In this document: positions 1 to 64,000 of the stretch, piece after piece
How the letters are laid out: every line of letters begins with the position of its first letter
Numbering within the stretch: position 1 is the stretch's first letter
Assembly: GCA_963719505.1 (NCBI GenBank)
Contig: CAVRCF010000001.1
Coordinates: forward strand, 1,223,754-1,287,753
DNA from: Halobacteriovoraceae bacterium
Lineage (GTDB): Bacteria > Bdellovibrionota > Bacteriovoracia > Bacteriovoracales > Bacteriovoracaceae
DNA length: 64,000 nucleotides
Direction: 5' to 3'
Position numbers and translations under genes: made by a program
The notes under the pieces: generated by a model
Database searches by the model: none
The model's input: the letters and a program-made list of their open reading frames with translations, nothing else
What the model was told of the DNA's origin: nothing

Positions 1-1
1 T

Positions 2-352
2 ATCGTTACGGCGCAAAAAGAAACTCAATTAAGTGAAAGATTAGATCAAAGAAATGTACTTTTTTTAAAGAAAGTAGAAGCTGCTAAGCAAAAGATTTTA
101 GCGGGTGAATATGGTTTGTGTGAAGACTGTGGAGTGGAGATTTCACAGAAAAGACTAATGGCGAGACCTACTGCTTGTTTATGTATTGGCTGCCAAGAAG
201 AAAAAGAGAGAGAGCAGTTTGGAAGTATCAAGCACAGAAGAGATTTAAGTGCTATGACACAAGAAGAGTATTCTGAAGATGGGCATATCGACAGAAAAAC
301 GAAGTTTTCTAATATGAAAACAATTGGTTTTGAAAGTGTTGTTGATCTTTAG
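2..352 (+). CDS. DksA/TraR family C4 zinc-finger protein (5' truncated by window edge)
   Basis: Frame is open from position 2 (IVTAQKETQL...KILAGEYGLCEDCGVEISQKRLMARPTACLCIGCQ). The YGxCxxCG...RL...P...CxxCQ pattern is the DksA/TraR zinc finger. Confidence 0.85.
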   Translation: MVTAQKETQLSERLDQRNVLFLKKVEAAKQKILAGEYGLCEDCGVEISQKRLMARPTACLCIGCQEEKEREQFGSIKHRRDLSAMTQEEYSEDGHIDRKTKFSNMKTIGFESVVDL

Positions 353-375
353 AACTAACCCAAAATGAATGAATT

Positions 376-403
376 AAAAAGCCATCGAATGATGGCTTTT
401 TTT
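376..403. terminator. Bidirectional intrinsic terminator
   Basis: AAAAAGCCATC-GAAT-GATGGCTTTTTTT between convergent genes. Confidence 0.85.
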
Positions 404-409
404 ATGTTC

Positions 410-706
410 TTAATTTCTTGTTCTTCTTTCCAATTCTTGAATCAAACTAGAGGTGTCTATTTTGTTTAAGAGATCCTCCTCGTTTTCAGTCAAGACTTGT
501 TCACTTCTTTTAATTCCCGCCAAATACATCATGGCCATATGCTGTTTTCGAGAAAGCATATAGCCCCCAAGCTTAGAGTCCATGGCCTCATGAGTGAGCT
601 GAAGTTTTGTTAAAAACTCATTTGGGTTGACCCCAGCCCGACTTGCATACATGAAGAAAATCGGTTGGGGGACCATATAGTACTGCTCAATCTTTGGCTG
701 TTCCAC
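410..706 (-). CDS. Hypothetical protein, translationally coupled to htpG
   Basis: 98-aa ORF whose GTG start overlaps the htpG TAG stop (TAGTG); ends just before the terminator. Confidence 0.7.
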   Translation of the reverse strand: MEQPKIEQYYMVPQPIFFMYASRAGVNPNEFLTKLQLTHEAMDSKLGGYMLSRKQHMAMMYLAGIKRSEQVLTENEEDLLNKIDTSSLIQELERRTRN

Positions 707-2631
707 TAAAGAGCTAAGTTAGAAAGTTCAGAAACAAGATCTTGAGAACGGTTCACAAAAACCTCTCTTTCTTTGTCATCTAAACCTTCACCTGAAATTG
801 AGGCAAGATCTTGAATATGATGACAAATCTTTGTCGCTAGATCTTTGTTCTCACCTTTATTCCAAATCTTAAACGCATTTTTCACAAGGTTATTCTCTGT
901 GTTTAAAACAAGAGTCCTTTTAAGTGGCATTGAAAAACTACTTTGACCCATTTGAGCCGTCATCTTTTGGAAACGCTTCATTTGTTCGTCTACTTTAAAG
1001 TAAGCGGCACTGGTAGCATTCTTAAAGTTTCGGACTTCAATTTCCATCTGTGCTGGATCGTCTTCTTTTTTCTCACCAACGAGGATTGATCTAAAGGCAT
1101 CTTGAATTTTAATATCATCTTCAGTTGCGTTTTGAGTCTCTAAGATTTCTTCGATAGCATTGTCGATAACAGTAAATTTGAACTCATTGTCACCTTTTTT
1201 CTGCATCTCTACGTGTTGCATGAAGTGAGAGTCAATATAGTTATCTGTTGTTATCGCTTGAATCCCTTCTGACTTTAACTGCTCTCTTAAGGCGACATTT
1301 GAGGCACCATCTTCAAAGTAGATAACTTTGTCGCCAACTTTTTCTTTATAGTCCGCTGGAACAGCTTCTTTATATTCATTAAGAGTGACGTATTTACTAT
1401 CAGAGTTTTTAAAGAGAACTCTCTCTCTCATTTGGTCATCAAATTTTGTATCAGAGATAACACCGTATTTAATGAAAAGACCAATGTCTTCCCAAGACTT
1501 CTCGTATTTTTCTCTCTCATTTTTATGAAGCTTCTTTAAACTCTCACCAACTTTCTTAATGATATAGTTTGAGATCTTCTTAATATTTGGATCTCCCTGA
1601 AGAGCAGATCTTGAAACGTTTAATGGGATATCAACTGAGTCAATAGCTCCTTTTAAAAGGCCTAAGAATTCAGGGATGACATCTTTAACATTATCAGAGA
1701 CGAAAACTTGTTTCGAATAAAGTTTGATATTGTTCTCATTCATTGGTTTATTAGGATTTAACTTTGGAAAGTATAAAATCCCTTGCAATGTAAACGGGTG
1801 ATCAACATTGAGGTGAAGCCAAAAAAGTGGCTCTTGATCCATTGGATATAGTTTTCGATAAAATCCTTTATAGTCTTCATCGGTAAGCGTCGTTGGATCT
1901 TTTTTCCAAAGAGGAGTCGTCTCATTTATAATATCAGCGTTAATTGGCTTTTTATCTTCTTCCTTTTCAGCTTTTGCATTTTCAGCAGCGATTCTATCGT
2001 TTTCATTTAAATCTTTAAGCTCAATTTGATAGGGCATAAAGTCACAGTAACGAGTCAGTGTTTCGCGCGTTTTATAAGTATTTAAAAAGTCTTCACTCTC
2101 TTTATTGATGTGAAGAATGATTTCTGTTCCAACTTCAGTTCTATCTGAATCAGAGAATTCGTAATCTGTATCTCCGTCACAAACCCATTTCGTTGGCTTT
2201 GAATCTTTGTTCATTGAAAGAGAGTTGATCACAACTTTATCAGCAACCATGAAAGATGAATAAAAACCGAGTCCGAATCGACCGATAATTTCATCTTTTG
2301 TTGTCTCGTTTTCCTTCATATTCTTAACAAATTCTTCAGCGCCTGAGAAAGCCAGCTGAGCAATATATTTTTCAACTTCAGCCTCTGTCATCCCAAGACC
2401 ATTATCAGTAATTGTGATGGTCTTTGCTTTTTTATCGATGGCGACTTCAACTTTTCCAGTTGGCATTTGTTCTCCAGCTGTTCTCGCTAGAGAAGTTCTC
2501 TTTGTTATTGCATCGCATGCATTTGAGACAAGCTCTCTGATAAAAATATCGTGCTCTGAATAAAGCCATTTTTTAATAATGGGAAGGATGTCAGTTGTGT
2601 TAACCGAGATGGTTCCTTTCTTTGTCGTCAT
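706..2631 (-). CDS. htpG: Molecular chaperone HtpG (Hsp90)
   Basis: LYS..DIFIRELVSNACDA, DNGLGM, IGRFGLGFYSSF and IPLNVSRSALQ GHKL/Hsp90 motifs; AAGGAG RBS. Confidence 0.97.
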   Translation of the reverse strand: MTTKKGTISVNTTDILPIIKKWLYSEHDIFIRELVSNACDAITKRTSLARTAGEQMPTGKVEVAIDKKAKTITITDNGLGMTEAEVEKYIAQLAFSGAEEFVKNMKENETTKDEIIGRFGLGFYSSFMVADKVVINSLSMNKDSKPTKWVCDGDTDYEFSDSDRTEVGTEIILHINKESEDFLNTYKTRETLTRYCDFMPYQIELKDLNENDRIAAENAKAEKEEDKKPINADIINETTPLWKKDPTTLTDEDYKGFYRKLYPMDQEPLFWLHLNVDHPFTLQGILYFPKLNPNKPMNENNIKLYSKQVFVSDNVKDVIPEFLGLLKGAIDSVDIPLNVSRSALQGDPNIKKISNYIIKKVGESLKKLHKNEREKYEKSWEDIGLFIKYGVISDTKFDDQMRERVLFKNSDSKYVTLNEYKEAVPADYKEKVGDKVIYFEDGASNVALREQLKSEGIQAITTDNYIDSHFMQHVEMQKKGDNEFKFTVIDNAIEEILETQNATEDDIKIQDAFRSILVGEKKEDDPAQMEIEVRNFKNATSAAYFKVDEQMKRFQKMTAQMGQSSFSMPLKRTLVLNTENNLVKNAFKIWNKGENKDLATKICHHIQDLASISGEGLDDKEREVFVNRSQDLVSELSNLAL

Positions 2632-2743
2632 GAATTAACTCCTTGTAATATTTACGGTTTTAATTAATTGGTCTATGATTCTTTTACAAACGCTTCTAAG
2701 ATGGGAGCAACTTCATACAAGTCAAGGGTAGGGTGGATAAAAA

Positions 2744-3262
2744 ATGTCTAATCCAATGCGAAAAATTACTATTCTCACCACAGGTGGAACAATCGAGAAA
2801 ACATATGATGAGACATCAGGCTCATTAAAAAATCGTGAGACCGTGATCAGAAATCGAATTCAAGAAAACTTGAGACTGCCTTATGTGAAAATCGAAGTAA
2901 AGTCTCTTATGAATAAAGACTCACTGGATATGGATGAACAAGATCGAGGAATCATTCTCAAAGCTATCGAGCGCTTTATGGGGTATGGAAATCCCATCGT
3001 GGTTTTGCACGGAACAGATACCATGCAACAAACGGCTGAAGTCGTTCAGGCCAATATCGTTGCGCCTTCGGTTCCAATCATTTTTACAGGAGCAATGAAG
3101 CCTTTAGGATTTATTGACTCGGATGCTATTCAGAATGTCACCGAAGCCATGTTTGCTACGGGAATTGTGCGCCCAGGCGTTTATATCTCTTTTCACAATA
3201 GACTCTTTGCAGTCCCAGGTGTTCGTAAAAGCTTAGAACAAAGAACATTTGAGCGCTTCTAG
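2744..3262 (+). CDS. Asparaginase family protein (N-terminal catalytic domain only)
   Basis: TGGTI and HGTDT catalytic motifs, plus FTGAM. Confidence 0.88.
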   Translation: MSNPMRKITILTTGGTIEKTYDETSGSLKNRETVIRNRIQENLRLPYVKIEVKSLMNKDSLDMDEQDRGIILKAIERFMGYGNPIVVLHGTDTMQQTAEVVQANIVAPSVPIIFTGAMKPLGFIDSDAIQNVTEAMFATGIVRPGVYISFHNRLFAVPGVRKSLEQRTFERF

Positions 3263-3389
3263 TACCTTTAAGTGATTGAAAAAAAGAATCTCGCTCTTTG
3301 AATAGTATGTAAGCTTTTCATTTGTCATGAATTTCAAAGCTAAAACTGAGAAGCTCCAAAGAAATTTAAATCAATTCACAAGGAATATA

Positions 3390-3746
3390 ATGAGAAACCT
3401 TCTTTTATTAGTTGTTGTTTTAACAAGTCAATTTGCTCTCGCCTCAGATGCGATGTGGTCATGTGTTGATAATGGAATTAGATATGAAATTGATTGGAAT
3501 GAAGCTGAATTAAACTTTCATGATATCGCCTATGTTTATACAGATAGTAAAAAAATAAAAGCAAAGGTGATTGGCATGTCTATGTGGTCTCCTGACGTTG
3601 TCTTTTTCGATTCTAATAGAAATATTGAGGTTGTTCTCCTTCTAGATACTTCTGGGCGAAATGGATTTTATAAAATGTATGAATATAGTAATAGCTCACA
3701 AGGTAGCCTAGTATCTGATAGAGTAAAATGTGAGTTTAATTACTAG
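3390..3746 (+). CDS. Small secreted hypothetical protein
   Basis: AAGGA RBS before ATG 3390 (ORF track starts at 3327); signal peptide MRNLLLLVVVLTSQFALA; two Cys. Confidence 0.65.
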   Translation: MRNLLLLVVVLTSQFALASDAMWSCVDNGIRYEIDWNEAELNFHDIAYVYTDSKKIKAKVIGMSMWSPDVVFFDSNRNIEVVLLLDTSGRNGFYKMYEYSNSSQGSLVSDRVKCEFNY

Positions 3747-3896
3747 TAGCTTGTATAGGCCTACTAATCCTCAGGCTTGAGTATCTTCAGTGCAAATATT
3801 CTGTGCCTACACCCAGTAGGCCACACTAAGAGCTTTAACGAAATATCAGCAACTTAGCTCTCTTTCGGCAATTTTCTCCCTTATCTCTGTTACTCT

Positions 3897-3923
3897 TAAT
3901 AAACGGCAACTAGCCTCCGATAA
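3897..3923 (+). promoter_or_regulatory. Putative sigma28 (FliA) promoter
   Basis: TAAT-N15-TCCGATAA immediately before GTGATGATG start codons. Confidence 0.5.
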
Positions 3924-3930
3924 GAGAGTG

Positions 3931-5817
3931 ATGATGAAATTTAAAACGATATCTATTTTCTTATGCTTAACAATCTTTCTAACCAGCTGTATGCAGGCAG
4001 CAGACTCGGCGAGAAGGGGAGTTTCTTCTGACTCTAATTCAGTATTAGGGCCAGGAACGAATGGTGGAAATGGAGCCGTGGGCGGTGGTAATGATGCTAT
4101 CGATAATGCGGAAGTCATTGAACAAGCTGTCGTTGAAATTAGACACCTTATTGAACCCAAAATAGATGATTCAAGTGATGGTGGAACCTATCTTAAAAAA
4201 CTTACCATTCCAAAAAACTATAACGGACTTCTTTATATCGCGGGTCTGAATATCTCAACTCTGGTTAACGATGTGATTAAAGTTAGGTTTCGATTCGGAA
4301 CAACCAATAGTCCAATCGATATTGATGCAACAGTAAGCACCGGCGCTGGATTAACTCCTCAGACAAACGTTCAAGTTTTAATCCTCGATTTAAAGTCTAA
4401 ACCTTTTCAAAACGTGAGACTAGAGTACGACCTCTACGATTATAATACATATGATTACTCTGGAGATGGATCGGTTGTTCCCAATGAACCCGTTCTTGTT
4501 AATAGGGATAAAAATCTTTTTTGTCGAGGACTAAACTTAGAAGATGATCCTACATTTGAAGGAAGTTTATCTTCGGGTTGTAGTAGTGCAAACTCAGTTT
4601 GTAAGTACTCATTTGCAAAGGTTGTCGATCAAGGGTTAGTGAGAAATGATGGAGGTGTTTTAACTCCTATTACTCCTACAGAGCTTCAGGCTCAGTCTGG
4701 TGATACGACTTACTACGAAGATGCAGACTCAATAAAGTTAAGTCGCTGTTTAAATGATAATCCAACTCTGTATTCAAATACTTTTTTCTATGGAGCAGGA
4801 ACAGAATTTTTATCTAACTTTTTAACAACTCATACTATTAACGGTGCGTCCTATCAGTATAGAGGCCCTTACAGAAAAGTAAATGAAAGCATTTGGCAAA
4901 TTAAAGCCGCTGCTCAAACGAGCTTCTTTGGTCTCTTTGAAGGGCAGACTTTACTTGGTCATCCGTATGGATCCAAGTTATTTCCACTGGCAACAAAATT
5001 TAATCTTTTAAAAGATACTGAATTTTTAGGTTCACCAACACCGGATGGTGCTAAAGGCTTAAGCTTTATGGCTTCAAACGGTGAAACAACTTGGATGGAC
5101 GGCTGTAATGAGAGAGCCGTAAGTGCGGCGAATGATTACAACGGTGAAAGTATCGGCTCATGTAATGTAACATCTAAAATTCAAATTATAAGAACTGACG
5201 ATGAAGGGAACGAAGAAATTATCGCTTCTCAGGACGTAAAACTTCAAATCGTCAAAGGTGCAACTCTAAACACTAGTGGAGAGAATGTTCTTCTTTCAAG
5301 TTTTCAAGCTTGTTCTTCATCTAATCAATGTGGATCAGGAGAGTGTTGTATCAATAAGAGATGTTGGGATAAATCAATCGTCTCTCAATGTGTCGAAGAC
5401 GAACCAAGTTACGGTTTAGCAGAACCGGGGACAAGTTGTTCAAGTGATTACGAGTGTTCTTCTTTATGTTGTTCTCAGACAACAGGAAGATGTGCTGTTC
5501 ACGATACTTTGCAAGATCCACCAGCTCTTTGTTCAAAACCCACAGGTCAAAAATGTATTGCTAAAGAGTATTGTGCGAAAGTTCCTGTTACGAGATGTTT
5601 CATAATTAATACAGGTCTTGATAACCAAGGGGGAGACACTTGTGCTCTTCGTTGCTATACTTTCGAGGAGTTTGGGGACTGTGAGAATGGAACGTGTAAA
5701 CCACCTATTCAGCCACAACTTCCTCAGTTCGATGAAAACGATCCTAATCGATGTGATGAGGCTTGTGATCCACCGGATTTCTCCAATGGATACTTCGACT
5801 TTACTTGTGGTAGTTAA
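3931..5817 (+). CDS. Cysteine-rich lipoprotein (C-terminal Dickkopf/knottin-like Cys arrays)
   Basis: Lipobox LTSC; 22 Cys in the last ~170 aa, including C-x5-C-x3/4-CC units. Confidence 0.75.
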   Translation: MMKFKTISIFLCLTIFLTSCMQAADSARRGVSSDSNSVLGPGTNGGNGAVGGGNDAIDNAEVIEQAVVEIRHLIEPKIDDSSDGGTYLKKLTIPKNYNGLLYIAGLNISTLVNDVIKVRFRFGTTNSPIDIDATVSTGAGLTPQTNVQVLILDLKSKPFQNVRLEYDLYDYNTYDYSGDGSVVPNEPVLVNRDKNLFCRGLNLEDDPTFEGSLSSGCSSANSVCKYSFAKVVDQGLVRNDGGVLTPITPTELQAQSGDTTYYEDADSIKLSRCLNDNPTLYSNTFFYGAGTEFLSNFLTTHTINGASYQYRGPYRKVNESIWQIKAAAQTSFFGLFEGQTLLGHPYGSKLFPLATKFNLLKDTEFLGSPTPDGAKGLSFMASNGETTWMDGCNERAVSAANDYNGESIGSCNVTSKIQIIRTDDEGNEEIIASQDVKLQIVKGATLNTSGENVLLSSFQACSSSNQCGSGECCINKRCWDKSIVSQCVEDEPSYGLAEPGTSCSSDYECSSLCCSQTTGRCAVHDTLQDPPALCSKPTGQKCIAKEYCAKVPVTRCFIINTGLDNQGGDTCALRCYTFEEFGDCENGTCKPPIQPQLPQFDENDPNRCDEACDPPDFSNGYFDFTCGS

Positions 5818-5839
5818 TTAAAATCAAAAGGACTATTAT

Positions 5840-6259
5840 ATGCTTCCAGAGCTAGAAGACTGCTTTCTTGACCACGTTGCGATTGCAACAAGTGACCTTG
5901 AAAAAAGTGTAAAAATATTTACTGATTTGGGACTTGTTTTCCAAGATAAAAGAGAAATTGTTGAAGAACAAAAAGTTAAGACTGCCTTTGCTCATATCGA
6001 CACTAACGCTCATATAGAGCTTCTAGAGCCAACAAGCCCAGAGAGCACTATTGCCAAGTTTATCTCAAAGAATGGTCCAGGAATTCATCATATGTGTTTT
6101 CGAGTAAAGGATGTCCAAGCAAAACAAAAAGAACTTATTGATAAGGGATTCAAGATGATTTATCCTCAACCAGTTGTTGGTGCAGGGAATTGTTTAGTTA
6201 ACTTTATCCATCCTAAATCGACAGGTGGCATTCTTTTAGAAATTTCAGAAAAAAAATAA
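5840..6259 (+). CDS. mce: Methylmalonyl-CoA epimerase (VOC family)
   Basis: DHVAIA, IELLEP, GPGIHHMCF, FIHPKSTGGILLE motifs. Confidence 0.92.
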   Translation: MLPELEDCFLDHVAIATSDLEKSVKIFTDLGLVFQDKREIVEEQKVKTAFAHIDTNAHIELLEPTSPESTIAKFISKNGPGIHHMCFRVKDVQAKQKELIDKGFKMIYPQPVVGAGNCLVNFIHPKSTGGILLEISEKK

Positions 6260-6270
6260 AGGCAAGTTCA

Positions 6271-6978
6271 ATGCAAGCAAGTTTTCAAGCTCCTCCGCTG
6301 ACAAAATATAATAAAATTTTAATCATCACAATCGTGGCCGTATTTATTTTAAGTGCCCTGACAAAAGGCGTGCTTGGAAGTTATCTCTCGCTGACGTTCC
6401 CTGGCTTTACCTCTGGTATGATTTATCAAATTTTAACCTATCCCTTTATTGAGGCAAGCTTTATGGGGCTGATTTTTGAAGGCCTCCTTCTGTGGTTCAT
6501 TGGAAGTGAGTTAGAGAGTCGATGGGGATCAAAGTTTTATTTAAAGTTCTTTCTCGTGTCCGTATTATCTGTTGCTGGGGTCTACCTTTTATTGAGCTCG
6601 GTTACTTCAGTTGTGACCCCTCTGATGGGAGTGACGGGCTTTAACTACGCACTACTGATGGCCTATGCTATTATCTTCTCTGAAAGACAGCTCATGTTTA
6701 TGATGATCTTTCCTATGAAGGCGAAATACTTTTGTATGCTTCTTGCGGCGATTCAACTTTATACAGGGTTTACTGCAACTTCAGGGGCGGTGAGTTTTTC
6801 TCATCTTGCAGCGATGCTCTTTGCTTTTGTCTTTTTAAAATATAAAAGTCTTCAAGCTAAAGGGGCCAACCTTCAAAAAGAAATCCACAAAAAAAGAATG
6901 AAGTCTAAACTTCATATTGTTAAAGATGAGAAACCAAAAGATCATCACGACCCAAAAGATCCGAAATACTGGCAATAA
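6271..6978 (+). CDS. Rhomboid-family intramembrane protein (catalytic Ser replaced by Thr)
   Basis: YQILTYPF, LLWFIGSELESRWG, multiple TM helices, SHL His; GVTG at the GxSG position. Confidence 0.75.
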   Translation: MQASFQAPPLTKYNKILIITIVAVFILSALTKGVLGSYLSLTFPGFTSGMIYQILTYPFIEASFMGLIFEGLLLWFIGSELESRWGSKFYLKFFLVSVLSVAGVYLLLSSVTSVVTPLMGVTGFNYALLMAYAIIFSERQLMFMMIFPMKAKYFCMLLAAIQLYTGFTATSGAVSFSHLAAMLFAFVFLKYKSLQAKGANLQKEIHKKRMKSKLHIVKDEKPKDHHDPKDPKYWQ

Positions 6979-7079
6979 GTTGAATGATTGCACATTATCT
7001 AAGGCATAGCTGTCAACTATAAGTCATTGAAACTCTTTATAACTTAATGAATAGTCTGTGTAAGTGTTATAGTTTATAA

Positions 7080-7646
7080 ATGAAAACGATAATTCTATTA
7101 AGCCTTTTTTCCCTATGTGCACATTCTATGGATAACCATAAAAAATTCTGCCGTTCGGGAGTCCTGTCACTTTACCTTCCCATGTACGCCTCTAAAATAG
7201 TCGATTGGTCTAGGCATCTTGTCGAGGAATTCTCGCAAGCAGACCCCATTTCCAATTCTGAGAAAGTGGCTTTAATAAAGCGAGCTGAAAGGTTCGAATA
7301 CGTCGAAGCTTGTGAGAATAAGGAAGGCACAAATGATATATTTGAGGACATAAGTATTCATAAAGATTCAATTAGTCATTTGGAAGGGGTTCGTGGAGTA
7401 GGCAGCAATCCTGCTCTTAAGTGCCATGAGATAGAAAAGCCAGATGAACAGTGGATGCAGTGGCGTCAAGTGGAGACGAGGAAGTTTTGTGAGGAAGTTC
7501 AAGGAAGTTATAAATGCTTAAAAGGGGATGATGGTCTTGTGAACTTTAAGTACATTCACGAAATAGGGCAAGAGAAGGATCCCAGAGCTCAATGTTTGCT
7601 TTTATTAAAGCAACTTAGACTGGCAATTGTTAAAAAGGGCCCTTAA
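7080..7646 (+). CDS. Secreted hypothetical protein
   Basis: Signal peptide MKTIILLSLFSLCAHS; six Cys in the mature part. Confidence 0.65.
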   Translation: MKTIILLSLFSLCAHSMDNHKKFCRSGVLSLYLPMYASKIVDWSRHLVEEFSQADPISNSEKVALIKRAERFEYVEACENKEGTNDIFEDISIHKDSISHLEGVRGVGSNPALKCHEIEKPDEQWMQWRQVETRKFCEEVQGSYKCLKGDDGLVNFKYIHEIGQEKDPRAQCLLLLKQLRLAIVKKGP

Positions 7647-7710
7647 TAAGCTTTACATCTTTTTCCCTTCTGTGTTAAAAATCAAGGTTCAATAATATAA
7701 GGAATTTTAT

Positions 7711-7890
7711 ATGAAACTTCGCATGGCATTAGACGACAAAATGTTGGACCTTAGACTGAGAGACAGACTTGTTTCTGAGGGAAAAGTTACAAAAGCTCAA
7801 GTAGATGAATTCTTAACTGGTTTATCTGATGAAGAAGGTAACTATATTCATGTTGATGAAAAAAAAGAATCTAAGTCTACTGAACAATAA
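7711..7890 (+). CDS. Small hypothetical protein (59 aa, absent from ORF track)
   Basis: AAGGA RBS; translation MKLRMALDDKMLDLRLRDRLVSEGKVTKAQVDEFLTGLSDEEGNYIHVDEKKESKSTEQ; fills the gap between genes. Confidence 0.8.
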   Translation: MKLRMALDDKMLDLRLRDRLVSEGKVTKAQVDEFLTGLSDEEGNYIHVDEKKESKSTEQ

Positions 7891-8347
7891 ATTTTGAGAA
7901 GTATATCTTCTTGATTACTTTTTTACCTAAAGCTCTATTGACCTGATTTTTAATTCTGGACTCAAGCAGGATTCTTCCTGTAACAGAATTGACGTCTTGG
8001 GGCTTCATATTCCCTGTAATATCTATTAACCGATCATTGATAAATGGCTTATAGGTTTTAATAATTTCTTCTTGTTCAGCTTCATACACCTCAATATTCA
8101 TAGTGAGATTTAAAAAGCGTAAACGCTTTTGGCGAGAGTAAAGATTAACAACGATTTCTTTGAAGACTATAGGGCTTCTGTTGAAGTCACTCAAACTTCC
8201 GCTGACCATATCAGTAAACTGACCTTGAGAGTCTGTAACAGGTGGCTTTATGATATTGTGGGAATACCAGATTGTTCCAACCGCACCTAAAACAATAAGT
8301 GCATTGATTGCGAGAATAATTTTGTCGAGTGATCTGTTCCCTGTCAT
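7877..8347 (-). CDS. fliL: Flagellar basal body-associated FliL family protein
   Basis: N-terminal TM, EIVVNL...RFL, P.IND.L and C-terminal IKKIYFSKFIVQ typical of FliL. Confidence 0.88.
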   Translation of the reverse strand: MTGNRSLDKIILAINALIVLGAVGTIWYSHNIIKPPVTDSQGQFTDMVSGSLSDFNRSPIVFKEIVVNLYSRQKRLRFLNLTMNIEVYEAEQEEIIKTYKPFINDRLIDITGNMKPQDVNSVTGRILLESRIKNQVNRALGKKVIKKIYFSKFIVQ

Positions 8348-8392
8348 ATCAATATCTTAACACAACAGGGAAAAATCAAAAAAGGTTATTTT

Positions 8393-9511
8393 TTAGAGAT
8401 ATTTTTGCGGGTCAAGCGGAGTGTATGGAAGCTCTAGGTCAATTGCAACCTGCTCATAACATAATCCACCTTTTAAAATATTAACACCAAGAGCAAATGC
8501 AGGATCTTTAGCTGCCGCTTTCTCAACACCAATAGCAGCGATCATTCTTGCGTACTTCAGGGTTACATTTGTTAGAGCGTAGGTAGAAGTTCTTGCTACC
8601 GCGCCTGGCATATTTGCAACACAATAATGCACAACACCGTCAACTTCAAATGTTGGGTTTTGGTGAGTAGTAGGAGTACAAGTTTCAATACATCCACCCT
8701 GATCGACAGCGATATCGACCACAACACTTCCTTTTTCCATTTTTGAGATCATGTCGCGAGTAACAAGTTTAGGGGCTTTAGCTCCTGGAACGAGAACAGC
8801 ACCAATGACGAGGTCTGAGGCTATTACTGATTCTTCAATATTTTGGATATTTGAATAAAGAGTTGTAATTCTATTGTCAAAAAGGTCATCCATTTCAGCT
8901 AGGCGTTTCGTTGATAGATCAATACAAGTGACATCAGCTCCTAGTCCCATGGCCATCTTTGTCGCATTTGTTCCGGCGATTCCACAGCCGATAACCGTTA
9001 CTTTTGCCCGTCTTACCCCTGGAACACCTCCAAGAAGAACGCCTTTACCACCTTTGTCTTTCTGTAAAAATGTGGCACCGACTTGAGTGGCCATTCTTCC
9101 AGCAACTTCACTCATTGGAACAAGAAGAGGAAGAGATCCGTCTGGGTTTTGGATCGTCTCATAAGCTACACATGTTGATCCTGAGTTCATGAGTCCTTCG
9201 GTAAGGTTCTTATCAGCAGCAAGGTGTAAATAGGTATAGAGTATATGGTGAGGTCTCAAAAGGGCTATTTCTTCAGGTTGTGGCTCTTTAACCTTGATGA
9301 TCATCTCTCCAGCTGCAAAGGCATCTTCAAGGGTATCAACCATTGTCGCACCAGCGGTGATAAACTCTTCATCCTCAATGCCAATACCGTGTCCAGCTGT
9401 CTTTTGAACAAAAAGTTCATGACCATCATCAACGAGTTGACGAACTCCTGAGGGAACTAGTCCAACTCGGTTTTCGTTGTTTTTAATTTCTTTAGGTACA
9501 GCAATTTTCAT
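8393..9511 (-). CDS. ald: Alanine dehydrogenase
   Basis: PKEIKNNENRV, KVKEP, YLHLAA, PMSEVAGR, DQGGC, YCVANMPGAV. Confidence 0.97.
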   Translation of the reverse strand: MKIAVPKEIKNNENRVGLVPSGVRQLVDDGHELFVQKTAGHGIGIEDEEFITAGATMVDTLEDAFAAGEMIIKVKEPQPEEIALLRPHHILYTYLHLAADKNLTEGLMNSGSTCVAYETIQNPDGSLPLLVPMSEVAGRMATQVGATFLQKDKGGKGVLLGGVPGVRRAKVTVIGCGIAGTNATKMAMGLGADVTCIDLSTKRLAEMDDLFDNRITTLYSNIQNIEESVIASDLVIGAVLVPGAKAPKLVTRDMISKMEKGSVVVDIAVDQGGCIETCTPTTHQNPTFEVDGVVHYCVANMPGAVARTSTYALTNVTLKYARMIAAIGVEKAAAKDPAFALGVNILKGGLCYEQVAIDLELPYTPLDPQKYL

Positions 9512-9711
9512 CTGAGATCCTTTTGGGAGTATTAATAATATTATGTTGTGTAATATAGGGTCTTTTATTTATTTTTCCTAGCAAAAAAAAGAAAGAGACA
9601 ATCGCTCGGGATTAATCTTGAAAAAAATACATATTTGCTCTTAATTCCCCGTTGGTTGCTGGTGGCCTAGAAGGTATAATATGGCTTCAAATGATCTTAA
9701 AAGGAGATTCA

Positions 9712-11082
9712 ATGAAAGTCGTTTTTATGGGACTAGCGCTGACACTAATCCTGAGCGGATGCTCTTCGTCAGAGAAAAAATCTGATTCTGGCTCTGGAGT
9801 TGATGCCTTAAACTTCAACGCACAGAAAAGAATATTCGATAATGGTTTGACTGCCATTGTTGTTGAAAATAAAAAACTGCCAATCTTTTCCTATTATACC
9901 TACTACAAAGTTGGGGGTAAACACGAAGAAGATGGGATTACGGGTGCCAGCCACTACCTTGAACACATGATGTTTAAAGGTGCAAAAAAGTATGGGTCTG
10001 GAATGTTTGACAAAATTGTTGAAGGTAATGGGGGCTCAAACAATGCCTATACGACAAATGATCTTACAGTTTACTATGAGAACCTTCCTAATCAGCACCT
10101 GAATAAAATTATCGATGTTGAAGCAGACAGAATGCAAAACTTAGCTTTGGAAAAAGAGTCTTTTGAAAAAGAAAGGAACGTCGTTTTAGAAGAGCGAAAA
10201 ATGAGATATGAAAACTCTGACGGTGGGAAAATATACCTAACGATGATGGAGAATATCTTTGAAGGGACCCCTTATGGCACAAGTGTTATAGGTAAGATCA
10301 AAGACATAAAAACTGTTACCAGAGACCAGATGTATCAATACTTTAAGATGTTCTATGCTCCTAATAATGCCATTATTGTCATTGTCGGAGATGTTGATGC
10401 TGAAGATGTTTTTGATGAGTTAGAAGAGAGGTTTGGAAAAATAAAAGAAAATAAAAAGTTAGTCGATTATAAAAAGAAAGTAACATCTCCAAAAGACTTT
10501 GAGTTTAAAGGAAAATATGGGGGAAGAAAAATTTCTCTAAACGGAACCAGTCCAAATCCAAGTTTTTTTCTCGCCTTCAAAGGTGTTAAAATTGGACCTC
10601 GCGATGCCTATGTTCTAGATATTTTATCCTCCCTCCTTGGTGACGGTGGAAGCTCTATTCTCAATCAAAAATATGTTCTTAATAAAAAACCAATCATGTC
10701 AAAGTCCCATGCTGGAAACTATACTTTGCAAGACTCTGGTGTGTTCTTTGTTGGAGGAGAGTTGAATAACGGATCACATTTGAAGTGGATTCAAAAAGAC
10801 CTCTATAAAACGTTATCAAATGCCTGTAAAAGTAAGATTGATCAAAGGTCTGTTCAGAGAATCAAAAATCAGTACCTGGTGGATATGCTTTCAGGTCTAG
10901 AGACAAATTCTGGTGTTGCAGGTTTTCTAGGAAATAGAGAAGTCTATTATGGAGACTATAATTTCTATAAAAAAGAGATTGATATCTATAACTCTGTCAG
11001 TGTTACGGAGCTTCAAGAGGCTTGTAAAAAGTACCTCAAAAAAGAAAATTCGATCTTTCTATCAATTTGGAATAAAAACTAA
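9712..11082 (+). CDS. M16 family zinc peptidase, catalytic subunit (lipoprotein)
   Basis: HYLEH (HxxEH) motif, NAYT, ERNVVLEERKMR; AAGGAG RBS and lipobox LSGC place the start at 9712. Confidence 0.92.
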   Translation: MKVVFMGLALTLILSGCSSSEKKSDSGSGVDALNFNAQKRIFDNGLTAIVVENKKLPIFSYYTYYKVGGKHEEDGITGASHYLEHMMFKGAKKYGSGMFDKIVEGNGGSNNAYTTNDLTVYYENLPNQHLNKIIDVEADRMQNLALEKESFEKERNVVLEERKMRYENSDGGKIYLTMMENIFEGTPYGTSVIGKIKDIKTVTRDQMYQYFKMFYAPNNAIIVIVGDVDAEDVFDELEERFGKIKENKKLVDYKKKVTSPKDFEFKGKYGGRKISLNGTSPNPSFFLAFKGVKIGPRDAYVLDILSSLLGDGGSSILNQKYVLNKKPIMSKSHAGNYTLQDSGVFFVGGELNNGSHLKWIQKDLYKTLSNACKSKIDQRSVQRIKNQYLVDMLSGLETNSGVAGFLGNREVYYGDYNFYKKEIDIYNSVSVTELQEACKKYLKKENSIFLSIWNKN

Positions 11083-11091
11083 GGAATCTTT

Positions 11092-12453
11092 ATGAAATAT
11101 TTACTGCTTATATTTATTATTTGCTCAAATTTATTTGCGGCAAATTATTTGGACGAAAATTTAAAGAAGTATAAATGGGATGACCTTGAGGTTGTTTGGT
11201 TAGAAGACTCTAGCTTTCCCACTTATGACATAACCTTCTACTTTCACTCTGGAGCCCTTACAGAGAAAAAGCATGGAGTGACTCAGCTGATGTTTGATGA
11301 ATTAACTTCTGGAACAACGAGATACTCCAGAAAAGAAATTTTAGATATTCTTGAGTTCTACGGAGCAAGCTATGGAGCCAACGTCACTCACGAGTACGCA
11401 ACTTTTTCTTTGAGTGGACTCGTTAAGGATGTCGAACCAAGTCTTAAGATGGTATGCCACCTTTTTAAAACAGCGACTTACCCAGTAAAAGAAGTGAATA
11501 AGACAAAGGCCAGAATGCGAACAGGTTTGAAAAATCTTGTGAACAACCATGGAGCTCTTGCAAGTCGAATCTTTAGAGAAGTTTCTTTAAAAGAGACACC
11601 TTATTCTAGTCCGGTTGGTGGAAGTCTCTCCTCAATTAATAAAATTTCGGCAAGAGATTTACACACGAGACTTTTAGAGTTTAATCAAACAATTAAGAAA
11701 AAGATTTATATCAAGGCTCCAGCGGGAGTGAAAGGTATTCAAAATATTATCGCTAAAGACTGCGGTTGGAGCGGAAATAAAGCGACGGCAACCGTCAAAC
11801 TACCTGAGGTAAAAAAGAAAAGTGAGAAGAAAGATAAATTATACTTTGTCGCCGTCCCAAATGCGAATCAAGCTCAAATCAGAATAGGTACTTTCTTAAA
11901 CTCAGAGCAAAGCTCTAAAGACTTTACTCTAAACGACTTGGCTTCTCGTTATATAGGAGGTGGATTTACTTCTGTATTAATGCAAGAGCTGAGAGTTAAA
12001 AGAGGTTTGACTTATACGGCTTCTGCTTATTCTTCTAGTCAAAGCTCTTACGGTAGAGTGGGGATTAATACTTTCACAAAAAATGAGACAATTGTTGATA
12101 TATTAAAGGTCACCAAAGAAGTGATTGAGAAGCAAACTCAGTCTATTCCAACTCAAAGTTTTCAATATCTAAAAAATTATCTTAAAGGTACATATCTATT
12201 TGGACTTGAGTCATCAAGTGCCTTTATCAAAAACCTTCTATTCTTTGATCATGTAGGAAGAGACTATGATGAAATCTATGCCTTTCCAAAAGAAGTTGAC
12301 GACATCTCTATTGACCAAGCCAAATCTAAAATAGGTGAACTTTTTGACTGGGATGTTCAAACAAAACTCATTCTAGGTGATAAAAAACTTATTAAGGTTT
12401 TGAGAAAAGCTGGATATAAGGTTGAAGTTTTAAAATATAATAAATACTTGTAG
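11092..12453 (+). CDS. M16 family peptidase, non-catalytic partner subunit
   Basis: GGGFTSVLMQELRVKRGLTY motif; lacks HxxEH; follows the catalytic subunit. Confidence 0.88.
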   Translation: MKYLLLIFIICSNLFAANYLDENLKKYKWDDLEVVWLEDSSFPTYDITFYFHSGALTEKKHGVTQLMFDELTSGTTRYSRKEILDILEFYGASYGANVTHEYATFSLSGLVKDVEPSLKMVCHLFKTATYPVKEVNKTKARMRTGLKNLVNNHGALASRIFREVSLKETPYSSPVGGSLSSINKISARDLHTRLLEFNQTIKKKIYIKAPAGVKGIQNIIAKDCGWSGNKATATVKLPEVKKKSEKKDKLYFVAVPNANQAQIRIGTFLNSEQSSKDFTLNDLASRYIGGGFTSVLMQELRVKRGLTYTASAYSSSQSSYGRVGINTFTKNETIVDILKVTKEVIEKQTQSIPTQSFQYLKNYLKGTYLFGLESSSAFIKNLLFFDHVGRDYDEIYAFPKEVDDISIDQAKSKIGELFDWDVQTKLILGDKKLIKVLRKAGYKVEVLKYNKYL

Positions 12454-12454
12454 G

Positions 12455-12802
12455 TTATTGATTCTCAGCATGGGCTTCCATGTTGAGAATTGCCCCTGGA
12501 TAGACTGAAAGCTGTTTTGCTTTAATAACGCCAGAGACTTCTGCAGATGAGCGAATGGTTAGTTTTCCCTCGGAATAAATATTCCCATAAACTTTTCCAA
12601 AAATTTCTATATCAAAACAATAAATTGTTCCATCGATTGTAGATTTTCTCTCAATGATTAAACGACTTGTATCTTTCATCGTTATTGTTCCCTCTATATG
12701 AGAGTGGATGATAGTATCTCCTTGCATCTCAAGATCGCCTACGATCTTGTTATTGGCCCCAAGGACTGTATAGTTTAAATTTTTAAAATTTATTTCTTTC
12801 AT
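12455..12802 (-). CDS. Bactofilin (polymer-forming cytoskeletal protein)
   Basis: Repeating hydrophobic-x-G beta-helix pattern (TVLG..NKIVGDL, IEGTI, IDGTI, VYGNI, AEVSGVI, VYPGAIL). Confidence 0.9.
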   Translation of the reverse strand: MKEINFKNLNYTVLGANNKIVGDLEMQGDTIIHSHIEGTITMKDTSRLIIERKSTIDGTIYCFDIEIFGKVYGNIYSEGKLTIRSSAEVSGVIKAKQLSVYPGAILNMEAHAENQ

Positions 12803-12803
12803 T

Positions 12804-13541
12804 TTAATCCAGGGTAAAAGGTCCAGCTTTTTTAAACGCCATTAAGTTACCAGTTTGTGAGAAAATAAAAATTTTGTACCAAACAACAGAACCTTTGGGT
12901 TTTTTAAACTCAGCAATGACTGGTCTAAACCTTGAGACAACAAAGCTTTCTCCTTTGCTGAAGATAAGATTAGGGTTTTCTAAACTTAAGTCGTAGTTGG
13001 GGTAGAAGCTAAGTCCATCTTTGTGGTATTGAACAATTGAAATATATCCAGCAAGTTTAGTATCGCCTTCTTGATTGTTTAAAATATCAAATTTAAAAAG
13101 CATTTTTTCTTTAAGGATATCATTGGTCATGTTTTCTAATTTGGCGTTCGCTTGCGCTCTGTTGTCTTCAAATCCTAAAGGCATAGAAAACAAGTTGAAG
13201 ATATTTCCAATTTCGTCAGAGGCTGAAGCGGCAGAACCAGTTGAGATTTTTTGAACAAGCTGGGAGTTTGTCGTTTTTAACGTGTTGAGTTCTGTCTCCT
13301 GTGACGAGACTTTTTCTCTTAAATTAAGAATAATTTCTGGTTCTTGAGATTTTGCTTTTTCGAGTTTTTGCTTCATATAGACTGATGTAAATAATGAGAA
13401 GGCAATGGACAAGATAATAACAACGGGAATGAGAAAGATCAGGGCCCTGACAATGACCTTATTAATTTTTAAATATTTAGGAGGCTTTGGTGCATCGTAG
13501 ACGACAAGTGTTAATTCTTTAGATGGATCCTGAATCATCAC
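12804..13541 (-). CDS. Membrane-anchored coiled-coil protein in the bactofilin operon
   Basis: Single TM (~aa 30-55), coiled coil, beta-rich C-terminal domain; overlaps the upstream gene and ends 1 bp before the bactofilin start. Confidence 0.7.
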   Translation of the reverse strand: MMIQDPSKELTLVVYDAPKPPKYLKINKVIVRALIFLIPVVIILSIAFSLFTSVYMKQKLEKAKSQEPEIILNLREKVSSQETELNTLKTTNSQLVQKISTGSAASASDEIGNIFNLFSMPLGFEDNRAQANAKLENMTNDILKEKMLFKFDILNNQEGDTKLAGYISIVQYHKDGLSFYPNYDLSLENPNLIFSKGESFVVSRFRPVIAEFKKPKGSVVWYKIFIFSQTGNLMAFKKAGPFTLD

Positions 13542-14517
13542 TTACCTCTACTTTGAAATATCTCGCCATTGGGACAAAATCTTGGATTGAGTCATCAGTG
13601 CTTTCCCAGTCTTCGCTTATAATTTTCCAATCATATTCAGCATTTCTTTTTAAATATAGCGTCTTTTTACCAATGTCATTGATTGTATTTGATTTGTAAT
13701 CTTGTAGGAGAGTTACAACGGCATAATCTTTAAAGTTTAAAATTGAAATATTTCTAAAGTTAATTTCAGGCTTACCAGGTCTTTTGAAAACTCTTCTTTT
13801 ATAATCTTTGTAAGAATAAAAGTTACCTTTTGTGTCACTATGAAAATCAGAAACCGAGTACTGGTTGATATATGTGTCGAAATCATTTGATTTCCAGGCA
13901 TTGGCCCATTCCACTATCGTTTCTGTTAGTTCTCGTTTGTTGGCATCCCAAGTTTCTTTTTTGAGAAAAGATATATTCTGAGTCACGATGATAGGAGTTT
14001 TATTAAGTTCGATATATTTTGCAATCTCTTTAATATCATCATCAGTTGCAACAACACATCCTTTAGAGTCTAGGCCTTTACTAATTCTTGTGTCGTCGTC
14101 TGTTGAATGAAGCCAAATTCCGCCCCCAGTCTTTCCATTTTTTTTATCTACTAGGTTAGGGTAGTTCATTGTAAAAGCACCAGCACCGTAAATGAGGCCA
14201 ACTTTTCCATAACTTGAGATGAGTTCACTTGCAGGTCTAAATTTTTCGAAGAAATAAATTCCCTCAGGTGTTTTTTTATCACCCTGAGCTCTTTTATTTC
14301 CCGTTCTTAGACCAGTGGCAATCTTGAAAGACTTGACCAAGCGAGGGAGATTATTATCATTCTTATAAAGGTAGAGTGTATGAGTCGACTTTTCCACAAC
14401 AATAACATGGTGGGTATACTTTTGATCTAGCTGATAAATAGATTCTGGAAAGAATTCTTCAGCATAAACAGATGCTGAAACGAATAAAATACCTGATATA
14501 AATAGTCTTATGAGCAT
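13519..14517 (-). CDS. L,D-transpeptidase/carboxypeptidase (YkuD) with C-terminal NTF2-like domain (Csd6/Bd1075-like)
   Basis: GDKKTPEGIY, GIWLHS...SKGCV catalytic His/Cys; C-terminal W..AW...DF..Y...Y...QDYKS..KKTLYL...WKIISE; signal peptide from ATG 14517 (GAGGG RBS). Confidence 0.88.
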   Translation of the reverse strand: MLIRLFISGILFVSASVYAEEFFPESIYQLDQKYTHHVIVVEKSTHTLYLYKNDNNLPRLVKSFKIATGLRTGNKRAQGDKKTPEGIYFFEKFRPASELISSYGKVGLIYGAGAFTMNYPNLVDKKNGKTGGGIWLHSTDDDTRISKGLDSKGCVVATDDDIKEIAKYIELNKTPIIVTQNISFLKKETWDANKRELTETIVEWANAWKSNDFDTYINQYSVSDFHSDTKGNFYSYKDYKRRVFKRPGKPEINFRNISILNFKDYAVVTLLQDYKSNTINDIGKKTLYLKRNAEYDWKIISEDWESTDDSIQDFVPMARYFKVEVSDDSGSI

Positions 14518-14672
14518 TTGACCCTCAGTGTTCACTCTTTACTTGATTAATTCCATAATTGTAAACAATGGATATTCCTTAATCAACATAAATGATTGAA
14601 ATCTTTTCCCTCATTGTGCTGCATCCTATGTCTTTGTTATTATTATACTAATAGAATAGCAGAGGAGAGTTT

Positions 14673-17333
14673 TTGAGAATATTATATTGGAGCAGCGAGT
14701 CTGATCGTTTTGACAAGATACTGGATGACCTTGCCCTACATTTTGAATTAATCGAATTCTCAGAAATCGCAAGTGTTTGCGACTTCATAAGCGATGAATC
14801 AGCTGATGCGATAATTTTTAATTATGACGAATCAACAAAAGAAATTGATAAGGCGATTAAAAAAATAAAAAAAGATTTCGATCTTCCCATTTTTCTTCAC
14901 TCGAATAATTTAAATTCAAAACAATTAGTAAAACATCAGAAGTCGAAAACCTCAGCAGACCTTTATTTGCGCTCACCAGTTTCAAAAGAATTGCTTTTGA
15001 CAATGGTTGCTCCCTTTACTGATGAAGAGATCATTATTGAACAAGAGGATGAGGCAACAAACTCACTCATTACGAATGAGGATTCTACTGCAGAGATTGA
15101 TATGAATGAATTCAATGGAAGCATTGCTAAAGGCCAGAATCAAAATGAAGAAGTTGACCTTGTTATTAACCAGCATCTCCCAGCAACCGGAGAGCTTTCC
15201 CCCGAAGTTAAAGAAATAAATACAAAACTAAACCAACAATTTTCAACTGTTAAAGAAGTGGAAAGTGTTCCATCTGGCGACGAAGACTTGGCTTTAGATG
15301 ATAATACAGAGAGCACAGAGGAGCTTATTGTGTCAGAAGATAATGATGATGGGTTATTACTATTGGATGATGATGCAATCGAAGATGATGCTGAATTAAT
15401 GACAGAAGAAAATGATGATTCAGATGATCTCTTAAGTCTTGACTCTGATGACTCTGATGATCTTTTAAGTCTAGACTCCGATGACTCCGATGATCTTTTA
15501 AGTCTAGATGAAAGTGAAAGCTCTGATGGACTCTTGGAAGAGGAAGAAGATCTTCTGATGCTTGACGACGACCTTGAGGAAGAGGCACCTCCAAGCTTGG
15601 ATACAGATGATAGTCTATCTCTCGCTGACGACTCAGAGGTGGACCTTTTGGAAATTGGAGACGATGAAGAACAAGCAGTTTTAGAAACTGGTGAAGATGG
15701 TATCGACCAAGAATCTTTAGATGATGACAGTATGAATCTTGATCTGTCAGAAAGTGACGAACTGACTTTGGGTGAAGATGAACCTATTGACTCCGCTCCT
15801 ATGGATGAAGGTGGATTAGATTTAGATCTCTCCTCTTCAGATGATCTGTCTTTGGGTGATGACGAAGTTGTTCCGGTCGAGATGATCGATGAGGGAGGAT
15901 TAGACTTAGATCTAGATGCCTCAGACGACCTTGTTCTTGGCGAAGATGATGAAGTTGCTGCTGTGGCCACTGAGGAGGAAGAAGGTTTAGACCTTGATAT
16001 GTCATCGAATGATGAACTCTCTTTAGGGGATGAAGATGTTGAAGTTGACTCAGTCGATAGCTTAGATGATGGTTTAGATATGGATTTAGATGATGATACG
16101 GGCCTTGAATTAGGTGATGAATCAGTTGTTGAAAATATTGAAGAGACTGAAGATGAGCTTTCTAGTGAAGGCGATATGGATCTTGATGATGACCTCGGTT
16201 TAAGTCTAGACTCCGAAGATCAATCAGATGACTCTTTAGAATTTGGCGATGAAGATGACTCAATGTCTTCAGATTCAATAGATGAACTTGATATGGACAG
16301 TGAAGAAGATCAAGTTGATGGTGAAGAAATCTCTTTTGGAAGTGAAGATGAAGAGGATGACTTTGATTCACTTGATGAAGTTGAATCCGGTGATGTAGAA
16401 GAATCAACGATAGATGACGAAGAGCCCCAGCAGTTTGAGGATGAGGACTTGTTTGGTACTCCGGCAGCTCAACAGACAGGAAGCCATAACATCTCTGAAA
16501 AAACGAGAGTTGACGACCAAAGCTTAGAGTTTTCCCTCAGCGATGCTAATGAAAGTTCACCTGACGATTTTTCAAGTGATGCTAAAATGAAACTGGCCGA
16601 GATCGATGGATTAATGGGAAATTCGGATTCAAGTTCAGTTGAAAGTGAAGAAGAGAGCGTTGAGGAAATAGAGCAAAGAAATAACTTTGTTGCTGAACAT
16701 CAGGAACTAAAAGATCGAAATAATCAGCAACTTGAGGGACTTGGAATTACCATAAAAGCTCTCCGAGATGATCGAGCTTTATTGATGGAGAAGATCGCAA
16801 AGCTTGAGAACCAGGAATCAGATAAAAAGGGGCATGAACTCAATCTGAAAGCTCAATTAGACGAGAAAAATATAGAGGTCAATGTTCTCAGAAGTCGTTA
16901 TCAAAAAAGTTTAGAAAACTTAAAAGTTGAACTTGATATAAGTTTAGAGAAGAAAAACATTCTAGAAGAGAAGTCCAAATTTTATGAACAAAAGATTGAA
17001 GAGCTAAATAAAAAAGTTCGAATTGATGTTAATATGGTCAGGCAAAGAGAGAAAGAGCTTGAAAATAAACTAGAGATGCTTCGTTCTGATTCAGAAGCTC
17101 AAATTCGTAATAGAGATCTTAAAATCTTGGAGCTCAAAAGAAAAATTGATACATTGGAATTCGATCTTGAAAGTGTTCAATCTCAAGAAAAAAAAATCGT
17201 TCACAATAAGTATGAGCTTGAAGAGAAAATGGAAAAAGTTATTGATACTCTTAGGGGGGCGATCGGTGAGTTGGAAGAAGATGGAAATTTTAGCAGAAAG
17301 ATAAAAAATATTAAAAAGAATCTGGATGTTTAA
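14673..17333 (+). CDS. Receiver-like domain + very acidic repeat linker + C-terminal coiled coil (polar scaffold-like protein)
   Basis: GAGGAG RBS with TTG start; N-terminal REC-like alpha/beta pattern (ADAIIFNYD, LPIFL, ADLYLRSPV); ~480-aa D/E-rich region; heptad-rich C-terminus. Confidence 0.75.
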   Translation: MRILYWSSESDRFDKILDDLALHFELIEFSEIASVCDFISDESADAIIFNYDESTKEIDKAIKKIKKDFDLPIFLHSNNLNSKQLVKHQKSKTSADLYLRSPVSKELLLTMVAPFTDEEIIIEQEDEATNSLITNEDSTAEIDMNEFNGSIAKGQNQNEEVDLVINQHLPATGELSPEVKEINTKLNQQFSTVKEVESVPSGDEDLALDDNTESTEELIVSEDNDDGLLLLDDDAIEDDAELMTEENDDSDDLLSLDSDDSDDLLSLDSDDSDDLLSLDESESSDGLLEEEEDLLMLDDDLEEEAPPSLDTDDSLSLADDSEVDLLEIGDDEEQAVLETGEDGIDQESLDDDSMNLDLSESDELTLGEDEPIDSAPMDEGGLDLDLSSSDDLSLGDDEVVPVEMIDEGGLDLDLDASDDLVLGEDDEVAAVATEEEEGLDLDMSSNDELSLGDEDVEVDSVDSLDDGLDMDLDDDTGLELGDESVVENIEETEDELSSEGDMDLDDDLGLSLDSEDQSDDSLEFGDEDDSMSSDSIDELDMDSEEDQVDGEEISFGSEDEEDDFDSLDEVESGDVEESTIDDEEPQQFEDEDLFGTPAAQQTGSHNISEKTRVDDQSLEFSLSDANESSPDDFSSDAKMKLAEIDGLMGNSDSSSVESEEESVEEIEQRNNFVAEHQELKDRNNQQLEGLGITIKALRDDRALLMEKIAKLENQESDKKGHELNLKAQLDEKNIEVNVLRSRYQKSLENLKVELDISLEKKNILEEKSKFYEQKIEELNKKVRIDVNMVRQREKELENKLEMLRSDSEAQIRNRDLKILELKRKIDTLEFDLESVQSQEKKIVHNKYELEEKMEKVIDTLRGAIGELEEDGNFSRKIKNIKKNLDV
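15414..15512 (+). repeat. 33-bp coding tandem repeat x3 (DDSDDLLSLDS)
   Basis: gatgattcagatgatctcttaagtcttgactct / gatgactctgatgatcttttaagtctagactcc / gatgactccgatgatcttttaagtctagatgaa. Confidence 0.9.
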
Positions 17334-18268
17334 TGAAGAATAAAAACACGACTAAATCTACGATCAAAATAAAAGATACTGAACAGATGCATGAGTATCT
17401 CAACTCTGTTTTTAGTGAATCACTACTTAATTGCAAGTACGCCTATTTCATTCAAGAGGGCGATAGTGCTATCTTTTATGGCGGTGATCAGTCTCTAAAT
17501 GTGAAAGAGCTTATAAAAAGCGCGAGAAAATTAATAAATAAAGATGTTGGAGATGTTTGTGAAATTGATGCAAACCATATTCTCGTTCCAATCTTTCAGT
17601 CTGACGAGAGTAAAGAGTTTCTCATTATTGAATCTCGGCAAGAGACAAAAGTCTTTTTAGAAGAGGAACTGTCTGACATTTTAAAAAACATTCACATCTA
17701 TAGGCAATTGAAGCTTAGGTGTGAAAGATTGATGTTGCTCAGTCATATTGATGAAGTCACAGGTTTGTATAACCAAAGAAAACTTGTGAAAGACCTAGAG
17801 GAGACGATAAAGTCTCATGAGGATGAAAATGAATCTTTCAGCCTCCTTTTTGTCGATATCGATCATTTTAAATCGGTAAATGATAATTTTGGACACCTTG
17901 TGGGGTCAGATATCCTCGCGGATTTGGGAGATCTTTTAAAATCCTTGGTCAGGGGAACCGATGATGTTTACCGTTTTGGCGGAGATGAATTTATCGTCAT
18001 TCTTAGGGAAGTCGATATTGAGACTGTTCACAGAATTGGTGTCAGGCTCTTAAAGACAATAAAGAATCATCACTTTGAGCTTGAAAGCGGCGAGAGCTAT
18101 AGTATGAGTGTCTCCATCGGAATAGCGGAGTTTCCAACAGATGCTAAAACATCTAAAGAAATGATTCAGCTTGCAGATGAAATGATGTATAAATCAAAAA
18201 AAACAGGACGTGGAAAAGTTATTCACCTAGGAAGGGAAGTTAAAAATGTTAATGTTAATACTAAGTGA
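17333..18268 (+). CDS. GGDEF dinucleotide cyclase with Hypr signature (probable 3',3'-cGAMP/c-di-GMP synthase)
   Basis: DIDHFKSVNDNFGHLVGS (Ser at the usual Asp position), RGTD I-site, intact RFGGDEF. Confidence 0.9.
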   Translation: MKNKNTTKSTIKIKDTEQMHEYLNSVFSESLLNCKYAYFIQEGDSAIFYGGDQSLNVKELIKSARKLINKDVGDVCEIDANHILVPIFQSDESKEFLIIESRQETKVFLEEELSDILKNIHIYRQLKLRCERLMLLSHIDEVTGLYNQRKLVKDLEETIKSHEDENESFSLLFVDIDHFKSVNDNFGHLVGSDILADLGDLLKSLVRGTDDVYRFGGDEFIVILREVDIETVHRIGVRLLKTIKNHHFELESGESYSMSVSIGIAEFPTDAKTSKEMIQLADEMMYKSKKTGRGKVIHLGREVKNVNVNTK

Positions 18269-19328
18269 TTTTCATCTAGGTAAGGGAAAGTTTTTAGAGG
18301 ACGGTCAAATAAATGTTCTCGAAGACTTTGATGAAGATGAAAAGTTTACAGAGCTTCTCGATCACTATTCGACAGGAACCTACTATTTTACTGACGTTCA
18401 CCTTGTTCTCAACGGGGATATCTTAAATCTAATCCAAATGGATGTCGATGGAATTTATACCCATCTCTTAACAGAAGATCACATATGTAAAATGGTTTCT
18501 CAGGTGGTTAAGGGACATCCTATTTTCTTTGAAAATTTGAGAAAGTTTTTATCTCGACCTAATAAAAAATTAACTTATGTCATAGGGAACCATGACTTTG
18601 GAATGGTTTTCGAAAAAGCTCAAAAGGTCTTTGCTGAAGCCTGTGGGGAAGAGGTAGAGTTTACAGAACAGCTTATTTCAAATGGTGTTCTTGTAGAGCA
18701 TGGTCACAGATTTGAGCCCATTAATACAGTTCCAAAGGCAAAAACTTTTATCAAAGGTCCGGGGGGGCAACAGATACTAAATCTGCCGTGGGCTTCACTT
18801 TTTTGTATTAACCTTCTGCCAAAACTAAAGCTCTATAGACCATTTCTAGATAAAGTTAGGCCTGTTTCTCTGTACATTTGGTGGGCTTTAATTCATGATT
18901 TTAGATTTTTTATGTATATGAGTTGGACTGTTTGTTTGTATGTCATAAGAACTCAATTTCCTCCTTATGGGAAATATAATAAAAATTTTAAAATTGGACC
19001 AAGACAACTAACAAAAATTGTTATTCATCCTAACTTTGAAAAATATGCCAAGAGGGTTCTTGCAACTAGGCCTGAAGTGAAGATTGTTGTTATGGGGCAT
19101 ACTCATATCACGGAGTGGAGACGCTTTAAAGATGGTCGCCAATATTTCAATTGTGGGACATGGAACCCAGTTCCATCGATGGATAGAACTCTACATAAAA
19201 ATATAACGGACCTTCACTACGTTTGCATTGATATCAATGAGAAAAAGGGCGTTATAAAGAATGCTTATCTCAATATTTGGCGAGGTAAATGGAGACCATT
19301 TAGCGAAGAGATTGTAACCTCTCCTTAG
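18246..19328 (+). CDS. Calcineurin-like metallophosphoesterase
   Basis: SDFHLG, NGD, GNHD, EHGH and MGHTH motifs. Confidence 0.88.
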   Translation: MLMLILSDFHLGKGKFLEDGQINVLEDFDEDEKFTELLDHYSTGTYYFTDVHLVLNGDILNLIQMDVDGIYTHLLTEDHICKMVSQVVKGHPIFFENLRKFLSRPNKKLTYVIGNHDFGMVFEKAQKVFAEACGEEVEFTEQLISNGVLVEHGHRFEPINTVPKAKTFIKGPGGQQILNLPWASLFCINLLPKLKLYRPFLDKVRPVSLYIWWALIHDFRFFMYMSWTVCLYVIRTQFPPYGKYNKNFKIGPRQLTKIVIHPNFEKYAKRVLATRPEVKIVVMGHTHITEWRRFKDGRQYFNCGTWNPVPSMDRTLHKNITDLHYVCIDINEKKGVIKNAYLNIWRGKWRPFSEEIVTSP

Positions 19329-19334
19329 AGAACC

Positions 19335-22300
19335 TTAAAGATTAGTTTTTAACTCAGCCAACTTTGCCTCTAAACCTTTTAAGGTTATTTCGAGTACGGC
19401 AGATTTTTTTTCAAGTTTCATTTGTTCAGGGGTTGCTTTGCCTGGAGTCAACTCTGCCAAGGCTGTATCAGCACCAAGTTGAGGAAGAAGTAATGCATCG
19501 ATTTCTTCTTTCGTTAGTGTGATATTTCTCTTGTCCAAGGCTTTTAAGACAGCTTCAGTATCTGTGAGTTCGATCTCTTCAACTTTTTTACCGTCTCTGT
19601 TGGTAAAAATTAGTTTTTTTACACCACCATTAGCACTGCTTCCTATTTCTACTTTCTCTCCGTTTGATTGAATAAAAGGCTCGTTTTTATTGAGAAATAA
19701 ACCTGCAAACAGCTTTTGACCTTGAGGGTTTGTAATCGGTGCGACAAAATTTGCCTTACCTGATACTACTGCAGTCGGCTGGCGATATCCATTGGATCTT
19801 TTGTCTTCTATCGTTTCTCTCGCCGTTATCGGGGAGATACCGGTATTATTGACAGCCACACGATTGAAGGAGTTTTTCTTTGTATCGGCAATGTTAGTCT
19901 CTTGAGATGATATTGGCATTTTTCTTTTTAATTCTTCGTTCTTCTTTAAAGAATCTTCATATTTATTTACCATATCAGTATATTTATTATTCATCTCTTC
20001 AAACTTTTGATCGGCTTTTTTCTTTTCTAATTCTGCCTTTTCGTCAGAGAGCTTTTTCAGTTCTTTCTCTTTTATCGCTAAAATTTCTTTTCGCTTTTCT
20101 TCAATAAGTTTTTCAACCTCAGAGATCTTTTCTGACTGTGGAGTCTCTTCAAGCTTTTTATCAATCATTTCTTGAAAACTATCGGTCATAGATGGATTTG
20201 ATTGGATTTGTTGAACGTAGTTGTTAATCCTTGTCTCAGAGGCATCTTGATAGGTTTTCTTTGATGTTAAATAATTATAGTCCGCTTCTGTCTGTGGAGT
20301 AAAAGGGTTTATGTATTTAGAAGGTTGAAAAGCTATATCTGTTTTCACTTCAGGCAATTGTTCAACCACTTTGGTTGTTGGCTCTGGTAAAATATTCTTT
20401 GATGAGTCAGGTTGTATTTCCTTTCCATCTAATGTCGTGCTGACTAATTCACCTGCGACACTTGCTTCACTTATACCTGTCTTTCGATCAACTTTAAGCA
20501 CGACTTCGTCGAGCATAATAGCTCCAGGGTAGCCCCAGTCATCATCCTTTAAATCATTATTTCTTCCTGGTAAAACATTCGGGCTTCCTATAGTAGGTTT
20601 TGATTGTAACTGAGTTAATCGAACTAAGTTTTTGGGAGCAGCAGGTATACTAACAAGTTGAACTTCGTTTTGTTTATCCTGAGTATATTTTTCAATGAAG
20701 TTTGCTGTTTCTTGTCCACTTTTCACTATCTTTTCCTTTTCCTCAGCTATCTTCTTGGATGATTCTTCTTCAAGTCGCTTTTGAGACTCCTTTAATGCAA
20801 TTTCTCTAACTTTAGATATTGAACTAAAGTCTTCCTCGCATTCAGATTTATCAAATTGTCCTGTAATCTCACATCTGAACTGCTTTTCAGTTTGTGTAAT
20901 CATTTCACAGGTATTAGTTTTTAAGAATTGGTCATAAGGAGAGTCTTTGCTCCTATGGCTATCTCCTCCGAAATTTTTTTCAATAACATCATGAAAACCA
21001 AAATTAGGAGACTTCTTAGGTGGTAATTTTACCGTACTTCGAGACTCTGTCTTTAGTTGGCACGACGCCGAAACTAGTGATAGGGCATCAATCCCCTCAT
21101 CCTCTTGAGATTTATCGTTGAATTTTGTATCAATCAACTTAAGTGTTGCAATCTCTATTTCTTGTTTCGAGGAATTTACTAATATCGTTTCATCTTTAGA
21201 ACATGCTATTTCCGACATCCTCTTTATGAACTCTTCACAAATTGGTTTTTGGTATTTAGCAAACTCTTCAATCTTTTGTTTTTCGTTGGTGTCGCGATTG
21301 TCTCTAAAGTATTTAGCCAAAGATGTTTTTTCTTGAAGAGCTTTAGTTAGTCCACCTTTTGTCATTAGCATTGATTGAATATTAGGATTGTATTTAGCTG
21401 CAGTTTTAAAAAAAGATTCAAGGTATTGTCTTAACATCTTCTCTTTGGCTAGATTTGAAAAAGACCGGTTCAAATATTTTGCGCTTTCATTCTTTACCAA
21501 AGGGTGACCTTTATTTATCCTTCTAATGTCTTGGAAGGTTTTGTCATTAATTAGAGCTTCGAAAACTGGGCTAATCTCTATTTCTAGTTTATTTGACTGA
21601 TCAGGAGCCTCTTTTCCAAATAAAAGGTGCAGTTGATTAATATTTCCAGAGTGAAACATGGTACCAGATGCTGCAATGAGGTTGTCGATAATAACTTCAT
21701 ATGGAAGCTTGTTTGAATCGTCACCCTCTTGAACTGCTGAGAGGGTAATAAAGGTTTCAACCATTTCAGGGACAAGTTGTTTTGAGTGTAGAAGTGCCTG
21801 GGCCTTAGCGTAGTCTTGCCTATTCGAGTCAGGACATGTTCGTTCCTGTCTATCACTTCCATTTATTTTTGCACTGTAGTAGGCTTCTAAAGAACTTAGA
21901 CTATTTATAGAGTTTGACCCTGTCATCTCTTGAATGTTTTTGAATAAGTCTTTCTTGGCATTTCTCCACCGATTTCCACATTTTTTTTGGAGACTAGACT
22001 TAAATCGGTTCCGATCAAAACATATAACAGATTCATTAAGTCTGGAAGTTCCCCACATACTAGTTCCAACCCAGCTTTTTGCGTTATAAAAAGATTCAGT
22101 CATACCAGCTATCTCGTGAAGGGCTTGCCTTATATGGTTTTGCCTTATCTCTTTTGCGATATCTGCATTTGAATTTTCACGTCTTTTATTGATCGCCGGG
22201 GCAGATATTTCAAATTTTCTTTTTTCTGGATTTTTTATTTGTAAAGAAGTGGTTTGGATTTTTTTCTCTAGACAAGAAGAGCAGTAGCTGGAAACTCCTC

Positions 22301-23249
22301 GTCTCTTTACAAAGACCCTAAGACTTTCTTTTCCGTCTGGAATTGATATAGCGGAGAGAATTTCACCAAAATCTCGATCTATTTTTATTGGAGATTTTTC
22401 CAACTCGTTGCATGACTGGTAGGTTGGGTTCGATGCACTTATTAAAGTGGAGTCTCCACATTTTGAACCTTCTAGGTCTGTTTCTCCAAGCTCATCTGGC
22501 TCTTCAGAATTTTGTAGAAGAACACTCATCTCTTCTCCCGACAAAAAACCTTGTATTTCATCAGCTATGCTCTTTGTACATTTTTCAGCTAAAACATCAG
22601 CTATTCTTCTCGCATCTTTCTTATTTTTAAAGTTTTCTAGGTGACCAATGAGTAGTTGCAGCTTTATTAATTTCAACTGTGCTAAGGTTGTATTGGTCTT
22701 TCAACTGGTCTAAAATATCAAGGTTAAACCTTCTTTTACTTCTAGCTCTTCTGTCGCTTTGCTTGTAAATTAATTCATTGAATCAGTAGTGGATGGAATG
22801 TCTTCGTTAGATCACCTTTGATTAGCTGGTAAAAGCTAGGCTCTCCCTTTTGCAAGGTCCGGTTTGGAAATGATGCGAATGAGCTGTTCCGAGCCGGTAA
22901 AGTCAAGCTTGAAGGTTTAAGGTCAGTTTTTTTGGACAAGTGATATTTTTTTGAAATATCGCTAAGATTCGATTTTAAAATAAGTTCTTCTTCAAAGGCA
23001 TTCACTTTTTCAAAAATATTCGATTGCCCATCCAAGACAAACTTCTCTCTAAAATTTGAGATCAACTGATCTTCAGAGAGGCCTAAAATAGAGTTTTTAA
23101 GAGCACTACAAAAGGATTTAGCATTTTCAGACTTTTTAGTCGCTAATTCATCCATGCTTTGTGCATTAGATATTACTAGGGTAAAGCCCAACGATCAATA
23201 TCAATGAGCGAACTTTAAATGGACTAACTCGACTTTGTTTTTTCATCAT
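19335..23249 (-). CDS. Very large (~1300 aa) secreted hypothetical protein, 5' end broken by frameshifts (ORF-track pieces 22775-23191 and 19335-22676)
   Basis: ATGATG at 23249/23246 reads MMKKQSRVSPFKVRSLILI and, after skipping one base near 23192, continues LGFTLVISNAQS (signal peptide). Further frame changes at ~22650-22820 lead into the 1113-aa Cys-containing, coiled-coil ORF. Confidence 0.6.
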
Positions 23250-23254
23250 TCCCT

Positions 23255-23281
23255 TTTTCGGTTGATTACTAGATAAGTTTA
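23255..23281 (-). promoter_or_regulatory. Putative sigma28 (FliA) promoter
   Basis: TAAA-N15-ACCGAAAA on the minus strand, 5 nt before ATGATG. Confidence 0.6.
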
Positions 23282-23357
23282 GTTGAGATTGTGGAATTTT
23301 TGATTTTAAAAAGGGCTTGAATTATGGGGGATGATTGAATGTTCGAAATTTCAAGGG

Positions 23358-23388
23358 GTTAGTGCGAGAAAAATGATCTCGCACTAAC
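23358..23388. terminator. 12-bp perfect stem-loop downstream of the H1-like gene
   Basis: GTTAGTGCGAGA-AAAATGA-TCTCGCACTAAC; no strong U-tract follows it. Confidence 0.5.
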
Positions 23389-23395
23389 AAAAGGC

Positions 23396-23914
23396 TTATT
23401 TTTTACTGGCAGATTTTTTTGTCGCTTTCTTTGCTTTTTTGGCAACTTTCTTCGTCGATTTTTTGGCTACTTTTTTCGCTTTTTTTACCTGATCCTTTTT
23501 AATAACTTTGTTCGAAAGTTTTTTGGCGGTCTTTTTTGCCGTTTTTTTAGAAGTCTTCTTTTTAGTCGACTTTTTCTTAGTCGACTTCTTCTTGTCGTCT
23601 TTTAAAACCATTGATTCTAACTTTGATTGAATTTTTGCGAGCTCTTTCTTTTGCTCATCAATAAATTTTTGAGCTTTTTTTATTTCTGAATTAATTAGTT
23701 TCTCAAGCATTTTTTCAATTTGCGTCGTCTCTGATTTGATTTTTGATTTAACTTTAGCAATATCACCTTCAACAGTTGATGTGATTTCTTTTTGTGCTTT
23801 TTGGACTCTTTGCTTTACTGATTTTTGAAGCTCATCGATATTGTTATCTTTAACAAAAGAATCAATTTGCGATTTTACTTTTTTCCATGAATCTAATAGT
23901 GACTTTTTACTCAT
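23396..23914 (-). CDS. Helical (phasin-like) protein with histone H1-like Lys/Ala-rich tail
   Basis: Amphipathic coiled-coil N-terminus; KKSTKKKSTKKKTSKKTAKK...KKVAKKAKK tail; GGAG RBS. Confidence 0.75.
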   Translation of the reverse strand: MSKKSLLDSWKKVKSQIDSFVKDNNIDELQKSVKQRVQKAQKEITSTVEGDIAKVKSKIKSETTQIEKMLEKLINSEIKKAQKFIDEQKKELAKIQSKLESMVLKDDKKKSTKKKSTKKKTSKKTAKKTAKKLSNKVIKKDQVKKAKKVAKKSTKKVAKKAKKATKKSASKK

Positions 23915-23924
23915 TTGATACTCC

Positions 23925-25664
23925 TTAGGTGATATTATAAAAGTTAGCTACTTTGTTTATCGGTACTCTATATCCAAAACCGAAGCTCTTCGATGCAATT
24001 TTTAGAATAGGGCAAAATTGATACCGTTTATACTCGGAACGCTTATATAAGGAAAGAACTTTTTCCACGTCTTCTTTGGGAAAACCGGCTGCACAAAGGT
24101 CATTCGAAGAGTAGCGGTAGCTTAAAATACCATCTAAGATAGCATCTAGGACATCGTACGAAGGAAGAGAATCGCTATCTTTTTGGTCTGGCCTCAGTTC
24201 TGCGGTGGGCGGTCTTTTTATAATCTCTTCGGGGATAAGGTTCGGTTGTTGAGTGTTTAGGTACTCAGCAAGCCTGTAGACTTCGGACTTGAAAAGATCT
24301 CCAAGCATAGAGATGGCACCAACGGAATCTCCATACTGAGTTGAATACCCAACTGCAAGCTCTGATTTGTTGGATGTATTGATGACCATGGAGTTAATTT
24401 GATTTGAACGAGTGTAAAGGAGCGTTGCTCGAAGCCTGGATTGAATATTCTCATCTGTGAGCCCATCAAAGGGTTGATCAAAAGTTTGCCCAAATAAATT
24501 TTTCGTTGTCGAGTGGAGAAACTTTATTGGTAGAGTGCTAAGGGGAATTCCTAGATTTTGGCAAAGTTTGCTAGATAAATCCCAGCTTAAAGGACTGGAG
24601 TAGATGCTTGGCATGTAAATGGCTTCAAGATATTGCCCCGGTTTTAGGGAGAGCCTCATAAGGGTCAAGACTAAAGCCGAGTCCATTCCTCCTGACAAAG
24701 CGATGGTAAAATTATTAAACTTACTCTTTCTAGCGTACTCTTGGATGCCAAACATAAGGGCTTTTTGAACGACCTCACACTCTTCATCTGTCCAAGGAGT
24801 AAGTCCTATTCCGGCATCTGTTTTTGTTATCTTTGATTTAAAAAGATCTTCCCAGGTATTAGTCTGTTTTGATGGTGGAACTTTTTTGAACTTAAAGTCT
24901 TGTTTGTTCACTTCATATTCAATTAAATCCGATTCGAATCTTTTCGCAGTTAATTTTACGGCTTTGCCATCACAAATAAAACTGGCACCATCAAAAATGA
25001 TTTCATCTTCCGCTCCTACTTTATTTAAGTAAATAAAAGGCGCTCTAAACTTGTTAGAAATATCAAAAGCTCTCGAATACCTTTTGTCTTGTTTTCCCAG
25101 GACAAAGGGACTTGCCGAAAGATTGATGATGAGGTCAACTTCGCCTTTAGATGCTTCAAAAAGAGATTCAACGGGGTCCTTGTCGTGGAAGCTGCTGCTC
25201 CACATATCTTCGCATATTAAAAGTCCAATGTTTTGTCCCTCATGGGAGTACACTTTTGACTCGTTACCACTGGTGAAGTATTTTTGTTCATCAAAAATAT
25301 CATAATTAGGGAGGAGCTGTTTTGTGTATATAGGAGAGATACTCCCTTTAGAAATTTCAAAAATCACGTTTCGAATTTCTACTGGGATACCATTTTCATC
25401 TAAGGAGTAATCAATTCCCCCGCATAAGATTTTACAATCTTTTCCTAAGGTTTTGCTCCAGTTCTCAATCTTTTTTAGCATTGTCTGATAGGTATCGATA
25501 AAAGATTTTTGAATACAAAGGTCCTGCAGTGGATATCCAGTAAGAAATAGCTCTGGCAAAAGATGAAGAGTTTTACTTTTGCTTTTTATATTAGTTTCTA
25601 AGTACTTAAAAATACTGTCGAAGTCGGCTATTTCATGATGGGTTTGATGTAGGGTGATATTCAT
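23925..25664 (-). CDS. nadE: Glutamine-dependent NAD+ synthetase
   Basis: Nitrilase domain (PELFLTGYP, K..LPNYDIFDE, ICEDMW) plus synthetase domain (LSGGMDS, ENIQSRLR, NKSE.AVGYST.YGD, PTAELRPDQ.D). Confidence 0.96.
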   Translation of the reverse strand: MNITLHQTHHEIADFDSIFKYLETNIKSKSKTLHLLPELFLTGYPLQDLCIQKSFIDTYQTMLKKIENWSKTLGKDCKILCGGIDYSLDENGIPVEIRNVIFEISKGSISPIYTKQLLPNYDIFDEQKYFTSGNESKVYSHEGQNIGLLICEDMWSSSFHDKDPVESLFEASKGEVDLIINLSASPFVLGKQDKRYSRAFDISNKFRAPFIYLNKVGAEDEIIFDGASFICDGKAVKLTAKRFESDLIEYEVNKQDFKFKKVPPSKQTNTWEDLFKSKITKTDAGIGLTPWTDEECEVVQKALMFGIQEYARKSKFNNFTIALSGGMDSALVLTLMRLSLKPGQYLEAIYMPSIYSSPLSWDLSSKLCQNLGIPLSTLPIKFLHSTTKNLFGQTFDQPFDGLTDENIQSRLRATLLYTRSNQINSMVINTSNKSELAVGYSTQYGDSVGAISMLGDLFKSEVYRLAEYLNTQQPNLIPEEIIKRPPTAELRPDQKDSDSLPSYDVLDAILDGILSYRYSSNDLCAAGFPKEDVEKVLSLYKRSEYKRYQFCPILKIASKSFGFGYRVPINKVANFYNIT

Positions 25665-25771
25665 AGTTATTTTTATACTCCAGTTGTTGACTCGACATGT
25701 AAAAAAAGGTAATTTCCATTTTCTTAACGTATTGAAATTATAACATTTAATCTAGAGATGAGTAAAATATT

Positions 25772-27124
25772 ATGAGTGATAAAAAATCGAGAGTGTTAGT
25801 TATTGGTGCCGGACTTGCTGGGAGTGAGGCTTCTCATTATTTGGCAAATATGGGTGTTGAAGTCGTTCTTGTTGAGAGTAAAAAAATAGTTAGAAACCCC
25901 TCTCAAAAGCTAGATACTTTTGCAGAACTCGTTTGCACTAACTCTTTAAAGTCTATGAATCCTCACTCTGGGCATGGACTTTTAAAAACTGAAATGAAAG
26001 CACTCAACTCACTTGTCCTTGAAGTTGGTGAGTTAACAGCGGTACCGGCCGGAGATGCATTGGCCGTCAATAGAGAAGACTTCTCAATTGAAATTACAAG
26101 ACGACTTAGTGAAAATAAGCTCATCACTATTGTTGAGAAGGAAGCCTCTGATCCCGAAGCCATGATGACTGAATATGATTGTGATTATTGTATTGTCTCT
26201 TCAGGGCCTTTAACCACAACAAAACTTGAGCAGTGGATATTGGAAAAACTATCAAAAGATGATTTCTATTTTTATGATGCAATTGCACCGGTTGTTGACG
26301 CCGACTCCTTAGACTACGACAAGCTTTACTTCAAGGATAGACATAAGGAAGAAGCGGAGTCCGCGGATTATCTCAATGCACCTTTTACTGAACAGCAATA
26401 TTATGACTTTGTTGAAGAGCTTGTTAAAGCTGAAAAAGTTCCTCCTCAAAATTTTGAAGATTATAAATTCTTTGAAGCATGTTTACCTGTAGACCTGATG
26501 GCTGAAAGAGGTAAGGATACGCCGCGCTTTTCTTGTATGAAACCAATAGGATTAAAAAAAGAAGGAGAGCCTGAACCCTTTGCTGTTGTTCAACTTCGAA
26601 AAGAAAATCTTTTGGGATCAGCTTTTAACTTGGTAGGTTTTCAAACTCGTTTAAAATATCCTGAGCAAATTCGTGTTTTTAGAATGATTCCAGGATTTGA
26701 GAATGCAACTTTTAATCATCTTGGTAGTGTGCATCGGAACTCGTTTTTAAACTCTAAAAAACTTCTCAACTTTGACTTAAGTTCAAAAGAGTTTCCTCGC
26801 ATTTATTTCGCAGGACAAATTACTGGAGTTGAAGGTTATACTGAAAGTTCCAGTATGGGACTTTATGTCGCGAGCCAAGTCATGAGAAAAATTAGAGGTG
26901 AAGAGCCTATCAGATGGCCTGTAGAGACTGGTATCGGCGCTTTAGTTAACTTTGTTATGACTGTTCCAAAGCCAGTTCCCTCCAGTATAAACTTTGGACT
27001 TCTGCCAACGATAAAGCTTACAAAAGAGCAAAGAAGAAATAAAGATAGAAAAAAAATAAAGAAGCAACTTGTCGCTGAAATAGCTCATGAGAGTTTTAAA
27101 AACTTTCATCAAAGGTATTTTTAG
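25772..27124 (+). CDS. trmFO: tRNA (uracil-54-C5)-methyltransferase TrmFO
   Basis: IGAGLAGSEA, AELVCTNSL, YFYDAIAP, NLVGFQTRL, FAGQITGVEGY.ES. Confidence 0.96.
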   Translation: MSDKKSRVLVIGAGLAGSEASHYLANMGVEVVLVESKKIVRNPSQKLDTFAELVCTNSLKSMNPHSGHGLLKTEMKALNSLVLEVGELTAVPAGDALAVNREDFSIEITRRLSENKLITIVEKEASDPEAMMTEYDCDYCIVSSGPLTTTKLEQWILEKLSKDDFYFYDAIAPVVDADSLDYDKLYFKDRHKEEAESADYLNAPFTEQQYYDFVEELVKAEKVPPQNFEDYKFFEACLPVDLMAERGKDTPRFSCMKPIGLKKEGEPEPFAVVQLRKENLLGSAFNLVGFQTRLKYPEQIRVFRMIPGFENATFNHLGSVHRNSFLNSKKLLNFDLSSKEFPRIYFAGQITGVEGYTESSSMGLYVASQVMRKIRGEEPIRWPVETGIGALVNFVMTVPKPVPSSINFGLLPTIKLTKEQRRNKDRKKIKKQLVAEIAHESFKNFHQRYF

Positions 27125-28027
27125 ATGGCAGGTTTTGCACTCATTATACTGGCCTGTGCATTTTGGGCCTTGGATACTCTTATTCGTTATCCTCTTATGC
27201 AAAATGGGTTAGATGCAGTCTCATTGGTTTTCTACGAACATCTTTTACTGACGCTTATTTTTTCCATCGTCTTTTTTAAATCCTTAAAAAAAGTATGGGA
27301 AGCGAAGACCTCTCATTACTTTTACTTTTTTATGGTTGGGGGAGTTGGATCGGCTCTTGCTACGGTCGCTTTTTCAAGAGCCTTTATGTTTCTCAATCCA
27401 TCGCTGGTTATTCTTCTTCAAAAGTTTCAACCCTTAGTCGTTATTTTATTAGCGCGAGTCGTTTTGCGCGAACAGATAAAAAAAGCTTTTATTTTCTGGG
27501 CTGTTGTTTGTCTTTTAGGTGCTTTGCTCATTTCTTACGAAGACATTATGCAAATTGATATTAGCTCTCAAAGCTGGTCGGAAAACTTATTCGCTCCAAG
27601 TGCAATTCAGGGCTATATTCTCGTTTTCTTTTCCATTTTTGGATGGGGAGCCGCAACTGTCTATGGAAAGAAGCTTGGGTTAGAGGGCTATACAAACGAG
27701 CAAATTATGGCCGGACGCTTTATTTTAGGCTTTCTATGCCTCATTCCTTTTGCTTTGAAAGCTCCGGATCTCTTTGGTGAAAGTATTGAAGTTTATGGAA
27801 AAATCTCTCTCATGGTCTTAGTTTCTGGTTTATTGGCCATGTATGTTTTTTATCAGGGATTGCGTAAGGTTTCTGCTAGGGCTTGTTCTTTGGCAGAGAT
27901 GTTTTTTCCTTTTATGGCCGTTATTGTGAATTGGCTTTTCTTAGGCGCTGCACTTACACCTATTCAACTCATAGGTGGAGGGGTCTTACTTTTAGGCTCA
28001 GTCGTTATTCAGCTTAAACACTACTGA
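27125..28027 (+). CDS. DMT/EamA family transporter
   Basis: About 10 TM helices in two EamA repeats. Confidence 0.88.
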   Translation: MAGFALIILACAFWALDTLIRYPLMQNGLDAVSLVFYEHLLLTLIFSIVFFKSLKKVWEAKTSHYFYFFMVGGVGSALATVAFSRAFMFLNPSLVILLQKFQPLVVILLARVVLREQIKKAFIFWAVVCLLGALLISYEDIMQIDISSQSWSENLFAPSAIQGYILVFFSIFGWGAATVYGKKLGLEGYTNEQIMAGRFILGFLCLIPFALKAPDLFGESIEVYGKISLMVLVSGLLAMYVFYQGLRKVSARACSLAEMFFPFMAVIVNWLFLGAALTPIQLIGGGVLLLGSVVIQLKHY

Positions 28028-29001
28028 TCTACTAAGCACACCTCAATCTTTTTAATGGTCTCTTTGATGATATCTTCAATAGGTTTATTTTTTTCAATAA
28101 TCGTTGCTGCTGAGTGAGAGTGTCCCCCCCCTCCGAGAGTTGTCGCAATCGTTCCAACATCGCAAGTTCCAGTGGATCTTAAACTCACTTTAACTTGCTC
28201 TCCATCGTCTCTAATCATACACGCGACTTTAATATTGTCGAGAATCAGAAGGTGATTGATAAAAGCATGTGTGTCTTCAATGTCAGTTTCAAAATCAGCG
28301 AGATCATTTTGGTTAAAGACAATCCAATAGATGTTTCCAGCTTCATTAGATTTTGCACTACCAAGAATTTTACCTAATAAATGGAGATGTTGAATCGTTT
28401 TAGTTCCATAAATGCCATTATAAGCGGTTGTTGGCTCTATGCCTGTTTTCAAAAGCTTACTTACTAATAGGTGTGTTCTTGAGCTAACTGTAGGGTAGCG
28501 AAAACTGCTTGTATCTATAATAATTGATGTATAGAGGGCCAGGGACATTTCCTTATCAAAAGGTATTCCAAGAAATTCAGTGAACTCACCAACAATTTGT
28601 CCTGTTGCTGCCGCAGTTGTATCGATACAGTGATCGTCACTCAGAACTTTAGAGCAGGGATGGTGATCAATAAAAAGAAATTTACTATCAACAGATGAAT
28701 AAAACTCCATCATTTTTTTTCCAGTTCGCTCTTTAGTATTCGTATCAACTATTATGACAAGATCTGGCTTTAAATGCTTGGCTTTTTCAATAGACACCAC
28801 CACATCTTGCTGGTCGAGGTATTTATATCTCTCTAACAGCTCTTCTTCGTTAGCACATATACATGTTTTACCAATTGACCTTAGAGCGAGACATAGACTA
28901 ATTTGACTTCCAATACCGTCGGCATCTGGAAAGATATGTGTCGATATAAGGATCGACTTCGCTGAGTCAATGGCCACTTTTAACTTTTCGTTTAATTGCA
29001 T
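28021..29001 (-). CDS. nrnA: DHH/DHHA1 phosphoesterase (NrnA-like nanoRNase/pAp phosphatase)
   Basis: H..PDADGIGS, VD, IDHH, DT..FRY and GGGH..SA motifs; start moved to Met at 29001 to avoid overlap with the divergent gene. Confidence 0.88.
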   Translation of the reverse strand: MQLNEKLKVAIDSAKSILISTHIFPDADGIGSQISLCLALRSIGKTCICANEEELLERYKYLDQQDVVVSIEKAKHLKPDLVIIVDTNTKERTGKKMMEFYSSVDSKFLFIDHHPCSKVLSDDHCIDTTAAATGQIVGEFTEFLGIPFDKEMSLALYTSIIIDTSSFRYPTVSSRTHLLVSKLLKTGIEPTTAYNGIYGTKTIQHLHLLGKILGSAKSNEAGNIYWIVFNQNDLADFETDIEDTHAFINHLLILDNIKVACMIRDDGEQVKVSLRSTGTCDVGTIATTLGGGGHSHSAATIIEKNKPIEDIIKETIKKIEVCLVDQ

Positions 29002-29083
29002 AATTTCATGTCGGTTCTTTTTCTCAAAACAATGAGAAGTATTAATAATTTCACTTATTGAATCAAAGTAGCTAAAATTTGTC

Positions 29084-29998
29084 ATGGAAAGATCTTGGGC
29101 CATAAAGCTTGACGCTGTTACTCGCCTATTTGGTGTCAATAAAGTTGTAAATAATATATCATTCACTGTTGATAAAGGGGCTATTCATGGCTTTCTGGGT
29201 CCAAATGGAGCTGGAAAAACCACAACAATGAAAATGATCGCAGGAGTCATTCCACCAACTTCAGGGAAAGTGCAGGTCTCTAGCCAAAATATTGGCGTCC
29301 TTCTTGAAAATCCACCTTTATTTGATGAAATGATTGTCCAAGAGTATTTGAAATATATATGTCAAATTCATCGAGTTCCGAAAATAAATATTGAAACTTA
29401 TGTTCAAGAAGCCATAGAAAAACTAGAGCTTGAGTCCGTAGCCGACAGATTGATAGGAAATTTGTCCAAAGGTTTTCGCCAACGGGTGGGAGTTGCACAG
29501 GCAATTGTTTTCAAACCAGAGATTGTCATCTTAGACGAGCCAACGGTGGGTCTAGATCCTGCATCTGTAACGCAAATGCGAAGTTGTATAAAAGAGATTG
29601 CAAAAGATCACACTGTTCTCGTTTCCAGCCATCTTCTGCACGAGATGGAAATCCTTTGTTCAAATATCACAATTATTCAAAAGGGATGTATTGTTGCTTC
29701 GGGAACGGTGGAAGATGTTAAGAAACTGGCCGTTGGTGAACAGGTTTTGAAAATCGAAGTTTCAAAAAATGAAGACCTCAAAGATATTTTAAAAAGTATT
29801 AGGTCTATCTCCAAAGTAGAAATCATTAAAGAGAGTGAACTCACGACAACCTACCATATTCATATCGATTCAAATGTTGACGTTAGATCTGCCGTCTATG
29901 AACAAATTAAGGGAAGTGATTTACAGGTGTTTCACTTTGAAAAGCTTGATCTTAATTTAGAGACAGCTTTTTTAGATCTACTGGGGAGAGCTAAATGA
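29084..29998 (+). CDS. ABC transporter ATP-binding protein (GldA-like)
   Basis: Walker A GPNGAGKTT, LSKGFRQRVGVAQA, ILDEPT, SSH. Confidence 0.92.
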   Translation: MERSWAIKLDAVTRLFGVNKVVNNISFTVDKGAIHGFLGPNGAGKTTTMKMIAGVIPPTSGKVQVSSQNIGVLLENPPLFDEMIVQEYLKYICQIHRVPKINIETYVQEAIEKLELESVADRLIGNLSKGFRQRVGVAQAIVFKPEIVILDEPTVGLDPASVTQMRSCIKEIAKDHTVLVSSHLLHEMEILCSNITIIQKGCIVASGTVEDVKKLAVGEQVLKIEVSKNEDLKDILKSIRSISKVEIIKESELTTTYHIHIDSNVDVRSAVYEQIKGSDLQVFHFEKLDLNLETAFLDLLGRAK

Positions 29999-30750
29999 TA
30001 GGGGTGATATTAAAAAGAGAAATGAGAGCTTATTTCACGACGCCCATGGCCTACATCGTTATGGGTTTATTTATGACCATAACAGGTTATATTTTCTACT
30101 CATTATTAATCTCGTTTGTCGAAAACACTCAACAGATCCCTGGGCTTTATCGAAGTGGGCTCGACTTTGTCAATCAAGTGACAATTCAGCTCTTTACTAA
30201 TATTAATCTTTTTCTCGTTATTTTTTGTCCCATTCTTACGATGAGAGTTTTTTCTAGTGAAAAGAAAAATGGCGTCCTTGATCTCTATTTTTCAAGCCCA
30301 GTCTCAGACTCTGAACTCATTGTTGCCAAATTTTTATCATCGATCATCAAGGGACTGTGTCTTCTCATTATTACGATTATTTTTCCGATTATTTTATGGA
30401 CTTTAAAGGCACCTGATTTTTCCTTTGTCATGACGGGTTACTTGGGACTTTTTCTCAATCTGACTTGCTATATAAGCTTGGGCGTTTTTGCCTCTAGTGT
30501 GACTTCCAGTCAAGTTGTTGCAGGAGTTATTACTTATGTTGGCATTCTTTTCTTTTGGATGATTTCTTGGGCTTCATTAATTAGCTCCAATTACCTTTAT
30601 GCTAATATTTTTAAATTCATCTCTGTCGTGAAGCATTTTGAAACGGTAACCAAAGGAAGTATTTCTCTTTCGACGATCGCCTACTTTTTGACATTTAATA
30701 TCGTTTTTTTAGTTCTTACAAAAGTTTCTCTGTCAGTAAGGAGGTGGTAA
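29995..30750 (+). CDS. ABC-2 permease (GldF-like)
   Basis: REMRAYFTTPMAYI, PILTMRVFS.EK..G, six TM helices. Confidence 0.88.
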   Translation: MIGVILKREMRAYFTTPMAYIVMGLFMTITGYIFYSLLISFVENTQQIPGLYRSGLDFVNQVTIQLFTNINLFLVIFCPILTMRVFSSEKKNGVLDLYFSSPVSDSELIVAKFLSSIIKGLCLLIITIIFPIILWTLKAPDFSFVMTGYLGLFLNLTCYISLGVFASSVTSSQVVAGVITYVGILFFWMISWASLISSNYLYANIFKFISVVKHFETVTKGSISLSTIAYFLTFNIVFLVLTKVSLSVRRW

Positions 30751-32267
30751 GAATGTTAAAGAAAATTTGGATCTTTATTACTATAGGCTTAATATTAGCG
30801 TCTTTTGTGTTGGAGGTCGTAGCACCAGAGCTAAAGCTTGTCGTTTTTGGAACCTTATTGAGTGGTCTCGTTTTAATGATCATTCAACTCTTATACTATC
30901 GAAAAGCTCTTAGAGACCTTTGCTCTACTCGATTTTTTCAAAATGGAATCAGCCATGTTTTTAGAGTGCTCATTATATTGTCTATCTTGGGAGTCTCAAA
31001 TTATCTTATTTTAAAAAATGATGTTTCTATAGATTTAACTTCTCAAAAATATCATTCTTTATCAGAGCAAAGTAAAAAGATTGTTGGAAATTTAAAGGGG
31101 CCTTTGAAGATTACTCTGTTTGCCAAAAGAGGTGATTGGGATCATTTTTTGGCAATCTTAGATAAGTACGAAAATGCTTCAGACTTTATAACTCTTGAGG
31201 CTTTAGATATTGATAAGAGTCTCCCTTTGATTCGAAAGCACAATATTACCGAAAATGGATCGATTTTAATTGAGTATCAAGATAGAGTGGTTGTCTCTAA
31301 AGTCGAGTCTGAACTCAAAGTAACAAATAGTTTGATCAAAGCTATTCGTGAAAGAGAGATTAATATTTTTTATACAACTGGACACGGAGAATTAGACTTC
31401 AACTCAAAAGAGAAACTTGGTGCAAGTTTTTTAAAGCGCTCGATTGAGTCTGTAAATTATAACTTACGCAGCCTTGATCTTATAAGTCAGAATATTCCAG
31501 CTTCAGCTGATGCTATTTTAATCTCATCAACTCGTTTTGGATTTTTAGAAAATGAGATACAAAAACTAGAGGATTATCTGGGCAGAGGTGGAAATCTTGT
31601 TGTGCTTCTACAGTCGAACCTCTCCGGTGCCAATCAAGAATCACTCTACTCTTTTTTACAGAGAAATGGTGTTCAAGTGGTAGATTCTATTGTCATTGAT
31701 AGACTGGCCAAAAGCCAAGGATCAGAATTTACGACTCCAATTATTAACCAATTTGGTCAGGAGAGTTCTATAACAAACTCCTTCCAAGGAAGAGTTTTAA
31801 TGCCTCTGTCTACCGCGCTTGTTGCTGAAGACAGTGAACATCTAGAATTAAAAAAGCTACTGTGGACAACACCATTTCCTGCAACTTGGGCCGAAAAAAA
31901 TATTAAGGGAATCATTGATGGAAAGGCGACTTATGACTTGGATACTGATTTAAAAGGACCGATAACATTGGGATTAACCGCCTTTAATAAAAAAAATCAA
32001 TCAAAACTTGTGGTCTTTGGTTCAAGTGGATTTGTGACCAACGCTTTTGAAAGTCAAAGTGCAAACTTAAACCTTTTCTTAAATTCCCTTTCTTGGGTTT
32101 TAGACGACGAGGGAATTATTTCAATTAATAGACCGGGCTTAAAAAACTCAAAAGTCATGATTTCACTCTCTCAGGAAACTCTCATTCTGTTTTTTCTTTT
32201 GATCTTTATGCCCACCCTTTTCTTTGTGATGTCATTTGTTCTTTATAGAAGAGCTGTTAATTCATGA
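30744..32267 (+). CDS. GldG family ABC transporter auxiliary protein
   Basis: DLT..K..SLS.QS, YTTGHGE, L..GG, N..LFLN...W motifs; N- and C-terminal TM helices. Confidence 0.88.
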   Translation: MVRMLKKIWIFITIGLILASFVLEVVAPELKLVVFGTLLSGLVLMIIQLLYYRKALRDLCSTRFFQNGISHVFRVLIILSILGVSNYLILKNDVSIDLTSQKYHSLSEQSKKIVGNLKGPLKITLFAKRGDWDHFLAILDKYENASDFITLEALDIDKSLPLIRKHNITENGSILIEYQDRVVVSKVESELKVTNSLIKAIREREINIFYTTGHGELDFNSKEKLGASFLKRSIESVNYNLRSLDLISQNIPASADAILISSTRFGFLENEIQKLEDYLGRGGNLVVLLQSNLSGANQESLYSFLQRNGVQVVDSIVIDRLAKSQGSEFTTPIINQFGQESSITNSFQGRVLMPLSTALVAEDSEHLELKKLLWTTPFPATWAEKNIKGIIDGKATYDLDTDLKGPITLGLTAFNKKNQSKLVVFGSSGFVTNAFESQSANLNLFLNSLSWVLDDEGIISINRPGLKNSKVMISLSQETLILFFLLIFMPTLFFVMSFVLYRRAVNS

Positions 32268-33562
32268 AAGTTAATCTTATACTTCTGGCATTGCTTGCGG
32301 CGCTTCTAGGCTTTGCTTATTATTGGGAAGAGCGAGGGGGTAAGATTTCTTCTGAGCAACAACTAATCATTAAGTCACCTCTGTCTCTAACTCTTTCAAA
32401 GTTAAGTCTTGTGAAAAAGGGAGAACAGTGGTTTTTAGAGGACTATGGTGTTCCCATCGAAAAAGCTTTTTCTGCTCTTCTCAATAGGATGTTAGGGGGG
32501 CTTATGATCTCGAGCAGGATACAAGTTAGCCCTCAAAAAGAAAGTGAATATTTTTCACAAACAAATTTAAATTTTAAAATTAATAATAAGAGTTTTATTT
32601 TAGGAGACTATTCAAATATTGATAAAGGATTCTTTATCAAAAGAGGAGAGGAGCTTTTTCTCGTCAAAGATAGTACTGATTATGAAGGTGTCTTCAAAAG
32701 CCTAGATGAAGAGGAGTACAAAAAATATAGTAATTTAAAAAACCTGATTGAATCAGACCCCTCTTACTTATTTCCAACGCGTATCATTCATTCTTCATCC
32801 CCTTTGCAGTCGATTATCCATTATACAAATGGCTCAATGTACAAACTTGATATTCAGTTCAATGAGACCTTTCCTAAGCCCTTAAAGGGATTAAATGAAA
32901 TAAATATTTTGACTAAAGTTGATGAACTTAATTTTACAGGGAAGATTTTAAATATAACTTTACAAAAATCTCAGCCAAAACAGAGCCCCATCTCAAAGAT
33001 GATTATTACTTCTAAGGAAGGAACTTCAGAATATTGGCTTCTTAATCAATACGATAAAAAAGAAGGGTTATTTATTTGGAATTCTAATAAAGGTCTCATT
33101 TTAGAGGTTGAGTCAATAGATGACTCCCTCTTTTCAAGTAGCGTCTCCGATTTCTGGAATAAGAAGCTCTCCCTTCTTTCTAAAATTGAAAATAAAAAAT
33201 CACTCGGTTTTACTATGATAAAGGGATCTCAGAAAGTGAGAGGTCAAGTCTTAGATACATCTAAGTTTTCTTATTCTTCTAAAGAATTTAGTTTTGACCG
33301 AGGTAAGCTTAACCTTTTATTTGGTATCCTTTTAAATAATACTCCTTTTGAGCAAGCAAGTTTTGTTCGGTCAAAAGCTCGTGCCGATTTTGATTTTCAC
33401 CTCGAGGTAGATGAACATCGATACTCTTTCAAGTCCTCTGCGGGGCTATTAAATGTTTATGAGCACAGTTCTCAGATAGAGTTCGTCTTTATCAGGCCAA
33501 AAGCCTCACTTCCGCAGCTAAAGTTTGAAGAACTCTTTACTTTGAAGGAAAAAAAGCCTTAA
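32264..33562 (+). CDS. Membrane-anchored periplasmic protein (DUF4340-like position in the Gld ABC operon)
   Basis: N-terminal anchor ...LLGFAYYWE; ATGA overlap with the gldG-like gene. The family call rests mainly on synteny. Confidence 0.6.
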   Translation: MKVNLILLALLAALLGFAYYWEERGGKISSEQQLIIKSPLSLTLSKLSLVKKGEQWFLEDYGVPIEKAFSALLNRMLGGLMISSRIQVSPQKESEYFSQTNLNFKINNKSFILGDYSNIDKGFFIKRGEELFLVKDSTDYEGVFKSLDEEEYKKYSNLKNLIESDPSYLFPTRIIHSSSPLQSIIHYTNGSMYKLDIQFNETFPKPLKGLNEINILTKVDELNFTGKILNITLQKSQPKQSPISKMIITSKEGTSEYWLLNQYDKKEGLFIWNSNKGLILEVESIDDSLFSSSVSDFWNKKLSLLSKIENKKSLGFTMIKGSQKVRGQVLDTSKFSYSSKEFSFDRGKLNLLFGILLNNTPFEQASFVRSKARADFDFHLEVDEHRYSFKSSAGLLNVYEHSSQIEFVFIRPKASLPQLKFEELFTLKEKKP

Positions 33563-33569
33563 ATATTAT

Positions 33570-34199
33570 ATGGTTAAAAAGGGTTACCTCTCCACATATT
33601 TCCACTACTTAGTGCATCCATTTTATACCCATGAGCTTCTTATTGATGGGGATTCTGACTTGCGCCGGTTGAGTGTGGGGGAGTCGTTGGGTTTATCTTG
33701 GATCTTTGTTGTTATCAATGGTTTGATGAGGATTATTTTGATTAACTTTGTTGTTATGATCTATTTAAATCTGTACTACGATGCTTCTTCAATTTTTAAT
33801 ATCTTTGATAATAGTGACCGCTTTTTGGGCTTTTACTTTATTATTCTCTCAACGATTTTAGATGTTATTTTCTATCCTTTGTTTATGCTCTTTTTTATTC
33901 AGTTTTGGGAGTTTGTTCTTAGGATTTTCGCCGGAGCTTTAAAGGTTGAAAATGCTTCTGAAAAAGCTGCTGAAATAATGAGTGTGGCCATGAGTTCCCA
34001 TATATTAACGGTGGTTCCCATTTTTGGTGGAGTCGCTCAGAAATTTGCATCATTTGTTCTTATGTTTGCAGGAATTAAGCGTCAGCTAGATACTTCAACT
34101 CCAATGGCATTGTGTATTTTAGCTTTTCCTCTTTTTGTTGTTTTAGGAATAAGTTGTTTAATTATGCTTACTTATGTCCTCAGTCTCCAATCTGTTTAA
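33570..34199 (+). CDS. Yip1-like multi-pass membrane protein
   Basis: L.HP..F-like N-terminus, ~5 TM helices, VPIFGG loop. Confidence 0.55.
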   Translation: MVKKGYLSTYFHYLVHPFYTHELLIDGDSDLRRLSVGESLGLSWIFVVINGLMRIILINFVVMIYLNLYYDASSIFNIFDNSDRFLGFYFIILSTILDVIFYPLFMLFFIQFWEFVLRIFAGALKVENASEKAAEIMSVAMSSHILTVVPIFGGVAQKFASFVLMFAGIKRQLDTSTPMALCILAFPLFVVLGISCLIMLTYVLSLQSV

Positions 34200-34267
34200 A
34201 ATTTATACACCACTGTCTTTTGTTCAATCTGGATTAAATTTTACGACTCTCATAGTAATATTCTAGA

Positions 34268-34951
34268 ATGCTTTTTAGATTTTTTAGTTTTCCTTTTTTC
34301 TGGCTTTTGGATCGTTATGTGCGGTTTGATAAGAAACATCACTACGCACCGGTGATTCACGGTAGTGCTTTGACTCGAGACGAGTTAGAGGATGTTTTTA
34401 GCTTTAGAAATAATTGTTATAAAAATGGTCATGGCTACTTAATACCAGATACAGACACGGCTAAAATATCAGAGAAATTATTCGATCTCAATAGCTTCCA
34501 TGGAAGAGTTTTTGATCAACAAGGAAACCTTGTTGCTGTTACAAGAATGCTCCCTTATCCCTTTGAGATGTCTGCTTTGGAGCTCCCACCAAACCTTAGA
34601 CTCTCTCAGTTTAAAAATTACTTAGAAGTCTCAAGACTGGTTTGTGCTAAAAGAGGATCGGGGATTGGACGGCGACTTATTTTATTTATTGGGCTATGGA
34701 GTATTAGAGAAACAACTTATGATGGATTTTTAGCTGTTTGTCGCAGAGGCAACTTGGGACTATTCAATCACTTTGGACTGTCAGTCGTGGCAAATTTTGA
34801 GTTAATGACGAGGCCTGGCAGCCAGTATAGTCTGATAAAAGCTGATTTTCGTCTTATCACAAGATGTACTCTCAACTACTTTTCAAAACGAATAAGTCCC
34901 ATTAGACAAATTGCCTATCAAGTAAAGGTAAGACTTAATAAAATTAATTAA
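34268..34951 (+). CDS. GNAT-fold acyltransferase (LuxI/FeeM/OlsB-like)
   Basis: VFSFR..CY, FD..S.H, LVAVTRM, LEVSRLVC...RGSGIG motifs. Confidence 0.7.
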   Translation: MLFRFFSFPFFWLLDRYVRFDKKHHYAPVIHGSALTRDELEDVFSFRNNCYKNGHGYLIPDTDTAKISEKLFDLNSFHGRVFDQQGNLVAVTRMLPYPFEMSALELPPNLRLSQFKNYLEVSRLVCAKRGSGIGRRLILFIGLWSIRETTYDGFLAVCRRGNLGLFNHFGLSVVANFELMTRPGSQYSLIKADFRLITRCTLNYFSKRISPIRQIAYQVKVRLNKIN

Positions 34952-35387
34952 TATTCTGAATACGACTTGCGAGAGCTTTAAAAGATCCATCAAAACGGTA
35001 TCGATCATCCCTTTTAATTTTTTTATTATGAGTATCAAGGGCTTTACTCATGCAATAGAGCCACTGGTCTTTTTCAATTTTTGAGATTGGAACATGGAGA
35101 TGTCTTGCTCGCATCTTTGGATGTCCAAAGTTTTCGATAAAAAGATTAGGCCCACCAAACCATCCCGATAGAAACATAAAAAATTTCTCTTTTGTTTCCT
35201 CGTCAACTTTGCCCTCATTCAGTTCATGGACCAAAAGGCACTCTTTAGCTTTAGGATCAGTTTCCATGACCTGGTAAAACTTAGAGACCAAGACCTTTAT
35301 TCCTTGTTCTTGACCAATAATTTCATACAGAAATTTGGGCTCTTTCTTGGGCCATATTTTTGATTTTAATCGCTTTAAATAATCCAT
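34944..35387 (-). CDS. Group II truncated hemoglobin
   Basis: LYEIIG...LV..FY..M, FLSGWFGGP..F.E.FGHPKMRARH, WL.CM..AL; likely start Met at 35387. Confidence 0.9.
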   Translation of the reverse strand: MDYLKRLKSKIWPKKEPKFLYEIIGQEQGIKVLVSKFYQVMETDPKAKECLLVHELNEGKVDEETKEKFFMFLSGWFGGPNLFIENFGHPKMRARHLHVPISKIEKDQWLYCMSKALDTHNKKIKRDDRYRFDGSFKALASRIQNIN

Positions 35388-35613
35388 AGCATTAGATCTT
35401 AAATGAGTTTTTCTAAACAAGAAATAGTTTATTTGAAAATAAATACTGTTTTGGCTTGATGCAACTAGTGTAATTCCTTCATATTTAATGGATAGAAAAA
35501 CAATATGTTGTGTTTTTTTGGCCAAATAATTCTTACACTGGATTGTCATACTCGGTTATTTTTGGAAATATGATCAAACACAACACAATTGAGAGAGAGC
35601 TAAAGGGGTATTC

Positions 35614-36240
35614 ATGACATACGCTGGTAACCACGGGGCCATAGAGGTAGTTTGCGGTCCAATGTTTTCAGGTAAAACTGAAGAGTTAATCAGACGAGTG
35701 AAAAGAGCACAGATTGCAAAGCAGAGGGTTCAAATCTTCAAGCCGGCAATTGACGTTCGTTACGATGAGACGAAAGTCGTAAGTCATTCTTCACAAGAGA
35801 TTCTCTCAGAGCCAGTAAACAAAGCTGTGGATATTCTTTTAAATCTCAAAGACACAACAAGAATTGTGGCCATCGATGAAATCCAATTTTTTGATATGGA
35901 AATAGTACAAATCGTTGAAAAACTTGCTAACAGAGGCTATCGAGTGATTTGTGCAGGATTGGACCTCGATTACCGCGCAGTTCCTTTTGGACCTATGCCA
36001 ATGCTTTTGGCTATGGCCGACAATGTTCAAAAAATTCAAGCGATCTGCACGGTTTGTGGAACGCCAGCTACAAGAAGCCAGAGGCTATCAGACTGCCAAG
36101 ATGAAGTTCTTTTGGGAGAGGCTGATGCTTACGAGGCAAGATGTAGGGCCCACTATTTTTACGAACCTAAAGAGTCTCAAAAAAACCTCCCTCTAGAGCC
36201 TGAGGTTCAGCAATTTGCTGAGGGATCCGCACTTAACTAA
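35614..36240 (+). CDS. tdk: Thymidine kinase
   Basis: GPMFSGKTEEL, FKP.ID.RY, IDEIQF, AGLD.DY, C..CG...YEARCR. Confidence 0.96.
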   Translation: MTYAGNHGAIEVVCGPMFSGKTEELIRRVKRAQIAKQRVQIFKPAIDVRYDETKVVSHSSQEILSEPVNKAVDILLNLKDTTRIVAIDEIQFFDMEIVQIVEKLANRGYRVICAGLDLDYRAVPFGPMPMLLAMADNVQKIQAICTVCGTPATRSQRLSDCQDEVLLGEADAYEARCRAHYFYEPKESQKNLPLEPEVQQFAEGSALN

Positions 36241-36294
36241 TTCATGACAACTTGGGCGATGTTCTGTAACCTTTAAGAAAAAAAAGGATAAAAC

Positions 36295-36825
36295 ATGAAC
36301 GCTTATACCCCTGATGTACTCATTTCTGAAGATGAAATCGCTTTAAGAATTCAAGCGCTTGGAAAAGCGATATCAGATGACTTCTCTGGCGAGGAGCTCA
36401 CAGTTATTTGTGTTCTTAAAGGGGCTTTTATGTTTTGCTCCGACCTCATAAAAAAAATTGATCTTCCCCTAAAGCTTGAATTTATATCACTGTCTTCTTA
36501 TGGGGATGGGATGAGCTCCTCTGGAAATATCGAAATGCAAATGGACTTGAGCTCTTCTATTGCAGGTAAAAATATTCTTATAGTTGAAGACATCGTGGAC
36601 ACAGGGCTTACATTAAAATTTCTAACAGAAACATTAAAAATAAGAAATCCAAAAAAGATGAAACTTGCCTCTTTATTATTTAAACCAGCCAAGAATAAAT
36701 ATCCTGCAAAGATTGACTACCTTGGCTTTGAAATTGAAGACAAGTTTGTCATAGGTTATGGACTCGATTATGCTGGCAGGTATAGAGAGCTTCCCTATAT
36801 TGGAGTTCTCAATGCCGGAAACTAA
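36295..36825 (+). CDS. hpt: Hypoxanthine phosphoribosyltransferase
   Basis: VLKGAFMF, SSYG, IVEDIVDTGLTL, FVIGYGLDY. Confidence 0.96.
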   Translation: MNAYTPDVLISEDEIALRIQALGKAISDDFSGEELTVICVLKGAFMFCSDLIKKIDLPLKLEFISLSSYGDGMSSSGNIEMQMDLSSSIAGKNILIVEDIVDTGLTLKFLTETLKIRNPKKMKLASLLFKPAKNKYPAKIDYLGFEIEDKFVIGYGLDYAGRYRELPYIGVLNAGN

Positions 36826-37843
36826 GACTTACTGTGCATCGGGCTCCGTTAGAGTTGATCTTGTCGGTGGAACCTTAGATCTTGAACCTATTAATCTTAT
36901 TTTACCAAATGTGGTGACTTTAAATGTTGCAACATCTTTAAAAGCAAATGTTGAACTGATAAAGACAACTTTGGATTCAATACAGATAGAATCACTTGAC
37001 TATGAAACGAGCTACACTTTTCTTAAAAGTGATTTCACCTACGACAAGCTTTATCAAAGTGACTTTTTCAAAGAAATGACATTTATTTGTCAAATTCTAG
37101 ATCTTTTTAAAATAAACAGTTCTCTAAAGATCATCCTTTCAAGTGGGGCACCAGCTGGAAGTGGATTAGGTGGCTCTAGTGCTATGGGAGTGACTCTTTA
37201 TAAAGCCCTATGTGAAATGACGAATACCACCTTAGACATTGATGAAGCCGTTTTAAGAGTTAAAGGATGTGAAAGTCGCATTCTTAATCAAGGTGTTCCT
37301 GGATACCAAGATTACTTTCCTGCTCTTTGTGGCGGTGTCCTTGCTTTGAGAGGGCAGCCAGGCAAGATAGAAAAAGAGCAATTATTTTGTTTAAAACTAA
37401 AAGACCATTTAGAGAAAAGAATAACTCTTGTTTACTCTGGAATCTCAAGAAATAGCGGAATTAATAACTGGGACGTTTATAAGGGCTTTTTTGATGGGGA
37501 TACCAATATTCGAAAGAGCATGAATGAGATTGCATCGGTAAGCTTCAGGGCTTATCAAGCGATACAGAGTAAAGACTTTGACCTACTGATCGACCTCATC
37601 GGTGACGAGGGAAGGGCCAGAGAGTCTTTAGCAGCAGGTATAACTCCAGAGCCTATAAAGAAATTTTACAAAGAGTTGAGTGCGACATTTGAAAATATAG
37701 GAATTAAAATGTGTGGTGCCGGAGGGGGAGGTTGTTTTATTTTAACCCATCAAACCGAGGACGCTGAAAAGATCTCAAGATTACTGCCTGACTATAAAAT
37801 GAAAAAATTAGACTTTTTTATTGAGGAGCCTTTGGTTTTATAA
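36812..37843 (+). CDS. GHMP family sugar kinase (HddA/galactokinase-like)
   Basis: RVDLVGG.LD, PAGSGLGGSS, GYQD, KMCGAGGGG; GGAG RBS before ATG 36812. Confidence 0.85.
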   Translation: MPETKTYCASGSVRVDLVGGTLDLEPINLILPNVVTLNVATSLKANVELIKTTLDSIQIESLDYETSYTFLKSDFTYDKLYQSDFFKEMTFICQILDLFKINSSLKIILSSGAPAGSGLGGSSAMGVTLYKALCEMTNTTLDIDEAVLRVKGCESRILNQGVPGYQDYFPALCGGVLALRGQPGKIEKEQLFCLKLKDHLEKRITLVYSGISRNSGINNWDVYKGFFDGDTNIRKSMNEIASVSFRAYQAIQSKDFDLLIDLIGDEGRARESLAAGITPEPIKKFYKELSATFENIGIKMCGAGGGGCFILTHQTEDAEKISRLLPDYKMKKLDFFIEEPLVL

Positions 37844-38799
37844 TGGTTGAGAAAAGAGAGTCAAATTCGATTGCAGGTATGAGTCTAGGCGGCGGAAGAA
37901 AGGAAAATTTTTTCTTCTGCATGCTAGAGTATTATGAAGAAAATAAAAGATGGTTTTTAACCACACTTAAGCAAGTTAAGGATGAACAAGAGCTAAACCG
38001 AGACGAAGCGATAAGAAGCTGGATTAAGGATCATGGTCTAAAGAAGCTCATGGTTGACTTCCCTCTAACAGAGCCACCTTGTGACTACTGCACCCTTGAT
38101 TGCCCCGGAACGAATAATTGTCACCATCCTGTAGTAACAGGAGTAAGAGATCAAATAGAAGAGCTTCTAGAAGTAGATAAAAAACTAGAAGAGGAAAATC
38201 CTAAGCGTTACGAACAGGAACGCAATAGAGATGACGAAATAGAATTTTCAAAAAGCGTCCTTGAAAAAGAGACTCACCATCATATCCTTTCAAAATCTTT
38301 TAAAAGAAGGCTAAAAAAAGGATTTACTCCTTACTGGAATAGACCTCTTGATTTTTGGATCTGGAAACATTATTACGACCAAATTCTTAAAACATTTAAT
38401 ATCTCGTACGATTCATACGGAAGCGTCTCTTTGATGCTGGTGAATAGATTTAAATATTTGAGAAAACATTTTCCCAATGATCTGGCTTTATATGAGTCGG
38501 ATACATCTGTTATTCTTTTAGAACTTTATAGATCAAAAATAATTAGCCGCAAGCATCTAACAGAGCTTCACGATATTAATATCGCTCCACTGGCAAGAAT
38601 CCAAGTCGCAAAAGAAGTAGAAAATAAACTCGATGTTTTTATTTATGCAAAGGACTTAGAGCTTATTGCTAAAAATCCGAAAGCTTTCGATTCATTTTTA
38701 CTGGCCGTTGCTGGAAAAAGGATGATCTCAGGTTCTGTAAAAAGTATCCCCAGTTTTGGAGAAGGAAACCCTCCAAAGTTTATCGTTCCTGAATTTTAA
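37843..38799 (+). CDS. DUF429-like predicted RNase H-fold protein
   Basis: G.SL.GG N-terminal strand, VDFPL..P.C..C...C.G...C, YE, FDSFLLA. Confidence 0.55.
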   Translation: MVEKRESNSIAGMSLGGGRKENFFFCMLEYYEENKRWFLTTLKQVKDEQELNRDEAIRSWIKDHGLKKLMVDFPLTEPPCDYCTLDCPGTNNCHHPVVTGVRDQIEELLEVDKKLEEENPKRYEQERNRDDEIEFSKSVLEKETHHHILSKSFKRRLKKGFTPYWNRPLDFWIWKHYYDQILKTFNISYDSYGSVSLMLVNRFKYLRKHFPNDLALYESDTSVILLELYRSKIISRKHLTELHDINIAPLARIQVAKEVENKLDVFIYAKDLELIAKNPKAFDSFLLAVAGKRMISGSVKSIPSFGEGNPPKFIVPEF

Positions 38800-39265
38800 A
38801 GTACTTAATTCCCAGGAAAATATAGGCATAGATCACTGCGGATGAAATAAGAAAAAGAGACCACGCGTTGATGTCACCCCTGAAGACAACAAGCTCCAAA
38901 AGAGTCAGCAAAACAGCAGAAAGTGTGTATCCACCTATATATTTTGCCGTCCACTTTTTTCTCTTATAAAAGAGAAAATAGATAATAGCGTGAACAAAAA
39001 TAAACCCAACTAAGACATTACTAAGTGAACCAGTTAAAAGATATTTATAGTTTAGGACATCTTGACTGCTTAGGTTTGTGGTATTCACTCCATTAATAGA
39101 AAGCACAGATCTGAGAAAGCCTTCAGTAAATCTATACTGGAACCAAAAAAACTGTATATAAAATAAATTTAAAGCGTCTGCTATAAGGCATAGAAGTGCA
39201 GCATTCTTTATAAATTGGGATTTTCCCTGTTTTTTGAATTTATCATTGAGAAAGCTTATCATCAC
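38780..39265 (-). CDS. Hypothetical membrane protein (4 TM)
   Basis: Four hydrophobic segments. Confidence 0.65.
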   Translation of the reverse strand: MMISFLNDKFKKQGKSQFIKNAALLCLIADALNLFYIQFFWFQYRFTEGFLRSVLSINGVNTTNLSSQDVLNYKYLLTGSLSNVLVGFIFVHAIIYFLFYKRKKWTAKYIGGYTLSAVLLTLLELVVFRGDINAWSLFLISSAVIYAYIFLGIKYFKIQER

Positions 39266-39306
39266 TTATATTATGATAAAGAATACTATAATTGCAAAGG
39301 CTTTAA

Positions 39307-40248
39307 ATGTTTCTACCAGTTGTTTTTATTATCCTTGCGATCGCTTTATTATATTATGGAGCTGAGTTTGCTCTAGATTCGGCAGAGAGCGTTGGCAAAA
39401 TTTTTGGCATGTCTCCACTCCTAGTAGGTATGATCCTTGTGGGTTTTGGGACCTCTTTACCCGAGTTTTTTGTCGGTCATATTGCAGCATTTGAAAATGA
39501 ACCGGGCATAGCTTTTGGAAGTTTAATAGGCTCAAATATTGCCAACCTTTTTCTTATCCTAGGGATTTCTGGTCTCGTTGCAAAGTTATCAACTAAAGGA
39601 AAGAGCTTAAATGAGCACCTCTTTGTTCATCTTCTTCTTTGTATTTCTCTATTCTTTGTTCTTGGGCAAAATTTTTTAGGGCTCGTGGCCAGTGCTCCTC
39701 TTATTGGGGTTTTAATTATTTATTTATTTTTTATCTTCATTGATATGAAAAGATCTAAGGTTCTAAACCAGACCATTGAGAAAGAGCAGGTTTCATCAAA
39801 GGAGATGTCTCTTTTAGTCTTTAAACTATTTGTCGGCTTTATTTTATTGTACGCTGGGGGAGAGCTGCTGGTTAAAGGAGGAGTGGGAATGGGAAATAAT
39901 TTGGGTGTTGATCCTTATATTATCTCTTCAATCTTTATCGCCTTTGGGACTAGTTTTCCTGAACTTGTCACGGCACTTATGGCCGCATTTAAAAAGAAAG
40001 ATACCGATATTATTATCGGAAATATCGTGGGTTCAAATATCTTTAACTGTGCTTTTATTTTGGGAACACTAGGTATCTATAATTTTGAAATAACAACTGA
40101 CTTTTCTATAGAGCTATATGCATTAATGGGAGGGGGAACTCTACTGGTACTCTTGAGTCTTTTTCGCAGAAGTTTTAATCGTTTTACGGCGTTAATATTT
40201 CTGTGTGTTTACGGTGGAGTAGTCTCTCACTGGCTTAATCAAAAATAA
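39307..40248 (+). CDS. Calcium/sodium antiporter (CaCA, YrbG family)
   Basis: Two alpha repeats: GTSLPE...GSNIAN and GTSFPE...GSNIFN. Confidence 0.93.
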   Translation: MFLPVVFIILAIALLYYGAEFALDSAESVGKIFGMSPLLVGMILVGFGTSLPEFFVGHIAAFENEPGIAFGSLIGSNIANLFLILGISGLVAKLSTKGKSLNEHLFVHLLLCISLFFVLGQNFLGLVASAPLIGVLIIYLFFIFIDMKRSKVLNQTIEKEQVSSKEMSLLVFKLFVGFILLYAGGELLVKGGVGMGNNLGVDPYIISSIFIAFGTSFPELVTALMAAFKKKDTDIIIGNIVGSNIFNCAFILGTLGIYNFEITTDFSIELYALMGGGTLLVLLSLFRRSFNRFTALIFLCVYGGVVSHWLNQK

Positions 40249-40261
40249 AAAGGAAATAAAA

Positions 40262-40651
40262 ATGGAAGAGCTATTACTGGTCTTAGCTGCAGCGATTGCT
40301 AACTTTATCTTGGGAACTGTTTGGTACGGAATCTACGGAAAGAATTGGAGTAAGGCTTGGCGTGGTGAAAATAACGTAAAAGTTTCTAAGGATCCAACTC
40401 CTCATCTTGTGTCTTTTATCGGATCACTTTGGGCGTCCTATGGTCTTTTTTTAATGATCAAGCATATTCAACCCCGTTCTTTGGCGGAATTATTAACACT
40501 CGCTATAGGAACTTGGCTTTTGATTGTGGTCGGCTTAGCAAGTAAGCACTATTCATTTGCTGGTGTTCCCCTAAAGAAATTTTTGGTCGAGTATGGATTA
40601 GATTTAGTTGGTATTTGCGTGATGAGTATAATTTTATCTAATTATCTCTAG
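40262..40651 (+). CDS. DUF1761 family membrane protein
   Basis: AAIANFILG.VWYG..GK.W pattern; four TM helices. Confidence 0.75.
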   Translation: MEELLLVLAAAIANFILGTVWYGIYGKNWSKAWRGENNVKVSKDPTPHLVSFIGSLWASYGLFLMIKHIQPRSLAELLTLAIGTWLLIVVGLASKHYSFAGVPLKKFLVEYGLDLVGICVMSIILSNYL

Positions 40652-40983
40652 TCTAGGTGCAGTTCTAGTTCAACCGTTGGAAAATCCCAAAAGTAAAATC
40701 CACCCTTTGTTGGAATTTTAACTTGGTATAAAGCCATTGGCGTTCCCCCAAGCCTTCTTACTTTTTCAGACCATTTTTGGATCTCAGTATTAATAAGACC
40801 TTCATACGTTTGAGCCTGAGTGGGCATTGCTTTGTGAAACTCCATTTGAGAAGTTAAACCTTGAATTTTATTTTTAGCTTTTGTGGTAACAATATAAAGA
40901 AGGTTAAGCAGCTCGTAAGCCTCATCTTCGGTAAAAGATTTTGGATTATTAAGATGAAAAATATTATGAACTTGAGCTTCCAT
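40648..40983 (-). CDS. DUF2203-like protein
   Basis: FT.DEA..LL N-terminus, coiled coil, LGG...V.IP...G.Y.W..P C-terminus. Confidence 0.65.
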   Translation of the reverse strand: MEAQVHNIFHLNNPKSFTEDEAYELLNLLYIVTTKAKNKIQGLTSQMEFHKAMPTQAQTYEGLINTEIQKWSEKVRRLGGTPMALYQVKIPTKGGFYFWDFPTVELELHLD

Positions 40984-41435
40984 TATTCAAATTTCCCTTG
41001 TCTCAGTTTTCTTTCGACGTCTTTTTTAGCCGTGGCTTCTCTTTTGTCGTAGAGTTTTTTACCTTTTGCAGTCGCTATCTCTAGCTTTACTCGGCTTCCT
41101 TTAAAGTATATTTTTGTTGGTATCAAGGTTTGACCCTTTGTGGCAAGGTCTTTTTCAAGCTTCACTATTTCCTGTAAATTTAACAATAATTTTCTCTTTC
41201 GCGTCTCGTCATGATTGGCATAGGTTCCAAAGGTGTAGGGCGCAATCTTCAATTGGTGAATCCAGACTTCACTTTTTGAATCTATGGTGCAGTAGGCTTC
41301 AGTCATTGTGCACTTGCCTTCTCTGAGCGACTTTACTTCAGTTCCCTGAAGAACCATACCAGCTTCATAGGTCTCCTCTATAAAGTAGTCATATGTTGCT
41401 CTTTTATTTTTGGCGATCAGTTTTATTCCACTCAT
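40983..41435 (-). CDS. smpB: SsrA-binding protein
   Basis: NKRA.YDY.I...YEAGMVL.GTEVKSLR, R.RKLLL, KGKKLYDKRE. Confidence 0.97.
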   Translation of the reverse strand: MSGIKLIAKNKRATYDYFIEETYEAGMVLQGTEVKSLREGKCTMTEAYCTIDSKSEVWIHQLKIAPYTFGTYANHDETRKRKLLLNLQEIVKLEKDLATKGQTLIPTKIYFKGSRVKLEIATAKGKKLYDKREATAKKDVERKLRQGKFE

Positions 41436-41439
41436 GGCC

Positions 41440-42720
41440 TTATATTACCCAACTCAGGCCAATACTTAAAGCGTAAATCTCACCACCTACTTTGTAGTCA
41501 GGCGCACCAATCTTTTGACCCGCTTCGTTATTTTCTCTGTTGTCACTTTTGCTAACTTCCTGATCAAAGAGATGTTGCACCATGAAGGAGCTATCGAGGT
41601 AAAAATTTTGATCGAAAAAGTTTATTTTCATTCTCTTTCCAATTGAGAGACTTGCAAGATCAGAGTCTACTGAATTTCCTGAAGCTCCCTTTTTCAGCTT
41701 CAAGGGACTTTGTCTGTAAAATGCTCCAAGGCTAAAGGAATTGATCTGATAGGAGATTCTTGGGATGAAGATATTTCTTGTGGAAAAATTTTGATTATTG
41801 ATGGAGGAAACCAGCGTGCTGTTGCTATTGGCATTCAGCTTAAGTGTTGGAGATTCAAATCCATCCCAGTTTTGATATTCTAGAGTGAAACCAACAGGCC
41901 CCACTTTGTGACCGAGTCTTAAAATTTGAGGATCATAAAAAAGCAGAGAATTTATATCCCAGCTAAAATTTATTGGGCTTGTGCCCACTGGAGTGTAGCC
42001 TTGAGCTTCATTTTCTAATTTTGACTTCATTTCGTCTTGAAAAGAGAAAAACGATTTTCCATAGCGTGACTCTTTATACAAAGAAAAATTTAGGGCTGCT
42101 GAGGGCTTTGCATTAAACTGAACTTTTCCCGAGCTTGGTGTCGTGCTTCCGTTATCTTTAGCAACAATAAATGTTTCCCCATTGGATTGAAAACCACTCA
42201 TGATACCTATTGAGAAACTAAATGATGAGAGCTTTTGAGAGTAGGAGGCAAGCACTTGAGTTCGATTAAAGCGAGATTGATAAAGGACATATTCTGGACG
42301 ATAGGGATCACCAGTATCAGCCTCTAAAACTTTCTCCGTTGGAATAAAAACAGAGAGATTCAACTTCGCGGGAATGTTTTTAAAAATTTTAAAGCTTGCA
42401 TGAATAGCATGGTAAAGAGAAGACTCAATATTAGGGTTTAGGTCGCCGTATACCTCTGTTGATTGACCGCTATTAATAGGAGAGTCAACCACCACATCAT
42501 TGATCGCTTTAAAATCAGAAACAAGATAGAAGCTTGAATAAGATAAAGTCGTCCTGTCTTCATTCGATAGCACTGCAGGGGCGTAAAAGTTATTTGATGC
42601 GTCCGTTGGGTCAAGGCTTGCTTGCCCACCGAGTCCAATCGATCTTGAGCTTGCACCAAACTGTTCACCAAGACTTGCAAAAACGAAAGAGCTGGATAAA
42701 AGAAGAAGTATTAATCGCAT
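41440..42720 (-). CDS. Outer-membrane beta-barrel (FadL/OmpP1-like)
   Basis: Signal peptide; FGA.SRSIGLGG...DAS..FY.PA.L hatch motif; alternating C-terminal strand ending in SW.I. Confidence 0.7.
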   Translation of the reverse strand: MRLILLLLSSSFVFASLGEQFGASSRSIGLGGQASLDPTDASNNFYAPAVLSNEDRTTLSYSSFYLVSDFKAINDVVVDSPINSGQSTEVYGDLNPNIESSLYHAIHASFKIFKNIPAKLNLSVFIPTEKVLEADTGDPYRPEYVLYQSRFNRTQVLASYSQKLSSFSFSIGIMSGFQSNGETFIVAKDNGSTTPSSGKVQFNAKPSAALNFSLYKESRYGKSFFSFQDEMKSKLENEAQGYTPVGTSPINFSWDINSLLFYDPQILRLGHKVGPVGFTLEYQNWDGFESPTLKLNANSNSTLVSSINNQNFSTRNIFIPRISYQINSFSLGAFYRQSPLKLKKGASGNSVDSDLASLSIGKRMKINFFDQNFYLDSSFMVQHLFDQEVSKSDNRENNEAGQKIGAPDYKVGGEIYALSIGLSWVI

Positions 42721-43517
42721 ACTTGTCCAAATGATTGATAAAGAGTGTAAATATCTTTGAGTTCTAGCGCTTCAGCTCTTGTTGTTGCCGGAATCTTAGA
42801 TTGCTCAAAAATCTTCGCAACTTTGTCTTTATCTATCGACGTTTTCAAAACACTACCAAGTTGTTTTCTTTTCATCGAAAAACAAAGGCGAAGAAATTTT
42901 TCAAAAGATTTAAAGTTTTCAATTGAGACGATGGGATTTTCTTTTCTGGCATAGCTTACAACCACTGACTCTACTTTTGGTGGAGGTAGGAAAGCCCCTG
43001 GGTGAGCGAGTATAAGTTTTCTAGAATCAAAATAATTTTGTGATAAGGTGAGGAGGCTTCCCATTTGGTTTTTTGTACTTTCTCGAAAGTAAGTTTTCTC
43101 ACCGACTTCTTTTTGAAACATTAAAGTCATAAATTTAATTTGAGGAATCTTCAAAAATGATATGAAAAGCGCCGAACTCACATTGTATGGCAGATTTGAT
43201 ACGAGCCATATTTTTTTATTTGTTAATTGGCGACTCTGAATAAATTCGAACCAATCGAACTTTAAGGCATCTTCAAAAAACTGATTTTCAGGAGGAGTTA
43301 ATCCCTCCAGTAGTTCTTTAAAGCGTTCGTCTTTTTCTATAAAATAGAAAGGTTTCCCTTTAAGGCTTAGTTTGAGAGAGAGAATGGCCGGTCCAGGTCC
43401 GATTTCAATAATAACATCAGCTTCTTTTTCAAAGTTTGTCGTAATCTTTTCAATAATATTTTTATCTTTTAAAAAATGTTGGCCTAAATCTTTGTCAGCG
43501 CGAGGTAACTTTGCCAT
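42711..43517 (-). CDS. rsmA: 16S rRNA m6,2A1518/1519 dimethyltransferase
   Basis: LGQHFL, EIGPG, SNLPYNVSS, MFQKEV, F.PPPKVES, RAEAL. Confidence 0.96.
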   Translation of the reverse strand: MAKLPRADKDLGQHFLKDKNIIEKITTNFEKEADVIIEIGPGPAILSLKLSLKGKPFYFIEKDERFKELLEGLTPPENQFFEDALKFDWFEFIQSRQLTNKKIWLVSNLPYNVSSALFISFLKIPQIKFMTLMFQKEVGEKTYFRESTKNQMGSLLTLSQNYFDSRKLILAHPGAFLPPPKVESVVVSYARKENPIVSIENFKSFEKFLRLCFSMKRKQLGSVLKTSIDKDKVAKIFEQSKIPATTRAEALELKDIYTLYQSFGQVCD

Positions 43518-44554
43518 TAGTTAAATTCCTTTTTATCGAGAAATCTTCCTCTTGAATCGAGACTTAAAGACTCTGGAAAATCTATTTTTTGTTCAAATGT
43601 TCTCAGTGCATAGTTTGCTATCATCGCTGCGTTATCGGTACAAAACTCTGGTTTGACGAAAGCTGTGTTTTGATACTTTTCTTTAAACCTTCTCCTTATT
43701 TCACTATTGCATGCAACACCACCACCAAGAACGATACTAAAGTTTGAGATATTATAATCAGCTTTAATTTTCTTTATAGCGTAACGAGTTTTTAGTAGCA
43801 GGGCCTCTACGATGGCTTTTTGGTAAGATGCACATAAGTCTGGATTTGGTTTTTCAATAATGGAAGGTTGCTTTTCAATTTGTACTCTTAGTGCGGTTTT
43901 CAATCCAGAAAAACTAAATCGGCAATCTGCACTTGATTTCAGACCAATGGGAAACGTGAAGGCATTAGCATCACCTGTTGAGGCCATCTGATCTATTAAG
44001 CGTCCCGCTGGGTAGCCTAAATTCATCAGTTTCCCGCCTTTATCAAATGCCTCTCCAGCTGCATCATCAATGGTGCTTCCGATGACTTTAAAATCATTGG
44101 GAGTTGTTACCCACAAGAATGCTGTGTGTCCGCCGGATATGAGAAGGCCTAGATAAGGGTAGTTAACTTCTTGATCGAGATGAACCGCTTCAAGGTGTGC
44201 GAATAAGTGGTTAACGGCACGAATGGGTTTTTGATACATAAGACTTAGAGTCTTAGCACTATTGAGACCCGTCAAAAGTGGACCGAGTAATCCTGGAGTC
44301 GTCGTTACGCCGATGAGATCTATATCAGAAGGTTTAAGATTTGCTTGCTCAAATGAGCTTTTGAGAAGAGGGACTAGTTTTTCTAAATGATTTCTCGCCG
44401 CGATTTCAGGAACAACTCCGCCCCAACTTTTGAGAATTTCTTCTTGAGTAAAGCTTTTGTGGGCCAAAATCGTGGGAAATTTTCCAGACTCAGTGAGTAT
44501 ACAAATTGAAGTATCGTCACAGCTGGTCTCGATACCTAAAACTGTTTTCATCAC
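43517..44554 (-). CDS. tsaD: tRNA N6-threonylcarbamoyltransferase TsaD
   Basis: LGIETSCDDT, GGVVPEIAARNH, HL.AH, SGGHT, DDAAGEAFDK, CTDNAAMI. Confidence 0.96.
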   Translation of the reverse strand: MMKTVLGIETSCDDTSICILTESGKFPTILAHKSFTQEEILKSWGGVVPEIAARNHLEKLVPLLKSSFEQANLKPSDIDLIGVTTTPGLLGPLLTGLNSAKTLSLMYQKPIRAVNHLFAHLEAVHLDQEVNYPYLGLLISGGHTAFLWVTTPNDFKVIGSTIDDAAGEAFDKGGKLMNLGYPAGRLIDQMASTGDANAFTFPIGLKSSADCRFSFSGLKTALRVQIEKQPSIIEKPNPDLCASYQKAIVEALLLKTRYAIKKIKADYNISNFSIVLGGGVACNSEIRRRFKEKYQNTAFVKPEFCTDNAAMIANYALRTFEQKIDFPESLSLDSRGRFLDKKEFN

Positions 44555-44558
44555 ATTT

Positions 44559-46133
44559 CTATTCTTGTCTCTTAGGACAGGCTATTTTCTTTATAATTCC
44601 AGAAACATACGCTTGATCTACAGAAGTGGCAATGCCTTTGTCATTTTTATTGTACCACTCAGGACTCTGATCACTGGTGTGACATTTTAAACACTTATCC
44701 TGATAGTTTGCCGTCTTTTTTGGTACATCTTCCATTTCGAATGGATGATCGTGGGCTTTATCATGGCAGTTGAGGCACTGAACATTCGCAAAGTTGTGTT
44801 TTACTTCGAATTTTTTATCCAGAGCGAGATATTTCTTAGAGTATTTGAGCCGCTCTTTGTCGGAGAGCTTCCTTACAGATTTTATATCTTGGAAAGTCGT
44901 TTTAAACTCACTCCAATACTTATTGAGTTTTTTATCACTTATAACCATTCCATCAATATTTTGGAATCCCTTGAGATCTTTGTAATTGAGGCTATGGCAA
45001 CCTATACAGTTTGGATTGTTAGCGGCTTTGGCATGATCCAAAGTAATGAAGGCCAAAGAGTGTGAAGTCTTTTGCCAAAATTCTCCTTGTTGTGTGTGAC
45101 ACTCGATACAACTTGCAGCTGTATTAGCAGGAGTCATTGAAGTATCACCCCCTAGAAGTTTTTGTTCTTCCAGTTGAATGGAGTCAAGTGAGGTTTTATA
45201 TCGATCGAGCCATGAGATCATTGGATTTTCTTTCATTTTCTTAGCGAGCTCATCTCTTATTTCAATAACTGAAAATTTGTCTTCTTTTTCTTTTAGTGTG
45301 GGAATCTCTATCTTTCCTAGGTAATGATTTCGAGAAAGAACTTGAACAATCTTTGTTTCTTTTACATCTACAGTCATCTGAGTAAATGCTTGGCTGTGAG
45401 CTCCAATAATCCAATCTAGCTGAGGAAATTTTTCTGCGAGTCTTTTATCTTCTTCCATTCCACTATGGCTGAGGAGAATAATTTTTACATTTTTTAGATC
45501 TCCAACTTTCTTTTTAATACTATCAAGAGTTGACTGAATCGATTGGTCCACGTCAATAAAGTAGGTTTGATATTGGGGAAGAAGAAGATTTCTATTTATT
45601 ACTCCCATAAAGACGATCGATTGTGTTCCAAACTTCTTTAAGGCAAAGGGCTCAGATTTAATGATTTTATTATCTCTTATATTTGAGATGATAAATTTAA
45701 ATTTATGTTTTTTTGAAATTTCACCTAAGAATTCAATGCCATTGGCAAAGTCTTGGTCACCAGGGGTAAAAAATTCTAGACCATTCATGTCGAAACTTTC
45801 AGCAATCTTTTTAGCAGTAAATAATTGAGATTTCTCTAAAAGCTTGGGAACTTTAGTACTGGGAAATAGTGCATCTCCGGAATCGACATAGATTGTAGGG
45901 GCTTCTTCTGACTGTGCATGGAGAGCTCCTTTAACTTGAGGAAGACCACCGAGGGGAAAGTTCCGACATCCACATGGATGAGTTTCACCATTAATATTGT
46001 GAGAAAAAATAAGATTTAAATGATCACTTTTTGATTTCGTATCGATGACATCATAGTAGTTTTCATCTGTCGACTGAACAAACCTCGAGCAAGAGCTTAA
46101 CAGGATCAGACAACAGATGAGAGCTTTAAGCAT
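44559..46133 (-). CDS. Lipoprotein: UshA/5'-nucleotidase-like domain fused to a four-heme c-type cytochrome
   Basis: Lipobox LSSC; PCGC, VDSGD, LSH, GAHS; four CxxCH motifs (CIECH, CIGCH, CLNCH, CLKCH). Confidence 0.82.
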   Translation of the reverse strand: MLKALICCLILLSSCSRFVQSTDENYYDVIDTKSKSDHLNLIFSHNINGETHPCGCRNFPLGGLPQVKGALHAQSEEAPTIYVDSGDALFPSTKVPKLLEKSQLFTAKKIAESFDMNGLEFFTPGDQDFANGIEFLGEISKKHKFKFIISNIRDNKIIKSEPFALKKFGTQSIVFMGVINRNLLLPQYQTYFIDVDQSIQSTLDSIKKKVGDLKNVKIILLSHSGMEEDKRLAEKFPQLDWIIGAHSQAFTQMTVDVKETKIVQVLSRNHYLGKIEIPTLKEKEDKFSVIEIRDELAKKMKENPMISWLDRYKTSLDSIQLEEQKLLGGDTSMTPANTAASCIECHTQQGEFWQKTSHSLAFITLDHAKAANNPNCIGCHSLNYKDLKGFQNIDGMVISDKKLNKYWSEFKTTFQDIKSVRKLSDKERLKYSKKYLALDKKFEVKHNFANVQCLNCHDKAHDHPFEMEDVPKKTANYQDKCLKCHTSDQSPEWYNKNDKGIATSVDQAYVSGIIKKIACPKRQE

Positions 46134-46906
46134 TACATCTTCTCACTTTTTGCTTTTTTAGCTTCTGAGCTTTTAGGGTAGTTTTGAATAATTTCATCGT
46201 AAGATGCATTGGCTTCAGCCTTCTTGTTTTGTTTTTTAAAGGTTCGAGCAATTTGGATAAGGGCTCTTGGTGCCCAAGATGATTTTGGCCACTTGGTATA
46301 GATAGAGCTGAAGTAAGAGAGGGCATCGTCATACTTTTTGTTCCAATAGCTTAAGAGTCCAAGGTTATATCGGACGTGGTTCTTTTGGCGATTGTTGATT
46401 TTTCCTTCAGCTAAAACTTGCTCGTAAAGCTTTAAAGCTTCGTTTTGATCATTTTTTTCAAAGGCTTTATGAGCCTGTTGAATTTTAGTCATTGAGCTTG
46501 AGCTCGATTTATCTGATCCTGCGATCTTTGATAGAGTGCCTGTGAGTTTTGAAACATATTTCTTTTGAGATTCAAGATCATTTTTAAGAGCGTCAATTTC
46601 TGCTTTATTTTGAGAATTTTCTTTATTCAAGATACTGACCTGTTCAGACAGTGACGCAATTGTTTGAGAAAGAGTCTTAGTCGTTTCTTGGTTGCTTGTG
46701 GTCGCTTTATAATCTATCTCTTCAATCTGTCCAGATGTGCTGGCCAATTTATTTTGAAGTTCATTTATTTTCATCTGGAGTTCAGCTGTGAGACTGGCAG
46801 ATTGGCTGATCATTTCATCAACTTTTTTTTCTCTTCGAATTTCTTCTGCAGTTTTAAAACAAGATGTAAATAAGAGTGATAGAGAGAGGAGTGTGAGGAG
46901 TTTCAA
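46133..46906 (-). CDS. cpoB: CpoB/YbgF-like TPR lipoprotein (Tol-Pal associated)
   Basis: Lipobox, coiled coil, three TPRs ending YPKS.EA..A; downstream of pal. Confidence 0.8.
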   Translation of the reverse strand: MKLLTLLSLSLLFTSCFKTAEEIRREKKVDEMISQSASLTAELQMKINELQNKLASTSGQIEEIDYKATTSNQETTKTLSQTIASLSEQVSILNKENSQNKAEIDALKNDLESQKKYVSKLTGTLSKIAGSDKSSSSSMTKIQQAHKAFEKNDQNEALKLYEQVLAEGKINNRQKNHVRYNLGLLSYWNKKYDDALSYFSSIYTKWPKSSWAPRALIQIARTFKKQNKKAEANASYDEIIQNYPKSSEAKKAKSEKM

Positions 46907-46920
46907 GATGTCTTCCTTAT

Positions 46921-47217
46921 TTATTCGTTGAGAAGAGCCTTTTTAACGGCTTCGTATTCTGCTTGCTCTGAAAACTTTTTACAAAGTAGAGCATAGCTTT
47001 TTGCTTTATTAAAATATTTTCGTCTATAAGCGGACTTCGCTTTTAAGTAATAAATTTCGGCTTTTCGGTATGAACCAGCTGCATAAACTTCAGCTTTTGA
47101 CTCTTTAGCGGCCAAGAAAGCTGCTTGAGCATAGCTCATATCGAGTTTGGGACGAGTGGTCGCTAAACCACAAGCCCCAAAAACAAAACATAAAATTAAT
47201 AAAATTTTATTTATCAT
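46921..47217 (-). CDS. DUF4398-like lipoprotein
   Basis: Lipobox FGAC; P..DMS.A.AA..AAKE..A..YA...Y.KA helical pattern; next to pal. Confidence 0.7.
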   Translation of the reverse strand: MINKILLILCFVFGACGLATTRPKLDMSYAQAAFLAAKESKAEVYAAGSYRKAEIYYLKAKSAYRRKYFNKAKSYALLCKKFSEQAEYEAVKKALLNE

Positions 47218-47228
47218 TAAACGTTATA

Positions 47229-47744
47229 TTATTTTGCAGTAATCATGAAAACAGCTCTTCTGTTTCTTGACCATGACTCTTCGTCGTGACCAAAAGCAGC
47301 TGGTTTTTCTTTACCATAAGAGATGATTGAAACTCTTGCTTCGTTTACGCCAAGAGCAACTAAATAATCTTTTACAGATCTTGCTCTTCTTTCACCTAGA
47401 GCTAAGTTATATTGATGTCCACCTCTTTCATCAGTGTGACCTTCAACTTGAATATCAACTTGAGTATTTTCTTTGAGAAAATTAGCTGCATCTTCTAAAG
47501 TTGTTCTTGCTGCACTTGAAAGTGAAGAAGAATCGTAGTCGAAGTAAATTGTTCTTAGTGGACCAGCAGTGTTTTCGTCACTTGTTCCATTAAGTTCAAG
47601 TGCATAGCTTTGAGCAGCGTCATCAACTAATGAGTCTGATGAACCAGATCCATCTTCTTTTGCTGGGTCAGTTGCACAACCAATGAATGCAAGTGAAGCG
47701 ATTAATAGTAGAGTAGAAAGAGCATTTCTTTTTAAAGTTTTCAT
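47229..47744 (-). CDS. pal: Peptidoglycan-associated lipoprotein Pal
   Basis: Lipobox FIGC; IYFDYDS, VEGHTDERG...YNLALGERRA, SYGKEKP, NRRA. Confidence 0.95.
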   Translation of the reverse strand: MKTLKRNALSTLLLIASLAFIGCATDPAKEDGSGSSDSLVDDAAQSYALELNGTSDENTAGPLRTIYFDYDSSSLSSAARTTLEDAANFLKENTQVDIQVEGHTDERGGHQYNLALGERRARSVKDYLVALGVNEARVSIISYGKEKPAAFGHDEESWSRNRRAVFMITAK

Positions 47745-47985
47745 GTTTCAAAATCCTTTTTTGTTATTAAAACTTTGTCATTAATATTTCGAGTTTAATA
47801 TTATCGCATACTTGTCAGTATTCAAACCTTTAAAAGTTTGGAAAAAGGTGTAGGTTTAAACAAAAGATTGATCTCTTCTTTTTGCGTTGCGTTCTCTGAC
47901 ACCTCGATAACAAAAGAATGACGCTTTATAAATCATCATTTATGTAATTCTATTGGCTTAGCCTTATAATTCTTTTTGAAATAGT

Positions 47986-48001
47986 TGGCACAGTACTTGC
48001 T
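47986..48001 (+). promoter_or_regulatory. Sigma54 (RpoN) -24/-12 promoter
   Basis: TGGCAC-AGTAC-TTGCT, an exact match to TGGCAC-N5-TTGCW. Confidence 0.8.
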
Positions 48002-48011
48002 TATACATAGG

Positions 48012-48107
48012 TGTGTGTGTGTTGGGGTTATAGAAAAAGGATTTTTTTATAACTTCTCCTTATGTCTCTCGAATAAAAAAGCTCGTCTTCCCTGACGGGC
48101 TTTTTTT
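48012..48107 (+). ncRNA. Candidate sigma54-dependent small RNA (~95 nt)
   Basis: Runs from the predicted +1 to an intrinsic terminator; 15-bp internal hairpin with GGA loop; G-U pairs form only on the + strand; no plausible ORF. Confidence 0.65.
48075..48107 (+). terminator. Intrinsic terminator (may also serve the convergent arginase-family gene)
   Basis: AAAAAA-GCTCGTC-TTCCCT-GACGGGC-TTTTTTT. Confidence 0.85.
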
Positions 48108-48126
48108 ATGCCAAAATTCCTAAATA

Positions 48127-48984
48127 CTAATCTAACCAGTGATAAATTAAATGAGCAAGTGTCTTAGCGCCTTGATTAGAAAGGTCATCGTATTTAGGAT
48201 TGTATTCATAAATACCAAAAGCTTTTTTGCATTTCAGTTTTTTTACTTGATCAATAACATCAAAAACTTCCTTTAATCTTACTCCCTTTGAATTGACAGC
48301 ACTTACAGCCCTCATGATTGAACTATCCAGTCCATCAGCATCCAAGCTTAAAAGCACTAATGATTCATCGTTATCGTACTCATGCAGGTCAAGTTCAAGA
48401 TCATCACCTTGAAAAACAATTCTTTGTTTCACTTTTTTTAAGGGGGATAGAGTGCTTTCACTGTTGGCGTATTTGTGAATTCCAAACTGAATAAGTGTTG
48501 TTTGAAGGGCGCAGTCTTCATCAAAGTTTCTAAACGGAGTCCCTGAATGATGAGAAGAATCTATGCGGGTGTCACAATGAGCATCTATATTTATAATGAG
48601 AATTCTTTTGATGTTTTTTAATTTTTGCAAAGAAAGTAAAAGAGGATAAACATGATCGTGTCCACCACCGATGTGAATTAGGTGTTCACAATGGTCAGGC
48701 AAACTTCTTTTTATTTTCTTTGCCTCTTCTTTTTGATTCTCTTCAAAGCTATCTGTAACAGGTGAACTCACCTCGATTTTCCTTATGCCTGTCACTTTAC
48801 TGAGGTGGTTGTTCATTTTAAAAAAGTGAAAACAAAGAGCGCTTGGTCCAAACCTTGCACCGTCTCGACCATTATTGAGTCTCACACCAATATCTGTTGA
48901 AGAGGTTAAGATCATTGTGTTAAAGCTTTCGTCTTCTACTACTTTAGCTCCTACTGATACCAGTTTTCGATTTTCATTTTTCAT
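48127..48984 (-). CDS. Arginase/formimidoylglutamase (HutG-like) family protein
   Basis: D.GV..N.GR.GA..GP, GGGHD, NIDAHCD, SGTPF, SLD.D, E.NP.YD. Confidence 0.85.
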   Translation of the reverse strand: MKNENRKLVSVGAKVVEDESFNTMILTSSTDIGVRLNNGRDGARFGPSALCFHFFKMNNHLSKVTGIRKIEVSSPVTDSFEENQKEEAKKIKRSLPDHCEHLIHIGGGHDHVYPLLLSLQKLKNIKRILIINIDAHCDTRIDSSHHSGTPFRNFDEDCALQTTLIQFGIHKYANSESTLSPLKKVKQRIVFQGDDLELDLHEYDNDESLVLLSLDADGLDSSIMRAVSAVNSKGVRLKEVFDVIDQVKKLKCKKAFGIYEYNPKYDDLSNQGAKTLAHLIYHWLD

Positions 48985-49019
48985 TGTCGATTATCCTTAA
49001 TTGAGTAATACTAGTTTAC

Positions 49020-50426
49020 ATGGAAAAGCAGTGGTTTGTAATAAGGAATGAAAAGCATGTAGGTCCCTATGACTTAGAGTCTTTAGAGGAGATGCATCTC
49101 AACGGAAAAGTTGAGCTCGACACTCTCGTTTGGAAAGAGGGACTTGATGCGCCTAAAACTTATGGTGAACTATTATTTGATCTCACTAATGTCCCAGAGC
49201 TTCCGCCTCCTATTCCTTTAGAGGCAATAAAGAACTCTCATCCAGATCAAAAAGATGACATTGAGCCGATGTCTGTTTTGGAAATCTTTGAAGAAAAAGA
49301 GCTCACTGAGTCAGAACAAATTCAAGAAGAACTTGATCCAGATATTGAGGACGAAGTAGAGGAAGACCTTGAGGAAGACCTTGAGGAAGACCTTGAGGAA
49401 GACCTCGAGGAAGATAATGAGCAGGTGGTGCCTGTAAAAAATAAAAAAGACTTTATTAAGCCAGCTTTTCTTCTTTTAGCAACAATCGCTATTTCAGTTT
49501 GTTTTCTCTTTTTTCCGCTAAAAAAAATGAATGACGTCTCTAGACCATCTCAAATGAAGCTTTCAGACTTTAATTCATTGGTCTCCCTAACGGCAAAAGA
49601 AGGAGCTACCAGCTTCGAATTTTATCTATCAAAAAACCGCTCAATACTATGGCTTGGAACGAATAACCCTTATGAAGGGGAAGTCGTTTTAAAATTTTCA
49701 ACTTTGTATGGAAGGCACCTTGGCGAAGTGGAAGTCGAAGCAACATCATATGGTAAACTTGAAAATCATATCGCGACTTTTGAGAACATGACCTTTAATA
49801 AAGGAGAAAAAATAGTAGAAGGCTTTTATAAAATTGAAGTTCACACTCCAAAACCCCTTCAGGTTCCCTTCATCGCTAAGTTTTCAGCCGACAAGAAACG
49901 TAATATTGATTTTAAAGATATCCGCTACTTAGGTTTGTTAAAAATGGATAAGTTTGAAAATGCATTGAGAATAAAGAATAAGAAAGAGCAAACAAACGAA
50001 AAAAAGTTTTGGGAAGAGCTCAGAGAAAAATATTTAACTATTAAAATGATTACCATTCAAATTCAAATGGCCATGAATGATATTTTCAAAGAAAATGATA
50101 AGTCTTGGAAAGAGAAGGTGGCCATCTTTGAAAATGAATACAAAGCTAAATACGGAGATTTTTTCACAAGTTTTGTTTTGGCAAATGAAAAAAATTACTC
50201 TGAACTGGAACAAAAAGATTTCCCAGACAAATTAGAAGTCATTTCAAATTATGCTCGACTGAGTCGAATCGCAAAAGCCATTGGGACAAGCACAATGGAC
50301 TCTCTCAACCTTTTTGAAAGCACTGATAAAGGTGCTGACCTCGAAGAGGAAGTAAAGAATAAGTTCCAGGGAATTATCGACCTCTGCGATCAAAAAATGC
50401 AAATGATCAACTCGACAAAACTTTAA
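49020..50426 (+). CDS. GYF_2 (DUF4339) domain membrane protein with acidic linker
   Basis: WF......VGPY....L.......TLVWKEG N-terminal domain, PPP/acidic linker, one TM helix, large C-terminal domain. Confidence 0.78.
   Translation: MEKQWFVIRNEKHVGPYDLESLEEMHLNGKVELDTLVWKEGLDAPKTYGELLFDLTNVPELPPPIPLEAIKNSHPDQKDDIEPMSVLEIFEEKELTESEQIQEELDPDIEDEVEEDLEEDLEEDLEEDLEEDNEQVVPVKNKKDFIKPAFLLLATIAISVCFLFFPLKKMNDVSRPSQMKLSDFNSLVSLTAKEGATSFEFYLSKNRSILWLGTNNPYEGEVVLKFSTLYGRHLGEVEVEATSYGKLENHIATFENMTFNKGEKIVEGFYKIEVHTPKPLQVPFIAKFSADKKRNIDFKDIRYLGLLKMDKFENALRIKNKKEQTNEKKFWEELREKYLTIKMITIQIQMAMNDIFKENDKSWKEKVAIFENEYKAKYGDFFTSFVLANEKNYSELEQKDFPDKLEVISNYARLSRIAKAIGTSTMDSLNLFESTDKGADLEEEVKNKFQGIIDLCDQKMQMINSTKL
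49359..49414 (+). repeat. 12-bp coding tandem repeat (GAGGAAGACCTT) x~4.7, encoding EEDL
   Basis: Three perfect copies, one with a single substitution, and a partial copy. Confidence 0.92.
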
Positions 50427-51289
50427 TCAATTTGTTGAACTTTCGTTTTATTTGATGGAACTGTCTCAATTGGGCTAAACTTGTGGCCATCTTTTTTTAG
50501 TTTAGACATGACACTTTCATTATCGTGCTCAAAAATCATTGAAAGATCGTTTTTCAAGATAAAGTTGTAAAACTCTTCTTTATATTTTGTAGTCACTGCC
50601 GGCTCTATATCGTATCCCATGACCCAAGGGACATGGACATGATGTTCCATGGGAACGAGATCAGCCATATAAATAAACTTGTCGTTATAAGGGTGAATCA
50701 TGTAAGGGGTGTGGCCAAAACTTGTCTTATATTTAAGTGAATCGTCACCATCCTCTAAAATCGTGCCATCAAGTTCAGTTAAAAGTTGAATTTGATTTTT
50801 CCCCTTGTAGTATTCGATAATAGGGAGAAAGTTTTTGACGTGAAAACTTCCAGCATCTCTTTGTGAAGAGTTTTGTGCGTACTCAAGATGCTTTTGGTGA
50901 AGGTGAATTTTGGCGTTAGGAAAAACTGGAGTCGTACCATCCTCTCCAGTACCAAGGCCTCCAACGTGATCAAAATGCAGATGGGTCAAAACAATATCAG
51001 TAATATCTTCAGCTTTTAAGTTTGCCTCTTTTAAGGCTTCAATTATCGGGCTTTGTGGAAGTATAAGGTCAAACTGTTCTTCAAATCTCTGACCATGGTA
51101 GTCACCAATTCCAGTGTCTATTAATATCTTTTTATTTTTTGTTTCAAACAATACGAGTCTTAAGCTCATAAGAATCCGATTTTTGTCATCAGGCGTAATT
51201 TTTCTCTCCCAAAGAGGTTTGGGAATGATGCCAAACATGGCACCTCCGTCTAGTTTGAATGTTCCTGGATGAATGACGCTTGTTTTCAT
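50423..51289 (-). CDS. MBL-fold metallo-hydrolase (YtnP-like)
   Basis: LDGGAMFGIIPKPLW, IDTG, THLHFDHVGG, GHT, ADL, FEH; start uncertain (51289 or 51304). Confidence 0.9.
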   Translation of the reverse strand: MKTSVIHPGTFKLDGGAMFGIIPKPLWERKITPDDKNRILMSLRLVLFETKNKKILIDTGIGDYHGQRFEEQFDLILPQSPIIEALKEANLKAEDITDIVLTHLHFDHVGGLGTGEDGTTPVFPNAKIHLHQKHLEYAQNSSQRDAGSFHVKNFLPIIEYYKGKNQIQLLTELDGTILEDGDDSLKYKTSFGHTPYMIHPYNDKFIYMADLVPMEHHVHVPWVMGYDIEPAVTTKYKEEFYNFILKNDLSMIFEHDNESVMSKLKKDGHKFSPIETVPSNKTKVQQID

Positions 51290-51499
51290 AAAATACCTAC
51301 TCATTACTATTGCTTGGACACGTACATTATATTGCTTTTGGTCAATTATATATAGTCCAAAAATTTGAAAACTTAACATTCCACGGTTGTAATACGAATA
51401 ATTAGCCCTATAATTAGGTCTGAATTTAACATTAGTTTAGACACATCGAATAAAAGTTTCGAGTACAAAATATATAGAGTTCATTCTTAAGGAGTTGTT

Positions 51500-52680
51500 A
51501 TGAACGTTCATGAATATCAAGCGAAAGACTTGATGAGAGAGTTCAACATTAAAGTTTTGAAAGGTGGTACTGCAAAGACTGCTGACGAGGCTGTTGAAGT
51601 TGCAAAAAATCTTGGCGGAAAGGTTTGGGTTGTTAAAGCTCAGATCCATGCTGGTGGTAGAGGAAAAGGCGGCGGAGTTAAAGTTGCTAAGTCCTTAGAT
51701 GAAGTTAAAAAATATCGCGGAAGAAATTATTGGAATGACTCTTGTTACTCATCAAACAGGACCTGAAGGGAAACTTGTTAATCTCGTTCTTAATTGAAGA
51801 AGGTTGCGCATATCGATCACGAATATTATGCTGGTATTGTTCTTGATCGAAACACTTCAAAATTACTATTATGGCAAGTCGTGAAGGTGGAGTGGATATT
51901 GAAGAAGTTGCTCATAGATAACTCCAGAGAAGATTATTAAAGTTGCAATTGATCCAGCGGTTGGATTCTCGCCGTATGTTGGAAGAAAATTGGCATATGG
52001 TATTGGACTTAAAGGTGATGCTCAAAAACAAGCGCATCAAGTTTTTTGAAGGTCTTATACAATATGTATGTCGATAAAGATTGTTCAATTGCAGAGATTA
52101 ATCCACTTGTAACGACTGAAAGCGGAGATGTTATTGCTCTTGATGCAAAACTAAATTTTGACGATAACGCTTTATATAGACATCCTGAGCATTGAAGAAC
52201 TTAGAGATTTAACAGAAGAGAGTCAGCACAGAGCTTGAAGCTGGCAAGTATGGACTTTCATATGTTGACTCTTGACGGAGATATTGGTTGTCTCGTTAAC
52301 GGAGCTGGTCTTGCGATGGGGACTCTTAGATATTTTAAAAACTTATGGTGGAGAGCCTGCAAACTTCCTTGATGTAGGGGGCGGAGCTACAAAAGAAACT
52401 GTTGAGAAAGCATTCTAATTATTCTGGCAAGATGAAAACGTTAAAGCAATTCTTAGTCAATATCTTTGGTGGAATTATGAAGTGTGACATTATTGCTGAA
52501 GGTGTTATTGCTGCAGCCAAGTCGCTAGACTTAAAAGTTCCTCTTGTTGTTAGACTTGAAGGGACAAACGTTAGTCTTGGTAAAAAATTATTAAATGAAT
52601 CAGGTCTTGCAATTACGCCAGCTGATGATTTAGCAGATGCTGCAAAAAAAGCAGTTGCAGCTGCGAAGGGAGGGAGTTAA
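51500..52680 (+). pseudogene. sucC: Succinyl-CoA ligase beta subunit, multiply frameshifted in this sequence (probably an assembly artefact)
   Basis: [57 protein letters not shown] and VVRLEGTN are all present across changing frames. Confidence 0.9.
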
Positions 52681-52682
52681 TA

Positions 52683-53560
52683 ATGGCCATTTTAGTCGGT
52701 AGAGATACAAAACTTATGACTGTCGGAGTAACAGGGAAACAAGGTACTTTCCACACTCTTCAGTGTCAGAGATTACGGAACAAATGTTGTTGGAGGAGTA
52801 ACTCCAGGTAAAGGTGGAATGACTCACGAAGGAATTCCTGTTTTTAATACAATTGATGAATGTGTCGAAAAGCAACTGGAGCAAATGCTGCGATGATTTT
52901 TGTTCCACCTCCATTTGCAGCAGATTCAATTCTTGAAGTATCGATGCTGAAGATTCCTCTTATTATTGGAATTACAGAAGGTATTCCAATCAATGATATG
53001 GTAAAAGTTAAAGTCTGCACTTCGTGGATCAAAGTCAAGTCTAATTGGTCCTAACTGTCCAGGAATTATCACTCCAGGTGAAGTGTAAGATCGGAATCAT
53101 GCCAGGTCATATTCATATGCCAGGAAGAGTGGGAGTTATCTCTCGTTCAGGTACTCTTACATATGAAGCTGTTTATCAATTAACTCAAAGAGAAATTGGT
53201 CAATCAACTTGTGTTGGTATTGGTGGAGATCCAGTTAATGGAACAAACTTTATTGATTGTCTTGAACTTTTTGAAAATGATCCAGATACAGATGCGGTTA
53301 TTATGATCGGAGAGATTGGTGGTACAGCTGAAACAGATGCAGCTCACTGGATTAAAGACAATATGTCTAAACCAGTTGTTTCTTTTATTGCAGGTGCAGC
53401 GGCTCCTAAGGGAAAGAGAATGGGACATGCTGGAGCCATTATTTCAGGTGAAGATGATACGGCTGATGCAAAGTTTAAAGTTCTAGAAGAATGTGGTGTT
53501 ACTATCGCAAGAAACCCTTCTGAACTAGGTGAAAAAATGGAAGCAGCTCTTAAGGGCTGA
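52683..53560 (+). pseudogene. sucD: Succinyl-CoA ligase alpha subunit, multiply frameshifted (probably an assembly artefact)
   Basis: [47 protein letters not shown] and RMGHAGA across frames. Confidence 0.9.
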
Positions 53561-53586
53561 TATAACAATATAAAATAAAAAGACCT

Positions 53587-53611
53587 AAGCCCTCTAAATG
53601 AGGGCTTTTTT
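53587..53611 (+). terminator. Intrinsic terminator after sucD
   Basis: AAGCCCTC-TAAAT-GAGGGCTTTTTT. Confidence 0.85.
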
Positions 53612-53703
53612 ATTTCCTTCGTTTAAATCAATCAATAAGTTCAAAAATTTGAAATTTTTCATTTTTAAAAAGTCACTAATATAAAACCTTCATAGGAGTT
53701 TAG

Positions 53704-54510
53704 ATGTTGAGGCTTGATAAAAATAAATTTTCAAATGAATTCATTCTTTCTATTTGGTTTCTCATGGCTTTCCAGGCAGGGTATGTGAACGTCGGGGGAT
53801 TTTTAACTTCTGGTAACTTTGTTTCTCATGTAACGGGAACAAGCTCTCAGATCGGTATGAAAGTCGCGGCCTTCGATCCATGGCTTGTGCTCACATTCGT
53901 CATTTGTTTGTTTTCTTTTATTGTAGGGGCTGCATTTTCAGGTCATCATATTGCAAGACAGATAGAAGAAGGAAAAGAGCCTCGCTATAAGTTTGTCCTT
54001 CTTATAAAATGTATTTTCTTTGCTCTCGTTGTTATTGTCTCTTCAATTCAGTGGTCTAATGATACTGACCCTATAAATCACCCTATTAATCTTCTTACTA
54101 TTTTCTTTTTATCTTTTTGTTGTGGAGTTCAGAATTCGACTTGTGCCTTGGCAACAGATGGTTTCTTGAAACCCACGCATATGACGGGGCTTTCAACTGA
54201 CCTTGGGATTTTTTTGACTAAAGTAAAAGGGTATAGGAATGATCCTCGCTATAAAGAGGATGTGAGAAAGAATAGAATTCGAATGGCACTTTTGTTCTCT
54301 TTTATCTGTGGTGGGATTGTCTCTTCGGTGATCTTTAACCGCTTTGAACATCTGGGATTTTTATTCCCTTTTTTCTCATCTTTATCTTTCTTAATTATTG
54401 GATGGACGGCAAGTATCCAAAAAGCTTCTAGACAAAGATTTGTTATGAGAACGGGAAAGGGATCTCTTTTTGCAACATTAGCACTAACCATTTTGACAGC
54501 AATACTTTAA
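53704..54510 (+). CDS. YoaK/DUF1275 family membrane protein
   Basis: AG.VN..GF....FVSHVTG, GVQN, THMTG..TDLG motifs. Confidence 0.9.
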   Translation: MLRLDKNKFSNEFILSIWFLMAFQAGYVNVGGFLTSGNFVSHVTGTSSQIGMKVAAFDPWLVLTFVICLFSFIVGAAFSGHHIARQIEEGKEPRYKFVLLIKCIFFALVVIVSSIQWSNDTDPINHPINLLTIFFLSFCCGVQNSTCALATDGFLKPTHMTGLSTDLGIFLTKVKGYRNDPRYKEDVRKNRIRMALLFSFICGGIVSSVIFNRFEHLGFLFPFFSSLSFLIIGWTASIQKASRQRFVMRTGKGSLFATLALTILTAIL

Positions 54511-54522
54511 CAAGGAGAGTTT

Positions 54523-54624
54523 ATGAATAAAAGAAGACTAGATTACTTAAAAGAAAAAGAAGTTTTAAAAGTTTTTATTACATGTTTGTTGTTGTTTATA
54601 AGCGCATCAATTAAATATAAATAA
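54523..54624 (+). CDS. Candidate 33-aa small membrane peptide
   Basis: AAGGAG RBS; MNKRRLDYLKEKEVLKVFITCLLLFISASIKYK. Confidence 0.45.
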   Translation: MNKRRLDYLKEKEVLKVFITCLLLFISASIKYK

Positions 54625-55765
54625 ACCTTTTAACGATAGTATCAAGAAGAAAATGTCCTCTTTTGAGGATGTTTTCTTCCCACTCTTTATCATGAGGATA
54701 AAATATTTCCTTGTAGTCCTCTCGAATTTTTTCTTTATCTTCTGGGGTTTTGTAGCCATTAAAGCGCCCTTGATTTTCCAGTATAAGTGCATTAATAGTT
54801 TTTACTTTTCCAAAAAGACCATTGCCAACAGTTCCAAACTCAGCCGTAATATTAATAATAATTTTTTCTTTTTGTGGGTTTATTAGACTGACTAGTTTTG
54901 AATAATCACCTTTAATTTCATAAAAGCCTGTCGCTCCAGGAGGTGTGTGTGAGTAGAACTCGCTCTCTTTGTTATTGAATATTTTATTGAAAACGAGTGT
55001 CGATTTCTCATTCATATTTTCTTTGCTAAGAATATGCAAGACTCCTTTATCTCCTAAGCCAGTATGGAGGTCAATATTAAAAATTTGAGAATATGGGGGC
55101 GTGATTCTTTTTAAAAGATTTGTTAGATAAAGGGTTTGCGGCTCAAATCGCCTCCCCCCAAAGTTTAAACCCTTGGGTGAAGTGTACTGTCCTTTGCCAA
55201 TCGCTTCAGTTAAAGATTGTTGAGTAACTCCCGGAGTGAAGATCATCTCTTTTATAAGGGGAATAAAAGGGAAGCTAAAGGATGTTGCCTTCTCTTTTAA
55301 TTCAAGATGGGACTTTAACTTTTGATAAGAGGTATTTTTTGTTTGAAAAAGAGAAGGATCTAGGTCGTAATTCCTGTTGAGATTTACATTGTTTTGGGTC
55401 CCCCGAACAATGTTTTGAAAACCCCAAGGGTTGTGGGCATGAATGAGTAAAACTCCAACCCTCGTAAAGTCGATAGAGGAAATGGTTTTGCTAAGAAATT
55501 GTAGTTGAAGAGCACTCCCAGCAAAGCCCTCAGGTCCATGAGTTCCTGAGGTTATAATGATGAGTTTTTCGGTCTTTTTAGCAGGAAGGTAGAAGGTGTC
55601 TAAGCTGAGACCTTTGGCTACGAGAAGTTTTCCTTTTTCTAGTTTCGGATTTAATTTTCTTAAGTTCGCTTCATAGGATAGAAATTCCTTTTTTGAAGAC
55701 TCGTAGTTTGGTTGAAAAAAGGCAAAGGCACAAAGGGGAATAAGGAATAACAGTATTTTTATCAT
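54611..55765 (-). CDS. Secreted M14-type zinc carboxypeptidase (DUF2817-like)
   Basis: SGTHGPEG (HxxE), NPWG, NLNRN, DLHTG, EFG; signal peptide. Confidence 0.85.
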   Translation of the reverse strand: MIKILLFLIPLCAFAFFQPNYESSKKEFLSYEANLRKLNPKLEKGKLLVAKGLSLDTFYLPAKKTEKLIIITSGTHGPEGFAGSALQLQFLSKTISSIDFTRVGVLLIHAHNPWGFQNIVRGTQNNVNLNRNYDLDPSLFQTKNTSYQKLKSHLELKEKATSFSFPFIPLIKEMIFTPGVTQQSLTEAIGKGQYTSPKGLNFGGRRFEPQTLYLTNLLKRITPPYSQIFNIDLHTGLGDKGVLHILSKENMNEKSTLVFNKIFNNKESEFYSHTPPGATGFYEIKGDYSKLVSLINPQKEKIIINITAEFGTVGNGLFGKVKTINALILENQGRFNGYKTPEDKEKIREDYKEIFYPHDKEWEENILKRGHFLLDTIVKRFIYI

Positions 55766-55803
55766 GAAAAAATGCTAACACATGAAGGGGCATTAATACT
55801 AAT

Positions 55804-56325
55804 TTAAAGACATGAAATCTGTCCCTTTCCACCTCTTGATTTTTTTACGACTTTTTCGTTTAGTTGATTCTTCTTATGCTTATTACAAAGATCTTTCATT
55901 TTTAAACCATCAAAGCCTGTCTGACTAAAATTATTGTCTCTTTTGGCAATGGCCTTCGGATTGAAGTCACCATTGACTCCTGAGGATTCACCCTCATGAT
56001 AAAAGCTTTCGTTATTACCACTTGGTCTATAGGTTTCAAAGCCACCGTGTTGAGAATCCCATTCATAAACCTTGCAGTCATTGCCCAGAAATCTCTCTCT
56101 CGTCTTTCCTCCGGCACCTCTTCTGGTGAGAGGGATCATTTTTAGTTTTTTCATGAAGGGCGTGCATTTTTTTGGAAATTGAACAACGCCGTGGTCATCC
56201 CTGATGATACCGTATTTATCCCACTGGCTAACTTCACCAGAGAGCTTATCAATTTGATTTTTACACTTTGGGTTTAAAGCGTATGCACTTGAGACAAAGA
56301 GAATAAAAAGTAAACTATAGTGCAC
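55804..56325 (-). CDS. Secreted colicin E3/cloacin-type cytotoxic rRNase domain protein
   Basis: GG..R.R.....KVYEWDSQHGGFETY...H.G aligns by eye with the ColE3 C-terminal RKRWTGDKGRKIYEWDSQHGELEGY..HLG. AAGGAGG RBS then GTG at 56325; signal peptide MHYSLLFILFVSSAYA. Confidence 0.85.
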   Translation of the reverse strand: MHYSLLFILFVSSAYALNPKCKNQIDKLSGEVSQWDKYGIIRDDHGVVQFPKKCTPFMKKLKMIPLTRRGAGGKTRERFLGNDCKVYEWDSQHGGFETYRPSGNNESFYHEGESSGVNGDFNPKAIAKRDNNFSQTGFDGLKMKDLCNKHKKNQLNEKVVKKSRGGKGQISCL

Positions 56326-57421
56326 AGCCAACCTCCTTAAGTCTCTTCTCAAAATATGATTTATTTCTAGAACCAGTTATCTTATTAATAGCATCAATCG
56401 TTTTGTCGGATAGCTTCTCTAGAAGTTTGAAAGGAACTTTTAGGCCTTTGCCTAAAATGGAGGCGATCTTTTTTAACTTCAAAAGTATTCTGGTTACGCC
56501 TAATGCGAGCTTAGCCCCACCAGCACCAACGGTCACAGCTGTAATGAGAACGTCGACACCAATGCTTCCCAAAAGATTGCAAAACATCTGAGCTTTTTCA
56601 TCTGCAGGAAGAGCCGCAACTCCCTCATAGGCTTGAACAAAAAAATCTCCAATTTCACCAAATTTTTGCTTCAAGACCTTCATTCCTTCAACGGGATTGA
56701 CGAGCATATTTCCAAGTGTTTTAGCAAAGCTCCAAAGTTGTTTTGCTCCATCGCTGACAAAGCTCCAATATTCTCCAAGTCTCTTCCCCGCATCACTTTT
56801 CAATTTTGTGTACTCTGATTTTAAACCATTCCAAAAGCCCTCAACGACGCCAACGGTAGATTCTTCGGCTCCACTGAGAAGTCCACTCATGCAATTTGAA
56901 AGTATAGAGCCACTCGCATTAGCTGCTACACCTGTATCGAGGTTTAAAGAGGGATAAATATCAGGGGCCAAGCATTCTGATTGGGCATGGGCCTGATCAA
57001 TGATACTAAATGTTGATGACACTTTTATTTTGGATAAATTATTTATAATGGCCGTTCTTTCTTTATGGGAAACATCCTCAAAATAAAAAGCAACTTCTTT
57101 TCCTAAAATGACCTGATGGTACACAAAGCCTCTTCCTACCTGATAAGACTTTCCTATTTCATAATTTCCACTGACTGCGTATTTGACTGCGATCTTTGCA
57201 TTCATAAATGGATCACTGATAAAAAGATTCAGCTTTAAAAGCTTGCTTCCGTTTCTGCCTATAAAGACTGGGATGAAATTTTCTTTTTTAAAAGCATTTA
57301 AGATAGATGTCTTAACCACTAGGGGCATAGGTTCGAGTTTAAGACTATCATAGCGCGATGACTCATTTGCAATAGCCGAAAAAGCGCAGGTGAATATTAT
57401 CCATAACAGTAGTCTCATCAC
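56315..57421 (-). CDS. Secreted protein with amphipathic helices and a Gly-rich hydrophobic segment (putative toxin delivery partner)
   Basis: Signal peptide; VEGFWNGLK..YWSFVSDGAKQLWSFAK amphipathic region; LLGSIGVDVLITAVTVGAGGAKLALGV hydrophobic segment; 11-nt overlap with the toxin gene. Confidence 0.7.
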   Translation of the reverse strand: MMRLLLWIIFTCAFSAIANESSRYDSLKLEPMPLVVKTSILNAFKKENFIPVFIGRNGSKLLKLNLFISDPFMNAKIAVKYAVSGNYEIGKSYQVGRGFVYHQVILGKEVAFYFEDVSHKERTAIINNLSKIKVSSTFSIIDQAHAQSECLAPDIYPSLNLDTGVAANASGSILSNCMSGLLSGAEESTVGVVEGFWNGLKSEYTKLKSDAGKRLGEYWSFVSDGAKQLWSFAKTLGNMLVNPVEGMKVLKQKFGEIGDFFVQAYEGVAALPADEKAQMFCNLLGSIGVDVLITAVTVGAGGAKLALGVTRILLKLKKIASILGKGLKVPFKLLEKLSDKTIDAINKITGSRNKSYFEKRLKEVGCAL

Positions 57422-57426
57422 TGTAT

Positions 57427-57453
57427 TTTTCGGTATTTAGAAAGTTTATCTTA
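57427..57453 (-). promoter_or_regulatory. Putative sigma28 (FliA) promoter of the toxin operon
   Basis: TAAG-N15-ACCGAAAA, 5 nt before GTGATG; no SD. Confidence 0.55.
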
Positions 57454-57574
57454 AGATAATTCTTAAATACTTAAGTGTTCTTGTCTCTAATAGAAGGGTA
57501 CAAAGACTTCTTGAAATTTCGGATGTTTACATGTAAATTTTGTCTCAATTAAACACGTCTAAGGAGAACTAAAG

Positions 57575-58003
57575 ATGGCAATCGAAAAAACATTTTCTAT
57601 CATTAAGCCAAATGCTACAGCTGACAATAATATCGGTAACATTATTGCAATTTTTGAGAAACAAGGTCTCAGAATCGCTGGTGCAAAATTTACTCAGCTT
57701 TCAAAAGAAAAAGCAGAAGGTTTCTATATTGAACACAAAGAAAGACCATTTTTTGGTGAACTAGTAGATTTCATGATCTCTGGGCCAGTTATGCTTATGT
57801 CTCTAGAAGGTGAAAATGCAGTTTCTAAAAACAGAGAAATAATGGGAGCTACCAATCCTGCAGAGGCAGCTGATGGAACAATCAGAAAGCTTTATGCGAA
57901 ATCAATCGGGGAAAATGCAGTTCACGGTTCAGACTCTGCTGAGAGTGCTGAAAGAGAATTAGCTTATTTCTTTGAGAAAAATGAATTAGTAGATAGATTC
58001 TAA
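57575..58003 (+). CDS. ndk: Nucleoside diphosphate kinase
   Basis: [33 protein letters not shown]. Confidence 0.97.
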
Positions 58004-58030
58004 ATAAAAGTTTCAGTTCTATATAAAAAG

Positions 58031-58060
58031 AGAGCCCCTATGTATAAAAGGGGCTTTTTT
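58031..58060 (+). terminator. Intrinsic terminator after ndk
   Basis: AGCCCCT...AGGGGCTTTTTT. Confidence 0.8.
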
Positions 58061-58216
58061 ATTCCCACAAGTACTTCTTCGAATCTATCAATCCTAATAA
58101 AGTCTTATACTTAGCTTATCCTCTCAATAGTAATCATTGTAATCTTTTCAAGGCAGATTGTTGCTAATGTCATTCCGCGTTATAAATAATTATATAAACA
58201 ACCTAAAGGATTACTT

Positions 58217-58690
58217 ATGTTTGATATTGGAAATTATGTTGTGTGTCCAGGCCACGGTGTCGGTCAGATCACCAACATAGAGATAAAAGATTTATCTGGT
58301 GTAGAGAAGTCATTCTTTATCGTTAAAATTATTTCAAATGGTATGACAATAATGGTTCCTTCGGATAATAAAAATGGTCTGCGCGAGCTGATCACCGATA
58401 ATGATGTAACTGAAGTTTTTCAATTACTAAATGAGCACGATGTAAAAGTAGATAATTCTACTTGGAATAGAAGGCATAGAGAATATCTGGCCAAAGTTAA
58501 AACGGGCTCACTTTTAGAGATTGCAGATGTTTTAAGGTCACTGTTTTTACTTAAGACCTCTAAAAAACTCTCTTTTGGTGAAAGGAAGATGATGGATCAG
58601 TGTAAAGATTTAATCGTCAAAGAGATTGCTATTTCAACTGGTGGAGTAGAAAAAGAGATCGAGACAAAAATCGACTCGTGTTTTGGATAG
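58217..58690 (+). CDS. carD: CarD/CdnL family RNA polymerase-binding protein
   Basis: F.IG..VV.PGHGVG, IMVP, GLR, TWNRR.REY..K..TG, LSFGERKM. Confidence 0.93.
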   Translation: MFDIGNYVVCPGHGVGQITNIEIKDLSGVEKSFFIVKIISNGMTIMVPSDNKNGLRELITDNDVTEVFQLLNEHDVKVDNSTWNRRHREYLAKVKTGSLLEIADVLRSLFLLKTSKKLSFGERKMMDQCKDLIVKEIAISTGGVEKEIETKIDSCFG

Positions 58691-58714
58691 AAAGAAACAA
58701 TAAAGATCAAATAC

Positions 58715-58740
58715 AAAGCCGGCATTCAGTCGGCTTTTTT
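58715..58740 (+). terminator. Intrinsic terminator after carD
   Basis: AAAGCCGGC-ATTCA-GTCGGCTTTTTT. Confidence 0.8.
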
Positions 58741-58800
58741 ATTTTCAAAAAGCTTACATAGACCTATACTCATCCTAATTTATTAAACTTAGGAGTTTAT

Positions 58801-60237
58801 ATGTCTGTGCGCGTCAGGTTTGCACCAAGTCCAACTGGTTACCTTCACATCGGTGGAGCGAGAACCGCTCTTTATAATTACCTTCTCGCTAAAAAACACG
58901 GTGGGAAATTTATCATTCGAGTGGAAGACACAGATGAAGAAAGAAGTAAAAAAGAGTATGAAGAGCTTCAACTTGCTGATCTCGCTTGGCTAGGAATCCA
59001 ACATGATATTGGACCTGGAAAAGAAGATGAGCATGGTCCCTATAGACAGTCTGAAAGGCTCCATATTTATCAAGAATACACAGATAAGTTAGTTGATAAA
59101 GGCCTTGCTTTTTATGACTTTTGCACAGAAGAAGAAATTGAAGCTATGCGAGAGCTTAATGAAAAAGATGGGACAGCGGCTTATACTGGAAAGTGGAGAG
59201 ACGAAGAAAATTTTGCAGAAGCAAAAAAGAGAGTCGCTGCTGGAGAGAAAACTTCTGTTCGCTTTAAAGTCGATGCTTCTAAGGCTTATGAGTTTGATGA
59301 TCTTGTTCGTAAGAATGTAAAATTTCCAGCTGGCATGGTTGGAGACTTTGTGATTATGCGATCCAATGGTGTACCAACTTATAACTTTTGTAATGTTATT
59401 GACGATCACCTTCACCAAATTTCCCATGTCCTAAGAGGGGAAGAGCATCTGAACAATACAGTTCGACAACTTATGATCTATGAGGCTTATGGATGGGATG
59501 CTCCACTTTTTGCTCACCTTTCAATTATGATTGGAGAAGATAGACAAAAGCTCTCGAAAAGACACGGAGCAACCTCTGTTCATTTATATAAACAAGAGTC
59601 TTACCTTCCAGAGGCTATGAATAACTATCTGGCACTCCTTGGTTGGTCTCATCCTGAGGAACTTTCTATTTTTAATAAAGAGGATCTAGTAGGAGTCTTT
59701 GACGAGCACAGATTTAATAAATCTCCCGCTATGTATGATATCGAAAAATTAAAGTGGACCAACGGTCAACACCTCAAAGCGATGAGTGAAGAAGACTTTT
59801 TAACTTACGCCATTAAAGCAATCGATAAAGACCATTACTTTCACACACAAAGTGACGAGTGGAAAAAAAATTGCGTCAATCTTTTAAGAGAAAAAGTCGA
59901 CTTAATCTCTGAAATACCAGACCTCATAGACTCAACAATTCTAAATGAAAGTTTCCAAAAAACACAGGAACTCGACGATATTCTTTCGTGGGAGACGACT
60001 CCAAAGATATTGGAGTACGTAAAGTCTCAACTTGAAGATATCAAGGAAGATCATGTGAGCGCAGAAACATTTAGCTCTTGGATGGACTTCTGCAAGAAAG
60101 AACTGAGTATCAAAGGCAAGCCTTTATTCATGGGCTTTAGAGGAGTACTCACGGGGCAAGATCATGGACCCGACTTAAAAGTTCTTGTCCCATTGACTCC
60201 AATTGAAACAATCAGAAAAAGAGTTTCATCTCTTTAA
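58801..60237 (+). CDS. gltX: Glutamate--tRNA ligase
   Basis: RFAPSPTGYLHIGG, PYRQSER, RGEEH, KLSKRHG. Confidence 0.97.
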   Translation: MSVRVRFAPSPTGYLHIGGARTALYNYLLAKKHGGKFIIRVEDTDEERSKKEYEELQLADLAWLGIQHDIGPGKEDEHGPYRQSERLHIYQEYTDKLVDKGLAFYDFCTEEEIEAMRELNEKDGTAAYTGKWRDEENFAEAKKRVAAGEKTSVRFKVDASKAYEFDDLVRKNVKFPAGMVGDFVIMRSNGVPTYNFCNVIDDHLHQISHVLRGEEHLNNTVRQLMIYEAYGWDAPLFAHLSIMIGEDRQKLSKRHGATSVHLYKQESYLPEAMNNYLALLGWSHPEELSIFNKEDLVGVFDEHRFNKSPAMYDIEKLKWTNGQHLKAMSEEDFLTYAIKAIDKDHYFHTQSDEWKKNCVNLLREKVDLISEIPDLIDSTILNESFQKTQELDDILSWETTPKILEYVKSQLEDIKEDHVSAETFSSWMDFCKKELSIKGKPLFMGFRGVLTGQDHGPDLKVLVPLTPIETIRKRVSSL

Positions 60238-60249
60238 AGGAAATAAAAA

Positions 60250-61941
60250 ATGGAAAAAGGACCTTCTATTTTAGAAAAAGAGCATCGGAATTTTATTGAA
60301 AATTTTATTGCTGAAGATTTGAAATCAGGGAAACACGGAGGTCAAATAGTGACTCGTTTTCCGCCAGAGCCAAACGGTTATCTTCATATTGGCCACTGTA
60401 AGGCTTTTTGTTTTAATTTTAATCTAGCAAGAGATAATGAGAATGCTCATTGCAACTTAAGGTTTGATGATACGAATCCAGAAAAAGAAAGTGATGAGTA
60501 TGTTAACGCTATAAAAGAAGACATCAAATGGATGGGTTATGATTGGGGAGAGAATTTATTTTTTGCCTCAGACTATTTTGAAGAACTTTATGGCTTTGCC
60601 ATCGAACTTATTGAAAAAGGCTTAGCTTATGTTGATGAGCAGTCTACTGATGAGATGAGAGCTCAAAGAGGAAACCTTCAGTCTCCAGGTGTTAATTCTC
60701 CTCATCGCCACAGGTCAATTGAAGTGAACCTAAAGCTTTTTAAAGAGATGCGTGAAGGTAAGTATGATGATGGAGCGATGGTTCTTAGAGCTAAAATAGA
60801 TATGGCGTCGCCAAATATGAATATGAGAGATCCGGCGATCTATAGAATAAGAAAAATTCATCATCATAGAACGGGAGATAAGTGGTGTATCTACCCGATG
60901 TACGATTTTCAACATCCGATAAGTGACGCTTTAGAGGGAGTGACCTACTCCTTATGTTCCTTGGAGTATGAAGATCATAGACCACTTTACGATTGGTTTG
61001 TCGATAATACCTCTGTAAAGTCGAAGCCAAGACAAATAGAGTTTTCAAGGCTTGATCTCGACTACACAATGATGAGTAAGCGTTATCTTCTACAATTAGT
61101 AGAGGAGGGGCACGTTGATGGCTGGACAGATCCAAGAATGCCAACCGTAAGTGGAATGAGAAGACGTGGCTATCCCGCAGCAGCGATTAGAAAATTTATG
61201 GACATGATTGGTATGTCTAAGAATGAAACAATCATTGAACTTTCAGTTCTTGAAGGATGCGTGAGGGATGTTCTAAACTCTTCTGTAAAAAGATGTTTAG
61301 GAGTACTCGATCCAATAAAGGTTACAATTACAAACTGGGATAAAGAAGATCAGCAAATAGATGCTCCCTTTCATCCTCAAGACACAAGCTATGGAAGCAG
61401 AAAAATAAATTTTGGAAAAGAACTTTATATCGATAGAAGTGACTGGATGGATGATCCTCCTAGCCCGAAGAAATGGTACCGTCTAGGTCCAGATAGAAGT
61501 GTAAGGCTTCGGTATGGTTATGTTATTACTGTTGAAGATTTCGTAAAAGACGATTCTGGAGTTGTTGTTGAACTTAAGTGTAAATATCATGAAGACTCCT
61601 TTGGAGGTGTTCAGCCTGAAGCTTTAGAGAAAAAGGTTAAAGGGATTATCCACTGGGTTAATGCAAAGGATGCAAAGGATGTAGAGGTTAGACTTTACGA
61701 TAGACTTTTTAAAGTTGAAAATCCGAAGGCCTCTGAAAATTTTCTTGAACAACTCAACGAAGATTCTCTTTCTATTATCACGGCAAAAGTTGAGCCCTAC
61801 CTTTTTGAAGCCTCAATAGGGGAACAATTTCAATTTGAAAGAATGGGCTACTTCACTGTTGATAGTAAGTTTTCTTCGAAGGAAAAACCGGTATTCAATA
61901 GGACAGTAGACCTAAGAGATAACTGGCAAAAAAATAGCTAA
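60250..61941 (+). CDS. glnS: Glutamine--tRNA ligase
   Basis: TRFPPEPNGYLHIGH, IYPMYDF, MSKR, GW.DPRMPT, KGIIHWV, QFER.GYF. Confidence 0.96.
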   Translation: MEKGPSILEKEHRNFIENFIAEDLKSGKHGGQIVTRFPPEPNGYLHIGHCKAFCFNFNLARDNENAHCNLRFDDTNPEKESDEYVNAIKEDIKWMGYDWGENLFFASDYFEELYGFAIELIEKGLAYVDEQSTDEMRAQRGNLQSPGVNSPHRHRSIEVNLKLFKEMREGKYDDGAMVLRAKIDMASPNMNMRDPAIYRIRKIHHHRTGDKWCIYPMYDFQHPISDALEGVTYSLCSLEYEDHRPLYDWFVDNTSVKSKPRQIEFSRLDLDYTMMSKRYLLQLVEEGHVDGWTDPRMPTVSGMRRRGYPAAAIRKFMDMIGMSKNETIIELSVLEGCVRDVLNSSVKRCLGVLDPIKVTITNWDKEDQQIDAPFHPQDTSYGSRKINFGKELYIDRSDWMDDPPSPKKWYRLGPDRSVRLRYGYVITVEDFVKDDSGVVVELKCKYHEDSFGGVQPEALEKKVKGIIHWVNAKDAKDVEVRLYDRLFKVENPKASENFLEQLNEDSLSIITAKVEPYLFEASIGEQFQFERMGYFTVDSKFSSKEKPVFNRTVDLRDNWQKNS

Positions 61942-61975
61942 GAGCTTGTAATTAAAGATATTATGATGTGTTGAT

Positions 61976-62003
61976 TAAACAAATCGCCTAACCAAACCGA
62001 AAA
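61976..62003 (+). promoter_or_regulatory. Putative sigma28 (FliA) promoter
   Basis: TAAA-N16-ACCGAAAA, 19 nt upstream of the lipoprotein start. Confidence 0.4.
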
Positions 62004-62022
62004 GGTATGGAATAGGCGGTTT

Positions 62023-63390
62023 ATGAAATATAGTTATCCATTAATTCTTGTGCTTTTAGTTTATGCCTCAGGTTGTGCAACTCAAAAAGAGCCAAAAGTA
62101 AATTCACGGGAAATTGCAAGCATCAAACAGAGCTTTACCTCTGTTCAGATGGGCCTTGATATCTGCATGCAACCTTCAAAAATGGACTGTTCTTTGGAGG
62201 ATTTAAGTTGTCAGCAAGAGGCCGCTGTAAAATGTACGGCTTTAGTTCAGGGACCTGAGGAATCAGAAAAGATAACCTATCAGACAAATGAACTTATCCA
62301 GCAAGGAGCCGACTTTTCGAAATATGCTTGGCTTTTACTCAATCCTTCAAAAATTTCTAAAACAATTAAATTTATAAAAAAACTTAATAGTATTTTTCAA
62401 GAAATAAAAAAGACAGGTCTTGATAAAATGCACGGTCAGGGCAGAGGAGTTTTTGCTTCAGCTTTTCTCGTTGAGGGAAGAAACTTTCACCTCGAGTCCA
62501 TGATCTTCAATCGGGAAATGAATTTGTACTGTGCTCCTGGTATGCAATACTCAACTGATATCGGTGCACAGGCGGGCTTTTCAAAGTCCATCGCACTTGG
62601 TTGCAAAGACAACACTTCTTACGAGGGGCAATTTGTCTCGTTAGGAGCTGGTGTGAGCTTTACAAACTTTGGAATACCTTTAGCGGTGGATGCTGCCTAT
62701 AGTTTTGGTCTGGACACCAAGACTTTCGGTCGTCATTTAAAAGGGGCTAATATTAATAGCGAAAGTCTCTTGGATGAGTTCAAGCAGCTTCAACTCCTTC
62801 TTCCACAGTTTTTAGTAAACTCTGGACTCTCTGGGGTCGAAAAAAGAGCACTAAAGTTATCATTGATTATTGCGACTTCTTCATTAGGAGATATCGATTT
62901 TAGTAAATCTTTATCAGAAGATGTTAAGGCCAGCGAATTTGATCTCTCAAACATAAAAAAGAATTCATCTTTTGGCCTTATCGCAAAGAAGCTTCTGGAG
63001 TCTGCTGACTTAAATGACTTTCTAGAAAATTATAATTTTGAAAACACAAAGAAAGTGATGCGCTCACTTGCAAAGTCTCTGTCCGGTTGCGATAGTATTT
63101 CGGGAAGTATAAGTGCTGAACTCACTGCCATGCCTTTTAGTGTTACGGTTGCCAGTTCAATGTATAAAAAACTTTTAAGTGTTGATATTGAAAAAGTAAC
63201 AAGCTTAAAAAACTTAACAGCTTTTATGCTTCTCAATCCCATCTTTATGGATCGGTATACATTAAAGAAAGCTATTGAGATTGCTGTGTTAGTGGATCAA
63301 TTCCCAAGTGTTATGGCAAACAAGTGCTACAGCGATGAGTATAATGAAATGACCAAGGCCCTAAGCCTTGGTCGGTACCTTGTAAGATAA
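62023..63390 (+). CDS. Hypothetical lipoprotein
   Basis: Lipobox ASGC; several Cys; Gly-rich beta segment (IGAQAG...GC...YEG.FVSLGAGVS). Confidence 0.7.
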   Translation: MKYSYPLILVLLVYASGCATQKEPKVNSREIASIKQSFTSVQMGLDICMQPSKMDCSLEDLSCQQEAAVKCTALVQGPEESEKITYQTNELIQQGADFSKYAWLLLNPSKISKTIKFIKKLNSIFQEIKKTGLDKMHGQGRGVFASAFLVEGRNFHLESMIFNREMNLYCAPGMQYSTDIGAQAGFSKSIALGCKDNTSYEGQFVSLGAGVSFTNFGIPLAVDAAYSFGLDTKTFGRHLKGANINSESLLDEFKQLQLLLPQFLVNSGLSGVEKRALKLSLIIATSSLGDIDFSKSLSEDVKASEFDLSNIKKNSSFGLIAKKLLESADLNDFLENYNFENTKKVMRSLAKSLSGCDSISGSISAELTAMPFSVTVASSMYKKLLSVDIEKVTSLKNLTAFMLLNPIFMDRYTLKKAIEIAVLVDQFPSVMANKCYSDEYNEMTKALSLGRYLVR

Positions 63391-63999
63391 CTATTTTCGC
63401 GAAAGCTCAATAAGTTTATTCACGACATTCACAAAGGGCTGCGGTCTATTGATGGAAAACTCGCATGGAACAGTAACAAGCGGACCTTTCCATCTGGTCG
63501 ATAGAAGCTCACACTTTTCATTCCAACCTAGGTCACTCGACTTTTTATACATAAATCCATGTGTTAATTTTGCAGCAGCTAACCAGTTTGCAGGTGGAGC
63601 AATTGTCGTATCTGTCCACTGTGATACAGTTGAATTTTCAGAAAAATAAGCTTTAGAGACATCTTTAATTTCTCCAGCTCTTTTCCAATGCTTTGTAACG
63701 GTCCAGAAAAAATCAGGTTGAGTTCTCTTGCCAGCTAGTCTCAAAAATGGTTTTCCCGTTTCTTTAGCTCGCCACTGGCCACCAATAATATCTCCATTTT
63801 CTCGCAGTTCTAAATCATACATCATAGGAATTGTTTTAATTTCATCTAATTGAGAGTTATCGTATGAATTTCGATCAGGTCTATTCCAACTAATATAACT
63901 CATCTGTACTCTTACTCCGACGATGAGCTTTGCCTCAGGATTTCTGTAAGCATAAAACTGATCATCATTCGTTATGGGTTTTATCGAATTGCTAAGAGA
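63391..63999 (-). CDS. Transglutaminase-elicitor-like protein (C-terminal part; gene continues beyond the window)
   Basis: Frame is open to the window edge; YDLEL..NG.IIGGQW......PDFFW resembles the C-terminal motif of TGase-elicitor-like proteins. Confidence 0.6.
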   Translation of the reverse strand, partial: SLSNSIKPITNDDQFYAYRNPEAKLIVGVRVQMSYISWNRPDRNSYDNSQLDEIKTIPMMYDLELRENGDIIGGQWRAKETGKPFLRLAGKRTQPDFFWTVTKHWKRAGEIKDVSKAYFSENSTVSQWTDTTIAPPANWLAAAKLTHGFMYKKSSDLGWNEKCELLSTRWKGPLVTVPCEFSINRPQPFVNVVNKLIELSRK

Positions 64000-64000
64000 G

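Follow-up and report, generated by a model that had tools for sequence, protein, structure and literature searches.

The window analysed here, a stretch of 64,000 nucleotides from a Halobacteriovoraceae bacterium, contains a spacer between an ORF predicted to encode an OmpA/Pal-like protein and a gene for an arginase-family protein, whose best match in NCBIfam was hutG (TIGR01227), with 125 bits against a cut-off of 229. A preliminary description of the same DNA had proposed that an unannotated small RNA (sRNA) is transcribed across this spacer from a sigma-54 promoter. The features of the locus are collected in Table 1.

Table 1. Features of the sRNA locus and its surroundings, in window positions.
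Feature	Position	Strand	Remarks
Sigma-54 promoter TGGCAC-AGTAC-TTGCT	47986-48001	+	Perfect match; GG at 47987-47988, GC at 47999-48000
Predicted sRNA, ~95-97 nt	48011-48107	+	Start placed by promoter geometry and end by the U7 tract, both predicted
(GU)6, followed by UGGGG	48011-48022	+	5'-terminal, predicted single-stranded, proposed seed
Hairpin 1, GGGGUUAUAGAAAAA-GGA-UUUUUUUAUAACUUC	48024-48056	+	15 pairs, 3 of them G-U
Loop GGA of hairpin 1	48039-48041	+	AGGA at 48038-48041
UCUCCUU	48055-48061	+	Partly within the stem of hairpin 1
Linker word GUCUCUC	48064-48070	+	Single-stranded, invariant
Intrinsic terminator A6-GCUCGUC-UUCCCU-GACGGGC-U7	48075-48107	+	One G-U pair
OmpA/Pal-like protein ORF	47229-47744	-	PF00691
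Arginase-family protein gene	48127-48984	-	PF00491, E 3.4e-28; convergent with the RNA gene
Distal enhancer element, GCGTTGCGT ... TGACA	47884-47901		Degenerate; TGAC half-site at 47897-47900; position and wording the same in close relatives
Proximal enhancer box AACAAAAGAATGAC	47909-47922		About -103 to -90 from the RNA start; 2 mismatches to GTCA-N6-TGAC
ATTCAA-N4-TTA string (IHF-like)	47820-47832		Present

Inspection of the spacer and of the ORFs bore out every sequence feature that had been read from the letters alone: a perfect promoter on the + strand between two genes on the - strand, a hairpin of 15 bp with GGA as its loop, and a terminator ending in U7. The four non-Watson-Crick positions noted there proved to be G-U on the + strand, three in hairpin 1 and one in the terminator. 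Two further elements held up in part. The UCUCCUU string, taken in the preliminary description for an anti-Shine-Dalgarno-like element, is present; it is not conserved in distant members of the family and lies partly inside the stem. The IHF-like string is likewise present, at about -190, upstream of the enhancer and in non-conserved sequence, and it was rejected as part of the system, being misplaced and unconserved. The terminator, which has a bidirectional form, is common to the RNA gene and the convergent arginase-family gene; it was absent from the list returned by a simple terminator scan of the window, and was seen by minimum free energy (MFE) folds and covariation.

Comparison of the whole spacer by BLAST against 41 relatives matched 12 genomes, all of the same family, and the conserved part comprised window positions ~47976-48109 (promoter and RNA) without the flanks. 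All 12 matched loci keep the promoter, the GU run, the AGGA-loop hairpin, the GUCUCUC word and the terminator, whose stem sequence varies from genus to genus. A covariance model (R1) was then made of the RNA part, starting 2 nt before the nominal +1 and leaving out the promoter. Within the family, R1 matched 115 of 151 genomes, exactly one copy in each, which corresponds to 50 of 69 genera and, among high-quality genomes, to 88 of 110. The single copy in the window's own genome scored 104 bits (E 1.3e-19). Across a sample of the phylum, R1 matched 19 of 23 Bacteriovoracaceae genomes and none of 127 genomes from 24 other families. A second model (R2), built from 73 sequences, was run on five near-complete family genomes without the RNA, where the best score was 28.7 bits and no hit had the promoter or the GU run. 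A pattern scan with one genome per species yielded at least 119 loci, and the carriers among the matches listed include Bacteriovoracaceae, Halobacteriovorax (H. marinus among them), Bacteriovorax stolpii metagenome-assembled genomes (MAGs) and Peredibacter sp. Two MAGs among these listed matches carry odd labels.

Among the checks that the preliminary description had suggested, a search of Rfam and an analysis of conservation and covariation in relatives were carried out. The Rfam search at E<=10 returned 26 matches, all terminator-driven and sub-threshold, the best complete one being MicC with 23 bits against a cut-off of 90; the RNA matches no Rfam family. The literature searches turned up no account of this RNA, nor of any other regulatory RNA in Bacteriovorax, Halobacteriovorax or the rest of the family.

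Covariation was analysed in an alignment of 73 R1 hits, 33 from the best loci and 40 from the weakest hits. These analyses revealed that 93.5% of the cells were paired; column shuffles gave 71.4%, sliding the partners gave no more than 67.2%, and none of 500 column shuffles matched any of the observed structure measures. Compensatory changes on both sides were present in 25 of the 28 base pairs, distributed as 13 of 15 pairs in hairpin 1 and 12 of 13 in the terminator, where pairing reached 96.6%. Because the alignment had been fitted to the model, it is biased towards the structure; independent MFE folds agree, giving the same two hairpins in 12 of 12 sequences with the 5' end and the linker unpaired. 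Many pairs of the family are G-U (35, 29, and 28 sequences at three of the pairs), and these would be A-C on the other strand, which identifies the + strand as the RNA.

The unpaired parts are conserved as well. A (GU)n run with n of at least 4 lies within the first 20 nt in 71 of 73 members, AGGA occupies the hairpin loop in 73/73 (AAGGAWU in 67/73), and the linker reads GUCUCU in 72/73 and GUCUCUC in 64/73; the mean length across the 73 members is 92 nt. The locus thus combines the traits by which a trans-acting sRNA is recognized, namely its own promoter, an intrinsic terminator, a non-coding sequence, a conserved structure, and a conserved unpaired seed.

The promoter provided an independent test, since it had been left out of R1. 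Within the window, TGGCAC-N5-TTGCT was the sole match at up to one mismatch; shuffled windows gave 1.25 matches at that stringency, with at least one in 69 of 100 shuffles, and about 40 strict sigma-54 motifs, ~31 of them intergenic, were counted in the genome. By itself the motif is therefore not significant, and it is conservation that lifts the finding above chance. The promoter was kept upstream of 71 of the 72 RNA hits with upstream sequence: 60 have the strict form TGGCAY-N5-TTGCW, 11 a near-consensus form keeping GG-N10-GC, and one has lost the GC. In the window, the GG and GC dinucleotides are exactly 10 bp apart. The motif ends 6-13 nt before the model hit, and from this we infer that the RNA begins at or in the GU run. 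The genome encodes RpoN (206.9 bits) and ~10 enhancer-binding proteins with the Sigma54_activat domain.

Further upstream, the 72 loci (325.8 kb) contained 61 exact GTCA-N6-TGAC boxes, of which 59 fell within the 200-nt segments preceding the RNA gene (14.4 kb), all 59 at -160 to -80. The boxes are usually paired, 31-33 bp apart, and this two-box form occurs in most genera; 42 of the 72 loci have one or more exact boxes, and 36 of the 72 have two or more when up to one mismatch is allowed. In all five genomes scanned for it, the double box occurred once per genome and always at the RNA gene, which suggests an activator with this gene as its main or only strong target. The boxes are degenerate in the window's clade, and in this genome the enhancer led to no wider regulon: boxes were found at no other sigma-54 promoter, its own boxes being degenerate.

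The search for the activator itself gave few leads. None of the 73 loci has an activator gene adjoining the RNA gene, NCBIfam returned sub-cut-off matches, and the sole hit to the Pfam FleQ domain was weak (21.7 bits) and located in the receiver domain of an activator in which no HTH was detected. A 525-aa activator was rejected as the cognate protein: its N-domain is conserved in 35 of 41 genomes across the phylum and so does not track the RNA. Taken with the conserved promoter, the enhancer indicates that the RNA gene is apparently switched on by sigma-54 and by an enhancer of its own, and we infer both sigma-54 dependence in vivo and a signal acting through the activator.

The genes around the locus are less constant than the RNA gene's own elements. 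The most constant neighbour is the arginase-family gene: in 48 of 73 loci it is the first gene downstream, in convergent orientation, and 55 loci contain it somewhere. A gene for a GYF_2 protein comes next in 55 loci, and pal is the upstream neighbour in only 30. Formiminotransferase-cyclodeaminase replaces the arginase-family gene in four loci, and in most loci the downstream gene is convergent with the RNA gene.

Together, the single-copy, family-wide gene, the covariation (25/28 pairs, with the RNA in 115/151 genomes), the promoter and the enhancer support the core proposal of the preliminary description, a stand-alone + strand RNA of sigma-54 type and ~95 nt. On this comparative evidence, the region 47986-48107 is very probably the gene of a stand-alone regulatory RNA of ~95 nt that is specific to Bacteriovoracaceae.

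Candidate targets were sought with the 5'-terminal 18 nt of the RNA, scored against -80 to +30 of 3752 start regions of this genome, the ORFs being called crudely, as longest ORFs. Duplex energies had a mean of -11.2 and a standard deviation of 3.0 kcal/mol. The gene for a protein with a ParB_N domain ranked first, with -31.0 kcal/mol and 17 contiguous pairs at -60 to -41, followed by rpoN with -25.2 kcal/mol and a site in the lptB-rpoN spacer. The seed is of low complexity, so that chance complementarity is common. CA runs of at least 9 nt number 15 in this genome, and seven of them lie just upstream of starts in sense orientation, in the leaders of smc, scpA, the ParB_N gene and four ORFs without family assignment; 8-nt CA runs precede mutS and rpoN. 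At -60 to 0, CACACA was found 40 times, as compared to 13 times for its reverse complement.

The two top-ranked genes behaved differently across the family. The CA site of rpoN was found in five of 50 RNA-bearing genomes, from two genera, and was absent from 24 genomes without the RNA; rpoN is thus a lineage-specific target at most, and was rejected as a universal one. Of the 115 genomes with the RNA, 82 have the ParB_N gene, as do 5 of the 36 genomes without it. Among 38 loci of this gene, 19 have a CA run of 7 nt or more in the leader, and these 19 represent at least 10 genera. In genera g75 (0/6 loci) and g66 (0/3), the RNA and the ParB_N gene are present and the CA leader is absent. When each RNA was paired with the ParB_N leader of its own genome, the duplex reached -17 kcal/mol or better in 11 of 15 genomes, an energy attained by dinucleotide-preserving shuffles in 2-18 of 200 trials in most genomes, and four of the 15 showed nothing. 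In several genomes (G022, G019, and G000), a CUCC beside the CA run pairs in addition with the GGAG/GGGG of the RNA. With this pattern the ParB_N gene resembles a conserved target, and among the candidates it is the best conserved. Related genomes are not independent of each other, and those lacking both the RNA and the ParB_N gene may form a few clades.

The association of CA leaders with genes of DNA metabolism recurred in other genomes. In five other RNA-bearing genomes, 36 sites with the CA-run pattern CACACACAC were retrieved, and four of these genomes account for 33. Of the 33 sites, 15 precede ORFs, and nine of the 15 ORFs are DNA genes: thymidine kinase (TK), ParB_N, NrdB twice, a Xer-like recombinase, ThyA, DnaE, MutS, and DnaA. 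The frequency of CA runs was 49 in ~17 Mb of genomes with the RNA versus 10 in ~14 Mb of five genomes without it, and none of those 10 lies upstream of a DNA gene. For mutS, 4 of 10 RNA-bearing genomes have a CA run in the leader, as compared to 0 of 9 genomes that lack the RNA; this occurrence shows that the set of CA leaders turns over even within a genus. The idea in the preliminary description that a GU-rich seed pairs with CA-rich leaders, as in GcvB, has gained support from the duplex rank of the ParB_N gene and from the co-occurrence of CA leaders with the RNA. The RNA may control DNA-replication genes; in our reading, its regulon would be a flexible set of replication and segregation genes that share a (CA)n leader able to pair with the invariant seed.

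A mechanism can be proposed on this basis. Sigma-54 RNA polymerase would transcribe the RNA gene when an enhancer-binding protein occupies the dedicated enhancer, which in most genera is the pair of GTCA-N6-TGAC palindromes, 31-33 bp apart and ~90-140 bp upstream. The product would consist of an unpaired (GU)5-6, a long A/U-rich hairpin with the AGGA loop, an unpaired GUCUCUC and the intrinsic terminator. The 5' (GU)n, often together with the following GGRG, would pair with (CA)n leaders, often of the form CYCC-ACACAC, located 5-60 nt upstream of start codons. Pairing would mask the ribosome-loading region or a C/A-rich translation enhancer and thereby lower translation. The repressive sign is a prediction; for masking of a C/A-rich region beside the Shine-Dalgarno sequence there is a precedent in GcvB, described as silencing ACA motifs that enhance translation from a position immediately upstream of that sequence (PMC3879156). 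The RNA would act without Hfq: the Hfq family (PF17209) was found in none of 25 genomes, the window's own (83.5% complete) included, while control genomes matched.

The predicted targets would be mainly genes of DNA replication, repair, and segregation (the ParB_N-domain protein, mutS, dnaE, dnaA, nrdB, thyA, tdk, smc, and scpA), with the lptB-rpoN spacer as an additional one in the window's genus and one neighbouring genus. With CA leaders mainly on such genes, the RNA would couple a sigma-54 signal to the replication programme of the predator. We hold pairing of the (GU)n with the (CA)n leaders of DNA genes to be probable by a modest degree. The invariant AGGA loop and the GUCUCUC word fall outside what the CA-leader model explains.

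A bolder form of the proposal is offered tentatively, and we consider it rather doubtful. It would make this single sigma-54 sRNA a post-transcriptional master switch for replication and segregation, in which the (GU)n acts on the (CA)n leaders of dnaA, dnaE, nrdB, thyA, tdk, mutS, smc/scpA and the co-inherited ParB-like gene, holds these genes off or licenses them between the non-replicating attack phase and growth inside the prey, and feeds back on rpoN in the window's genus.

Other readings of the same data were weighed against pairing with CA leaders. The RNA could be a genuine base-pairing sRNA whose main seed or targets lie elsewhere; the GUCUCUC linker, for example, or else the loop could pair with GAGAGAC, a purine-rich word, or with ribosome-binding sequences, and the CA leaders would then be unrelated. 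The linker word GUCUCU is as invariant as the GU run (72/73) and unpaired in the folds, the ParB_N genes of two RNA-bearing genera are without CA leaders, target sets turn over quickly, and the CA runs might be there for a protein, or as enhancers, whether or not the RNA acts on them. On the other hand, in this genome neither GAGAGAC, alone or with CA runs, nor sites complementary to the loop defined a coherent gene set, and no top-ranking gene stood out by its linker duplex energy; across genomes, moreover, the RNA and the CA leaders co-occur. We consider a different main seed unlikely, yet the most serious of the alternatives.

It is somewhat less likely still that the RNA is real and acts through a protein, with the AGGA loop, joined in many members by another GGA/GGAG at the base of the stem, titrating or delivering CsrA and the GU run having another role. 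CsrA binds preferentially to GGA displayed in a hairpin loop, AGGA is universal among the members (73/73, with AAGGAWU in 67/73), and the genome encodes CsrA. The number of GGA motifs per RNA is only one (25 members), two (36) or three (12), far below that of sponges of the CsrB/RsmZ type, and the second GGA is GGGG in this genome. In addition, csrA is located in a flagellin-csrA-fliW cluster, and CsrA of this cluster type is antagonised by the FliW protein rather than by RNAs. No Rfam match to CsrB/Rsm was obtained at E<=10, and the invariant (GU)n would be left unexplained. The looped GGA had drawn attention to CsrA from the outset; with one to three such motifs per RNA, one of them in the loop, and with csrA in its fliW cluster, a sponge role appears weak.

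That there is no independent RNA at all, the promoter match being due to chance or serving another purpose, the terminator belonging to the arginase-family gene and the hairpin being incidental, is highly improbable. The promoter motif alone is indeed expected by chance, and the terminator, bidirectional in form, lies 20 nt past the stop codon of the arginase-family gene. Against this, 115 of 151 genomes retain the whole set of promoter, GU run, hairpin, linker and terminator, with covariation, and the set persists at the 25 of 73 loci where the neighbour is not an arginase-family gene; the G-U pairs fit the + strand only, and the unique enhancer is present. The least credible reading, a transcript encoding a tiny peptide from the AUG at 48062 (M-S-L-E-stop), finds AUGUCUCU in 55 of 73 members, but this word is missing in the other 18, those read having ACG, UUG or another base, the frame length and the residues after MSL vary with the terminator sequence, and no ribosome-binding site lies at a suitable distance, so that the four-codon frame was rejected as not conserved.

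Pairing of the GU run with CA leaders is thus the reading carried forward. The analysis provides a covariance model for a well-defined RNA gene. The promoter and an enhancer unique within the genome point to a dedicated sigma-54 activator, and the predicted regulon is concrete, open to test and marked by a simple (CA)n leader. Cultured carriers of the RNA exist, Halobacteriovorax marinus and Peredibacter among others. The RNA is also a further example of a conserved sRNA from a lineage in which no Hfq was found, and it may bear on how obligate predators switch replication on and off.

As judged from these comparisons, the RNA represents a real sRNA family that is of a known kind and not yet catalogued, with a predicted regulon that is unusual and open to test. 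Transcription of the Qrr sRNAs of Vibrio involves LuxO and sigma-54, as described in PMC3730234 and bioRxiv 10.1101/2021.07.01.450815, and the likeness, as far as the accounts in these two sources go, lies in a short terminator-ended sRNA with a sigma-54-type promoter and a dedicated enhancer-binding protein. It extends to the activator, which here appears to have very few other sites. The RNA differs from Qrr in having no Rfam Qrr match at E<=10, in its single copy (Qrr occurs in 1-5 copies), in its enhancer word and its seed, and in that Hfq was not found and no activator gene is adjacent.

With GcvB of enterobacteria, the RNA shares a G/U-rich single-stranded seed, predicted here to pair with C/A-rich elements just upstream of the ribosome-binding sites of many mRNAs. 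Its seed, in contrast, consists of nothing but a dinucleotide repeat and occupies the extreme 5' end, the promoter is of sigma-54 type, Hfq was not found, and no Rfam GcvB match was obtained at E<=10; the regulon of GcvB concerns amino-acid transport, whereas the one predicted here concerns DNA metabolism.

GlmY/GlmZ of Enterobacteriaceae are sigma-54-dependent, and their activator GlrR (QseF), of the response-regulator type, recognizes TGTC...GACA-like palindromes that are repeated upstream of them; the mode of action of GlmY is protein mimicry. The RNA described here is likewise a sigma-54-type sRNA with repeated palindromic upstream sites, and differs in box spacing (GTCA-N6-TGAC), in the absence of an Rfam match, and in having no link to glmS. 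The boxes (e.g., GTCATAAATATGAC and GTCATAAAAATGAC) also share the GTCA-N6-TGAC form and an A/T-rich centre with the FleQ box, the consensus of which is given as GTCaNTAAAtTGAC for Pseudomonas and GTCAaAAAAtTGAC for P. putida in PMC6120874, where the Pseudomonas consensus is also called unreliable genome-wide. On the protein side, the 21.7-bit FleQ-domain hit established no FleQ orthologue.

As a precedent for an sRNA acting on replication genes, EcpR1 of Sinorhizobium meliloti comes closest; it is a trans-acting sRNA proposed, in the account given in PMC4414408, to modulate replication initiation and the cell cycle. The RNA of Bacteriovoracaceae is unrelated to EcpR1 in sequence and lineage, and its regulon is a predicted one, defined by a shared (CA)n leader.

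The neighbourhood of the predicted sigma-54-dependent RNA gene differed among loci in the gene found downstream. Four loci in which no arginase-family (hutG-like) gene is adjacent to the RNA gene carry a formiminotransferase-cyclodeaminase gene, directly downstream of the RNA gene in three of them (L079, L077, and L046) and further down the locus in the fourth, L053. The formiminotransferase-cyclodeaminase would provide an alternative formiminoglutamate route to that of the arginase-family gene, and its occurrence at the RNA loci suggests an in-place displacement within a histidine-degradation context. Among the loci listed in the contig pattern scan, the complete promoter-plus-RNA pattern was also found in two metagenome-assembled genome records labelled as Planctomycetota and Candidatus Saccharibacteria (L201 and L202); both probably represent contigs from Bacteriovoracaceae that were mis-binned or given a wrong label.

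Analysis of the leaders of ParB_N, the best-conserved candidate target, revealed an (A)TGACAA word conserved approximately 60-70 nt upstream of the start codon in the genera g11, g75, and g66 (L384-L396). Combined with a -10 element resembling TTAGTT, this word would put the CA run, the proposed pairing site of the RNA, at the extreme 5' end of a short leader. In the genome of the window (G000), mutS and lptB-rpoN lie approximately 2 kb apart on opposite strands (C3:331627-337680), an arrangement also present in several relatives, and in G000 the leaders of both contain CA runs. In two distant genera (G000 C3:276641-276985; L344 of genome G074), a CA-run leader precedes the gene for a conserved protein of 114 amino acids that belongs to no Pfam family, and this gene is another candidate for the CA-leader set. 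Two copies of ACACAATATGTAG-like palindromes, which we take to resemble NrdR boxes, are located at C3:78815-78964 in G000, upstream of an nrdB-like open reading frame (ribonucleotide-reductase small subunit), while in two other genera the leader of the nrdB-like gene has a CA run instead of these palindromes.

Four further sigma-54 motifs in G000 could mark additional sigma-54 sRNA genes. The motif at C4:14128 shares an identical 16-mer, TGGCACCCAACTTGCT, with C4:30048(+).

Four further strict intergenic TGGCAY-N5-TTGCW motifs of G000 that are not followed by an ORF start within 400 nt
Contig	Position	Strand
C1	567197	+
C1	774618	-
C4	143993	-
C4	14128	-

The same genome contains a flagellin-csrA-fliW cluster (C1:256312-258601; L085), which is a CsrA module of the partner-switch type, here in a diderm predator.

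Follow-up and report, generated by a model that had tools for sequence, protein, structure and literature searches.

A putative split polymorphic toxin of Bdellovibrionota with a carrier and a predicted colicin-E3-type rRNase encoded by two coupled genes

The quick killing of prey by predatory Bdellovibrionota, and the way in which they reach the prey cytoplasm, are still poorly understood, and to our knowledge these bacteria have been reported to be without contact-dependent injection systems. Toxins that enter other cells are best known from elsewhere. Colicins are single chains; they are produced in the cytoplasm in complex with an immunity protein, and a lysis protein brings about their release. 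In diphtheria toxin, the clostridial neurotoxins and ricin, one disulfide links a catalytic chain to a binding/translocation chain and is broken by reduction in the cytosol of the target; proteolytic nicking of one precursor gives rise to the chains, and the targets are eukaryotic. The AB5 toxins (cholera toxin and heat-labile toxin) are encoded by overlapping genes with a signal peptide for each subunit and are assembled in the periplasm before secretion; the A-B contact is non-covalent, the targets are eukaryotic, and the toxins are not polymorphic. MafB of Neisseria and other Sec-dependent polymorphic toxins follow a signal peptide with a scaffold that is conserved at the N-terminus and with one of many alternative toxin domains at the C-terminus, and the MafB-type toxins are single chains with the immunity gene downstream (PMC4287609, PMC4436062, PMC3482391). 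Furthermore, the SitA proteins of the social and predatory Myxococcus are Sec-exported modular polymorphic toxins whose N-terminal part governs entry; they are single-chain lipoproteins that are passed by outer-membrane exchange and are accompanied by immunity genes (PMC5562445, PMC8546572). The locus studied here had been noticed in a sequence-only reading, whose author knew of no described system with such a layout. None was found in a search of the literature on polymorphic toxins, colicin E3, Tox-HNH-EHHH, interchain disulfides and Bdellovibrio-like bacteria, although supplementary files may list such genes. PMC11656739 makes no mention of toxin or colicin, and the available part of PMC3482391 mentions neither Bdellovibrio nor disulfide.

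The two genes lie on the minus strand of the window, which is the whole 64,000-nucleotide stretch of DNA that was analysed. The upstream gene product is called the carrier (the 'partner' of the sequence-only reading), and the downstream product is called the toxin. The reading frames share 11 nt (56315-56325), and the junction is composed as follows:

56315..57421, minus strand: carrier gene, from the list of open reading frames, 368 aa from GTG
55804..56325, minus strand: toxin gene, for a putative secreted colicin-E3-type rRNase, 173 aa from GTG, the same as database protein P0089
56332..56338, minus strand: Shine-Dalgarno sequence AAGGAGG of the toxin gene, within the last carrier codons, 6 nt before the GTG
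56324..56326, minus strand: codon of carrier Cys366, third residue from the C-terminus, overlapping the GTG start of the toxin

The overlap, with the ribosome-binding site and start codon of the toxin inside the last carrier codons, had been described correctly from the letters, and both quoted carrier strings, the CNLLGSIGVDVLITAVTVGAGGAKLALGV stretch and the tail ...EVGCAL, occur in the translation. Other starts are available for both genes: the ATG at 57418, one codon later, gives a carrier of 367 aa, a 100% match to database protein P0001, and the TTG at 56352 gives a toxin of 182 aa. In all 34 complete split loci of the carrier family, the carrier gene is overlapped by an ORF that follows it and that has its own hydrophobic leader, and at the other printed junctions purine-rich runs were seen by eye at the place corresponding to the Shine-Dalgarno sequence. 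Because it recurs in 34/34 loci and in many genera, the arrangement is not due to chance. The two genes form one translationally coupled module. The one sequencing run that was found contained a fraction of 0.06 of the sampled words; two of its contigs (151 and 172 nt) fell within the toxin gene, and none covered 56315-56325. In the promoter and terminator scan, the promoters were no better than those in shuffled sequences, and nothing useful was obtained on the minus strand.

The toxin shares with colicin E3 and cloacin DF13 the PF09000 toxic domain and the YEWDSQHG.E motif. Its features were located as follows:

56278..56325, minus strand: toxin signal peptide, residues 1-16, predicted cleavage between AYA and L, assigned by eye and hydropathy
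56263..56265, minus strand: codon of toxin Cys21, fifth residue of the predicted mature chain, an invariant column
56008..56130, minus strand: rRNase core, residues 66-106, from the Pfam PF09000 match
56035-56058, minus strand: DSQHGGFE catalytic motif, inside the rRNase core

The Pfam model PF09000 (Cytotoxic) matched the toxin over profile positions 19-59 of 80 with an E value of 3.5e-9 and 37.3 bits (cut-off 22), and the domain was likewise found in the genome-wide search. The match to colicin E3 chain 1e44_B (E 2.4e-6) spans the motif, in which D90, H93 and E97 are invariant in 6/6 toxin homologues; we take these residues, following the colicin E3 literature, to be the catalytic Asp, His and Glu. 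The toxin can accordingly be classed, on sequence, as a putative colicin-E3-type rRNase, for which cleavage of 16S rRNA at the decoding centre is predicted. Homologues P0090-P0094 share the start position with the toxin. The mature chain contains five Cys, which agrees with the odd number noted earlier. Lipoprotein leaders on the toxins were considered and rejected: no lipobox is formed by the residues before the Cys, and as many as 17 residues separate it from the AxA-type site.

The carrier appears, by eye and by hydropathy, to have its own Sec signal peptide, with a hydrophobic core followed by the AIA site, as had been proposed. The following parts were distinguished in the protein:

57368..57421, minus strand: carrier signal peptide, residues 1-18, predicted cleavage between AIA and N, from a heuristic (KD 1.67 at residue 1)
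57032..57352, minus strand: N-terminal alpha/beta domain, residues 24-130, AF2 model with pLDDT 84.4
56330..56926, minus strand: helical domain, residues 166-364, from AF2 models and alignment A2, the conserved core of the family
56492..56590, minus strand: residues 278-310, a hydrophobic, Gly-rich helical hairpin in which C281 and G299 are invariant

Short forms of the carrier (214-230 aa) are without the N-terminal alpha/beta domain. The hydropathy of the hairpin, 1.5-1.8 in a 19-residue window, is moderate, and a conserved Asp is present in it. The models predict that the hairpin lies within a helical bundle. It may act as a membrane-translocation element, and the helical domain may represent a novel module for membrane crossing. 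The near-terminal Cys pointed out before is present (C366), but it is not the only one, as the mature carrier has four family-invariant Cys (C150, C177, C281 and C366).

No match to the carrier was obtained in Pfam, NCBIfam or PADLOC, and a Pfam scan of 55 carrier-family members at E up to 0.1 gave no family in common. The carrier matched neither the MafB N-terminal model (PF06255) nor the PT-TG model (PF14449); at E up to 10, the match of the PT-TG HMM lay elsewhere in the genome, and none fell in the carrier gene. Foldseek searches with the whole carrier model and with the helical domain alone gave best E values of 0.11 (RseB C-terminal domain, 83 columns) and 1.1, which are in the noise range. 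In the VIA fold search, the N-terminal domain reached at best a Z of 5.9 and the helical domain one of 5.6, again in the stated noise range. The value of the helical domain is below the noise level for helical proteins, so that it did not resemble any known translocation domain, nor was its fold found to be like that of the diphtheria T domain. In the family-profile search of PDB sequences, the best match was an apolipoprotein (E 0.016), which is not significant. The closest neighbours of the carrier in the language-model search included a MafB cluster (0.83) and a PT-TG cluster (0.82), which are leads only, both being below 0.9. In addition, three proteins of 1,319-1,419 aa that have the hairpin module in common had no Pfam match. 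The sequence-only reading had regarded Gly-rich helices of this type as an established module in front of toxic domains. This was not supported for the carrier, since the PT-TG HMM and the fold searches gave no tie to a known family.

The carrier family comprised 79 representatives, and homologues occurred in 72 of the 401 sampled genomes of the phylum and in 45 of the 238 genomes of the order. The named members belong to Halobacteriovoraceae, Bacteriovoracaceae and Pseudobdellovibrionaceae MAGs. The downstream proteins of the 34 split loci fell into 12 unrelated BLAST families, which answers the earlier question whether carrier homologues stand upstream of different toxins. In a Pfam scan of 25 downstream proteins, five were Tox-HNH-EHHH and one was Cytotoxic. 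No Pfam domain was found in 10 of the 12 families, and the carrier gene may therefore serve as a marker for new antibacterial toxin folds. The carrier of locus L021 was closest to the carriers of toxin family T2 (37% identity), yet its toxin belonged to T1. Carriers associated with different toxin families were at most about 38% identical, so there was no sign of the recent cassette swapping that is typical of CdiA or Rhs, and no orphan toxin cassettes were seen. A profile search of contigs with a narrower alignment found only a same-genus MAG; the carrier and rRNase pair is kept there beside sucD, and the expected co-occurrence was thus observed in this relative. Carrier P0004 and toxin P0091 came from one metagenome, on contigs of equal length that are probably one and the same. 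As in polymorphic toxins, a conserved scaffold goes with many alternative toxin domains (12 families, plus fused forms). The toxin is not at the C-terminus of the same chain, which is the case only in distant carrier relatives, but in a separate ORF here and at 33 other loci. It appears reasonably likely that this is a polymorphic-toxin family spanning the phylum Bdellovibrionota, with the delivery scaffold and the toxic domain as separate polypeptides.

The Cys residues on the two sides of the junction were compared across the family. The carrier ends with Cys-x(1-3)-stop in 34/34 complete split loci (Cys at -2 to -4), and the C366 column is invariant in 55/55 members of alignment A2. The downstream protein has a Cys 1-17 residues past the signal peptide, also in 34/34 split loci, and this is the only invariant column among the 25 aligned downstream proteins. 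Other Cys account for 49 of 5391 residues in the downstream toxins; a stretch of 17 residues would contain a Cys by chance with a probability of about 0.14 in each family, which gives, as a rough figure, about 8e-11 for 12 families. At most loci, the downstream start overlaps the carrier Cys codon (xxA-TGY read as ATG), and the conservation of C366 could therefore be partly at the nucleotide level. A purely nucleotide-level conservation is countered by the start register, which is not the same at all loci: T-GTG is used in the window and in L005, and in L006 the start codon is part of an ATGA overlap that lies two codons downstream of the Cys.

The single-chain relatives gave a different pattern. 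Among 23 distinct long ones, 14 had the core three Cys only, with none within 140 residues past the hairpin. In P0078 (locus L053), Cys388 aligned to the Cys366 column and was followed by 21 residues and then by Cys410 before the C-terminal domain. Both junction Cys are thus found in 34/34 split loci, are absent at the junction in the 14 fused forms, and flank a loop in one fused lineage. This co-variation between split and fused forms is a strong, if indirect, sequence argument that the two chains are probably joined by an interchain disulfide. The sequence-only reading had also argued for this bond from Cys parity. The Cys count of the mature toxin is odd in 33/34 loci and even in L006, but parity needs care because the carrier has four conserved mature Cys and not one, and an internal C281-C366 pair, leaving the toxin Cys free, is possible. 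For the fused L048, the C-terminal part matched Gln_deamidase_2 with an E value of 1.4e-5 and 25.6 bits (cut-off 25). No near relative had a single fused ORF, which is in agreement with two genes rather than one.

These patterns also bear on another role for the carrier, namely that of a non-covalent periplasmic chaperone or secretion adaptor, which would keep the toxins soluble or inactive, or pass them to export (type II secretion, vesicles), and stay out of the target; its Cys would then serve folding or reflect the start-codon overlap. Such a role does not predict the distribution of the junction Cys in the split, fused and loop-containing forms, and the covalent fusion of the scaffold to a toxin-like domain in relatives argues that both stay together. 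The association of one conserved protein with 12 unrelated cargo families would suit it well, and so would the translational coupling, the overlap of the Cys codon by the start codon at most loci, and a helical domain unlike known translocation domains. On this evidence, a chaperone or adaptor is rather unlikely.

Modelling of the two proteins as a complex, as suggested by the sequence-only reading, gave a median score of 0.55 (runs 0.24, 0.55 and 0.58), which is above the best of three controls (0.02) but is a weak pass. The mark for this score was reached by 58/80 solved complexes and 2/110 mismatched pairs. Scores of 0.60 or lower comprised only 7/80 solved complexes among those that passed, together with both of the mismatched pairs that passed, and 0.55 lies in a range rated more often wrong than right unless the pairing is likely beforehand. 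At least 57% of the contacts were common to the runs, with a pLDDT of 78 or more for the partner. This result, weakly, speaks against the proposal that the carrier is a membrane-damaging effector whose helices and hairpin insert into membranes, co-expressed with an independent toxin in one operon and forming no complex with it. That proposal would be in accordance with the helical bundle and its hydrophobic, Gly-rich hairpin, with the strongly basic character of the protein (net charge +11) and with the non-significant apolipoprotein match. However, it leaves the invariant Cys pair and the fused forms without explanation, and in the searches run the fold resembled neither colicin pore domains nor those of other pore formers. 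Two independent effectors are considered improbable.

The gap between the toxin and the next gene is 38 nt and no ORF fits into it, so there is no adjacent immunity gene; the locus in the same-genus MAG has none either. A search for Cloacin_immun (PF03513) gave no match in this genome (completeness 83.5%), nor did it give a signal in the control genomes. A leaderless ORF of 133-135 aa (152 aa in L018 when counted from the first start codon) occurs after the five HNH toxins only and is an immunity candidate; the one tested had no Pfam match. The ORFs after the toxins at six other loci had no immunity-type Pfam match. With no other candidate near the toxin, the carrier itself, which is adjacent and co-translated, might be taken as a periplasmic immunity protein or inhibitor. 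Immunity proteins fit one toxin fold, whereas the carrier family precedes 12 unrelated families; moreover, the carrier is upstream of the toxin, is larger than it, and has relatives fused to toxins, and such a function is very improbable. Finally, overlapping reading frames and single-chain distant relatives could hint at a sequencing-error split or a programmed frameshift yielding one chain, but both were rejected as very unlikely, because the layout recurs in 34/34 loci of many genomes with an own start and hydrophobic leader for each downstream ORF, the overlap varies in length and frame (4, 10, 11, 13 and 16 nt) with no common slippery site visible, and the database gene call is the same 173-aa protein.

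Taken together, we favour, with moderate confidence, the interpretation that the two genes encode an AB-type polymorphic toxin split into carrier and toxin, which form a periplasmic disulfide heterodimer. Each chain would be exported by Sec through its own signal peptide. In the oxidising periplasm, Cys366 of the carrier and Cys21 of the mature rRNase would form the disulfide and thereby the AB-type heterodimer. The carrier, with its alpha/beta domain and its helical domain with the Gly-rich hairpin, would supply export, target-cell entry or both. The toxin would then be reduced and released in the target cytoplasm, where it would cut 16S rRNA like colicin E3. No immunity gene would be needed in this proposal, because the cytoplasm of the producer never holds folded toxin.

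A wider interpretation is offered only tentatively. The loci may represent a phylum-wide class of antibacterial AB toxins that has not been described before. Two coupled genes would encode the carrier and the warhead, each would be exported on its own, and one periplasmic disulfide would join them; the hairpin would take nucleases, deamidases and other toxins across the inner membrane of the invaded prey. The split pair, the Cys-loop-Cys chain and the Cys-free chain would be three evolutionary states. Immunity would be dispensable in this case because the intact outer membrane of the producer keeps the complex off its inner membrane. If this is true, predatory Bdellovibrionota would have a concrete killing device in a family of two-chain toxins that are exported by Sec and whose warheads can be interchanged.

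Compared with the known systems, the locus combines features of several. In colicin E3 and cloacin DF13, as here, a carrier region (receptor binding and translocation) goes with a small cytotoxic domain. The toxin and carrier of the present locus differ from colicins in being separate genes, each with a signal peptide, and none of the searches run related the carrier to the T and R domains of colicins. In contrast to MafB-type toxins, the toxin here comes from a second gene and has a leader of its own and a conserved Cys, and an immunity candidate occurs at only five loci, those of the HNH toxins. The proteins differ from SitA in having no lipobox at the leader and in the toxin being a separate chain. 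Overlapping genes and a signal peptide on each subunit are shared with the AB5 toxins, whereas nothing in the carrier points to a pentameric B subunit. With regard to the disulfide-linked A-B toxins, the fused P0078, in which two Cys flank a 21-residue loop, resembles their nicked-loop precursor; in contrast, the chains of the split loci are separately encoded and exported, and the toxin domains are of antibacterial types. If the proposed pairing is true, it would be a new polymorphic-toxin architecture, in which modularity is achieved by disulfide pairing of the products of two genes and not by domain fusion.

The carrier and the toxin were encoded by two overlapping minus-strand ORFs (overlap of 11 nt). 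Both products started with a hydrophobic leader and had an AxA-type site after it (by heuristic, AIA/N in the carrier and AYA/L in the toxin). On the basis of the ORFs and their translation, the layout proposed in the sequence-only reading was borne out. The features are listed below in window coordinates.

56315 to 57421, minus strand: carrier ORF, 368 aa with the GTG start and 367 aa with the ATG that follows (the latter being database protein P0001)
56332 to 56338, minus strand: Shine-Dalgarno-like AAGGAGG, 6 nt ahead of the toxin GTG, within the final codons of the carrier
55804 to 56325, minus strand: toxin ORF, 173 aa from GTG (database protein P0089)
54611 to 55765, minus strand: secreted DUF2817 peptidase-like protein, 38 nt past the toxin ORF

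The alternative toxin start was a TTG at 56352, giving 182 aa. The GTG was favoured because the starts of five toxin homologues (57–75% identity, 164–175 aa) aligned with its position. The G+C content of the gene pair was 39.1%, versus 36.9% for the window.

Homology places the toxin in the colicin E3 rRNase family. The Pfam model PF09000 (Cytotoxic, colicin E3 rRNase domain) matched at 37 bits (cut-off 22), and colicin E3 chain 1e44_B matched at E 2.4e-6 across ...YEWDSQHG.E.YR.... Residues D90, H93 and E97, which we take from the colicin E3 literature to be catalytic, were invariant in 6/6 homologues, as were five Cys (C21, C54, C84, C147 and C172). One copy of the toxin was present in the genome. 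No immunity gene adjoined it, the next gene being that of the DUF2817 protein. The Cloacin_immun model had no match in the 83.5%-complete genome, which is a weak negative because control genomes gave no match either. The DUF2817 protein (E 8.9e-62) weakly resembled murein peptide amidases of the MpaA type. In addition, two short contigs of a sediment metagenome run (X1) aligned with parts of the toxin gene (55810-55975 and 56088-56238) at 95–99% identity, and a close relative of this gene was therefore present in that sample.

A same-genus MAG (locus L033) retained a carrier ending in ...AVGCAI and an rRNase, P0091 (62% identity). The two genes overlapped by 11 nt from the GTG and adjoined sucD, both as in the window, so that carrier and rRNase co-occurred in this relative too. 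The DUF2817 gene was not kept at the corresponding place, and no immunity gene was found at this locus, where the next gene encoded a fibrinogen-domain lipoprotein. Moreover, a metagenome carrier, P0004 (56%), and P0091 were both on contigs of 31,486 nt, probably one and the same contig.

Pfam, NCBIfam and PADLOC contained no family for the carrier. When 1.84 billion representatives were searched exhaustively with HMMER, 79 relatives were obtained at E ≤0.001 and 15 at E ≤1e-30. The named sources were MAGs (Halobacteriovoraceae, Bacteriovoracaceae, Bdellovibrionaceae/Pseudobdellovibrionaceae and 'uncultured Oligoflexia bacterium'), and all relatives from them were annotated as 'hypothetical protein'. 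From these MAG labels we infer that the window organism is predatory. The carrier protein was matched in 45 of 238 genomes of the order, and the family profile in 72 of 401 genomes sampled across the phylum, in at least 10 families. Five columns were invariant in the 55-member alignment: C150, C177, C281, G299 and C366. Giant secreted proteins of 1,319–1,419 aa at three loci (L034, 3760-8019; L035, 3495-7454; L036, 1975-5940) contained the Gly-rich hairpin module and zero Pfam domains; they may be giant single-chain relatives.

Distinct order-level loci numbered 30, comprising 25 with a complete carrier and a downstream ORF, two dropped at contig ends (L003 and L004), and three long forms that lacked a distinct ORF downstream (L026, L028 and L029). 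The 20 phylum-level loci were divided into 8 split and 12 long. Together with the same-genus MAG, the split pairs totalled 34 (25 order-level and 8 phylum-level). In 34/34 of them, the carrier ended with Cys, 1–3 residues and the stop, the downstream ORF overlapped the carrier gene, and its product had a hydrophobic leader with a Cys 1–17 residues on. By the first in-frame start codon, the overlaps were 4–16 nt in 33 loci and 17 nt in L033, the latter becoming equal to that of the window when GTG was taken as the start.

The downstream proteins formed 12 families (BLAST single linkage, E <1e-4). Pfam identified Tox-HNH-EHHH in five of the first 25 (best E 6.5e-10) and Cytotoxic in one, that of the window; five more from phylum-level loci had no credible Pfam match. 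The weak hits to Y_Y_Y (two), VirE2, DUF87 and SHOCT_2 (one each) looked spurious. Accordingly, the idea that carrier homologues stand upstream of differing toxin domains held, with 12 families across the 34 split pairs. The identity between carriers of differing toxin families was at most ~38%. On sequence comparison, the carrier family is modular but old. The sole clear sign of re-pairing was at L021, where the carrier was nearest to carriers of the T2 toxin family (37%) and the cargo was a T1 toxin. After each of the five Tox-HNH-EHHH toxins (L013, L014, L015, L018 and L020), a leaderless ORF of 133–135 aa was observed (546-947, minus strand, in L014; 152 aa by the first start codon in L018), followed by a secreted protein of 172–191 aa. 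The leaderless ORF is a candidate immunity protein; Pfam gave nothing for the L014 copy.

The post-leader Cys was the sole invariant column in a MAFFT alignment of 25 downstream proteins. It was not explained by composition, because Cys accounted for only 49 of 5391 residues elsewhere in the 34 toxins. The expected chance of a Cys in a 17-residue stretch was ~14%, or ~8e-11 for 12 unrelated families, a rough value that treats the families as independent. Furthermore, the mature toxin had an odd number of Cys in 33/34 pairs (even in L006 only), which, with the five invariant Cys of the window homologues, was in agreement with the odd number first noticed in the window toxin.

In most loci (junctions of L005-L031 and window 56315-56338), the downstream ATG consisted of the base before the carrier Cys codon and its TG (xxA-TGY), and therefore start-codon selection could help to keep the carrier Cys. 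The register differed in the window and L005 (T-GTG) and in L006, where the start lay in an ATGA overlap two codons past the Cys, and the carrier Cys was retained in all three. A purine-rich Shine-Dalgarno-like run was also seen in the carrier tail codons; with the start codon, it places the last ~8 carrier codons under double constraint. In the 12 families, the 10–15 residues past the toxin Cys often gave an unquantified impression of helix-like hydrophobic/acidic alternation (CDINNIVDEV, CKKRLEKAIED and CGFIEDFKTAI). This segment may be a shared docking helix; the final 63 residues of the carrier had a net charge of +10.

For the single-chain relatives, 23 distinct long forms were compared. 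Fourteen had the core three Cys only (equivalents of C150, C177 and C281), with no Cys within 140 residues past the hairpin, and the chain ran on into a C-terminal domain. Of the fourteen, eleven had no further Cys whatever, and the other three (L048, L051 and L057) had one Cys 143–144 residues on, inside the C-terminal domain, which in L048 matched Gln_deamidase_2 (E 1.4e-5; 25.6 bits, cut-off 25). In P0078 (identical to L053), Cys388 at the C366 column was followed by 21 residues, Cys410 and the C-terminal domain. Seven forms (P0072, P0074, P0075, P0080, P0083, L045 and L050) carried long coiled-coil-like, Ala/Lys/Glu-rich extensions with a single Cys 19–41 residues from the end, held in a short terminal hydrophobic stretch that reads lipobox-like in P0072 (LAGC). 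The remaining form, L029, was atypical. The fused proteins L046, L052 and L054 had in common a C-terminal domain (~200 aa) in which the stretch HPDGGMVR.KP.GDA...RPQPHASKSVRYP was conserved. Pfam gave no match for this domain, which probably represents a toxin domain not yet described. The junction Cys pair was thus present in split chains, absent in fused ones and a loop-closing pair in one fused lineage, as predicted by an interchain disulfide. This suggests a scheme in which C150 pairs with C177 and C366 with the toxin, C281 being left free or buried.

The AlphaFold2 model of the carrier, built from 55 sequences (pLDDT 84.4, pTM 0.81), was divided into four regions, namely the leader, an alpha/beta domain (24-130), a low-confidence linker and a helical domain (166-364; pLDDT 78.9 when modelled alone). 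The Gly-rich hydrophobic hairpin covered residues 278-310, with a 19-residue hydropathy of 1.5–1.8. Foldseek found no convincing neighbour for the whole carrier or the helical-domain model (best E 0.11 and 1.1), and the best VIA Z values were 5.9 (N-terminal domain) and 5.6 (helical domain); all these values are within the stated noise range. No PDB sequence matched the family profile significantly. Complex prediction of carrier 19-368 with toxin 17-173 gave a median of 0.55 (runs 0.24, 0.55 and 0.58), and the best of three controls was 0.02; contact agreement between runs was at least 57% and carrier pLDDT at least 78. Among solved complexes, 58 of 80 attained the prediction mark, as did 2 of 110 mismatched pairs; with values up to 0.60, no more than 7 of the 80 complexes attained it, together with both passing mismatched pairs. 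The complex prediction lends weak support to carrier-toxin binding.

A linked two-chain toxin is the most likely mechanism, and we hold it somewhat above even. The carrier and toxin genes would be translated in a coupled manner, and each chain would be exported by Sec on its own. A periplasmic disulfide would then give an A-B heterodimer, which would be released. The carrier hairpin would mediate membrane contact, the target cytoplasm would reduce the disulfide, and the freed rRNase would inactivate ribosomes. The missing immunity gene would be explained because folded toxin would never exist in the producer cytoplasm. A translocation step performed by the carrier seems rather doubtful. For the most part, the AB-like reading of the two chains was upheld by comparative evidence (Cys pairs in 34/34 and 12 cargo families), the disulfide itself and the function being deductions from it.

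No paper describing this layout was found in the main texts of the literature searched. The whole system would work like the disulfide-linked A-B toxins. The two-gene, two-leader layout also resembles that of the AB5 enterotoxins, whose other features are absent from the pair. In the terms of PMC3482391, classical polymorphic toxins have the toxin fused to a scaffold and an adjacent immunity gene. Both defining features are absent in the window pair, although the system as a whole would work alike.
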